This document shows, piece after piece, positions 1-64,000 of a stretch of 64,000 nt of DNA (the first letter of the stretch is position 1; the number at the start of each line of letters is the position of its first letter). A program made the position numbers and the translations under genes. This stretch comes from Antedon mediterranea (Eukaryota; Animalia; Echinodermata), in NCBI RefSeq assembly GCF_964355755.1, contig NC_092670.1, positions 37,498,388-37,562,387 on the forward strand, read 5' to 3'. Below the pieces are notes generated by a model, which was given only the letters and a program-made list of their open reading frames with translations, was not told where the DNA came from and ran no database searches.

Positions 1-3000
1 TTCTACAAAAACGTCTAATTTAGAACTTTGCATTAGTTCAAATTGAAGTGAGTAAAAGGCAAACTTTAGAACGACATCTTGACCTGTTTAAGTAGAATAC
101 ATGAATTTGAAATTTAGACTTTGCTTTCTGTAAAAGGTTTATTGCAAATAGCCTGCACAACGCATGGTGGGATAGATTTGGAAACAAACGATTTGTTGTT
201 TGGACGTACACATAGTGACGTTTGCTTTCAAACCCTTCCCATCGTGCATTGTGCAATGATGTTCGTTCGAAATCAAACTATTTGTGATAAACCTTAACCT
301 CGGCATTTGTTATTAATTAGTAGATGGTGGTAATAATTGTCACAAGCAAGTTGTGCTTTAAAGCAACACAATGTGGTGGTACTGTACACTTTATATTTAT
401 GATGAGGGTACGGTATATTATTACTAATATGCCAGGTCGGCCTGAATCATCAAGTTTAGGATAATGCTAAGATCATTTCCTTCCCAATATTACTAATCCA
501 ACCGAATTTACTTTCTATACTACTTGAGTTTTGTGTTTTTTTTTTTAACTCTAAAAAACTTTATTTCAAGTCATTCTTTCTATTTCAATTTGTGAATAAA
601 TAGATTTCTTTTGGTTGTACAATCGCCAAGAAATTAATTACATAAGTTTAAAGGAAGTACAGGCTTAAATCATCAATCATGTTCACTTTAGAAAGGACTT
701 CCAATTTATTTTTAGAATTTTAATAATAATGAATATAAAATTATTTTATTTATCACATAATAACAAATAATAGTAATTTACTGTATGTATGATTTAAAAA
801 ATGATGAACTGTGGGCTCAAGAAAGAAAATAAGTTTGAGATCCCAGATTTAATTAATAAAATCTATATAATTTTCTTTTATTTATAGTAAAACTATTACT
901 GCATTAACAATAACTGATTTTAACTGTATCAAATACGGTACAGTAGTTCTACCACACAACTAATTACAGTTAGCTACATGTAGAATATATTTAGAACCTT
1001 ATTGAATACTGTATTCTGGTATCCTACTGGAAAGTGACATATACAGTATTCCTGATTTAGGTTCATCAAAAGTCATTCAAGTATACAAGTTTGTTTACTA
1101 AAATGATCAGTACATAGACCACCACTTGTAGCCTAAGGTACTTTGACAGTGGTAAGATTCCCAGGTAGATAATAATCATATCTGCAAAAGATTTCAGTCT
1201 CCACCAAAACAGAAAACTTTGACCCAAGGTACTAAAGGCTTCCTGATATTTGTAAAAAAAAGTGATGTAGGCCTATTAATGGTACTGTGAGTTTTATATA
1301 CTTGGTACAATTGTGTAAGTTTGTTTTTAATTAAATTTTCTTTTCAACATTCTTCTTTGGTTGTATCCTTGATACTAGTAACTGTACAATAGTACTGAAA
1401 ACACTTTTAAATGCATTGTAAAATATTAAAAACATGCTATAGTTCTTAAGTTGATATTTTTCTGTTTAATTAAAAAGTCTTTTCACCATTCCTCAGGTTG
1501 AAATCTGGGTTAATGTTTTTAACAATCAACAACTTTTAAAAGCATAATAAAACCATGTGTTTAACTTACTGCACATGTTTTCTTTTGTTACTGTCAAATA
1601 TTTTATGATGATGTCATCGTTGGAATTTACGAGGAAACGCTATTGTTATTTCTTTTTAATCTATTGAACTTTTTGTGTAGAAAGAGTTTAGTTAATGATT
1701 AAAGCGATCCCATACACAGTACGCCTGCCAATAACCACAGACATGTGTCTATAATCGTAAAGTATTAGTTATTGAAATGGGTCATAAGACCTGTAATTGC
1801 CACACTGTATTTTATATAGCCTATTTGATATTATCCAGTCGGTTAGTGGACCATTACGGTAACTCACAAACTGGGAAGATGGGCGTCTAATAGCAGACGA
1901 ACGTCCCTCAATCAATTCAAAATAAAAGAATTGACAAGGACTCCAGGTGCCAAGTGTTGTTAAAACTTGAACGTGGTGACAATAGGAACTAACAGGTTGC
2001 GTGTGTAGAAACGGCAAGTGTGTGAAGAAAAAAAATACCATTCTAAACAATTTGCCAACTTGACTTTTACAATTAATTACCAAACTCTTTATTAACTGTG
2101 CACTATTTCAACCACCAGACAGTTACAATTTTAAACAAGTTTTACATAATTCTTTATCTTATCAAATTTTTTTTCACCAACAAAAAAGAATAATATTAAG
2201 AATAAACAAAAATTAAAAACATTGGATTGAGGTTAAATTTAAATTCAGAGTAAAAAAATTAATTTTAAAGATTTTTTTCTAAATGTTCATACACTGTTTT
2301 TTAACATCTTGCCACCCTCTCTAAGGTTGTTGGCACCCATCCAAGTGGTTTTTTTCAGTACACCAGCAACCCTGGACAAATGCATCACACATTTCTATTT
2401 ATAATGTTATCACCTGAGGTCCACCATTAACATTTTTTTTTTGTAGTAAACAAAATTAAAAAATTGTAAGTAGGGATTATAGTGCATTAAACACCATGAG
2501 AGTGGCAACGTCAGTTGCATTAAACAAATTATATTAAAAAAATTTCTAATCAGTTCCATAGCAAGTGTAGTTTATGTCATTATTTTTAATATAGAAAAGC
2601 CGAAATCATTGTTTTATTGTTTCATGTTTTATATACAATTTTTGAAGATTATGATTAATCAAATGGAGAAAAAATGTGATGTGTCCAAATATAGACATGA
2701 TGACGTCATATCAGTGCTTGCCAAAATTGCTTCTACCCGTACGGAACCTTTTCAATTACTTATTACAATGATTGCAATTGAAAATTAATTATATATCAAT
2801 CAAAAAGTACATTTTTGTGTTATTTTTAAACCATTAATAATACATCAAATAACACAATTTTTTCAAATCTGTACTACACATCAAGAACTTACTTTTTTTT
2901 ATCAAATCTATAACTACCAGTAAATAAAATAAATTTATTATCCTAATGTCTCCATTCTGTTTCATTGCCACAGATCGTGACATCATTTTTTGTCAATAAA

Positions 3001-4568
3001 GTTTTGTAGTTTTAGTGATTCTATGTCAGCAACAATATAGAATAAACTACCAACACTCTTATTCTTTTATAGTATTATTTTATGTCACGTTTGTTTTATA
3101 AACAAAAGGAAAATCATTATTAGTAACTTTGTGAAGAAGATGATTAAATTCAACATAAACATGTTAATTTGGGGTAATGTTTAAATGACCTAAGGCACCA
3201 TTGAACTTGAACTATTTAAATGCTTGTTCTTATTGTCATTGTTTAGTACGGTTTAGCCTAGATTAAAACCATGGCTTAGAGCTATTGTTATGGACAATGG
3301 TCAATAAGATTCATTTATCGTGAAAAGATTATACTGACATCCAATCTCCTTTTAAGCACAGACCAGGACTTGTAGATCGAAGCTTATACAGAATGAGATT
3401 GTAGGTACAGTAGGTTCATTTTGGAAATCTAACTTAAACTGCATACAGTATAAATTTCCATATACAATTTTCCATAAAAAATGTTCTTCATAATACATTG
3501 TCATCACAAAATCGAAAGGCTAGCTGGACCTACTAGGTCTAGGATATATCATCCTAGGTCATTGTCAAAAGCTTCCAAATTACCAGGGTTGCCCATAACA
3601 GATGTGTCCCAATGTATACACACATTGCAAGTCAGAAATTAACTATAAATTAAATTAAAATTGTTAACCGTTCAGTTGTGTTTCTTTTTATTGTAATCTT
3701 TCTGGATCAGTGTTAATCCTTGGTTTTCAGCTTCCAGACTCCATACAGGAAGAATACTATATAAATTGGAATCCCTATGGAAGCTACTTGATGCAGTAGA
3801 CACCGTGGCATATTCCTTAATTCTATCAATTTTACTACATACCAGGGTTTAGGGTCAGACCACACATCTTGCGCATTGATTCTGATATTGAAGACTTATC
3901 ATGTGCACAACAAATTAACATTTGGGCTACATTTCTATCCTAACAAACTATTCATAACTTTCTATGATTTAAAAGTAAAAAAAATCAGTTCTCGGGTCCA
4001 TTCTATAGTCGCCACAGAATGACTTCTTCATCAGTACTTCTATGAATGGATGCTTAGTTTTAGAACATGAACACATGATCATACCAAGAGTACTGTTTTG
4101 AGTGTACGATCATTTTTAGGAAAGCACCACACAACGCCATGCATATAGTAGATGTGATACTATTTATGTAAAAACTTGAATTTCAATCTTTTTTTTTTAA
4201 TTTATTAAAAGGACTTTCATATTGCATTGCCTTTCCAAGTTTTTAAATTACTTTTTGATTTCATTATGTCGATTCAACAAATCAAATGACTAGCAAATTT
4301 GATATTAAAAATAGGAATGAGAGTAAAATATTAAAGTTGTTGCCAATCCAAAACAGGTCAATGGGTGGTAACCGTGCACCTGTACTAAAGCACTACCAAT
4401 TATTGAAGCCCTTTATTTATTCACCTTTAAAATGTTCACAATTTTGAAAATATGTTGTGCCTACAGTACTGTAGGTACCGTAACCTGATAAAAAAAAAGT
4501 TGGCCTACTTCTGTCTTAAACAGCAACTTTCAATTCAGTGATTAATATCATCTTAATCTCAAATCTAA

Positions 4569-4697
4569 AGCTCTGTCTACACTAATAAACTAGTTTGACA
4601 AAAAAAAAAGGTGATATACCCATATATGGACATGATGATGTCATATCACTACCATATTTGGGCACATTACATAAAGTTCGATAGTATAGACAGAGTT
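4569..4697. mobile_element. MITE family A copy (PIF/Harbinger-like, 100-200 bp)
   Basis: TIR AGCTCTGTCTACACTATCAAAC, TAA/TTA flanks, internal ATATCACTACCATATTTGGGC units. Confidence 0.8.
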
Positions 4698-5197
4698 TTA
4701 CTGACAATCTTATTGTTTGCTTCTATGGAAACGATAGTTTATACATGATTTTAAAAGGTAAACAAGTTATCCAAGAGTTTAAAGAACTTGTTTATTTACT
4801 TCAAGAGCAGTTTGTATTGTTACCCAGATATCGTATAAAAGGCGTTCATCGAATTGAGTGGATCACTGTGTCACAACACACTACACACAATGAATAGCAA
4901 CATACCAACCATTGTGTTGAAATATTTCAACAGTCTATTTTTTGCATAATCAAAATATACATGGTGATGTTGATACTCTTCTAATACCATTCTAACAGAC
5001 GATTTGGCGCTTCTTTGTAGGTTTTCATTTTTAAATAGAATTGGAATGCAATTATTAGCTTTTTGATCAGACTTACTTAACACACTATAATCAGATAATT
5101 TGCAGATCTTCCCCAACAATATCTGCAAACATAAAGTGTTCCTTTTTCTGATATTTCTATTATAGTTTTACTTCAGTTTCTGCAGCAATGGTCCTAA

Positions 5198-5312
5198 AGC
5201 TCTGTATACGCTATTAAACTTTAGTGACAAAAAAAATGTGATGTGCCCATATATGGAGATGATGATGTCATATCACTACCATATTTAAGCATATCAGTAC
5301 CATATTTGGACA
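5198..5312. mobile_element. MITE family A copy, truncated
   Basis: Left TIR plus the shared core. Confidence 0.7.
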
Positions 5313-8300
5313 TTAAGAACTTAAGTTTAATTTAACTTTAATTCTTAATGTATAGTTATATAGTATATACAGTACAGTAATTAGACTTGTAGGTTGACCA
5401 TCCGGCTTTCCTTGTGGTTGTCAACAAGACTGAATCATACACTAGGGTTTTGGCAACAGGCCTAAAAACCTCCAATACCAGCAAACTTTAATATTTGTTA
5501 TTTTTCAGACTGTTTCTTTCTAAAAATAGGTTGTGGTTACTATTGACCACAGACCTGGAAGCCTAACCTAACACAAGTACTAATTTGAATCATCCAAAGT
5601 GTAAAAAAAATGTTTATTTTGTTACTTTTCTTGTAAATTTATCCAACTTTTCTGTCGAATTCCTTACAGACAATCATTTCTAAAATTGGGTTTGCTAAGT
5701 GTTGCCGGAGGATGAAGTGTTTGGTTGAGTACCTGCTGAGTTGATAGGATAGCAACGAGTGTGCTCTAGGCTTCTTGCATTCTTCTCTTCTATTACCCAA
5801 TCTTGTTATTGATTGATTTTTATATTATTTCCCTGACAGGATGGAATTAAAGGAGAATTATTAGATAGATTATTGTAGTAGCAGTAGTGATACAGTATTA
5901 TATTTTTGATATAACATTTTAAGCAAACAAAATTGATACCTCAAAACAGATGAACAATTATTACATGCATACATACATAGAATAACTTCTTAATTTGAAA
6001 CTAGCTTTATTATTATTATTTTTTCATTCCTTGACAATTCCTTTTTTTGTATTATCCTTCAGGAAGTGGACATTATGCTATCAGGAAATGACAATAGGAA
6101 CATTTTTGGGGAATATTTTATGTAATACAATTGCCTTTTCAGAACCAAGATCAATGCTTGAAAACCAGTAACGTTCCAACCCCAAAAGCCACACTACACA
6201 AATACTAATGTTATACTGTAAATTGTTTTCATGCTGAACATCTAGCATACAGTACATTTGATTTTGTTTTTTATTTCAGAACATTTATTTCTCTTTTCTT
6301 TTCTATTAACATTGTTTGTAAAAAAAACCAATTTTAAATAAGAGAGGCGAACCCCAGAAAGTGTAAACTTGTGGTGGGCTGCCAAAAAATAAAAAATATC
6401 AAAAAATCATAAAAAACCAAAGTAAACAAAAATAACCGATTGAAAATATCAATGAAATTTGAATTAATATTATTTAGGATTCAGTGATTATATGTGGATA
6501 ATAGATTCCATTTTTACCATGTTGACAATCAGATACTTACAGTATTGTCCATTAATACAATTTTTCTTAACTTTAAAAAATTGCACTTTAACATTAGATA
6601 TTTATTGTCTATTATTAATAATTTCTTCTGTTTTTTTTTATGAGTGTTTCTCAGGTTTTTCGATACTCAAGAATAAATTGCTACTGTAGCGTTTGAAAAC
6701 CCCTCCACATGTCACAAGTGTTTCCAGTTTTGGAAAAATTGAAATACTATGAATGCTCTTCTAGTTATCTAATTATTGTAAGAACATCATTGCCATCTTA
6801 TCAATAATTCTTTCAGAGCTTATTCCATCTGTCATCCTATACCACTTTCTGGATTAACCTTTAGTTATCTGAAGCTTAAAAGATTATCTAGAAATTCCGC
6901 AGGGAACTATTGTATTTTTAAAAAAGATTATCATTAATGCTATGCATTTTTACCAGCAACTCATAAAATGTCTAGGGATAGTTTTTTAGTTCCAATCGGG
7001 TCACATAAAAAAGGAGATTTAAATTTTGTTACAATAAAGTAGTATTAATACTTCCTTGAAATTATGTTTCAATATTTTTGAATTAAGTGGCCTACAGTTT
7101 TGCATTACAAGAAAATGTCCAACCAAGATTTACATTACTATATTCTCGTATTTTAACTGTAAAAAAAAAATTATGTTGCATGAGGGATTTTGTAGAATGT
7201 TTAGGAAATGTTGCATACAAATTAGCACTGTACTTCCGTTTGAATGACCACTTCTGTAATAACACTCATAATTGCACTTGCATTGAAGCGCAGTTGTTTG
7301 CCTCTATCCCATGTGACTCATTTTGTTCACATGTGAAGCGTTTTGGCCAATTCTGTGAAAAGAAACATAGTTGTGGCCATTTCTTAATACAGTCTCTGTC
7401 TTTAGTGAATATTTAGAAATTCTGAATTCAAAATGATTAGACAAGTCTATAGATGGGTATGTACATTTTGCAAAGACTTTTTTCAAGTGCCCTTATACTG
7501 TAATCTGTATACCAAGTGCAGAATGTTAGTTTAGTCTATTTCGTGCTTAGCTTACCTGGATAAACTAACATTGACCAATAAGCCACAGATCATGAACATG
7601 ATCAGACCAGTCTTTCTGTACCTAGCAGGCAATTCTCATCTACTGTAGGCCTAAAACAATCTTCTTAAAACAGATATTAATCTTAATGTACACTCATACC
7701 TTTGCACGTTTTTTGGAGAAAGGGAACCCCTTTGCTACCCCTGTAACAATCCATGCTATGGGCTTGAACAGGTAGGCATAATGTTCACATAATACACACC
7801 ACAACCACACATTCATTGAAGCATAGCTGTAAACATCATTACTCTTGCCTCCTCAGTGAATTTACCAGTTTTTGTAGGTCCCACTGCAGGTTACCCCTGG
7901 GACAACCATAACTATTTTATTATTCCATAAATGTCTACCTGAATATAACTTTTTTTTAAAATAGAGGTGTATACAATAATGAAATATGCGCAATTAAGAC
8001 AATAGTTTTCCTAGAATCTAACCTTTAAAACTAGGGGTACTCACTGTAATCAATCTTCCCTATTTTGTTACCAGTAGAGTTTTTCTGTGATTTTTTTAAT
8101 GTTGTTTGTACAATATTGCAAGTGTCAAAGGGCTTAAAAAAAGAACTATAATAAAAATAATTTATTGGAGGAAGTTAAAAAAAACTTTATTAATATTAAG
8201 ATAGAAATGTCTTCTAGTTCTGTGATGTGGAAGATTAGAAGTACAATATAAACAGGTGCAAACTCTTTGCACTTTGTGAACATTGCTGCCTTGAAAGGTG

Positions 8301-8967
8301 ACTGCAAAGTACCTCATATCGTGTGAGCTTATGTAACTCCTAACTTTTTATTAATTTGTTACTTTAAATTGAAGCCAACACTTCAAAAACTCGGGAATCT
8401 GACTATTTTATTTTTTTTTTTAAATTAGTGTTATAAATGGTGTGCTGTTAGTTAGTGGACATGAAAGTCAGTCAAAAATCACTTTCCCTTTTAAAATCAG
8501 ATTATTTATCTCTTTGGACGCAAACATTCCTATGACATTAGGATAGGATGATAGGAAGCAATTATCAATAAAACAATAGTTGATCGATATGTGATTGTTC
8601 GGATTAGCAAACTACCCATTGATTTCCAGACAGATCTTTTGTTGATGTCGTCGCAATTGATTCACCTAGACCGCATTCCACTCGTGATTATCTCGAGTTA
8701 GCAAGCTGGGAGGAATGTTGATAGTCTGACCTTCTTCCAACTTTGCACAGGATGGCTAATTTAGTTAAGGACTTTAGTTAATTAAGACTCGCTGTTGAAA
8801 ATAATGGTGGAATCTTCAGTCCAATTATTTTCTGGAATTTCCAACGCCGGATACGTGAGAGTGGTAAAGAGATCTTGATGATTGAGATGTTATTCAAACT
8901 GACTGAATTCTGTGATGTCATTCTACACAACCACCTGTGCATAGCAACTGAAATTGAAATCCAACAT

Positions 8968-9020
8968 GTTGCCTGGCAACCACATGTGTTTAGTATCGAA
9001 TGTATTAGTTGCTAGGCAAC
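8968..9020. promoter_or_regulatory. Pair of RFX X-box palindromes
   Basis: GTTGCCTGGCAAC at 8968-8980 and GTTGCTAGGCAAC at 9008-9020. Confidence 0.5.
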
Positions 9021-9554
9021 ACAACATGAATGCCAAGTGATCGAACATTTCATTACATTAATTCAAAATAATACATACCGTACTCTATGTACAAATTATG
9101 TAACACATGATTCTCTGTTGAGATAATCAATGTTTTTTTTAACTTTCCTACAGTTTTTGTTTTTTATATAATAAACAAAAACTATAAATCTCTTGGCGGA
9201 GTGGGAAGAAAGCATAATTAGTATTCTATTTGCAATTAATGTATAAAATATGTAAACTCCAAATTTCGAAAAGCGAGTACAACATCCAACATGAATAGCT
9301 TAGAATAAGAAGAAAGTATTGATGATTGTTCTAAACGTCAATTGAATATTTCTGTTGCAGGTACACTTAACTATAACTGTAGTGCCTCTGACAGACTAGA
9401 ACCAAGTATTTAAACTTACACGGATGTAGCTTTATACAGCTGAACCAGTATGTACTAACAGTAATTATCCGTACCTTGTCCATGTAACAGTAACTAATGA
9501 TTACTGTCATACAATGTTAAACCAAAATATTGGTGTCATTATATTTGGTATATT
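9000..9554 (+). repeat. ~550-bp direct duplication, copy 1
   Basis: Nearly identical to 11393-11942. Confidence 0.95.
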
Positions 9555-10880
9555 GGCGATAATTGTTCCCACGATTTTCAGTAAATTTTGTTACTAAATA
9601 TGGTATTATTATTTATATCATCATCATCATCCGTTATGCTATTCGTCTTGGGTATTATTTATAGTTCACAAGTAAATTATTTTAAAACTTAATGATGATA
9701 TTATATCTCTTGTCTACCGACGTGGATCAGATCTTAATTTATGAAAGTTCACTGTGTTTTGAACTCAATTACATTGAATCGTATCATGTAGCAAACTAAG
9801 TTACTTCTGTTTAGAATGCAGCGTGGCTAAACGAAGATTATTCCACTGGAATGGCCAGTCACATGGATGTAGCTAACTGTATTTTTAATAGGATATATGA
9901 TAGCAAATGAATGTTCTTGTACTAGCAGTTGTTTGAATGGTGTGATACTGACCTACATATTATAAAAATGAAAATGTTTAAATAAAAAAAAAAAATGTAT
10001 TCTATTGCAAACTAAAGCCACATCCCCTTGGCATTATCAATCTTTTTTCTTTTTGCTTAAGTCAAAATAGTGAAGAGAGTGCTAAAGTGGAAACTTTTTT
10101 TTTTTATCAAACCAGTTTTTTTTTATGGAATGAACTTATTTCATCATTTGATCTAATCATTTATTATAATTTATAAATAAGGTTAAGATTGACTTTTATA
10201 GGTTAAGATGATTATCTATTTTGACTGAAATGAAAAATCAGAGGATTTGTACCCAGATTTCCGGAATTTGAATGCAAACAAATGTAGATTTAGTCTCTGG
10301 TAGTATTGTACATGCTATCTCTCCCGTTTTGGCCACACTACGCTCTCCTCGTCTCCTGATCTTGATGATAAATAGAGGGCGGTGTTCATATAAAAAAAGT
10401 CACCTCAAACCACATCACCTCCCGTTTTTTGAACTTCAGATTTTGGTATGTATAATTACTACCATAAGCGTTTGTAACTTTAGACATATCTTGTTTACCG
10501 TATCATAAAGGTAACAAAATGAAGATCCGCATTCCGCGATTTCAAGCTCGCCCCCTTCTTAAAAGAATTGATACCCTATCATATCTCCTTGCATTTGTAA
10601 GTTAATTGACTGAAAGATATATATTGAAGAAATGTAATGGAGCATTTTATCAACCAACTTTCCACTTGTACTTTTGAAACATGACCAGTTTGCATTGGCG
10701 TGGTCAAATTGAAAAGTTTCAATAGGAAACTACTTGTTTGTTGGTTTATAAATAACTACTTGCTGATTTGTTATGTTTATTAAATTATACTACTAAAAAT
10801 AGTAACTAAGTTTATTCAACTGTCACTCGCAGACACCTTTCTTAAAATAATTTCTTCTTTTTTGTTTTAGATATTGTTAA

Positions 10881-11187
10881 AGATGTATTGTCCCCCTGAA
10901 AAAATAATTCTTTTAAACATATTTTGTTGAATATTCCATTTTAATGTAACATAATAGTTATCCACTTTGATCAAAAATTGGATTTTTAAAAAAATGTATT
11001 TGCCTGAAAAAAATGTAATTTAAAGTAAAAAATGGCCAAAATGGCTGCCAGCCAATGGATTTTTGGTTGAATTTAACCATTTATTGTGTAAGTGTAAACA
11101 TTAATTTTATTAAAACTACAAAATAACGTATTCAAAGTCTGATTTAATTAATCTTCAGTTTTCATGTTTTTGGGGAACAATACATCT
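10881..11187. mobile_element. MITE family B (TTAA-flanked, Kolobok-like)
   Basis: TTAA|AGATGTATTGT...ACAATACATCT|TTAA. Relatives at 54729-55036, ~54055-54310, ~57225-57440, ~59395-59690, 63164-63489, ~63875-64000 and 11941-12005. Confidence 0.8.
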
Positions 11188-11392
11188 TTAAACTACTAAA
11201 GACAGAAATAATACATATTCGACTGGTCACTCACAAACACATCTTATTCAATTCAAAAATTTATTTCCACCAAAATCAACATTTATGTACATTTAATAAA
11301 CAAATCAAACAACAAAAGTATCATTTTTTCGTTTGACAACATAGAGACCCTAACAAGTACGTCACTGTCACATCTCCTCATAGACACAATCC

Positions 11393-11942
11393 ATGTATTA
11401 GTTGCTAGGCAACACAACATGAATGTCAAGTGATTGAATATTTCATTACATTAATTCAAAATAATACATACCGTACTCTATGTACAAATTATGTAACACA
11501 TGATTCTCTGTTGAGATAATCAATGTTTTTTTTAACTTTCCTACAGTTTTTGTTTTTTATATAATAAACAAAAACTATAAATCTCTTGGCGGAGTGGGAA
11601 GAAAGCATAATTAGTATTCTATTTGCAATTAATGTATAAAATATGTAAACTCCAAATTTCGAAAAGCGAGTACAACATCCAACATGAATAGCTTAGAATA
11701 AGAAGAAAGTATTGATGATTGTTCTCAACGTCAATTGAATATTTCTGTTGTAGGTACACTTAACTATAACTGTAGTGCCTTTGGCAGACTAGAACCAAGT
11801 ATTTAAACTTACACGGATGTAGGTTTATACAGCTGAACCAGTATGTACTAACAGTAATTATCCTTGTCCACGTAACAGTAACTAATGATTACTGTCATAC
11901 AATGTTAAACCAAAATATTGTTGTCATTATATTTGGTATATT
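11393..11942 (+). repeat. ~550-bp direct duplication, copy 2
   Basis: Nearly identical to 9000-9554; includes the X-box at 11401-11413. Confidence 0.95.
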
Positions 11943-14147
11943 AAAGTAAAAATGGCCAAAATGGCTGCCAGCAAATGGATTTTTGGTTGAATTTAACCAT
12001 TTATTTTGTCTATTCAATCCATTCAAAAAAGAATTACATTAAGTACACATAGACAAATGATTTTGCATGTTTAATTAACAAACATTTCCTTTTTCTACAT
12101 TCTATACTACTTTTTCATATTCTATCATATTATATACCTATGTTATATTTTCGATCTTCTACTACTATGTACGATACACTTATAAACATACACTATTGTA
12201 CAACTCTGCATCGCGCACATCGTACGCACGCATTTCATTCTATTACGCACACGCACTAATATCGAACATAGAGTATTTTAAACTAAAACCATACAACAAC
12301 AAGACATCCACCGGTTCAGTTCAAAACCATTTTAAGGTAAATTTTTTATTAATTATTTTCTATCCACTCTACCATTTTCATATAAAGATACCATGGAACC
12401 ACGTCAGGTCAAGTTCAATATTGAATATCGAAACGTGGCAGGCTATAGGCGCTTGACCTTTGACAAGATCGCCTAAAATTTATAATTTAAATCTACGATA
12501 CTTAGTATTGTATATTCAGGAATAGCCGCTCCATAGTCTCTTAGCTTTTCTTCCTTATATCTTATTCTGATTAACTCAAAATTATTTTTACTAACAAACA
12601 TTACTATTTGTATGCCTAGTGTGTAAACATTATTGACATAATTTCATAAACATCTTCATGTCGTACAACTACTCGTAACATTTTTTCTCAACTTTCTATC
12701 ATCTAAAGTCGTAGTTAGTCATGCCTCGGGTCACATTCTATGGTCTCCGTACAGGTAGGCTACTACATCAGTACTTCTATGAATGGATGACTAGCCGGTG
12801 ACAATAACGCTAGTTGGTCATACACAGTACCGTTTTTGATTTTACGATCATTCGGGAAACCACCTCACGACGACAAAATGATTTTGCATGTTCAATGGAC
12901 ACTATAGAACAATTCAACACAAGAACAATTATAAGATCAAAACATCCCTTTAATATAAATTAAAATTAAATCTCTTAATACAGGTATACAGGTATGTTGT
13001 ATAATTTATGATGTAATATATGATATGTATGATTTGTATAGAGTATACCGCTACATAGCTAAAAGAAACAAATTATTCTGATTATAATTAATTCCTGAAT
13101 AAGTACAGACTAAATGCAGTTGGCATTTAAGATTCCATGAATGTAGATGCGGAGAAATAAGCTTAAAGACATACAGATTAGATTTCGTATTGATTTCTTT
13201 TATTTGAGTTACCTGCAGTCGTGTCTGGAAAGAATTAATGTACAGAGATCACATAGGTCCACTGGTTATTTTAATTAGACCGTATTATGCATACAATAAG
13301 ATGAGCTTGCTGTATACTGTATATGTTTTGTTTGTCTGTATATTATTTTTACACATTTGAAACGATAGGATGAGGAAAATCTTTATTGTCTCAAATTAAT
13401 TAATTATTATTCAGTATATCACTGCCTGCCTGTTGATTTCTACACAAATATATCACTTATAATTGCAGATTATGTTTACAATTATACACATTTATTTATA
13501 TCATTATAGATCTTATAGCATAAATTGTTTATCATTTTTAACAATATCATATATCAATTACGTTACTAGCATTCGTAGTCTATTTTGCGCCTAGCTTACC
13601 TGGATAAATCAACATCATTCCTTTTCTCTGCCAAGTGAGAGAAGAATAATACAAAATTAGAATTTAACGGCCCTACCTGAAAGTGAGACAGTCCACAACC
13701 ATACCTTCTCTAGTAGAAACATCCCACATCTAAAGAAAGAAAAATCTTTCTAAACATGAAATTTTTACAAGCTTTTTGATTGCGAAATTGCGTCTCGGAG
13801 TATACAAAAGGCAAGAATATAGAGACGTCACTTAACAGATGGTATTACCTCAATTACCTTGAGAAAATAATAAACTGCAACAATTAAATTGATATTTTTG
13901 TATTTCTAATGTTATATTTCATTCTTTTTACAGTATTACAGTTACACTACAGAAATATTTACTGTTATCATGTTCTTTTAATGTACAGTGAAGTAGATTT
14001 TAATAATTCTTATTTTTATATAATTTTATTAGCTTTTCTTCCTTTATTATAATTTTTATCTAAAAATAATTCCAATTTTCATATTCTCATAAATTTTTAG
14101 CTACTGTATGTACATTACTTATTAAACTTTTTTTTATATATTTCCAG

Positions 14148-17100
14148 CCTCAAAATATCTTATTGACAGAACAGTTGCACAAACGCACGTCTAGTAATAT
14201 TAAGTTGATTGATTACGGCATTGCTCGGTTCATTAACGGAGAAACCGAGCTACGAGATATTGTTGGCACGTTGGATTATGTCGGTAAGCAATCGTTGATG
14301 AAAATTAATATTACTTAGCTGACGGAAATCAAATATATATTTTCTTTATTGTTTGTTTTGTGGCTTATTGGCGTGGGTGAATATTGAATGATTTTGTTTA
14401 CAATTAAATCTAAAAACTGTTTCTTGAAAGTTGATACTGTATATTGTAACAACATATACTTTTAGATTTTTATGAAATTATACGTTAAAGTTTAAAATAC
14501 ACTAAAATTTTGTTTTGTAACTTGATATGTTTTCATGTTTTAATAGCATGGGCAGACAGATTACATTTCATAGATATTAAAGCGTTAAAGCTTTGTCTAC
14601 ACTAGCAAACTTAATGTGACAAAAAAATGTGGTGTGCCCATATATGGACATGATTTTATGTCATATCACTACCATTATCTGGGCATATCACTACCATATT
14701 TACCATTATAACTAGTTAGTGTACACAGAATTTTAATGTATTGTCAGGATTTTAAGCTAGTCCTCTGGGATTGGCAATGCTAGCATGCTAACCACTACTA
14801 TGATAGGCATACTTGAGATGAATGGTCTTTCTTTCGTTTCTCTTAACTGCAGGATTCAATGTTGACCTTTATTAAAAACAATTATGTAATATTTTGGCGT
14901 CTTTTAGCTCCAGAAGTGATTAACTACGACCCCATTACTTTAGCGAGTGACCTTTGGAGTGTAGGTGTGCTTACGTACGTCATGCTCACCGGCATTTCAC
15001 CGTTCCTCGGAGAATCCAAACAAGAAACGCTACTTAACATCTCACAAATAAATCTAGAGTTTCCAGAAGACATATTTGAGGAGATCTCAGAAGAGGCTCA
15101 AGATTTTATTCAACGACTATGTGTTAAAGATCCAAGGTATGTATCTATTTACACTGTGGTGGAAAACAATGGTTCTTGATGTGATTAATCCCTATTCGTA
15201 AACAAAGCTGTACTATACTATAGTAGTAGTAGTATATATAGTAGTATGTAACATCAACAGGTGTTGAATTTAAACCTACTCATCATCTTGGATGCCCAAG
15301 TTCTTTTAAGCTTTGTCTACACTATCAAACCAGTTGACAATAAAAGTGTGATGTGCCCAAATATGGTAGTGATATGACATCATCATGTCCGTATATGCGC
15401 ACATCACATTTGTCACATAAAGTTTGATAGACAGACAGACAGACAGACAGACTTTAGAGTGCACATGAGTCAAATCTGTACACTGGGTCTCTATTTTTTT
15501 AGTTCAAAAGACTTTAGTTCTACCACCAGAATTATGGTAGAGGCATCTTAAAATTACATTTAAAACATTGGTTTTTTAGATGAGCGTTGTGGGGTTTAGA
15601 GTTCTACACTGAGTCTCCATTTTTCAAAAATACTTAGTTCTACCACCAGGAGTCTTAAAATGACATTTAAAAATTTTTTTTAGAGGAGCATTGTGGGGCA
15701 GTTGTGTTGCTTGGGGGTGTCTGACAGACATCCTTTTGATGGACCTTTGTTTGCATATATTGTAAAATAACAGTCTGATGATGATGAAAGTTTGTTTGGA
15801 GATTGTTAAAGAACTTGTGTGAAATGTAATCAGTGATTGTTTTGTTGCCCTTGGTCTAACTTGTTGTTATTCTAATGTTGTTTTAATAAGAACAACAGCA
15901 ACAAGATCAAATTTTATTGTGTCATCATTAACAGCCATGAATTAAATTTACAATTATATTGACTTGATTTTCTCAATGGAGGGCCATTATACTGGTTATA
16001 TAGGCAATGTGTACCAATGCATTTTGATGGGAAAATTACAATTAAACTAAGCATTTTGTATTTTAATTTACTCGGTGGCGTAACGCAGAGGCCTGAGGCC
16101 CTTGGTTTAGGAACCCTAAGTGGCCATCCAACGCTGGAGACTTGAGGTGTTTTTTGCCTTTTCAACATATTTTAATGCCTGTTGTTTCTTTTGGGCCTAC
16201 TTGGGATACAAGACAAGACTAGAAATTCCACTGTTAATGAAATAAAATCCATTGTTTAGGAAATCCCACCCCCCAATTTTGGCTGAATATTTCATACCCA
16301 GGCCCAATGCTACCACTGCCCATTCACATAAAGACTTATTTGAGTGAATGATGAACATAGTACAGTTGTTTATTATCAATAAAAACTAAAGCCGCATTCC
16401 CAAAGTAATTGCATTTTTTAATTGAAAAATACCGATTGTGGTAAACATCCTCTTTACCAACATCAGACATCATAGATACTGTATTACACAAATATTTTTC
16501 TTACTTGTTTATCTTTCATTTCGGCACACGATTTATCTCCTACTTCACCCTTAAATAACATGTATCAACAACAGTTACCGAATTGCTTTTCTCCGTTGCA
16601 AATGGATCGTGAAAGAGACACTGAAAGAGAAACATCTGCCTATTGAATGCTTTCTTTTTGTCATTATCTTCACACGTTTTTTAGCACAATCATGTATTGT
16701 GTTTTTCATATACTAGCAGGGAAGTGAGTTTAATAACTTGGTAATTAGTGATTGGTATCATGTAAAAATGTATGAACTGTGAACTTTTTAAGTTCTTATT
16801 GAAAGTAAGCCACACTTAAGTTTTGTTAAAACCAACTTTTATCCTATTAAATTGTGAGTGAATTTTGAGTCCTGTATATGTTTTGTAAGTGAGTCAGACC
16901 AGAGTAGTTAATTAAGCTAGTATTTGGTTAATAATAGTTCTGAAAAAAATAATTAATGTTTTTTATTATTATTTTTCTAGTGAGAGATCTACAATAAAAG
17001 AATGTATGATCCACCCGTGGTTTGAGATGACGCTTGACAGTTCAAAAGTCGAGTGCATTTCTGAGGTCAACTCAAATGAAATCTATGAGTGTAAGGAGAA

Positions 17101-17464
17101 AACACATAGTCACCACTGTAATATTGACAAACTAATGAACGATACTGGCGTTGAAAACCTAACGCCTAAAGTAATACGAAATTGTACAACATGTGGTGAA
17201 GAAAAGGAACTTAGCGATGAAATTAAAATGGAAGAATCATTTACTGAACATGTTGAAACGGAAGATCCGAAAATGGATGTTTCGCAGTCGTACGATTCAA
17301 AGATAGATCGGTTGGAGGAGCCGCTTGACAAACAGACAGTACCGTATAGTCCACAAGGTATACGTAGAACATTATCGATAAATAAGGAAAATATTCCGCA
17401 AGATGTAAACGAACCTAAACGATTTAAGATGGATCAACGGAAACAAGAGGCAATAGTTTGCTAG
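14148..17464 (+). CDS. STK17: DRAK/STK17-family Ser/Thr kinase, 3' part; exons 14148-14283, 14908-15136, 16981-17464 (N-lobe exons not found in window)
   Basis: Phase-consistent AG/GT exons give PQNILLT...[11 protein letters not shown]...[56 protein letters not shown].../[15 protein letters not shown]. The tail has KENIP...KRFK as in vertebrate STK17A/B. Confidence 0.9.
14589..14732. mobile_element. MITE family A copy
   Basis: Degenerate TIRs plus the shared core. Confidence 0.75.
15309..15454. mobile_element. MITE family A copy with (GACA)n expansion in the right TIR
   Basis: TIR, shared core and microsatellite. Confidence 0.75.
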
Positions 17465-18171
17465 AAATAAATCGCAAAGACTCTTTAGTAACGACAAACA
17501 AACACTTGAAATAATGAATAACTGCCAAGACTAGTTGTTTGTGCTTGTTGAATGGTAGATGACTGTATTTCTATTATGATTACTGCAGTAATTGAAATAT
17601 GGTAACAGAAATGATAAGAAAATGTAGAATCTGAAATAATATAAATTATAATCAAATGAGTAGGCTATTTAGTAGACAAACAATTGAAAATAATTATGAA
17701 GAATAGACTCTTTGGTACAGACAAATAACAAAGTAGACTCTTTGGTACAGACAAACAATTGAAAAATAATAATAAAAAGTAGACTCTTTGGATCAGACAA
17801 TTGAAATAATATCTGTGAAGACTAGTTTTTTGTGCTAGATGAATGGTAGATGACTTTTTCTATTGTGATTACTGCAGTAATTCTTTTTGCAGTAATCATA
17901 CACCAGTAACACTTTTCAGATGAAAAAACTGCAGTGTTAATTAATGCAGTAACTGCAGTAGAATGTTTACATCTTAATATGTTGTTACAAACTGTATATA
18001 AAACATAGAATGACATTTTAAATCTTTGTATTATTATTACTATTTTTATTATATTGTAGTTTAAAAGTTGAAATGTTTTTATCATATTGTTTACATAAAG
18101 TTTTATGGATTTTAAATGAATAATCCAACTTAATATGGTGTAAATCCTGGACTTGAATGAGCTAAAAAAGA

Positions 18172-18467
18172 ACAGTGTTATACGTCATAGAGATCTTGTT
18201 CACTTGAATAATATCTCTATGGTTATACATGATTTGAGAAGATGAATTTGACAACGTTATAGTTTAGAGATAATCTAAGAAGCGTTGACATTAAAATCAA
18301 TTCAATTTTATGCATGACAGTGTTATACGTCATCGAGATCTTGTTCACTGGAATAATATCTCTATGGTTATACACGATTTGAGAAGATGAATTTGACCAC
18401 GTTAAAGTTTAGAGATAATCTAAGAAGCGTTGACATTAAAATCAATTCAATTTTAATGCATGACAGC
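18172..18467. repeat. Tandem duplication, 2 x ~146 bp
   Basis: ACAGTGTTATACGTCAT...ATGCATG occurs twice in direct succession. Confidence 0.9.
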
Positions 18468-19887
18468 ATTGTTTGAAAAAGTAAACATCCTTAAATCCCA
18501 ATCCTTCTATTGAAGAGTTTTTAACACAGTTGACCAATCGAATACCGATAGTCCTTTGCATATAAAATTTAATGTTTTACATTTTACACCGTACATAATA
18601 AAAAAGAAATTTTAAGTATGTTTGTAAATATGAATTAATAATGCTAGCAATAGGTTTGGTTTACATTAATTTCATTAACAAAATTATATATTATTAAATT
18701 TCTATAGAGAGCAAATTGTTTAAAAAAACAATAGAACAAACTAATTGTTGTAGGCTAAATGTGTGACAATCAATTCCAATACTATATTGAGCACAAATGA
18801 AGATTATCTATTTGTTTAAATATGTATTACTTACAATGTAAAATATACTTACTTAAAATTTCCCCAACTTTTCCGCAAACTCTATTAAAAGTTTTTTGAG
18901 TTACTGGAGTAGTTTAAACTTGACTTCCAAAAGCCTTTCATATTTTGTATCTCATGATTTTTTTATTTTTTTTTTGTCATCTACCCCTAGATTAGATATT
19001 GTTTTTGTTGTTTTTAATACGTGGACCTGAATGTCAATTGAATATGGGAATGATCATTTGTTTGGTATATCATATTCCCATTTTTCTGTTAAATTAGACC
19101 CAAAAGTATCATAAGAACGCTAATAGAGATGTATACTACCCATGTACAGATTATTGTCACCATGATGAGTGGTATAAATTTGTACTGTGGTGTACTTTTA
19201 AGAATCCGTTATTATTATCTGGACAGTAATATTCTACTGTTGATAGACCCTAGTTAATCACCAATCTTTTACCATTTTGAGACTCATTTTTAAGGCTACA
19301 ATTGAACCATAATGTTGACTTATAAACCCTTTAATACATCGCCTAGCAAAAATCCAGAGTTTCCACAAACTGGGGGCTCAACACCTTTGTATGGTATGCG
19401 TCCCCGATGTGTTTAAACACTGGGTATGTTGATATGCGATGTGAGGATACCAACATTATGTTGGCAAACTTCTGTGTGTGAGAACATTGTGGGGTTTGGT
19501 ATGTGTAGCTGTATTCTAATATATTATCCTATTATATTGTATAACTGATTATTATTTACATAAATATATTTAGTTCATCAGTCGACTTAATTTTGAATCG
19601 ATCTGTTAATTTAATCTCTAGAAAGAATAACCTTGATATAAAGAAGTTTTACTGTTATTTTATAAGGTGTATACAAATTAAACTAGAGAGGGCGACATTC
19701 AGAAAGTATTATGCAGAGAGCATTATGTTGGTAACGTTCTATGCAATTGAGATTTTAATAAACTCAATTATGCTGACGATATTTTGTTTGTCGTAATATT
19801 TAGTTTCAGTGCAATACACATATAAATAAGACGGATAGAAATTCAATATTCTTCACATGCTTTGATATACGCGCGTAATATAATAAA

Positions 19888-20204
19888 TGTTATATAACAC
19901 CTATATAAATTCCTGTCATTTGATTGGACGAATGTGGGTCACATGGCGTGCAATAGTACGCACTATTCAACGATCGTTAAATAGTACTTTTTGAAACATT
20001 TTTGTGTACGAAAAAAAAACGTCTAGATGTTATATAAAACAAATAATGAATGTTTTGTATTCGTGTAATGGTACAAATAATGGCACTTGGTGAATGATGA
20101 AAGGTTATATCAACTCGGCTTTGCCTCGTTGATATAACCTTTCATCATTCACCTCGTGCCATTATTTGTACCATTGCACTCATAAACATTCATTATTTGT
20201 ATAT
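19888..20204. mobile_element. Repeat with ~75-bp-arm hairpin (Helentron/DINE-like)
   Basis: Inverted arms 20040-20114 and ~20128-20200 around CTCGGCTTTGCCTCG. Related fragments at ~52610-52720 and ~55395-55540. Confidence 0.6.
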
Positions 20205-20539
20205 TTTATTCGACCGTGCGACAAAGGTGGGGGAAATAAAGGAACAAAATTCAAGTATCCTAAAAAGGGGTTGGCTGTAGTCTTCATTTATATACTGCTC
20301 CTAATTCGTAGTAGTAGACACATCATAATCATTGTTTTATATAACAGTGACGGCAATACAAATAAATGACAACTTAACAACATTTATCACCACACATGAT
20401 ATCTGTGTTGTAGTTTAATGACGTCATAATAAATTACTTTATACTGTAATATATGAAATGAATATAATACTTTAATGTAGAATTTCACAAGTTGAAATAC
20501 AATGGCACATCAAAAGAAACACGCACGCACACGTTTAAG

Positions 20540-20670
20540 ACGCTGATCTCTAGACGTTCATATAACGCGTCTAATGCGCTGATATAACGTTTCTAGACGT
20601 TAATATAACGCGTTTTTAAGCCGCTGTTATAGTCTCTAGACGTTCATATAACGCGTCTAATGCGCTGATA
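20540..20670. repeat. Short tandem repeat of TCTAGACGTTCATATAACGCGT units
   Basis: About three related ~44-bp units. Confidence 0.75.
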
Positions 20671-21742
20671 ATGTGTTTCTTTATTAGCGGTATACTGACT
20701 TTCGTAACTATCTAGAAACATGTACGTTTTGCAACTGACGTGACGGAAAAGATTGGTTGCTCTTTGCATGCATGAATCAAGTTTGCTACATCTGTACCCA
20801 GTATGCTATGACTGTTAATAATAAATACACCAACTCTTATCAAAATAAGTTTTAAATACATAATATCATGAAGTATGCGTGTATAGTGGTGTTTTGGGAA
20901 CAACTTGCAACTAATAATAACCGGGGTTGTTACCTAGCCAGGTGTAGGAATATGTTATGCAAATCATTCATTACATCCGTATTCAAACGTGTCACAACAA
21001 ATTATCGTTATACACTACCGGTCGTCTTCGTCGAATTATCGAAAACAACCCCTATTACACAGTATTTGGAAAATCGACTCTTGCTATTGTAGGGTATGTA
21101 GTTTATTTATATCTTTATATAATCTCCCTCAATAGTATTTACTGTTCAAATACAGACGTCCTATGATAGACTATTCAATTACTGTATGCCTCTTAAACTA
21201 TCAATTCCTTGTGGAATGTAATAAACGTAAAATTATAGCTATACAATTATGAAAACGGTATAACTAATGTTACGCGAGCTTTTAAAATAGAAGTACAATT
21301 TTAGCAATAAAGATATTAGTATTTATCACTCATGTCATGGAGTTCGCGGTATTACCGTATAGATGTTAAGGGCTCGAAACATTCCATCCGAATTATAGCT
21401 TTCATTGTAGTAGCCTAGTCTGGCTACATTAATGAGCCGGACGAGAGCACGTGACCAACATCAACCATTGTTTGATAGTTGTTGATACGCGCGTCCAAAT
21501 TATACAGGTTTTGCACGCGCGCGTCGAGTGTGCTCTTTACCGCTGCCAGTTGCTGTTACAAAATGCAAAAGCACATTAAACATTAGCGCGCAATCGTAAG
21601 TGGAGATGGGGGGGGGGGGCTACTTCAATTCAAACATAGAACATTATTTTATATTTCTTGGTGTAATTTCAAATGTGCTCCACCCGAGTTTACAAGTGAA
21701 CCGCATGCCTTTTTTTCATGCGTAGGCCTACATGTTACGTTA

Positions 21743-22578
21743 TCAAGATGATGGACTGTTGCTACATCTCGCACAGCCACAACTTGTTGGTACGCTCACT
21801 TTTGCACTACGCGCAACACCTCGTAACATTCTACCCGTGTGATCACGGCAGGTACGTAACATGACGTTGATTGATTCTTTACTACTTATATCACAGCATC
21901 GACATACCTGTAAATAAAAACCTGTATGTTAATGTTGAATATTTCCATAATATCATACAAATACATTCAGTCTATGCGCCCTCTATACCCACTTTAAGTT
22001 TAGTCTCGGTTTCAGATAAACCCAGTGGCCGTATTCACCAATAATCAAACTTACGTGAGATAAGTATTTCACTTAACTCAATAAATATAAATAAATACGT
22101 ATTTCTCGTAAATTGTATTCACTTCTTGTATAGAAGATGTTTGGCTTAAAACTGTGAGGGAGATCTGCTTTTATTTACCATCCAACTTACCTACTATTCT
22201 AGTGACGTCAACACGGTTCACAATTTCTTTCTACAACAACAAATGAAGAAGATAGCAAATGCTTACCCTAGTCAAGCCTCTTTTTATACTCCACATCTCG
22301 CTCGACGGACAGTTTCCTTCACATGCTTTTACTAGAACAGTTCCCTCGCATCGTATCTTCGAATTAACGCTTGTTGGGTTTGTGTAAAATCGCTTAACTT
22401 GAGTCGGGTACGATATTTCTGATAGTGCGCATTTAAAATATACGACGTCTGAGGTTCTCCCACCACCGCCGCCGCCGACACCCCGCCTTCCACCACCTCT
22501 AGTAGCACCGTCGCATATACAGGCGAACTTGTAGAGGACGAAAATTACCATCAATGAAATACTGTTCACAGTGGCCAT
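21743..22578 (-). CDS. Secreted cystine-knot hormone, bursicon-beta-like, 158 aa; exons 22578-22267, 21907-21743
   Basis: Hydrophobic signal peptide and Gly-rich linker, then 11 Cys in bursicon spacing: C..C(EGTV)..CEGNC..|VCRCC..LRTCRDHTGRML..PTSCGCARC. Phase-0 intron GTAAGC...TTTACAG. Confidence 0.85.
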
Positions 22579-22774
22579 CTATAAGAGAAGATAATTACTA
22601 AAAACAAAGACAAAATGTCTTCATCTCCCTCATAATAAAAAATCCCGTCAAATTAGACCCTCCCGCCCATTAGCCTATTTACAGACTCGAATTAAAAGTC
22701 TCGATGGTCTATTCTACTACTAGTCGATGATTGTGAAAATAATAATTTAAAGTGATTTATGACAAAAGTGGTAG

Positions 22775-23810
22775 GTGGCCTACAATATTGTTCGTTTAGT
22801 TTTAAATTTCATTTGTGGTAGAAAACAATTTGTTAATATTAATGGTGTTAAGTCAGAAATCGTAACCTCTGACACCGGTGTTCCTCAGGGTACTGTCAAT
22901 GCACCTAAATTATATTCCTTGTATACGGCCGATTACAGATCTTTAAATGATGAGCTTTGCCCCGTTGTTAAATTCGCTGATGACACTTGTACTATTGGTC
23001 TCATAGTTTCAAACAATGATGAACATTATCGTAGCGAAATACAAAGATTTGTTAAATTTTGTGACGATAATTATCTCCAAATAAATGCATCTAAAACAAA
23101 GGAGATGATCATTGATTTTAGGACTAAACATAAATTTAATTTTCAACCAATCACTATCAAAGGTAAAGAAATTGAAATTGTTGACCAGTACAAGTATCTA
23201 GGTATTGTTTTCAATGATAAACTGAGTTGGGGAGACCATATAGACTTCATCAGCAAAAAATTAAATCCCAGAATGTATTGTATGAGAACTTTATATAAAT
23301 TTAACTCCTGTGATTTGATGTTACTTTCGTTCTATAGTTCCGTTATATGTAGTGTTTGGACGTACTGCCTCTCCTGTTGGGCTGGTAATGTTACCGGAGG
23401 GAATAAAGGACGCCTTGAAACTTTCATCCGTCGGGCTGGTAAAATGATTGGTCTGGAACTGCCTTCCATTACCGATGTGCACCTAGAACACCTCCAAGAA
23501 AGATTTTGAACGCATTGAGTCGGATGCCTCTCATCCTCTCCACAAAGTGATCATAGACCAACTTAATCCAAGTGGTAGATTGAGGCTCCTCAGTGTGAAA
23601 ACAAATCGATATGCCAAATCCTTTATTCCCTCCGGTATCATCCAGTACAACAGAAAGTCAAGAAGATAATTTTATCTTCTATTTTTTGATGTTTTTTTAT
23701 GAATGGTTTTATGCTATATTTGTTTTTATTGTGTTTTCTTGTTATTATGACGAGCAATGAATTTCCTTTTTGAGGATCAATAAAAGTTATCTTATCTTAT
23801 CTTATCTTAT
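22775..23810 (+). mobile_element. 5'-truncated non-LTR retrotransposon (Rex1/Babar or L2/CR1-group-like), RT C-terminal half, frameshifted
   Basis: RT motifs GVPQG, KFADD, INASKTKEMIIDF, YKYLG. After a frameshift near 23500 it continues DASHPLH..SGR..KTNRYAKSFIP. Ends in AATAAA plus a (TTATC)n tail at 23787-23810. Confidence 0.9.
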
Positions 23811-23846
23811 GGAGAAGGGCGTTTCGATCCCCGGCTTAGAAATCCC

Positions 23847-24181
23847 TGACCAAGGCTAGTATGGGGTAACGGTAACGGCGTAGGCCTACTTATTGGACGA
23901 TTAAAAAGCTCTGGAAAACAACCATCTATTTTTAGAATGTACTCAATATGTAAGTTCACGTGATCAATGAGTCGGACATTATTATACAGTACGTGAGTAT
24001 GAGGCATTTCTGACCGAGGCTAGTATTGGGGTAACGGACATACTTATTGGACGATGAAAAGCACTGTGTTCGCGCTCTGTAAAACAACCATTATTTTGTT
24101 TCTATTTTTAGAAGGTACTTAATATGTAAGTATTTTCACGTGATCAAAGACATTATACAGTACGTGAGTATGAGGCATTTC
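23847..24181. repeat. Tandem duplication, 2 x ~165 bp
   Basis: CTGACC(A/G)AGGCTAGTAT...GTATGAGGCATTTC occurs twice, with indels. Confidence 0.85.
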
Positions 24182-25075
24182 GGTGTGAAGATGTTAAGTG
24201 CGAATGAATGTTTATGATTTCTAAATGCCATTAATGTCTACAGCAATAAAAAAACATGTAATCTCACCCATCTCAATTGTATAATTGTGTGAAATTCTTG
24301 TTCTACTAGAAATTATCAAATAAATTGAGAATCATTTATTATTACTTATTTCTTTTATATTTTACCTACGCTAATAAAACACAAATTAAATTAATTTCAC
24401 ACTGATTGAATTTCGAAATAAATATAGGAAACTATTATACAATACTTGTTTACAAAACAACATTTATCATCAACCAAAGTGAACAGGCCTAAATGTCAAA
24501 GTACTGCTTATTTTTCGGAACGAACACGTATCTATATTTCACCGCTTAAATCAGAAATAGACCTTTATATAAATAATCAACCTTACCTTGTAAACCACTG
24601 TATCTTTCGAAGATGAAATAAACCCCGTTAAGTTGTACCTTACAAAGCAGCTAATATAATATATATATTTCGCATTGATTCTAATATCCTGTCTCCTACT
24701 CACACAGAGCATATCTTTTCTAAGCATCTACGAATGCTTGTCTCATCCTTATATCCATCCCGTCAAGGTAGGTAATAACGTCAGGAGTGTTTTGCGTAAA
24801 GTAAGGGATTTAGGGAGAATTATTAGTAGCTAGGAGCTGGCTGGCTTGCTGATGATGGTAGTAGGCGGTGTTAGGCGTTAACGTTATTGAATTAAAATTA
24901 ATCAAAATAAATAACTTAACGATTCTTACAAGTTACAGTTAAAGGTTACCTGATTGTTAATGGTTTTTATTTGTTAAATTTAATAGAATCATGAAGTAAT
25001 TATAACAATTGTGGGGCCATTTCGAATTTGTTGGTCGGCTAGCATATTATTGAAATTGAATTAACCTGTATAAAA

Positions 25076-25235
25076 GTCGGTCGGTTTGACGGTTAGGTCG
25101 GTTGGTTTGATGGTTAGGTCGGTCAGTTTGACGGTTAGGTCGGTCGGTTATTTTGTATCTAAAAGGAGGCAAAGTAAACGCAACGCAACGCAACGCAACG
25201 CAACGCAAATGCAACAAACAAAACGCAACGCAAAT
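25076..25235. repeat. 21-bp minisatellite followed by (AACGC)n
   Basis: AGGTCGGTCAGTTTGACGGTT about 3.5 times, then an AACGC run. Confidence 0.8.
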
Positions 25236-26351
25236 GCGTCAATTTGCGTTACGCAAATCATTGTAACCGTGTTCTTGAACGAACATTCCTTTAAATTTGA
25301 AATGCAATCTGTATGCCTATTATTTTTTTTTTTTTTTTTTGGTTACAATTAAAACTTACGGTACTTACCTTTTATTCACAAGAGGATAATACAGTATGAG
25401 AGAACGGTGTAAGCTGCCCACCTCTATGACAGTGTTCCGTGTTATATCTTGAAGTCTTTATTGTTTTGTTCAGGTAAGAATGATGATCACCGTACAAATA
25501 CTCTTACTATAAGTAGTCTTACAATAGGAACGAGCGTCGTCGTCGAATATTTTATGTTATTTCTCTAAATTTTGATAAGAAATTCATTGTTCATTATGTC
25601 TTAATGTCTATTGTTACGATAGTCGTATCCGCAGTTTGTTAGAATAATAAACATACATATTAATACGTGGTGGTTGGCTGAGGAGGCAGAAAAACATTCT
25701 AAGATGACGCGTAGGAGTTGGGCCAACAATATCATAAATATCTCGTAATTTAAAATAATACTTATACAATTACTATTGATAATGGATGAAGGAGGAGGAT
25801 AGGATGGTGATTAGAGGTTGGGTAGGGATGTGCTCACTCTAACTTCGCTTTCAATATTAAAAAGATTATGCACCTTACCGAGATACCGATCATGTGCAAC
25901 ATTTCTAATGAGTGAAAAGTGACTAAATTCTGGTTCAGTGATGAGGAAAGGACAACAATTAGGATTATAAACTCAGTTGTCATACCGTACCAATCTCTCT
26001 CGGAAGAAACCTTCCTTTACATACAAAACATTAACTCGCCAATAGTACAAATTTATATCAGAGGGAGGGGTAAAATCAACAATCAATGTCATCCCACGTA
26101 GTAATCTTTAACCTAGATAGGCCTATTCATCATAGATGGTATACTGTAGGCCTATGAACCGCATGTCACCATGTTTCTTTGGTAACCATAATAATGTTCG
26201 TCTTCAAATTTTCCATATACGGTACTGCAGAGTCGCGAGTATATTTCTAGTGAAATGTTGGTTCCATACAAAGTTCCGGGTGTCCATTTACACGTGTGCT
26301 GCGTGCGAGGCAATGGTATTGGGTTTTTTAAAGCAAACTCATCAGGTCTTA

Positions 26352-26520
26352 AGCTCTGTCTACACTATCAAACGTTATGTTACAAAAATGTGATGTGCCC
26401 ATATATGGACATGATGATGTCATATCACTACCATATTTGAGCATATCACTACCATATTTGAGCATATCACTACCATATTTGTACTTTCTTTGTTAAACTA
26501 GTTTGATAGTGTAGAGCTTT
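26352..26520. mobile_element. MITE family A copy
   Basis: TIRs plus three internal 21-bp units. Confidence 0.8.
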
Positions 26521-26873
26521 ATACATTATCGCACTGTCGCAATATTTTGACTTTTAAACGGCAGGAATCATGACGGCAATAATCGCCTATTCAAAGAATA
26601 TGCACTCTGATATGCATTAACTATGGAATTCAACGTATTGTCCTCCTTTATGCGGATCGCAATTCAAATTAAACACAAGAGAATACACGATGTGCGATGG
26701 ATTGTTAAAAACGTTTTTTTTTACCTTCTAATTTTAAATGCGAGAGAATTTTATATCAACGTCACTCGGTGCGTGCCGTCAATATGACTTCTTCTCAACG
26801 TCGAATGGAACTGCAATCAAAAAATCAAGTTAAAAATACGTAAAATAAGCTGATAGTTTTAGGTATGCCTTAA

Positions 26874-27047
26874 AGCGTGGTTCCCACTAGCGACGCAAGG
26901 ACGTAACGCAACGCAAGTGAATTGACCAATCACAAGCGATGGCTTATTCGCTTGTGATTGCTAACTGTCTATAACTTCGCTTGTCATTGGTTAAAACGCC
27001 TGCGTTGCGTTTACGTCCTTGCGTTACGTTCTAGTGGGAACCAAGCT
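26874..27047. mobile_element. MITE, PIF/Harbinger-like
   Basis: TIR AGC(G/T)TGGTTCCCACTAG extends into a long imperfect palindrome containing AACGC units. Confidence 0.8.
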
Positions 27048-29025
27048 TACGTATTATATGCTAACGTTAATAAACATAGAGGCAAATTAACAAATGTCTC
27101 ATCTCATAAACAAACAAAAAACACATAACAAAAAAAAAGAGTAAAACATTTTAAAAAAGATGAAAGGGACCTCCAGCAAATTCCAATGGGCTTGTGAACT
27201 AGTTACCGTACATTAAGATAATTTGTAAATTTATCCCAAAAAACAGGAACAACAAAAGATGACATGCGCGCCCAAAAAAATCATATCCATTTCAAATTAA
27301 GAAAAAGTGCGTGTTTCTCTGACTCTCCGTGTTATTGCATATATTTATTCATATTACACTAAAACAATATAAACGCAAATGAAAATAATTATATTCAAAG
27401 AATTTTATAGTTATTGCTTAAAGATGTGGATGTTTGTCGTTTTAAAAATAGCTTTAAAAAAAAGAAGAAATGTATGTTTTTTTAATGTAGGCGCACCACA
27501 TGCACATCATGTTAGGTCTAATCGATTATTTGCAAACAAAATTGCAATAAATGTCATACTTCTATATTTTGAATCTGATGGATATTTGGTTGAGTGAATG
27601 AGATAAAATGGTCGCTTTCATAATGTGACCCTGCCGCTTTACGATAAATATTAATTTAAGCTCCGTGTAAAATGACGTCATTGAATTTCTATTTGAATAT
27701 AAATCGAATTGAATATTTAATTAGATCTGCAATCTGAGCAGCCGAACAGTAAACCGTAACAATTTTACTTTAAAAAAAAATATATAAATCTTAGAAACGA
27801 ATATTTTTCACATCAATTAAAGCCGTAGTTTAGTCATGTATCGGTCCATCAACTACCGCCAAATGACCTTCTTCAGCACAGTCAGGGGAAATGGCAAAAG
27901 GCTTCCTGCTTTCTAAGAGTTTATCAGATAATCTATATTGTTTTGACAACTCTTGCACGAGTCTAGTTGGAGGGGGCAGGGGTGTGGGAGATGTTAGAGG
28001 AACGCTAGTAGACCAATCGCCATTATCATTCTGGAAATTACGACTAATTTTACCATTAGTCCAAAATATGTTCACCTCTTTATGATCTTTCTTGGCCTAT
28101 ATTCTGTTTTTTAAAGGTTTATGACGTGTTAAAAAGTGCTAGAACCTTTCATTAAAAAATATATATAATATGCCCAATTGATGATATAGATACGCTATGG
28201 TATGACGAAATGTTCCGTTGCAAATTTGAAATTGCATCTAATGGCCCATGCCAAGCAGCAAGTATCCATTAGTGAGGACGCAAGTTATCAAATCAATTGT
28301 TTTATATCCCTCCATATTAAAGGATACACACAAAAAAAAATCGTTCGGTCGCTGAAGAATAGACTGAGCGTAGATCGACCAAGTAGGCCTACAGTATGAA
28401 CAAACCGGAGTTTACGCTAGGCTTATACGCATGCGCAGTTTAATCTTTCTATATATTACCGTCTCCTTTCGTTCAGGAAGGAAAATGGTTTTCCACTAAC
28501 TCAACAACCTCTTAATGTTACATTTGTCTTGTTGTAATTGTATTCTCCAAGTTTGATTACTACGCACAAATATATTTACTCTTTAGAAAAAATCTATACG
28601 GAAATGGGAGTGAAATGATCGATTGGAATTTAATCTCATCTGCGATTGGCCAGCTGAGTTTATAAGGTTAACCATGGAGTAATTAGTTTAAACTAATCTT
28701 TCATGGGTTAACTGTCTCGTGCTTGCTAATCTTGTAAACTTTATTATTTCATTTACTAATCCTGAATTCTATAATTTTCGCATTAACCTCGTTTTTCAGT
28801 CAAACTGAGATAACATTTGCGAAGAAAATTACTACTTCATGCATTCCGTTTGTTATCTTTAAAAAATGATAAATAATCGTCAAAAGGTAATTTGAATTAC
28901 AGTACTTCACAATAAATCATGTTCATATACTCTAACTGTACACAAAACAAAACGTACTGTACGCGCGCGTTCAATTAATGTCACTGACAATTTGCATATT
29001 CTAGGCACATTTCTGTCTTTTCTTA

Positions 29026-29151
29026 ACACTATCAAACTAGTTTGACAAAAAAAGTGTGATGTGCCCAAATATGGTAGTGATATGACATCATCATGTCCAT
29101 ATATGCACATCACATTTTTATGTCACATGAAGTTTGATAGTGTAGACAGAG
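29026..29151. mobile_element. MITE family A copy
   Basis: Partial left TIR, core and right TIR. Confidence 0.75.
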
Positions 29152-30394
29152 ATTAACAGAAAGCTTGGTTCTCGTGTTAAGACGAAGCGCCAATTGAAAA
29201 ATCACAAGGTGGTAACCAATGATTTGCAACGATTTGTAATTTGAAATATTATACGGGGTTTCTATTTGTCTTTATTAGTTAATTTGTAGGTCATTTGTTG
29301 CCTTCAAAATGCCCCCACACAAAGAAAGAAAAAAAACATGGATTAAATAATATCATTTATTTCAATATCTCTTAAATGTTACAAAATAAAAGTACCTTTA
29401 CAAAATAAAATAATAATTTAATAATAACTAAACATCAAGATGTTTAGAGTACAGTGCAATATGACGTTCTTATGGAATAATGATTCGATCGTATCGTTAC
29501 GATTCCCAAAAGCATTTATTTATATCAGTTTCAACAGATACACATTCCATTTTAAGAGATGTTAAAAACTACCGTACCATTACTAATAGCCACTTAAAAT
29601 TAGTAGGCCTACTCTATTCCTTATTACTCGCTACATTAAACTGCTCTTTTATATTTTTAATTAATTATTTAAAATAATTTTAGTTTAATTAAAACACTGG
29701 CCATTATAGACAAAACTAGCAAAATTTAAATATTGCACCGGACGTATTGGCTGTTATAGAATGAAACCGAAGATTGCAACCTTGTGAAATACAGTAGATA
29801 TTCTGATTGCTCTAGAAATATACATCGTAACGAAACAACTGCGCATGCCTACAAACAAAATGCCATAGCTTGTGTTGTGTAAAAGGTGCTGACATGTATC
29901 AAAATGTTTAAATTAGGCCTATACCAAATACAATAGTATAATTAAGAAATCATTGTTTATAAATAATGCATCGGTAAATTTTTTAAAGAAATAAATACAT
30001 AATGATTCAGTCATTAAAATCCTTTTTTCTTGATCTTTATTTTGTGTTATCTGCTTTGCTTAACAAATCAGTAAGTTTCCATTGTACAAATCCGATTGGC
30101 ATCCGTCACTGGTCCTGATTTTCCATACTTCTGAAGATCTAGAACTTACAACGTTCCAGAACGAACGGCGAAAACATCAAAGTTTGTTAAAATAGGTCTA
30201 TAATTTAAAGATCAAGGCTTATCGCCAATCCTCTTTCGAAATACCATTGATGGCAAAAATGCAAGAGATTGGACAACGTGACAGTGTTGTGACGTCACTA
30301 AAGTGTTCTTGGATCGACATCATGATTTGACTACGTCTCTCAGGACATCAATATACACCAACCTTAACCATTAAAACGGCAGAAGAGATTCGTC

Positions 30395-33300
30395 TCAGGC
30401 TTTAATGGCAGGACTGACGTCAGCAAAGTAGGAGTGCTGGAGACCGTCTTCTGCAGACATCCGTAAAGACGGGTTGCAGATTAGAAGATGCTATCAGAAG
30501 TAACAAGTATTTCATTAATGAGGTCATTAAGGAGGAAGCAAACCACGTGACAAAAGATGTTATAGATTGAAGATTAATCATAATTAATACAAAGTTCTCT
30601 AAAACGTCAATGTTCCTCGAAAGGTTTTTTTTTCTTCTTTTCTTTCTTTTTTTAAAATTATCCATAAAAAACAAACAAAACAATAACAATATTGTAAATG
30701 AATTTAAATACGTGTGGCAATATATCAACATAGACTAAGAGGAAACAAAAAAAAAATATATATATATATATAAACACAACAGGCAAAGAAATGTATATTT
30801 AAGCATGCAATAAATAATCAGTGAATTAAGCCTTAAATAAAGTTCTATATAAATGGGTTCTAATTGGAATAGTTAAAACTTAATACCTAGTTACGTCATG
30901 TTAATTCATTCATTCATTGTGTTTTGCGGATTTTTGTACAGAACCAATAGGAAGGTCATAGTTCGCCACAAACCGAACCCTATTCTGTTTTGTGCTTTTG
31001 TTATTCTATTTAACAAGGTTAAAATATTGTCTAAATATATTTTTTGATAGAGACATCAACACCATATTTTACAATGTACTGGATAAAAATACAAAATGAG
31101 TGACGTATTATAATAATATAAAACTCTGTCTACATCAAACTTTATGTGACAACAAAATATCAGTACCATATTTTGGCATATCACTACCATATTTGGGCAC
31201 ATCACACTTTTTTTGTCAAACAAAATGTTTAATCAAATAAAATTAGAATATAAACAAATGCGTCAAGTAAAATGTGCAAATTTGGTTTAATTTAAGAAAT
31301 CCACAGCCTTTGGGCAAGTCGTAGTTCATCATTACTGGAGGAGTATTATGATGTTGCCGTAAAGGTCAATGGCGGAAAGTGCCAAACCCACAGAAATGTC
31401 AAACTATCAGCTTTAGGCCTATTGGTTACTAATAAGATAAAGAGGCGTAAGTTTTATTATAAAACTATTATAATAATCAACTTATGGTTACGTAGTCCGG
31501 GGTGGATGACGTGCCGTACGTGACATGTAACTAAGTAAAGTAGTCTAATACGCGATGACCTAATATAAAAATGGGATAATAAATGAAAGGTATATTGGTT
31601 TTAAAGGCTTAAAGTGAGCGGGATGCGATATTTCTTTTCGTACATAAGTTGAGGAGAGATTATTTAGAGGGTTAGGTTTAGTTATATTTAGGAAGTAGTT
31701 CGGCTATCTTTCACACAAGGGGTCCCCAACTTACGTACGAAAAACAATCGTGAGCGGGATACTATAATGCACCGTTTTGACATGTGTGTGCCCATGCTTT
31801 CAAAATGTGCGGTAATTTAAATCATAATAGTATACACGGAATTATACATCCGTTTACGGTGTTGCGGCAGTCTTTTCCGTTTGGTTCAGCCATGCATGCA
31901 GATGTACCGTGGACAACAACAAAATTGATGAATAGTAACCAATTAACGAAATTTGCATAGGGTAGGTCATAGGTCATAGCTATTGAAAAAGGAGCATATA
32001 GACGGTAAATTAAACTATCAATTTCGTTTGGAATCGAATCAAAATGCATCTTTCAAGACCAGGAGGTACAAATGTCTAGGGCAGCCTTGGGCACAGTCAT
32101 GCTTACTTCGCTGGGTAAAAAGTCAGTAACCTAACCACCAAAAGTTACCGACAATTTGACCATAAAAACTAACTGATCCGGGTAAAAAAATCTCAAATAA
32201 CCGTGATTTTATAAAATAGCAAGGTTAAAAAATGCATGTACTTAATGAGTTTAAAACTTTCCACCATGTCTCACTACTTAACAGTGGCTCAATGGTCCTT
32301 TGTATAATTAAGTACCTGGAAATATGTCTGTGTATTCATAAAAACAATGACGTCACTCAAGTAAAGTATTTGTTTACAAGTCCGGGAATTTTCCATCAGA
32401 CAAATTGGCAAAAGCTAGTATTTCGAGGATTTGTTTCAATTGTAATTCGTCCAACCATGCATGTCAGCATACAAATACATCGTACAGTATTTGAATCATT
32501 TCAATTGAAAGCTCCGTGGTAGTGAGGAAGTAGAAGAAAGCTAAAAGTGTCATCATTTGCAGACGTTTTGTTGACAGAATCAGCCCAACGACATACACGT
32601 ACTATACACACGAGTGTCAATATTGTTCATTGGTTAACCGGTGGTACAACAACAAGACATTTTACAGGTGTCAGTAGCGTACCTCCATTCATACGTAACT
32701 ATCAGAAACAATACTGCTAGAATAGTTCATCTTTGCGACGTCATAACAGAGCATCAGCATGTCATCCCACGGACTGTACATGGTGGTTACCAGGCTTAAT
32801 CCAGAGGAACAAGCAAGATTTTTTAACCAGCATTCGTTTTGTTGGCTTTATGCATTTGAGGTAACATTTAAAGTTAGAACACTTATTTAATTCTGGTCTT
32901 TTGTGGACTCATTCTATTTCTAAAACACTATTTTCTTCAGTTCTTTCAAAACGTTCTCCATATTTCGACAATCTCCACAACTTGATTCTACTTTTTGTTG
33001 GCTTTATGCATTTGAGGTAACATTTACAGTAAAACACTTCTTTAATTCTTGTCTTTTGTGGACTCATTCTATTTCTAAAACACTATTTTGTTCAGTTTCT
33101 TCCAAACGTTTTTCTTATTTCAACAATTTCCACAACTTGATTCTACTTCTATTTAAGGATGGTTTTTTAAGGTGTTGGTTGTGATGTGTTCTTTTGAGTG
33201 TTGCACTTTCTTTCGATCACGTTTATCAATGTTTCACACCGAGTCACCAAATCACGTCACAGTATTTAATTTGTCATCCACTTTTACTGCGGATAACCAT

Positions 33301-36300
33301 TGTGATTGTCAAGTTTCTTTATTTTTTTTTTCTTCAAAAGATGCTATTCTTTCTTTATTTCAAGATTGTTGTGCAAAGCATTTCACCAAATCTTGAAAAC
33401 TAACCATTTTGTAAATTTGAAAGCATTTTTTCACCTGAACTTGTCCAATCTTTGGAAACATCGGATTTACGTAGCATTAACTTACATGAAATTCTGTAAT
33501 TGATCATAAACTAAAAGTCAAAAGACAGTTTTTATTGAAACTTAACAAAAGTATAATTTTTTTTTTTTCTTGAGTAACGGAACGTTAGTTAGTTAGTAAG
33601 CATACAATGTTTTAAAAAGAACCTATTGTTTTCTCTTTGAGCAGTATACTGTAACCACTACTATTACTAATTAGTGAATTCATGGAAAAAACTCTATTTT
33701 CCACAGATTATAAGAATGACCTTTCACACTACTATGGTCAAGTTTCTTTCTTTTACAGTATAAACAAGTTTTAATTGTACAATATGGTTTAAACATGACC
33801 TTTTTCAAACTTTTTTTTTTATAAACATTTATTGATTTTTTTTAAAAATATTTCTAAAAAACCTTTGAAAATTCCATTTTTATTAAAGATTGTTTTACTT
33901 TTTCAATCTTATTAAGAACCAGCAAAAAAAAATTGACTACATAGTCACAGTATGACATAGTAAAGAAAATTGAACTGAAATGTCTTCCTCAATGTTGTTA
34001 CTAAGCAGTAATTCACTTTCTACTATCATTTCTCACATCACGTTGTTGAAGTCAAGCTGTTCTCATTTTTGTCACTTGTTTCATCGTACATATGAATGGC
34101 ATTCAACGACCCGTCAGGGTTTGCGATGAATCTTCTTTAAAACTATTTATGATTATAGGTACCTTGATGATTGGCATGACCTTTGAACTTCTCATCAATG
34201 GGATTAGCCTACTGGTGAATCGACGGTGTTCTCGTTACCTTCAAAGCTAACCTCTTCTCTGGAGCTGCAAGTACAGTATGTCTATTGAGTAGTACACTGA
34301 TTCCATGATGTAATGGGCCTAGAATGCCATCAAGGGAGCGTACCTGATTACTTTTAAAGCTTTACTGAATCCCAATGGATTTATAAATAGAATATTTACA
34401 AGGACCAAATGTTTATTACACAACTATATTACTACTTTTTTTGTTTAGTACAATGCATTTTGTCACTTCCATGCCATAAATACATCAATAAAATATTTAA
34501 TTCTACTACACAGATTAAACAAAAATGAACAACTTTTAATCTTGTTTATTTCATACACATCCAACAGCCAGTAACTTGCCAATTACAGGATGGATAAAAT
34601 AAAAGTGCTTATATCAAAGGAAATCTATTTGAGGCTTGGGGAGTGGTTTAGAAAGGGTTGGGAGTTGCAAACCCAGGCCCTATGTAAATATTGCAACTTG
34701 GGATTGGGAGGAAAGCTTATTAAACTACCAAGTTACAACTCCACTACATAAATTATTGATACAGTATTTGCTATAATAAAATAACAATGTATATCTTCCA
34801 CTTTTAGGCCTTGAAGGACTACATTGAACTGAAATGGAAAGGACTGCAGGTAGAGTCGGTATCCGATGATGAATTTGAAGTCATTGAAATTTTAAAAAGA
34901 GAAAATAAAAAGATAATAACAGAACTAACGATCGAAGAGGCAGAGAAGCTACGCCAGAAATGGATTCACGTTGGGTACGGAAAATCGGTCGGAGTCGGAG
35001 GTTAAAACTGAAATGCAATGGGAAATCAAATGGCTACTACTGCAGTAAATTGCAGTAAATCATTTGTTGTTGATATGATTTGTATAAAGTGTATATATGT
35101 ATTGTGTTCATATTTGTATCCGATGTCAAATAATAGTATGCCACTTTCAGGAAGAGAGCTGTGCATGGTATTGAATTCTGGAAGGTTGGGCCTAGGCATT
35201 GTTAAAGCCCAGCTACTAGGTCAATACACTATATAATTGATAGCAGATAAAGGCAACGAAATGGAACAGTCTTTGTGAAATCACCTGCATCATATATAAT
35301 TACATACACAACAGATTTGTATGGAAATCAATGAGATGTGTCTGTCATGGAAAAAAAAGATTAAAATCATTCAAAGATGGATTGCAACCACACAATACTT
35401 GAATGTTGATAACTCAAAATGCAGACATACATTTACAAAACAATTTTCTAAACCTACGTCATGTAAATAAATTCACGATAACAAGGTGTCTGTGCTTTTA
35501 ATAAATACACCTAGACAATTAAAGACCTCCCTAATTCAGTGTACAGTATGCAAAACAGTATAATACATGTGTAGAGAAAGGCTAAATTTAGTATGGTAGG
35601 AGGTTCTTATATGAATTTGGGGGTACAAGTCACAGACACTTTAGCAATATAGTAGTAATGTCTATATGTATTATGTAGAGCAGAATACAACAACTTTTGT
35701 ATTGTAGTGCAGTTAATATTAAATAGCTGTAGTGTACTGCTGTATTATTTTCTATAACAATATTATTTTAAGGCTTCCGTCAATCTTTACTTCTCTTTAA
35801 TAAGACATAATAATTGCACTGTGTAAAAGGAAAGCAGAATTCAATGCAACAACAAAAAATGTCGTCAAGTTAAAATCTTTTACAGTATTGGATTTTTGTT
35901 GTTGTGTAAATCATTCGGTTTTCATGATATACAAATAAATCATTAAAGGTGTTCACATAGGTAGCCTGGAGCTATACATAAGAATACACCTGTATAGGAT
36001 GTAACCTCCCACTCGTTATATCACGCAAAATAAATCATGTAAAGAAATTTCAATAAACTAAATTCTATGCAAAACTTGAAAAATGTGTTTTTCTTATTTT
36101 CAAATATCGTGAACGACGGAAATAAAACAAATTCAAAATGTCATGGTCACCGCATTCTCAACCTTTCTGATCTAAAACTCTGTGTAGACAGACAAACTAG
36201 TTTGACAAAAATAGTGTGATTTGCTTAAATATGGTAATGATAAGAAATTATCGCACATCCCATTTTTTGTCACAAAGTTTGATAGTGAAGACAGAGCTTT

Positions 36301-39300
36301 ACACAAACATGTATACAAATAACTACTTAAAATGGACCTGAAATGGATTTTCGATTTTTTTCATTATAGAATGATGTTTTGGGGGCTATTAGGTATTGCT
36401 AGAATGTATATTGTTACCAAATAAATTGGTCCTTTTGGGGAAAGCCCCATTTGAAAATCAAAAAAATTCGCGGGTGACGTCACTTTGCGAATATATTCCT
36501 ATCCCTCCAATGGACAATTTGCAGTTTTTTGGCTATAACTCTTGAAATCTATGGAGTATTTTCTAAAAAATGCTTGTGCATTTGCAGAAACGTATTTAGA
36601 ATTATTTTAGATAAAATTATTACCGTATAAACGGTTATTCATCGAGTAAATGACGATTTAAAATCTTAAAATCAACGTTTTTTTTCTGGAAATACCGAAG
36701 TTGGCCTGGCAACGTTGTCCGGGATACAGCTCCGTGCGCAATGATGCGTATCCATATTTTCCGTTTGTGTATTTTGTATATCGTTCGTAATTTATACTGC
36801 TAAAATGTGTTAGTTTCTTTAGTTTTTAGTTTAGCAGAATTAAATTAGTAATATGAGATGACAATTTATTTGTCACGAATCAGGCAGTTCGAAAACGAAT
36901 TTTATTCATATTTTACTTTAGCTTGACAATGAGCGCAGCAAGTTGTTGATATCGCTTTGGTCCTTGGATGCACATGAAACGGAGCCTCGCCGCATGATGT
37001 GGGTGGTGGATCGACTCCGCGCGCTAGATTGGGGGCCTAGGCCTAGTAAAGGTTTGGGAGGTAGGCCTTCTAAATTTGGGTTTTAGAACAAACAAAGTAC
37101 ATTTTAGGGACCTATATTTCAACAACATTAGATATTGAATAAATTAGTATTAGTGTCAACGCTTCGCGTATCTTTCCAGGCCGTCGATCATTCACTGACT
37201 ATCGGGCGGCATACACGCTCTCGATATCATCGTCGTGTATATGTGACGTCGTGAATATAGAGGCTTCCGACGGCCGTTGAAATAGAATATTGCAATGGCG
37301 TGAGTAATTTTCGCTAATTTACCATGGTATCTTAAAATTTCGTTTTTACTCAAAATACTATACATTTTGTTTTTATTTGTATGGGTTTGTGTTAATTTGA
37401 TACATTTAAATAACATGTGTGAATTTCTTGAAAATCGAAAGTCCATTTCAGGTCCATTTTAAAACCTTACCTGCAGTATTTATCCCCTAACAAAAAAGCC
37501 CTGAAATTCTATCTGAACAAGCGTTCTTAACTTTATTTCTGTCTGTTGTCTATTAACTTAAGCGAAGAAATAAAATGGGACACAAAAAAAAAACTTACTT
37601 GTAGAAGGTCACGACCTTTTGAGCTGATGTTGGGAACAATACTTGACAGTGACATTGACATTGGATATATTGGGAAGGGCTGAAATTATAACAAATATAT
37701 ATATAATGCATTTGTTTCAATGTGAAATGCACACTATTTTGTTATAGCACCTTTAAGTGCAGGTTACGTTTCTGAATGAATGCGCTGCTTGCACAGCATT
37801 TATTGTCAAATATATAAAAATATTTAAAACTTTGTACACAGACAACGCTCTTAACAAAGTATAAAAAACACAATAATCTGGTCACAGGGCTTTTCATTAT
37901 GTTTAAGTTTTATGTTGCAGGTATTATTAAATGCACTACACTAAGGTACAACAATAGTGCATAATCTTGCTCATTAGACTGTCTACACTATCAAATTGTA
38001 TGTGACAAAAAAATGTGAGGTGCTCACATATCACCACCACATTTGGGCACTAGTTTGATAGTGTAGACAGAGCGTTATACCTTGTAATCTGGATGTTTAG
38101 AGACGCCTGGCCATGTCTCTTCTGTAGGTGTTCCCAGAAGTTTAAATATACGTTTCAGTTGATCCTCAACATCATTCCCCGGAAATAGTGGTCGTCCCGC
38201 ATTACCCATCTCTATAATGATTAATTAATGATTAAACCAATAATAACGCACAGTTAATGGCAAAAACAATTATACAATATATTACAAATTTAAAATAGTA
38301 GGGGATTCTGATGGTAATTTATATTTAAAAAAAATAAAAATGTTCATTTGAATATTAAAATTTAAAAGAATGTAGAAAGAAGGCACTGTTCATATTTGAA
38401 ATAACTATTACTGTACAGTACTTTATTCATTTTACTGTGAATGTACAGTTTTTTCTGTAATTTCTAACATACTGTACTATAAATATATTGTGTTAATGTA
38501 TGATGTTTGTTATGAATAATATTCCCTCATTTTATGAATATTTGAGGAACTCCATTCATAGTTTTAAGAAGAGAATGCATGACAGTCGTAATAGTCTGAT
38601 TACAACCATAGTTAATGTATTTCCACAATCCAAACTGCATCTGTGTTGGTGCATAGAGATATTATAGTTCACTATAATATCTCTATGGTTGGTGCAAATT
38701 GATATTTTATGATAATTTAGGTTGTTTTTGAGGAAGATGCTATTGTTAATTTCCTTGTGACATTTTCTCTTTTTGTTTTGTACTATCCAAAATAAAGGAA
38801 ATGAATGAATGAGTATACACTATACTGTAGCTATAAGGCTCTGTCTACGCTATCAAACTAGTTTGACAAAAAAAGTGTGATGGGCCCAAATATGGTAGTT
38901 ATATACCCAAATATAGTAGTGCTATGACATCATCCATGACATGTCCATATATGGGCACATCACACTTTTTTGCCACATAACGTTTGATAGTGCAGACAGA
39001 GCTAAAATAGAATCCATCGAAACTGTGCAATTATCTTTTAAAAATTATACACATTTTTACAACCTGCGAATATACATCCAGCGGACCACATATCAATTGA
39101 TGTTGTGTAAACTTTAGCACCAAAAAGAACATCAGGAGGACGGTACCAGAGGGTGACAACTTCAGCTGAGTAGCACCTGACAGGTATACCAAACGCACGA
39201 GCAAGACCAAAATCTGCAAGCTTTAGGTCTCCATTCTGAAAAAAAAATTATTTGGACCACCTGTACTGTTACAGCACTCTAGTATGTATTAAACACTGTA

Positions 39301-41960
39301 ACTGGCTTGAAAGAAATATCTGAAAATTAGGTATCCTCAAAACAATATTTTTAACTTTCTTAAAATTAATTTAATTTATACAGTATTATTAGAAAAGGCA
39401 AAACAGAATGGGTTTTGTACCATCATTAATTGATTTTGTGTTTTGCTGATGGGTGCATTGTGGATTCCAAACATCCTTCTTAGTATGCCTTCCTTTCCTC
39501 CTATCAGCACATCACTCAAGCTATTTTATATTTAATTTTGTTTTTATTTATTTTTCTGCTGTATATATTGTATTCTCTGGAGGAAATAAATATAACAAAA
39601 AAATAAATAAATAAAAACAATAGAAATGATATTTAAACATTTTTGTAATACTAATATATTTACTGTATTAATAAGTAGATTCTGTGGTTTGAGGTCACGA
39701 TGCAAGACGTTGTTGCTATGGCAAAATGCTAAACCCCGTAGCAACTGATACATGAATGCTTTGACAACATCCTGGTCTATTTCTCCATTGCATGCATCAA
39801 AGTACTTCTTCAAGTCTTGATCGCAATATTCAAACACTAAAGTCAACCGCTTCTCGCTGTGTAGTACATCGTGAAGGCGAACAATATTCTTGTGTTTTAG
39901 TTCCTTTAACAGGCAGATTTCTCTTAATGCTGAGCTTGGTACACCCTAATGATAAAACACAGTAAAGCTCTGTCTACACTCAAACTTGGAAACAAAATTT
40001 GATGTGCCTATAATACACACAAATATGGTAGTGGTATGACATCATCATGTCCATATAATATGGACATGATGATGTCATACCACTACCATATTTGGGTGTA
40101 TCACTGCACTACCATATTTGTCAAACTAGTTTGATAGTGTAGACAGACCTTTATGTGACAAAAAAATGTGATGTGCCCATATATGGACATGATGATGTCA
40201 TACCACTACCATATTTGGCTATATTTGGACACGCCACACTTTTTTGGTAAAACTAGTTTGATAGTTAAGACAAAGCTTTATTTATTATTTTTTTAATTGG
40301 CACCGTTGACCACTTGGTCTAATGTAAAGATTTCTATCTTGTCTTAGGCACTACGCTGTGCTGATATAGACACCAGAATGGTCAAGTACCAATAGTCTAT
40401 ACACAAAATGTTAGTTACATGCATGGACCACACCGATAGGCTTTTACAAGCACAGATGAATCTACCGATTGCAGTTTCCCCATCTCAATAATAGCCGGCC
40501 GGCCATACAGTACATACCTCATCATCGTCATCAAGACGTACTCTCTTTAGAGCTACGATTTCCTGCGTATCTTTGTTCTTTGCTTTAAATACTGTTCCAT
40601 AAGTACCTATTCAAATCAAATCAAATAATATTAGTATAAGTTTGGGCGCTAGTTCCGTTTCGCACCTGTCATTTATTTCGACTCAAAATGTGTTAAGAAA
40701 CTTTATCGTGAGTACCACACCTTAGAATTAGGCCTCAAAAATACTTTTACGAAGGAGATCACACAAAAAGTAAAAAATAAATGCTTTAAAGTGATGAATT
40801 TACAGACGTGTTTCTCGCACATCGGTTCCATACGCCATGTTCAATGTTGTAGTTTTTATGGAGCGCCAAAAGAGCAATCATAATAGAGGGCTAAAAACTC
40901 AATATAATGCGTATATTTAATGCATTTATTGGTGAAAATTACGTTCAATTTTAATATATTTTGTCAATGTCAATGCAAAAAAAAATGTTACTGTTGATAC
41001 TGTACATGGTTTTCGCAGTTTTCGTTAACTTTTAAGAATGAAAATCGACAAATTCATCATCATATTACATGTACTGTAGTTTTTATTTATACCTCAATGA
41101 TCTAAATAATATTCCTCTTAGTCTTATTAGGCCTAGGCCTAGGCTAGGTAGTGATTACTCCATGGTAGTGATGCTGATTTAGGCCTAGGGTTTTGTTGCA
41201 TTGACATTGACAAAATACAGTATAGTAAAATTGAACGTAATTTTCACCAATAAATGCATTAAATATACGCATTATATTGAGTTTTTAGCCCTCTATTATG
41301 ATTGCTCCTTTGGCGCTCCATAGAAACAACAACATTGAACATGGCGTATGCGAAATTGATGAACCGATGTGCGAGAAACACGTCTGTAAATTCATCAATT
41401 TAAAGCATTTATTTTTTACTTTTTGTGTGATCTCCTTCGTAAAAGTATTTTTGAGGCCTAATTCTAAGGTGTGGTACTCACGATAAAGTTTCTTAACACA
41501 TTTTGAGTCGAAATAAATGACAGGTGCGAAACGGAACTAGCGCCTAAGTTTGCACACTTTCACAACAAAGAAACAGAATTTTGGTCAAAAAAATTGTAAA
41601 TTAAAAAAAATTAATTTCGGTTAGAAAATTGTTTTAAAAAAATGTTAAGTATTAATATCTAGGCCTAAGCCTTATGTATGTTTGGAAGCATACACAATTC
41701 CCATTTTAAAAAATCTCTAGGCCTAGCTTATATATGGTGTGGTTTGTTTTCCGTCCTGGTCGCGGACCGCTTTAATTGATCGCTGTCGCTGACCCTGCCT
41801 TTGTTAGGCCTAGAGTTTAGATTTACTTATATAGGCCTACCGATAGGATTTATTCATTCGTGAATGATCGGTAAGTAAGCTCATTTTCAAACTTAACTTA
41901 ATAGATATTCAATTTATACATACCTTCCCCAATTTTCTCAAGTTTTTCATATTTTTGCAT
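30395..41960 (-). CDS. CDK5: Cyclin-dependent kinase 5, 295 aa; exons 41960-41924, 40606-40518, 39945-39664, 39235-39064, 38211-38081, 37679-37599, 30490-30395
   Basis: [29 protein letters not shown] helix (diagnostic of CDK5), [40 protein letters not shown], last exon [24 protein letters not shown]. All phases join into 888 nt. Confidence 0.97.
31122..31220. mobile_element. MITE family A copy, truncated
   Basis: Left TIR plus core. Confidence 0.65.
32759..35005 (+). CDS. Putative nested gene in CDK5 intron 6; exons 32759-32860, 34808-35005; 99-aa protein ending in GVGG, possibly ubiquitin-like fold
   Basis: ATG with A at -3 and an upstream in-frame TAA; phase-0 donor GAG|GTAACA; strong acceptor atcttccacttttag|GCC in matching phase 0. 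Both segments look coding against the AT-rich background. No known homolog recognised. Confidence 0.55.
32837..33147. repeat. Tandem duplication, 2 x ~155 bp
   Basis: TTTTGTTGGCTTTATGCATTTGAGGTAAC...TTGATTCTACT occurs twice. Confidence 0.9.
36176..36298. mobile_element. MITE family A copy, degenerate
   Basis: Degenerate TIRs plus core. Confidence 0.65.
36331..37458. mobile_element. 1128-bp non-autonomous TIR transposon with TTAA TSD (Kolobok-like)
   Basis: 28-bp TIR AATGGACCTGAAATGGA(T/C)TTTCGATTTT with one mismatch, TTAA on both sides, CpG-rich interior, no transposase ORF. Confidence 0.85.
37976..38074. mobile_element. MITE family A copy next to the CDK5 exon 5 donor
   Basis: CTGTCTACACTATCAAA...TTTGATAGTGTAGACAGAGC. 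Confidence 0.75.
38837..39003. mobile_element. MITE family A copy
   Basis: TIRs plus core. Confidence 0.8.
39966..40277. mobile_element. MITE family A, composite or tandem double copy
   Basis: One left TIR, two right TIRs and an internal palindrome at ~40020-40095. Confidence 0.75.
40645..41544. mobile_element. 900-bp foldback element with ~335-bp TIRs and 8-bp TSD (Merlin- or MULE-like)
   Basis: 40645-~40978 is the reverse complement of ~41196-41544; termini GGCGCTAG...CTAGCGCC; TAAGTTTG duplicated at 40637-40644 and 41545-41552. Confidence 0.92.
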
Positions 41961-42634
41961 TTTAATATACCGTCAAAAACAACAAAACAAAATGTTATAC
42001 AATAATAATTAAATTTGAATCCAGCCGTTAGGAAAACAAATACACCGCGTTTTATTGCATCATCCACCACACACGGCCTGGAAATGCTAGACCAATCGTG
42101 TACCTATTGACAATAAATTTTTCATTTAAATAAATAATTTCTATTCTGTTGTCTACTTAAAATTATAAACCAGAATATAATAACACGTTATGAACCAAAT
42201 ATATTTATTATTATTATAGATTTATTGAATTTACATACAGAATTTAAAAATCTATTTTGGAGATTATTTCTCTCACAATTTTGAAGCAGACGACGTATAG
42301 TTCCTAACACCGACATGGCAAAGTGTTATTGGTCTAAAGTATTTTGGACAATATATCTATCCGCATAAACTTTTTCAATTTCAAATTGCAAACTTATTAG
42401 TATAATCTATCCACCGATTACAGTTGATTATGTATTATATAAGTATTTTGCAACAATTGATGGTACAATAGAAATAAACTTTGAAAGGAAATCACCATTT
42501 CTATAACTACTTTATGACAGGTTTGAAGACAAACTAAATGATTGAGTGAGTGGGTTTCACACACTGACAATAACACTGTCGTGTCACTAATTTGAAGGAG
42601 GCCCACGGAACCGGTGTGAGGTAGAAACGTGAGG
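41961..42634. promoter_or_regulatory. Short divergent (bidirectional) promoter region between CDK5 and PDIA4, with an ERSE-like element at 42314-42332
   Basis: Only 674 bp separate the two start codons. The minus strand reads CCAAT-N9-CCATG, one mismatch from the ERSE consensus CCAAT-N9-CCACG. Confidence 0.6.
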
Positions 42635-45600
42635 ATGTTTTCGGCTAAGTTCCTAACTTTTCTTATCTTTGGCTTGCTAATATTTGGTAGGCAACTCTGT
42701 AAAGCTGACGAGGATGCAGCTACGGATGCTCCAGGTATTTATAGCTGTTATAATTTCAGTAGCTTAGCTAGCTCTAGGTAGGCCTAGACATGCATCTCCC
42801 CTGCTGCATAGCATAGACCATAGGCTAATAGGCCTACATCATGATCATGATACACAGACTGAGGATGGTATATGAAGATAGGCATGGGCTATATAGGTAG
42901 GACGGGTAGGCTTTGCTTAGATTCATTCATCTTTCACCGAGCACTGCCTGTATAAAATGCACCGACCTACATAAACAACAATACAAGAGGAGACCAATCG
43001 TGCTTTAATTATTTAGGCATATTAGTTTGAAGCAGGCACTCTGATTTGAAGATAGTAAAATTTGAAAATAAAACCATTTAATCTTTATTTATAACCAACC
43101 AAGAAGTATTAAAATAATAAATCATTTTTTGTTTGTTATTTAGCTGAAACCGAGACCGGAAATGAAGAGGAGGCTGAAGATAGTGCGGATCCTGTAGTGG
43201 AAGAGGAGGGCGATGTTATTGTTCTAACAAATGAGAATTTTGACTTTGTTGTTATGGACAAAGAAATAATTTTAGTAGAATTTTATGCTCCTTGGTAAGT
43301 GGACAAATGAAGTGGATCGACTTGGTCCATGCCTATCTCTTGGAGTCCTAGTACTAAACACCATGCAACATGTCCAATGCTATACATAATAATTCCACAC
43401 ACGCCTTTCCCTAGATGCTATTAGATGTTATTGTTTAGTACAGTAATCCATACCCCCCTAAATAATCAACTCACTCGTACATCTAACTGAAATTCTTTTT
43501 ACTTCACCATTGCTAATACCCTTTCTCTTCATAACAGATATCGATATCAACTTGGCTGTCTTACTTTTAAACCTCTCCATAATCTTGCTACTCAATCTAT
43601 CTCTCAATTACATTTTTATGTCTCGTCATGATGTATTTTTGTGAGGGTCCCTAATGATCAGCTTCGACTGGATGGTCCACCCTAATAAAATATTGTTGAA
43701 ATAAAATTAATAAATAATAAGACTGATTTGCCATTAAGCTGTTTAGTGGGTACAGTATACTTGTCAGACAATGTCTGACAAGGTCTTTATTTTAATTGTG
43801 TTGAACTTATATATACACAAATACATTATACAACAAACCTGTGGCAGTAAAAGAAGCTATTTGTATTCCAACATTGTATATATTATTTGCAGTAGTACAC
43901 AAAATGCTAATTTGTTATTGTATTCAATTTCAGGTGTGGACACTGTAAAAGATTAGAGCCTGAATATAAGAAAGCTGCAAAAACTTTGAAAGAGAATGAT
44001 CCACCTGTAGCTCTTGCAAAGCTTGATGCAACTGCTCATGCTGACGCAGCAGGACGCTACGATGTATCTGGATACCCTACCCTCAAAATATTCCGCAATG
44101 GAAAGGCGTACGACTACAAAGGTCCTCGTGAAGAGGCTGGTAAGGAGTACCATTTTGGTATTTGTTTTTTACTTGGTAACCTCTTCAGTCAAAGACTGCT
44201 CTCCCCGAGGGCCCAGTTATGATCAGTGGCTGTGTGTGTACTATTACACCGGGGTAACCCTACTCGTCTTGAAAGATGTACTAGGTTATTTAAAGTGCAC
44301 ATGAGCTAGATGTGTACACTGCTGGGGTAGCACTAACATTTCATTTTGTTTAGCCATTTGGCGAAAGTCAAAATATTTTTTTAGTCAAATCAGTTTATCT
44401 ATAGCCAAAATGGCTAAAGTCTAATTTTTTTATTTAGCCAAATGAATCGGTTTATAGCCAACATTTAAAATTTTTGAAATATAGTGGTAAAAACATTTTA
44501 GTCAATTTATCTATGTCAACAGGTCTATACACTGTTCCCTGAACATTTTTGTAAGGCACTGAGATAAAGTAAAGAACCATGCCTACTGTATATCACTGTA
44601 TGATTAAAAAAAATATTTTTTTTTTGTATTTTTTTTACATGATCAAAACAATTGTTCAAATTGTTTTTAATCATACAGCATTTTATACAGTTATCAATTT
44701 AATAAGAAACATTTTACAGTTTTCTGAAATCCCCTGAACGCTATGTTACTTTTGTTTTTTACGCTTGGCTGGTCATGTTTGCGTGTGGCGTACCAGGCGA
44801 AAATCGTGTCCTAGAATCACTCAGAATCACCGCCGCGCAGCCGGTTAATGTTTTTAAATTGGGTATGCTCAAGAGGTGCAAAAGTGCAGAACCGCCGGCC
44901 TAGGCCTACAAAATTATGTACAACAACGCAACGGTATATCGTATGCTAAAAATATTGAGGGAAATGCCTGGAATTTTTATCATTTTATTTTATTGATGAT
45001 CCTCCTTTATCTGCAAAAAAATAAAAACATTATTAGATAGATCTACATTGTTATATAATTATGTAAACATTTTGTATATTCTTAAGTTGTTGGAATTCAA
45101 TCATGATTAAGTCAATTACAAGGCGGTAGACCGGGAACCAGTCAACTGACAGAAGAGGGCTCTCAATGTCATTTCTATTGACGTACCTGCACACAATATT
45201 CATAACCACACACCCCCACTTTAATAATGGAATAACCCTAAAAAAAAACTCCAGAGCCAAAACGGCAGTTGATCCATTCCGCTAGCAAACGAACACTCGT
45301 ATCGTTGTTAAACGTAAGATAATATAGGCCAAAGCACAGAGTACACGTCTCTCCATCCCTCAAGGCTGCGCCGAAGCGTTTCTGTCAGGGCGAGAAATTT
45401 ATCCGATTATTATTAATTTTACACAACAAGACAGAAGCCGGCGGCCGGCCCCGCTCAGATGCACGTGTGTGTTCAGCTAAATCCCCGTTAGACTTTACCA
45501 TTTCCCGCATGTTGTTTTGTTTACACTACTGACGCACGAGGGAAGTTTATTAAGGCTAAAATATGAAACTACATTAAATTGGAAGACTCTAAAATGCATA

Positions 45601-48600
45601 ACGCATACATTTTTGATTTCGATAAGATTAAGACGTCATTCATCGAAGATACTATAATGTTTCTTTTTAATCTGAAAAGTACACCCCTATCGAAAAATAG
45701 ACAATCCCGGTAATTAGCCGACCGTCGGCTACGTAGTCGATCGTTTGTGCAGCGCACAACACGTGATAGTTTGGGTAGACTTCATCGTCCATGTGTCGTG
45801 TAACGTCTGTCTCTCTGTGCAGTCTACCTCTGCTATCTCCATCTTTTTGAAATAACAAAGAGACGCCTGGTACAACGAAACAAGTTGACGAAAAATGGAG
45901 CTTGAAGTAAACAATGTGATAACAAACAAAATAAATGCTTGGAGATCGACAAATGGACCTTTTAGTTGGACTTTATGCTTTCGCCAAAATGGTTATTTAA
46001 TTATCTATTTTATCATATGTCATCACCAAAATGGCTAAAGTAGCCGTTTTATTTTTCGCCAATCTAGAAACGTTTTCGCCCATGGCGACTTGGCGATCGG
46101 CCAGTGCAAGCCTAGCACTGGACCTACAGTAGGGTTTATAGTCCTTATCTGAGAAGACTTGATGCCATTCATCCAATAACTTGATGCTCACTGGCCCATT
46201 AGTTAGACAGCTGTAAGATGTGAATAGATAATTGTACTCCTGTTGATTTTTTGAAATGGTTTTTTTGATTTTATTTTTCAGGTATTGTGAGCTACATGAA
46301 GGAGCAAGCAGATCCTAGCTGGGCACCACCTCCAGAGGCAGTCATCACGTTGACAGACGCAACATTTGATGAGGTCGTCAACAAAGAAGAGTTGATTCTT
46401 GTTGAATTCTATGCACCTTGGTATGTTCTGCTAAAGCTCTGTCAAACAGATGGGACAAAAAAATATGATGTGCCCATATATGAACATGATGATATCACTA
46501 CCATATTTGGGCATATCACTACTATGTTTGAGCACATCACACTAGTTTGATAGTGTAGACAGCTTAATAAGACGTTTCTCAAATAATATTGTGCGCTGTG
46601 AACCTATTCAACCTTATTAAAACAAGGTCGAAAACTAAAATAGGAAGTATTCAGTTTCACAAATAAAATACTGTAGCAACCTAGCGCGCTGTTGTTGATG
46701 GGAAGAGGCTATTGGCACGAACGGTTAACAGCATATAATAATTTATTTATTTTCTATCTGCATAGGTGAATTTTTTTTAATGATCATGCACCTAGTTCGC
46801 TGTGCTGATAAGACAACAGAATTAAGGATTATGTGTCACCTTGCCAATAGAAAACAAAGCATTAGATGCATAGTTGACGTTGTCGATAGGGTCAACTGTG
46901 CTAATAGCGATGATACTAATTATTCTGTATCATTGATAGAAAATACTATTGCATTGATTGAAAATACTATTGCATTGATTGAAAATACTATTGCATTGAT
47001 TGAAAATACTATTGCATTGATTGAAAATACTATTGCATTGATTGAAAATACTATTGCATTGATTGAAAATACTATTGCATGGTCGACCAAACCTATAGAA
47101 ACTTTAAATTACACACTAATCACAAAACAAGTCAATAATAATTATATTCTTTTACTTCAGGTGTGGTCACTGCAAAAAGCTAGCCCCAGAATATGAAGAT
47201 GCAGCACAGCAATTGAAAAAGTTTGATCCCCCAATTCCACTAGCTAAAGTGGATGCAACAGAAGCAACAGAAAGCGCTGGTAGATTTGGAGTTACTGGCT
47301 ACCCAACGCTTAAAATCTTCAGGAATGGAAAAGATTATGAATATAATGGACCACGAGATGGCCCAGGTAAGTTACTGTTATCAATATGTCGCCCTCTACT
47401 TTTATTAGACACTGGTCCAGCATACAATGTCTATGTCTTTATCTTATTTCTTTATACTAATTTTAATATTATTATGATTGTAGTACACTGAAAGTATCTA
47501 TTTTTATTTCATCGTTTTTGTTTTTATTTATTATTTTAAGTAGTAAATTGTATTAGTTTAAATGTATGTGTATTATTTCTGGTGTCTTTCTCGAGACAAG
47601 AAACTTGATTTCTTCTAGAGAAGACCCTAAATGATGGCTTATTACTATGTTTTCATTTATGTACACACATATATTATACTGTATAATGCCATTGTTGAAC
47701 AAATAAATGTTTTTTGAACTTTTGAACTTGATGTACAGACTCTAGTCAATCACAACACACCTGGATCATTGCCGTTTTAAACATGCTGTTTAGTATTGGT
47801 TCTATTGTATGATCATAACAATTCTATTCAATTGTACTATTGCATGACAGATTTTTGTGAAAAAAAAACTGATAATGAATGTTTCAAAATTCGTTGAAAA
47901 CCAGTCCTATTTAACTTGCCAATCAATCTTCCAACCCATAGAAATATTCTCTCTATTCAACTCATAAACATTCATTATTGTACACTGATAAAACAATATT
48001 TCATTCTTCAGGAATAATCGATTATATGCAGAAACAATCAGGCGATAGTTCAAAGAATAAAGCAACATTGAAGGACATGAAGAAGTTCTTAGAACATCAG
48101 GATGATGTCAGCATTGTTGGCTTTTTTAGTAGTGAAGAAGATGATCTATACAAGATGTACCTTGACAAAGGTATGTAGTATAGCAATGTTAGTCACAATG
48201 AGGCCCAGACTTTATACCCACACATACGATGATTAAAGCTCTGTCTACTCTATCAAACTAGTGATATCCCCACATATGGTAAAAATATGACATCATCATG
48301 TCCATATTTAGGGCACATCACATTTTTTGTCACATAAAATTTGATAGTGTAGACAAAAGTTTAAAACACAAGAAAGAAGATTATATATATATGTATGTAT
48401 GCCGTTCTGTGTCTTTATTAATAACAATAAGCCTCAAAGGAGGGGTTTATAAGCACGATAAATTATAAAATAGTTTATCCATCCTGTAATTGGCGTATTT
48501 GTGCTCACTGTTGGATGCGTATAAAATAAAAAATATTAATAATAATAATAATATTATGAAAAATTCTAAATTAAAACTTAGTTTATAAGCATGATTTATA

Positions 48601-50660
48601 AGCATGATAAATTATGAAATAGTTTATCCATCCTGAAATTGGCGAGTTTGTGCTCGCTGTAGGAAGCGTATGAAATAAAAAAAAAATTGTTTTAATTTCA
48701 GGTAATAGTTTACGTGATGACTACCGATTTGCCCACACATTTGATGCGACGGTTATAAGCCACTACAAAGCAAAAACTGAATCTATTGTTGTCTTTGTAC
48801 CAGAACGATTCCAAAGCAAGTATGAACCAAAGAGATATGTGTTCACACAGGTAAGAATGGATACTTTATACTGGCCACAAGAAAGTTACTTTCCTTTTAT
48901 GCAGTCAGTGAACTATAAATTGTGACACCTTAAGCTCTGTCTGCACTATCAAACTAGTTTGATAAAAAAAAATGTGATGTGCTCAAATATGGTAGTGATA
49001 TGCCCAAATGTGGTAGTGATATGCCCAAATGTGGTAGTGATATGCCGAAATATGGTAGTGATGTGACATCATGTCCATATACCCTGTATGGGCACATCAC
49101 ATTTTTTTGTCGCATAAAGTTTGATTGTGTAAACAGAGCTTTAGACTGGCCTTTAAAAATGCTTTTAGTTTTAAGATAGTTTCTCGGTTTTTTTTTTTGA
49201 GTTTCCTAAATGACCCATATACACCATTTCATAATATATTGCATGGAGGTTTTTTTATGCACTTAAAATTAAAAAATTGAATTTTATCAACTGTCTTAGG
49301 CTGATGGAGACTCCGATGATCTTGAGGAATTCTATGAAAAACACCAATTGCCGTTGGTTGGGCAGATGACAAAGGCAAATCAAGAAAAGCGATATGCAGG
49401 CCGCCCTCTATTGGTTGCTTATTATTCCGTTGACTGGAGTTTTGAATACAGAGTTGGTAAGTGAAACTTTGTTTGGTGTTTAAACGTGTTTATGGAACTT
49501 GTTTTTGAGTTGAGTACAATGAACATTAATTTACACATTCTAGCCACTGAGATCTGGCGTAAGAAGTTATTAGACGTTGCTAAGGACTACAAAGATTTGA
49601 CCTTTGCCATCGCGGACGAGGAAGAGTTCAAAGATCAACTGAAAGAGCTTGAGCTGGATGACAGCGGTGAAGAAATAAGCATCGGTATCTGGGGAAATGA
49701 CAAAAAGAAGTTTAGGATGGATCCAGAGGAAGATTTTGATGACGAAGAGTTGAGAGAATTTATTGATGACTGGAAAAAAGGTAAATCAGTATTTATTTAC
49801 TTAATTTACAATAGATTGGTTCTGGCTACTACCATATGAATGATCTCGTTAGACCTTATCATACAGTTTATCAGTAAAGTGGTTTTCTTAAGCCTAGTCT
49901 ACACAAGCAAGTTTGTCAACTACTGAAGTTTACACCAGCAAACTTTGATAAACCTTTCTTGACAAATTCAGAGTTTGTTGAGTTTGTTTACAGAGGTAGC
50001 TTAAAGCTCTATCTACACTATCAAACTATATTGAGAAAAAATGTGTGATGTACACAAATATGGTAGTGGTATGCCCAAATATGGTAGTGATATAGCATCA
50101 TCATGTCCATATATGGGCACATCATATTCTTGTTACATACAGTTTGAAAGTGGAGACAGAGCTTTAAACAATAAATAAATGTGTATCCTTTTAGTTTAGT
50201 TATCACTTGGTAACTTCAAAATTCTGTTCTCTGTACAGGTAAAGTTGATCCTGTTGTTAAATCACAGCCAACCCCAAAGAAGAACAATGGACCAGTTACG
50301 ATTGTTACTGGAAAAACATTTGAAAAGATCGTTTTGGACAAATCTAAAGACGTCCTATTGGAATTGTATGCTCCTTGGTGTGGACATTGCAAAAAACTGG
50401 AGCCGATCTTCAAGAAACTAGGCAAGAAATATAAAGATAACAAAAATATAGTTATAGCTAAGATGGATGCCACAGCCAATGATGTGCCATCTCTAAGTTA
50501 CACCCATATGGGATTCCCAACACTTTATTTCGCAAAAGCTAATGATAAACAAAAGCCAGTTAAGTTTGAAACTGGCGAGCGTTCGTTGGAAAAGTTGGTA
50601 GAATTTATTGAATACCATGCTACAGTTGATTTGAAAAAGGGGGCAAAGACCGAGTTATAA
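42635..50660 (+). CDS. PDIA4: Protein disulfide-isomerase A4 (ERp72), 641 aa; exons 42635-42734, 43144-43294, 43934-44139, 46282-46420, 47161-47366, 48012-48170, 48702-48850, 49300-49456, 49544-49780, 50239-50660
   Basis: Signal peptide, acidic N-terminus, three YAPWCGHCK thioredoxin active sites, C-terminal KTEL. All ten exon phases join into 1926 nt. Confidence 0.96.
44323..46113. mobile_element. ~1.8-kb probable non-autonomous hAT-like element in PDIA4 intron 3
   Basis: Imperfect termini TGGGGTAGCACT / AGTGCAAGCCTA, clustered subterminal TGGCGA/TAGCCA motifs at both ends, CpG-rich interior. Confidence 0.55.
46435..46564. mobile_element. MITE family A copy
   Basis: TIR remnants plus core. 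Confidence 0.7.
46931..47080. repeat. 21-bp minisatellite x ~7
   Basis: (CATTGATTGAAAATACTATTG)n, nearly perfect. Confidence 0.95.
48237..48361. mobile_element. MITE family A copy
   Basis: TIRs plus core. Confidence 0.75.
48447..48680. repeat. Local direct duplication (~85 bp x 2) in PDIA4 intron 6
   Basis: TATAAGCA(C/T)GATAAATTAT...TATCCATCCTG...GCGTAT occurs twice. Confidence 0.75.
48933..49140. mobile_element. MITE family A copy with four internal 21-bp units
   Basis: TIRs plus (ATATGCCCAAATGTGGTAGTG)n. Confidence 0.8.
50005..50163. mobile_element. MITE family A copy
   Basis: TIRs plus core. Confidence 0.75.
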
Positions 50661-51155
50661 GACACAAATTATTCCCATCCATTTTTTTTTTTAGGTGTGG
50701 GAAATTTTTTTTTTTTTAACTAAATTTATTTCTTAACATTTTACATTTTTGTTCAAATTTTGTTATCACATCAGTAAAAAAATTTTTTCAAGGGCACCAA
50801 CCAATTTTTAAATAACTTTAATGATCAAAGTTAGTTTAAACTGAAAAATTGTTGGAAAAACAAACAGGTTATCTTTATTTTACACTGATTAACATTCCTA
50901 ATTTTTACTCGATTAGATCCAACTTTTGTAGATGGTGGTGGGTTGTGTCTGATAGAATTATTTAAATTTTTCCCTTTTTCAAATATTTCATTTTTTTTTC
51001 CCAATCTTGCTTAGTTCACTTTATATAATACTGAGATCCAGTATAATACATTTGGACAACTCTACTTTCAAATTAATGGACACCTTTAAATGGACAATAT
51101 TATTTATTTTAAACTAATCTATGCAGTTAATAATCATGAATATCTGTTCTACAAT

Positions 51156-51478
51156 ACAGATGTACCTCCAAATAAGGACCATTGCTAGAATAATTTATAT
51201 TAAAATATAAAACACAGGTGTATCTCCAAATAAGGACCATTGTTAGAATAATTTATATTAAAATATAAAACACAGGTGTACCTCCAGATAAGTACTATTG
51301 CTAGAATAATTTCAGTTAGCATATGTAACACAGGTGTACCTCCAGATAAGTACTATTGCTAGAATCATTTCAGTTAGCATATGTAACACAGGTGTACCTC
51401 CAGATAAGTACTATTGCTAGAATCATTTCAGTTAGCATATGTAATACAGGTGTACCTCCAGATAAGTACTATTGCTAG
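51156..51478. repeat. ~57-bp minisatellite x ~5.5 downstream of the PDIA4 stop codon
   Basis: ACAGGTGTACCTCCAGATAAGTACTATTGCTAGAAT... units in two sub-variants. Confidence 0.9.
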
Positions 51479-53148
51479 TACCCAAACTAAGTATATAGAA
51501 TCGTGCAGTATTTGGAATACAAGTGGTTGGCAGCTAAATTTGAGGAACTTCCGTAAATATCAATGATCTTTATTTGGAGGTAGATCTTACACAGTCATAT
51601 TGCCAAAGTTATCGGGTATAAAATATTTGAATAATTTATGACCAGTTTACAGATAACAAAAAGAGTCATTATTTCAGAGGCTGTTCAATACAATAAAACT
51701 CTTGTTATAAAAAAAAAAACATTTTTTATTATATTTTTCTGTGAAAGAATATTGAGAATATATTAATTACTAATAATTCCATAATTAATTTACTGCACAT
51801 CAGTATTGTACTTACATTTGAGATTGCAAATAATAATTTATTATAGCATAAAGATTTCTCCATGATTCAATAGCAAAACAGTATCAGATATAGGTACTGT
51901 ACAGGAAAAAATTACATAAACAAATTATATACATAAGGCAGCACAAGTAAATAAATATTGCTTAAACACTCATTGACCTTAAATTGACCCCATTCTTCAA
52001 TCCAAAGGCTGATCTCTAAACTAAATTCTGTCAAAAAATTATTTTAGATTATCAAAACAATTTATAAGATTGGGTGGTCGTATGAAATAAATGTCAGAAT
52101 GTCCCAACTTTACCTCATTTAATATTCGTTAACTTAGAAAAACCACGAAAACCAGGCTTACAAACCAAAATATAGACTTTTGCTAACAAAATATATAACT
52201 TTTTGTTACTACTATACAATTTAAAACTAAACTATTTTCTAATCTACATGTAATATACTTTGATAATCTTTTTTAAAATTTCGGATACCAATTGAATACC
52301 CGAAGAATTAAATATTAATTATCATGTCGATATTATATATATTATAACGCACCTGATTTTATTCTTAAATTAGGCATCACGTGACATTTTTAATTAGCCC
52401 TATCTCATGGAAAAATGATATCTAATGAATGGCTTTAATGCACGTTCAGCTTTCTTTTGAGAATTTTTGCCATGCGACGTTGTTGACTGATCTCATTCGG
52501 AAATCATTCTACTCCGCATCTAAGGTTGGAACACTGCCCTTTTTAATGGCCTAGATTCCCGGCCTAGCATTCGTCAATGATTTATGATGAATAAATAACT
52601 TGAATAAGTAGGTGTGTTATAAAACAAATAATTAATGTTTTGTTGAATGGAGAGAATATTTCAACGACTGCTCTATTTTTCAACTCACTCACCATTAAAC
52701 CTGTAAACATTAATTATTTGTGTTTGTATTGTCTACTTTGATGCCTTTAGTTGTCTGAACCTTCTGGTAGTTGTGCTATATAGAAGGTCTATAGAAATCA
52801 ACTTAAGATGTTAACTGGTCATGTTCACATCCTATCTTACATTGCGTCTATAGTATACATTTACATATTAGGTGCTTGTCACCTTGATATGCAAAGTACC
52901 TAATCTGTGTAACAGCACTTCTGACTCAATGGTCAACAGTCAACTGGTACTGGTTCAATTAACCGTCTTCATAGAGACATCGATATAAAGCTGGCATTCA
53001 GATTAATGCTACTTTTAAGTGTACTTTTTCAAAGTGACATACGAAAACCGTATTATATATGGCACGGCACATGTGCAAAATGAGTGCAATACAAAAGATT
53101 CTTTGTTTTTTTACCATTAAAAGCACGAGCATAAGGCAGACTAGGCTA

Positions 53149-53267
53149 CAGTGGCGTAACGGCTACGGCATTAAAATATGTCGAAAAAGGCTAAAAACTC
53201 CTGAGGCCTCCGCCGTTGGAGAGCCACTTAGGGTTCCTAAACCAGGAGCCTCAGCGTTACACCACTG
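53149..53267. mobile_element. 119-bp hAT-like MITE just downstream of the MRAS stop codon
   Basis: TIR CAGTGG(C/T)GTAAC; 8-bp TSD CTAGGCTA/CTAGGCTG. An inverted relative lies at ~16073-16320. Confidence 0.8.
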
Positions 53268-53351
53268 CTAGGCTGGTAAATTATTTCAATTCCACTGTAC
53301 ACACAATCTCAATATTGTCTTAATGATGTATTTCTGATAATGGCAGTAATG

Positions 53352-56300
53352 TCAAAGAACGGTGCAGTCGTGGAAACAACCAGTTGTTTTACTTGGTTTT
53401 CCTTCCTCTGGCGAGCGGCGTATTACGCGTACCAATTCGTGGAATGCGGTATCGATGTTCTGAGGCGGATTCTTGGCACTTGTTTCAATGTACTGAAGCT
53501 GTGAAGGAAATACATTTATATTTAAAATGGATACCTATTATTATAGAGCATTTGCAGTGGCAACAATTTTGAAAGGTGGGAGGAAGAAATGTCTTGTACT
53601 TACTCCAAATTGCATCGCAACATTCTGGCCTTCTTCTTTAGTGACCTTGCGTTGATGAACAAGGTCAACTTTGTTAGCAACGAGAATCATGGGATAGCAG
53701 TCTCTACAATGATAAAACCAAATTAAAAGTAATAAAATATGACAAATAATAAAGACTAATTCTGTGAATAAGTGCATAACTACAGTCAATGATTAGCACA
53801 ATAAATGTACAAAGTCTGCCGATATGAAGACGACACCAAAGTATCTGGGTGAAGTACTTTTTTTATGGTAAAACACAGCATGGTTGCTTATCATAGTAGT
53901 AGTAGTAGCCTAGTAACCGTGTTATATTTAGACAAGATTGTTATACATAAATCAATTAACATTCTGTAAGCCTCTCCAATTAAACGGATGCCCAGGATAT
54001 GCAATGTCCTTGACGGAATTGATAGTAATTGGTTGTCATAGTGCATTCAAACTTTAAAGTATGTATTTTACCCCAAAAACATGAAAAATGAAGATTAATA
54101 AAATCAGACTTTAAATAGGCCATTTTGCAGTTTTGATAAGATTATTCACTTCTCTAAAAAAAAAAATAAAAAAATAATTATTTCACTTATAAAAAAAATT
54201 TTTTTTCAGGTAAATACACTTTTTTTCGATCTAGTCTTTGGTCAAAGTGAATAACTATTAAGTGACATAAAATTGGCATATTCAACAAAAACATTTTTGG
54301 GGGACAGTTTAATTTATGTCATAAATTTTAATTTGATTTTACTGTAGTAGGCCTACTAACTTTTTTTCCCATAGAGGAATTTAGTTAGTACATCACTCAG
54401 GCTGGTATTATACACTAAATAAAATTGTGCATTTAGAGATGGTCCCTTAATAGATTTTCTCACTTGTCTTATGGATATTTTAATCTAAAGCTCTGTCTAC
54501 ATTATCATGTGACAATAAAATGTGATGTGCCCAAATATGGGCATGAGATGATGTCATATCACTACCATATTTGGGAATATCACTACCATTTGGGCACATC
54601 ACACTTTTCAAACTAGTTTGATAGTGTAGACAGAGCTTTAAATTGTAATTATTTTTTTATGAAAAGAATGAAATAACAAAACTAATAACTGATAAACATT
54701 GTTATTATATACTGTATGTAATAATTAAAGATGTATTGTCTTGTCAAAAACATGAAAAATGAAGATTAATTAAATCAGACTTTGAATATGTTATTTTGTA
54801 ATTTTAATAAAGTTAATCACTTCCGTAGAAAAAAAAACCACAAAAAAATAATGTTTTCACTTATAAAATGACAAAATAAATGCTTAAATTCAACCAAAAA
54901 CCAATTGGCTGGCAGCCAACTTGACCATTTTTGCTTTAAATTACAGTTTTTTTCAGGTAAATACATTTTTTTCGATCCAATTTTTGGTCAAACTGGATAA
55001 CTATTAGGTGACATTAAAATGGGGGACAATACATCTTTAAAAAGAATATTGATTTTCCTTTCCAAGAATTGTTATCTGTTCTACTAGTTTAATTGACTTA
55101 ATGGATTTACGGGCTGGTTCATTACAGTGCTGCTTCTTCTGCTTTTTAATTAGCCTCTGTGATTTGTTTCTTGCTACTGATCACTATAGTCGCCACTTTA
55201 CTGTAATGCTAAATGTCAAATATTGAATATGTATATAAAAAGTGATTTATTCTACTCTTAATCATTACCTTGTTAATAGTATACAAATAATGGAAAGTTT
55301 TATGAGTTGAATTGGGAGATATTTCATGAGTTGAGTTTAGTCAAAAAGCTGAACATGCAATAGTATACAAATAATAAATGTTTATGAGTGGATTGGTACA
55401 AATAATGGCATGAGGTAAATGATGAAAGGTTTTTTTTTTTAATTAAAAAAAAGTATTAATTGTAGGACCGTTTAATAGTGCATACTATTGCACACCATGT
55501 GACCAATAATTGAAAGGAAATTAACCAATCAAACGGCAAGGATACAGGTTTGATGGTTGATTTAAACGGATTGATTTGATCTGACCTCAAAATATAAATC
55601 ATAATGGTAATATTTCAAAAGTATTATAAAAATATTATATTTAGGGAAATCTAATTTACTTTTTGTAAAACGTTAAAAAACATTATTCTGCTGCATTTAC
55701 TGCAGTAACTCCATTTTGACTCTTAACCCATTACTGCAGTAAAATGCAGTTACTGCAGTAAACTAATTTTGAAAAGACCCCAGGGCTCTCTTTAAGCTTT
55801 ATAAAAATATTTGTATAAGATGATGATGACGGTTTACCCGATCAACAATCTTAAAATACGGAAATAACTCCTGCCCTAGTTTTATCTTTCTGAGAATTGG
55901 ATATTACTTGAATTTATTTAGGTCAAATGTATTGAAGATTGCCAATAAGTGAACTAATAATCACATGCTATTATCAGTTGTTCAGACCACTTCAATGATT
56001 CAAACGTAAAGACAGTTAGTCTCTTGTATAAATAAAGCAAATATTAAGTCAATAGGGGACAGATGAGGTCATAATTCCATAAAAAGATGGCTGCAGGTAG
56101 GATCTGCTAGCAGGCATAGGCCCCGGCCTAGGCTTAACAAAATTTAACAAAACTCAACCGATCTATTCTCATACTAATTATGACAAAAAAGAAAATTTGT
56201 GTGCCAGAACAGTAACTTAACATATATTTTTCAGATTTATTTGGTCCTTGCGGAAATTCATAATAGGCACAATCGCTCACATAAAAATACAATGATATAC

Positions 56301-57642
56301 AAAATAGATATAAGTAAAATAAATATAAACAAGTAAAGATACACTATACAATATAGACTACAATGTGATTCAACAGTATTTGTCATTGAAAGCACGGATG
56401 GGAAAAGGAACGAATGATTTTAGATATCTGTTCTACCAGTTCTACATAGTGTGCTGCTACTTAGTTATTGCACTCACTTCCTTTCACCACAAACAAAACG
56501 AAAACTATAGAGATCCATAATCACTAGTTTAGATTTAAACCACTTCACACCTTTAACAAAATGATTAACATGGTTGATTAAGCATGAAACTGAACATGAC
56601 ATCACCTGTCTTTGACTCTGAGAATCTGATTGTGAAATCCAACAATATTCTCAAAGCTTGCTCGATCTGTGACTGAATAAACGAGAAGAAAACCGCCACC
56701 GCTCCTCATATACTGCTCTCTCATTGCACTAAATTCTTCCTGTCCGGCAGTATCTAAAACTTTTGAAAGAAAATGACAAAATTAATTATAATACTGTCCA
56801 AGGGCGGATCCAGCATTATAGATTAGGAGGGGGTTAAATATTTCATAAATGATAAAAACAATCCGTCAGTTTGCATAAAAATAACATTATTTAAAAAACC
56901 ATGTTTATCCCCCACCTAAATCCGCGCCCGCTGTCTTGGTAGGATAACCCATCATAAAAAAAGCTCCTTTTAATTTGATACAATAGTGGTACAGGTCTTG
57001 TCTATTGAGGCATGGGATTGCGATATCACTCGCCTAACACACTTTTAAAATTCCCCCGAGTTTGGTAATTTTCTACCCGCTAAGATACAAACAGCAAGTG
57101 AAATTTGTAGCACACTTGCAAGTGAGTTGCCAATTTACAAATTCATCGATGTTTAAAACAATTACATGTTGTTTTTTTCTCATTTTGTACATAATATTAT
57201 ATGTTCTTTTTTTTTACAAACACATTTTCCCCAAAAAAATGAAAAAATGAAGATTAATTAAATCCGACTTTGAATGTAGGTTTTTGTAATTTTAAGAAAA
57301 AAATGACAAAAATAAATGGTTAAATTCAACCAAAAACTATTTTTTTGCTTAAAATCACAGTTTTTTTTTTCAGGTAACTACATTTTTTTCTAACTATAAG
57401 GTGACATTAAAATGGCATATCCAACAAAAAAAATGTTTCATTTTGCACAACTTACCATCTAACATGCACCACTCTCCATCTACTTCCTCATGCTGCATGT
57501 ACGAATCCTCAATCGTTGGATCGTAATCTTCTACGAACATTTTCTGGAAGAACTGAATTGTAATTGCACTTTTACCGACACCACCGTCCCCGACAACAAC
57601 CAGCTTATAAGTTGATAAATTACTACTTGAAATATCTGCCAT
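53352..57642 (-). CDS. MRAS: Ras-related protein M-Ras, 195 aa; exons 57642-57456, 56759-56606, 53703-53604, 53498-53352
   Basis: [23 protein letters not shown] (M-Ras signature), [43 protein letters not shown] box CTVL. Confidence 0.92.
54489..54637. mobile_element. MITE family A copy
   Basis: TAA|AGCTCTGTCTACA...TGTAGACAGAGCT|TTA. Confidence 0.8.
54729..55036. mobile_element. MITE family B copy
   Basis: TTAA|AGATGTATTGTC...GACAATACATCT|TTAA. Confidence 0.8.
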
Positions 57643-57933
57643 TTCTGATGCGTTAAAATTGTTTTGATACCCGCCAGTTAGTAAGAAATACGCGTCAAAA
57701 ACATATCATAATTTTTCCCACAGCTGTCATAATACAATAAGCATGTCTGCAAGCAAATAATAATTATTGTAATTAACGACCTGTCATAATTATTTCAAGG
57801 TTAATTGCTTGAATTAAGTGTGCAGGCAATTAGTACCGAGGGATCATGTCAAAATGATTCTACTCCAGTTACTGCAGAAACAAAATTATATTTAGAAAGC
57901 AAAATTACATTACATGATCCCTGTGAAATGTAA

Positions 57934-58098
57934 AGCTCTGTTTACATTATCAAATTTTATATGAGAAAAAAATGTGATGTGCCTATATATGGACATGATA
58001 TGATATGATATCACTACAGTACCATATTTGGGCATATCACTACCATATTTGAGTACATCACATTTTTTTTTGTCAAACTAGTTTGATAGTACAGAGCT
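57934..58098. mobile_element. MITE family A copy
   Basis: TIRs plus core. Confidence 0.75.
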
Positions 58099-59949
58099 TT
58101 AGATACATGTTTCTGACAATCAATCAATCAACTTTAAAAAATATACAGTATTCTTAATATAATGGCTTCATCCGGATATTACAGATCCGGATGAAGTATA
58201 AAGGATTGGTCTGGATTTCCTGGATACGCTAGATCACATCCCTTCATAACCACAAGGTGGAAAAGGTATGAGGCTCTACAGGGAAGTAAAAAATACTATT
58301 TAATAATGGTTACAATTACTTTCTTTTATTGATTTATTGGTAAATAATTATGCAACATACAGTATTTTAATTATGTAATACAGATGTTTAAAACAAATTA
58401 TGAGAGGGGCCCTCATATAGGCTCGGGCTATACCCTTTCACTGAATTATAAAGAGTTCTGCTGGTGGCAAGCAAAAAAGTAATCCCCCCCCCCCCCCACC
58501 TTTTTTTTTTTCAACATCTTCCCATCCTCCTATAAATATGTGAGCCAGACTCTACTGCTCATCATCACCATGAAACTACTCCAAATACTACTAAAAACAG
58601 TCCTATTAATATTGATAATTAGGAATGAACCTGATTTTTAAATTAATAATTTTAGTATTATACAGTCGTACCAACAGTATCCGATCAGTTATACATTTTG
58701 TATACTGTACATATTGATTGAAAATCAAGGAACTCTGTCGTACTTATTCTGCCTGTTGTGAGACTCACCTCAAATGTTGCGTTTCTCGCAGGAAAAATCG
58801 AAGGCTTGGGTTTTTAATAAAGATGTGGCTAGATTTCAAGTTTTAACCGATACTATACATCATCATCAAAATACTGTCATGCCACAGATTTATAAGTGCA
58901 AATTACTGTTGATGATAAAGCAAAGTAAAAACGCTAGCGCTATGTGTTTATATGTGCTTTATGATGAATAATAAAGAGAATAATAAATTATACAACTAGA
59001 GGGCGCTGTTTAATAAATTATTAATTTCTCTCACGGGAACGTAATACAAATTATGATTTGATGTAATAATATTTTGATTTTCATTTATCTTTTTATTTCG
59101 GAATATCATGGTGACATAATATTATATCCATTAGCAAAAGACAGAAAAAACAAATCTTAATCTAACAGCTCATAGAACAAAAACAAAGATATGTAAATAT
59201 ATAAAGTCAATGCAACAAAGCATTCCATTGTATGTGCATTCTTGACACATAATGGCCATGATCAAGGAATTACTACTTGCGTTCACACGATTTTTAAAAC
59301 TAAAAACAGATTTTCTAATGAACTCATCAAAGGATGGGACAAAGATCATGCTTGCACTACAATGTCTAGGCTGTTACAGCGGCCATTATCTGTTAAACAT
59401 ATGTCCCCTTGAAAAAATATTTTTGTTGTTGAATATGCCATTTTAATGTCACATAATTATAGTTATTCACTTTGACCAAACATTGGATCGAAAAATAAAA
59501 TATAATTAGGCCTACCTGAAAAAAATTGGCTTGAAAAGTCAATAGGTTTTTGGTTGAATTTAACTGTTTATTTTGTCTTTATAAGCGAAAAAAAAATGTT
59601 GTGGAGGTTTCTACGGAAGTAATTGACTTATTAAAACTGCAAAAGGTCTACTCATATTCTTTAAAAAAAATTAATATTATTTTTTCATGTCACTTTTTTT
59701 TACAGTGATTATAGTTATTATTTAAGCCCTCATTAGATTCTAAAAATCCCAACTTCGATACAGTATTTCAAGATGATATTCAAAGTATGACTTTTCGTTT
59801 TTAAAATAGACCTAAAATGCGGTCTTTAAAAAATATTGTTTAGACATTGTAGGCATACTTCTAGACAGTCAGCATAGGATACTTCTGAATAATTCCTACC
59901 AATGGTTTATAGCGATTTACACTCACACGCAACAAAAAAAGAAAAAGTC

Positions 59950-60506
59950 TATGAAACTGCTTTTCTTGCGTAAATGGTAGAGGAAAATACGAGGAAAATA
60001 CCGCCATACGGCGCCACGTGCAACAAGGGGAGGAGGATCCAGGGCCGATATAGTAGATGTAGAGACTACTAATAAAGCCATCTGATTGGTTAATAGCTAC
60101 AGTGCATTTCTAACATATGAAGGTTCCTACGCGAAAAGTTAGCATCAAAGTTGCTACAATAAATTACATAAGGTCGTTAAAATAATTAAAAACGACATAT
60201 TACGTTCATTATATTTATATAAAAAATTCTAACCGATTTTAAATTTTTAAAATTAGAAGGTCAGAGCAAACTATTTTGACACCGCTTCGCCCTCCGCCGA
60301 TGAGTTATCAGGCTGCATAGTTACGGACAAGATGGCTGCCTACAGTGTGTAAATATTTTGGTAGCGATTTGACAGCAATAAACTAATTATTCTGAGGGTT
60401 TTCACGGTATTATGATTAATTTATAATGACATATTATTTGAATTATTATGTTAAATAATGTAAGTTAGTGGGGAAAAACAAAATAGTATAATTGTGTCTT
60501 TTGCAG
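59950..60506 (+). promoter_or_regulatory. Probable CFAP221 promoter and non-coding first exon
   Basis: CpG-richer patch, YY1-like CAAGATGGCTGCC near 60328, donor CAG|GTAAGT at 60506/60507, and an acceptor just before the ATG at 61177. Confidence 0.45.
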
Positions 60507-61176
60507 GTAAGTATATACTAGGCTAGGCCAACAGTCGCACTACGGCCTACTTACTACTGAAGTTAGAGCCGGGGTGTTGTGGTTGTCGATGCCAGACTGG
60601 GGTCGTTTTGCCCCATAGGCCTACTAACTTAAGTTTTATTTTATTTTTTATTTTATTCAGTTGACAACCAACAGCGATGAAACCGCCACTAACAGGTTGA
60701 ATCTAAACATAATAAACTATAATAATACATTCAAATATGCAACAAAACATAAACAAAGATCGGAACATTTTAGTGAGATTATAGGCCTAGCTAGGCCTAG
60801 GCCTACCTAGCCTACAGTAGGCCTAGCCTAGGTTGACTTGCTCATCATACCAATTTGGTTAACGTACTTAAGGTTTCTTTTTAAAATATATGTAGGCCTA
60901 TAATAAATAAATAGTCCTAGCCTATAGACTATTTTATAGAAATACCATCCATTCATGCATGAACATGATGAAGATAGAAAGCTAATTTTCTTTCCTTTTT
61001 TGGTCCTAGGCATACTTACAATACAGACAGTACGGACTACGGTTCCTACACAGTACTACTTATACTACTGACATAGGCCTAGCCTATAATACTACCCTGG
61101 TCCCTAGGCTAACTAACTACTAAATATTTGCTTGTATTTTGTTACTGTAACTCATCTTATTTTCTATAGCAGCACC

Positions 61177-63834
61177 ATGGCGGTGGCAAGGCCATTATCC
61201 CAGATAGACATCCTGTCTCAGAATGGAATACGTTCTTCGGCATATGCAATACCAGATACATTGGTAGCACCGCACACTGCAAGTCCAGTTCCTAATCACC
61301 TACTGGACACAAGTAAGTTGGCCTATGTCTAAGGTAGAGGGCGCGGTCCTCGGACATTGTTGGTAGTCAGACACCTGATACTGTTTACTTATGAATATGT
61401 ACACCATATTGACCAATAATTTTTCTTCATGAATTATTAATTACGATGTAACGTCGCTGGGTAACCAAAAAAAATTACAATTTTCCATGAACATCGCTTC
61501 TAAAACCAGTAATTTATGTGAGGTCAAGTTCAAGGTCACACATGATTTTGGGTTTTTAAAGAACATTATAAGGTAATAGGTCTATAAAATCTGCACCAAA
61601 ATTATTTAAAATGTGTAAAAAGTAACAAAAAATTTGATTTTAATAGTTGGTTCTTAACTCTTACTTCGTTGTTAACACACAAAAAATGGCCGCTACACGA
61701 TATGACTGATAAAGTAATTCAATATCTCTATAAAAATTTGAAATTATTTTTTGTACTGGTAAATATAAATAATAAAATGATTATATTTGTATATTAAAAA
61801 AAAAAAAAAAATATTTTAATTAAAAAAATGTGAAATATAAACAAAACATTGAGGGCGTCCGAGTACCAAAAAACTTGTCCGAGTATCGATCCTTGAAGGC
61901 CTATGTAATCCAGAGCCCTTCTACAGTAGATATGAATTTAGTTGCTGTTTTTGGCGACACTAAATTATTACAGTTATATTTGTAAGTTTCTATTAAAATT
62001 CTAAAAGTTTGTCAAAATGTACAATTTCAGCAATTGTGTACATTTATGGTGTTATCGTCCGAGTACCGCACCCCCTACTTTATGTAATATGTAAATCCAA
62101 TATTCATTGAGCTTACTGTACGAATGTTTTGGTCTTATCCTTTTCAACTAGGCCTAGGTACTCATTTACAACTGAGTAGACATACATTATTTTTGTATGT
62201 ATTTGTATTTCTTATATATTTTATGTTTACATTTTATTTTAGAAATTTTCCACAAGATATCTCAGAATGAACTAATCCAGGCACGACCAGCTTCCATTCA
62301 TTTTGCTGGCTTTGCACCTGGGAAGCTGCACAAACTGACGCTGGTAAGTATACTTTTAAAACAATGTAGGCCTACAGAAAAATATCTGGCCCAGAAACAA
62401 TGTGATCTCCTGAAGACTGTAATAAAGAATTGGGCATGAAAGCCAATTTAGAATTAAACCTAAACTTTTTAAATGAAATAAAACTTGATCTTAATTTTGA
62501 TAGGATTTCTTGATAATATTTCTTTTATGAATATTTAATTAGTTTATTTTCAACACTTATTTGCTATGATAAGTATTTTTGTATGTATAGACATGTTGAT
62601 ATATTGTTTGAAGGTTTGCATGACGAAATCAAATGTTAGTACCACGTATATTAGTTCTGAAAAGAACTGTTGAATTTCTCGACGTTTCGATCAATATGCT
62701 TCGATTGTCCTTAGGAGTGAGAAACCATGTTGAGGATTAAAACTCACACCATATGTTGATCCTTTTTTTGTAATTGCAGTAGAGTCACAAAGAGTTTTAA
62801 ACAAATTTATCAATATAATAACCTACTCTTGTTGCTATTCAGACATTAGGAAATGTATCCACTGAAGTTGTCAAGATGCATATAATCCCACCAACCACAA
62901 AATATTTCAAAATTTGGTACACGAAAGGTGACAGACTTGTGCCTGGACTTACAATGGATTGCACGATTGAGTTCAGACCGGACGAATGGCGCTATTTCTA
63001 TGACTGCATAAGAATACATTGTAAAGGGGATAGTAACTTAATTGTGCCCATTCATGCATATCCGGTTATGAACACATCAGACTTTCCTCAGATTGTACGG
63101 TTTCCACCAACTCCGATATCGCAGAGGTATATATATAGCAATTATTTTTATTTAATTTATTAAAGATGTATTGTCCCCCAAAAACATGAAAAATGAAGAT
63201 TAATAAAATCAGACTTTGAATAGTTTATTTCGTAGTTTTAATGAAGTTACTTCCGTAGGAAAAAAAAAAAAATTTTTTTTTTTTTTCACTTATAAAATAA
63301 AAAAAATAAATGAATAAATTCAATTAAAAATCTATTGGCTGGCAGCCAATTTTATTATTTCTTGCTTTAAGTTACAGTTTTTTCAATTAAACACATTGTT
63401 TTTTTATCCAATTTTTGGTCAAAGTGGATAACTATTGTGATATTAAAATGGCATATTAAACAAAAAAAAATTTTTCGGGGGGATAATCTTTAAATTAATT
63501 AAAATATTGTAGATTTCGGACATTGTTCAATTAGGAAACCTTGTGAATAAATAATTGTTTTTTTTTCTTTTAGTAAAACTCAATCGTTTCCGCTAAGGTG
63601 TCATGTACCAATCGACTTTGAATTCTTGATCACATATATCCAGCCTCACCCGTCCTTTTACGTGGAACCGATTAAAGGTGTTGTACCAGCCAATGGAGAG
63701 TGCAGAATATCTATAACGTTTACACCGACGGATTACACCACAGCACATTTAAAATTCCAGGTGTTCATATCGCAATTCGAATCCAAGCCATTGGTTTGTG
63801 CTGTTTCTGGTAATTCTGCCCCAGGATTAGCTCA
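61177..63834 (+). CDS. CFAP221: Cilia- and flagella-associated protein 221 (PCDP1), 5' part; exons 61177-61312, 62243-62343, 62843-63126, 63574-63834; continues beyond the window
   Basis: [67 protein letters not shown] match my recollection of the CFAP221 N-terminus. Phases are consistent. Confidence 0.88.
61333..62079. mobile_element. ~750-bp non-autonomous TIR element in a CFAP221 intron
   Basis: Left end GTAGAGGGCGCGGTCCTCGGAC matches the reverse complement of right end GTCCGAGTACCGCACCCCCTAC; TAA/TTA flanks. Confidence 0.7.
63164..63489. mobile_element. MITE family B copy
   Basis: TTAA|AGATGTATTGTCCCC start, same internal sequence, degenerate right TIR. Confidence 0.75.
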
Positions 63835-64000
63835 GTAAGTGTTTTTATCTGAGAAATTGTGATATTCTATATAAATTAAAGATTATATTGTCTAAAAAAA
63901 TTTTTTTTATTTCATTGTGTGTTGAATATGCCATTTTAATGTCACAAACAGTTATTCACTTTCACCAAACACTGGATCGAAAAAAAAATTATTTACCTGA

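What the first reader, a model, noticed from the sequence alone, without database searches (positions are those of the whole stretch)
32759..35005. Candidate new ubiquitin-like protein gene nested antisense in the long last intron of CDK5
Seen: CDK5 intron 6 (30491-37598) is 7.1 kb, while its other introns are under 1.4 kb. Inside it, on the opposite strand, 32759-32860 (Kozak ATG after an in-frame stop, phase-0 donor) splices in frame to 34808-35005 (strong acceptor). The product is [103 protein letters not shown] site (TGACGTCA, ~32348) and a reverse CCAAT (~32629) lie upstream, and AATAAA (~35466, ~35499) lies downstream. Established: conjugatable ubiquitin-like modifiers and ThiS/MoaD/URM1 sulfur carriers are ~70-100-aa beta-grasp proteins ending in Gly-Gly. 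Inference from an eyeball alignment only: [14 protein letters not shown] resembles the ubiquitin helix IENVKAKIQDKEG, and [16 protein letters not shown] resembles RTLSDYNIQKESTLHL. The GG is already exposed, so no processing would be needed. I do not recognise it as ubiquitin, SUMO, NEDD8, URM1, UFM1, ATG8/12 or MOCS2A, so it may be a lineage-specific modifier.
Basis: partly seen in the sequence, partly recalled or inferred. Interest (0 to 1): 0.82.

Follow-up and report, generated by a model that had tools for sequence, protein, structure and literature searches.

The report
Hidden orphan gene inside CDK5 intron
A feather star carries a spliced, likely protein-coding gene of 99 codons with no detectable relatives inside an intron of CDK5 on the opposite strand, but its likeness to ubiquitin is likely only a chance Gly-Gly ending.

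Summary
The gene is real; the ubiquitin reading is not supported. The window is from the feather star Antedon mediterranea. Both exons translate as stated. One RNA-like run joins 32860 to 34808 at GT..AG (contig depth 769 against 14-40 in the intron), and a DNA-like run does not. The 99-codon ORF opens at the first ATG and scores like true exons (0 of 71 intronic frames reach it; 2 of 5000 simulated transcripts give such a first-ATG ORF). No relative was found in any collection searched, although this species' annotated proteins are held. Ubiquitin-likeness: no Pfam or PDB hit; -0.4 bits on a ubiquitin profile, reached by 269 of 1000 shuffles (a weak test for remote folds); Gly, not hydrophobic residues, at the last-strand core positions; helical single-sequence models of both exons. 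The terminal GG ends a Gly-rich tail encoded by a doubled hexamer. The full-length protein was not folded, so a divergent beta-grasp remains possible (about 0.2), a conjugatable modifier about 0.07. Verdict: a lineage-restricted small gene apparently absent from the protein annotation.

The parts
32519..32758 (+). Probable 5' UTR of the nested gene (no ATG in 240 nt); start approximate
   Evidence: X1 contig starts at 32519 at depth 769, upstream contig 32162-32444 at depth 5.3; ATG list; first ATG at or beyond 240 nt in 14 of 5000 simulated transcripts
32759..32860 (+). Coding exon 1, codons 1-34, phase-0 donor
   Evidence: its one variant (32803) is synonymous; codon score weak, -0.07
32861..34807 (+). 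Single 1947-nt GT-AG intron of the nested gene
   Evidence: joint in X1, absent in X5; intronic X1 contigs at depth 14-40
32837..33148 (+). Tandem duplication of about 155 nt that copies the end of exon 1 and its donor (second donor at 33016|33017, not seen used)
   Evidence: reading to the second donor meets a stop after 43 codons
34808..35005 (+). Coding part of exon 2, codons 35-99 and stop; Glu/Lys-rich; Gly-rich tail ending GG, encoded partly by a doubled GTCGGA
   Evidence: codon score 0.33; no variant listed in X1 or X5
35006..35975 (+). Probable 3' UTR; likely polyadenylation signal AATAAA at 35934; end approximate
   Evidence: X1 depth 1300-4100 up to the bin 35912-36040, 0 from 36041; motif list
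32348..32355 (.). CRE-type palindrome about 170 nt upstream of the first covered base; function untested
30491..37598 (-). Host intron: CDK5 intron 6 (last), 7108 nt
   Evidence: an X1 contig covers 30123-30490 and then leaves the stretch exactly at the acceptor
36327..37462 (.). 1136-nt element with 32-nt terminal inverted repeats; adds to the intron's length; not part of the nested gene
   Evidence: very high depth in all four runs

Best explanation
This is a spliced two-exon gene nested antisense in the last intron of feather-star CDK5 that likely encodes a lineage-restricted 99-residue soluble protein, predicted to be largely helical and likely acting as a non-covalent binding partner rather than a conjugated ubiquitin-like modifier. 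Shown: the gene structure, the splice in one run, the coding-like codon use, and the lack of detectable relatives. Inferred: translation; a cytosolic or nuclear location (no hydrophobic stretch, best 19-residue mean hydropathy 0.22; 11.6 kDa, pI 5.6); binding through amphipathic helices such as residues 55-66 and 76-88. The terminal GG is read as the end of a flexible Gly-rich tail (5 of the last 10 residues) produced by a short hexamer duplication.
For: Splice joint at depth 769 against 14-40 for unspliced intron in X1, flat 20-42 in X5 apart from one repeat bin and one bin at the duplication. Codon log-odds 0.19 per codon, inside the range of 14 known coding stretches of the window (0.01-0.44); 0 of 71 intronic stop-free frames reach it (maximum 0.09). 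ORF of 99 codons or more from the first ATG in 2 of 5000 simulated transcripts, anywhere in 61 of 5000. Variants: 0 nonsynonymous and 1 synonymous in 300 coding nt against 34 in 3157 non-coding nt, P about 0.08, suggestive only. No relatives. Not ubiquitin-like by sequence. Gly at positions -9 and -7 from the last Gly, where MoaD has V/F, ThiS I/L, and 70 of 71 fetched ubiquitins L or I at -9. Single-sequence models: exon 1 helix-helix, pLDDT 74; exon 2 three helices, pLDDT 52. Physical properties.
Against: The fold models are of separate exons without alignments; such models lean towards helices, the exon 2 model is low confidence, and no control was folded the same way. The ubiquitin profile has little power for remote folds: MoaD, a true beta-grasp, scores only 0.9 bits on it. 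By eye the pattern of residues 35-90 (helix, strand, turn, strand, helix) also fits PB1/RA-type beta-grasp domains (recalled, untested). Exon 1 alone scores weakly as coding (-0.07). Expression rests on one run whose RNA status is the tool's guess. No peptide evidence. No binding partner is identified; the binding role is the default for a small protein with no catalytic motif, not a finding.
Confidence: 0.55

Rival explanations
1. The protein is a highly divergent beta-grasp domain (PB1-, RA- or type II UBL-like) that binds partners non-covalently; the GG is incidental.
For: Size fits. The connector before the last strand is variable in beta-grasp folds and can hold structured elements (PMC1949818, section 6 read). 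The periodicity of residues 35-90 resembles PB1/RA domains by eye (recalled). Exon 2 folded alone lacks the first two strands, so its helical model is a poor test. A UBL hidden in an annotated lncRNA has a precedent, pTINCR (PMC9652315, passages).
Against: No Pfam, NCBIfam, PHROGs or PDB beta-grasp hit for either exon. Exon 1, which should form the first hairpin, models as two helices at pLDDT 74. The last 10 residues cannot supply a core strand.
Confidence: 0.13
2. One reading: a new conjugatable ubiquitin-like modifier or sulfur carrier whose exposed GG is activated by an E1-type enzyme.
For: 99 residues with a free terminal GG; from composition alone a GG end has probability about 0.005. 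E1 enzymes tolerate different tails: UBA6 takes both ubiquitin and FAT10 (PMC12355090, passages).
Against: No similarity to 71 fetched ubiquitins (269 of 1000 shuffles score as high; 313 of 1000 with GG kept) or to MoaD (325 of 500 local, 400 of 500 global). E1 binding needs a surface patch as well as the tail (PMC12355090). The GG ends a Gly-rich hexamer repeat, and the ORF drew attention because of its GG, so 0.005 is not a fair prior. Known modifiers are deeply conserved (own knowledge); this has no detectable relative.
Confidence: 0.07
3. The transcript is a long non-coding RNA with an incidental ORF, acting if at all by antisense interference with CDK5.
For: No protein relatives and no entry among this species' held proteins. 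The polymorphism test is not significant (P about 0.08) and exon 1 scores weakly. Nested genes can interfere with host transcription (PMC3192792, start of abstract only).
Against: First-ATG ORF length (2 of 5000), ATG-free leader (14 of 5000), a frame-preserving splice, and a codon score above all 71 intronic frames.
Confidence: 0.12
4. Exon 2 is a remnant or offshoot of a known helical interaction module, the best candidate being the BAG6-binding TUGS domain at the C-terminus of UBL4A (not its ubiquitin domain).
For: Best PDB match, E 0.24, 35 ungapped columns with 10 identities; positions matching V115 and L119 are V and L; three helices in both (PMC4392246, passages).
Against: E 0.24 for the top hit of 177635 sequences is chance level. 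No Pfam family of this kind was listed. The essential His106-Phe107 linker falls on Glu-Ser if the alignment is extended without gaps, and Tyr123 on Asn; the best-matching third helix is dispensable for BAG6 binding.
Confidence: 0.05

Closest known systems
Nested intronic genes on the strand opposite their host (e.g. Drosophila 2mit in timeless2, PMC3786989, start of abstract seen)
   Same: Whole gene inside one intron, opposite strand, own exons; that abstract puts intronic genes at about 6% of Drosophila genes.
   Different: Here the host is CDK5 and the product has no known relative; no paper holding CDK5, nested, intron and crinoid was found.
Type I ubiquitin-like modifiers and ThiS/MoaD/URM1 sulfur carriers
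   Same: About 100 residues with a free C-terminal Gly-Gly.
   Different: No detectable sequence similarity, Gly at the last-strand core positions, helical exon models, no conservation outside the lineage so far.
pTINCR, a UBL microprotein in a transcript annotated as lncRNA (PMC9652315)
   Same: Small ORF missed by annotation in a spliced transcript.
   Different: pTINCR is described as evolutionarily conserved and models as a UBL; neither is shown here.
UBL4A C-terminal TUGS domain (PDB 4x86; PMC4392246)
   Same: Weak 35-residue match; three helices.
   Different: Chance-level score; His-Phe linker and Tyr of the BAG6 interface are absent.

Membership tests
Type I ubiquitin-like modifier | Free C-terminal Gly(-Gly) | tested here: met
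Type I ubiquitin-like modifier | Single domain of about 70-100 residues | tested here: met
   99 codons
Type I ubiquitin-like modifier | Detectable sequence similarity to ubiquitin | tested here: not met
   full-length protein -0.4 bits on a profile of 71 ubiquitins, 269 of 1000 shuffles as high; exons separately without such hits in Pfam and PDB
Type I ubiquitin-like modifier | Five-stranded beta-grasp fold (PMC1949818) | tested here: inconclusive
Type I ubiquitin-like modifier / sulfur carrier | Hydrophobic last strand in register with the GG (positions -9 and -7 from the last Gly) | tested here: not met
   Gly/Gly here; V/F in MoaD, I/L in ThiS, L or I at -9 in 70 of 71 ubiquitins; the ubiquitin -7 residue was fixed by the search pattern. 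Only three families were compared.
Type I ubiquitin-like modifier | E1 activation and conjugation to targets | not testable with these tools
   needs biochemistry
Type I ubiquitin-like modifier | Terminal GG conserved in orthologues | tested here: inconclusive
   no orthologue found; other crinoid genomes could not be searched as DNA
ThiS/MoaD/URM1 sulfur carriers | Similarity to ThiS/MoaD | tested here: not met
   pairwise score to E. coli MoaD below the shuffle mean; no Pfam or NCBIfam hit for either exon
UBL4A TUGS domain | His106-Phe107 linker and Val115/Leu119/Tyr123 core | tested here: not met
   2 of 5 positions kept, on a chance-level alignment extended without gaps
Nested intronic gene | All exons within one host intron, opposite strand, independently spliced | tested here: met
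Lineage-restricted (orphan) protein-coding gene | Coding signal and no homologue outside the lineage | tested here: met
   (searched by exon 2 only; unannotated genes of other echinoderms would be missed)

The most novel reading that the evidence does not exclude
A crinoid-specific ubiquitin-like modifier: a beta-grasp protein diverged beyond sequence recognition, made with its GG already exposed, conjugated by a borrowed or dedicated E1, and hidden inside CDK5.
Probability: 0.07. Interest if true: 0.8.

Novelty: new member of a known kind. Interest (0 to 1): 0.3.

Why it matters
It is a spliced, apparently well-expressed small gene that the held protein set of an annotated crinoid genome lacks, so it is a concrete annotation gap and a candidate crinoid innovation in a regeneration model. 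Its position opposite CDK5 makes host interference testable. Only if it proves to be a beta-grasp with a working GG would it be a new modifier, which would be a major result; the evidence here does not favour that.

Full report
Setting. The last exon of the neighbouring PDIA4 gene is 100% identical to a protein named for Antedon mediterranea and 86% to one of Anneissia japonica, with all others at 69% or less. The window is therefore from this feather star, whose NCBI proteins are in the searched collection. No whole genome was held. The long last intron holds the nested gene (about 3.5 kb), a 1136-nt element with 32-nt terminal inverted repeats and short high-copy repeats.

The observation. 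Both exons translate as written and join in frame to 99 codons ending GG-stop. Five runs hold the stretch, none on record as RNA. Run X1 behaves as RNA. One contig covers 32519-32858 at depth 769 and jumps to 34806, read as GT..AG with the cut moved by 2, which is the predicted junction 32860|34808. It has 30 letters on the short side, one under the tool's bridging rule, and a second contig starts at 34806 at depth 1301. Intronic contigs are at depth 14-40. Run X5 shows no joint and is flat at about 20-42, apart from a repeat bin and a bin at the duplication. In X1 a CDK5 contig also leaves the genome exactly at the acceptor 30490 with 891 letters lying elsewhere; exons 1-6 total 792 nt, which fits a spliced CDK5 mRNA (inference). 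Contig depth cannot rank genes or give the strand; the plus strand follows from the GT..AG. This is one run of one study.

X1 cover starts at 32519, so the reverse CCAAT at 32629 is probably in the 5' UTR. Cover continues past AATAAA 35466 and 35500 to about 35975; the 35466 site is lost by a 3-nt deletion in both runs, and AATAAA 35934 is the likelier signal. The CRE palindrome at 32348 is one of 8 in the window against 0.51 expected, several far from any known start, so it is weak evidence. A tandem duplication of about 155 nt copies the donor to 33016; it is not seen used and would give a 43-codon product.

Is it coding? In the 1510-nt transcript model the ORF opens at the first ATG, 241 nt in. 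Among 5000 simulated transcripts with the same dinucleotide transitions, 61 had an ORF of 99 codons or more, 2 had it from the first ATG, and 14 had so long an ATG-free leader. Codon log-odds, trained on 1364 codons from 14 coding stretches of the window, give 0.19 for the ORF (exon 1 -0.07, exon 2 0.33). Left-out true stretches score 0.01-0.44; 0 of 71 intronic frames of 40 codons or more reach it (mean -0.21, maximum 0.09; these frames come from the sequence used as background, which favours the contrast). Of 39 variant rows, I dropped 4 at 33027-33050 as likely mis-laid copies of the duplication; 34 are non-coding (3157 nt), 1 is synonymous, 0 are nonsynonymous against 2.5 expected, P about 0.08. 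Coding is likely but no peptide was seen.

Relatives. Exon 2 finds none among 5.8 billion proteins at 35-114 or 115-2000 residues, none that is credible among 1.84 billion representatives (2 repetitive hits), and none in metagenome, viral, prokaryote or phage DNA. A 99-residue annotated product would have been found, so the species' annotation seems to lack it (inference; a lncRNA model could not be checked). Unannotated orthologues in other crinoids are not excluded.

Is it ubiquitin-like? Pfam lists only MutS_IV (E 0.058) and NuDC (E 0.072) for exon 2 and nothing for exon 1. PDB sequences give 5 and 3 chance-level hits, none a ubiquitin-fold domain; the top one is the helical C-terminal TUGS part of UBL4A at E 0.24, whose essential His-Phe linker and Tyr are not matched (PMC4392246, passages). 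I took 95 loci matching a ubiquitin end pattern, recovered 88 genes with 71 distinct sequences, and scored the full-length protein on their profile: -0.4 bits, reached by 269 of 1000 shuffles and 313 of 1000 shuffles that keep the GG. Pairwise scores to one ubiquitin (184 and 171 of 500) and to E. coli MoaD (325 and 400 of 500) are also at chance.

How it most likely works. A small, acidic, soluble protein without signal peptide or membrane segment and without a catalytic motif, with amphipathic helices, most likely binds a partner non-covalently (0.55; the role is inferred, no partner is known). Rivals: divergent non-conjugated beta-grasp (0.13), lncRNA with an incidental ORF (0.12), conjugatable modifier (0.07), TUGS-derived (0.05); the rest is unassigned.

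Novelty. Antisense nested genes are a known arrangement (PMC3786989 and PMC3192792, starts of abstracts only), and UBL microproteins hidden in lncRNAs exist (PMC9652315, passages). Searches of the held library found no description of this gene (listings only, supplements not examined, and crinoid transcriptome supplements may list it). It is a new member of a known kind, a nested orphan gene, with interest 0.3; the modifier case has probability 0.07 and would deserve 0.8.

Noticed in passing
window 41960 (CDK5 ATG, minus) and 42635 (PDIA4 first codon, plus): CDK5 and PDIA4 are head to head with under 700 nt between start codons, suggesting a shared bidirectional promoter. Both genes lie on human 7q36.1 (recalled, not checked).
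   Followed up: no
window 36327-37462: 1136-nt element with 32-nt terminal inverted repeats (97% complementary), very high depth in all four runs, no long ORF; likely a non-autonomous DNA transposon.
   Followed up: partly
window about 31100-31250, 36190-36300, 37975-38070, 38840-39000, 39960-40280: A very high-copy short repeat family with internal 21-nt units fills CDK5 and PDIA4 introns and dominates read depth.
   Followed up: no
window 32837-33148: Tandem duplication of about 155 nt that creates a second, identical splice donor for the nested gene; not seen used in X1.
   Followed up: partly
window 22234-22578, minus strand: Open frame starting with Met, a hydrophobic N-terminus, a Gly-rich linker and several Cys; looks like an exon of a secreted cystine-knot-type protein (recalled pattern); no Pfam hit at E 0.01.
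   Followed up: partly
window 22775-23506, plus strand: Reverse transcriptase fragment (Pfam RVT_1, E 3.9e-11), directly beside the ORF above.
   Followed up: partly
window 35018-35236, plus strand: A 72-codon ATG ORF begins 12 nt after the nested gene's stop in its probable 3' UTR; no Pfam hit; three X5 variants fall in it. Probably incidental.
   Followed up: partly
window 46931-47080: A 21-nt tandem repeat of 7 copies in a PDIA4 intron produces a spurious 155-codon open frame.
   Followed up: yes
whole window: TGACGTCA occurs 8 times against 0.51 expected from dinucleotide shuffles, including twice at the end of CDK5.
   Followed up: partly
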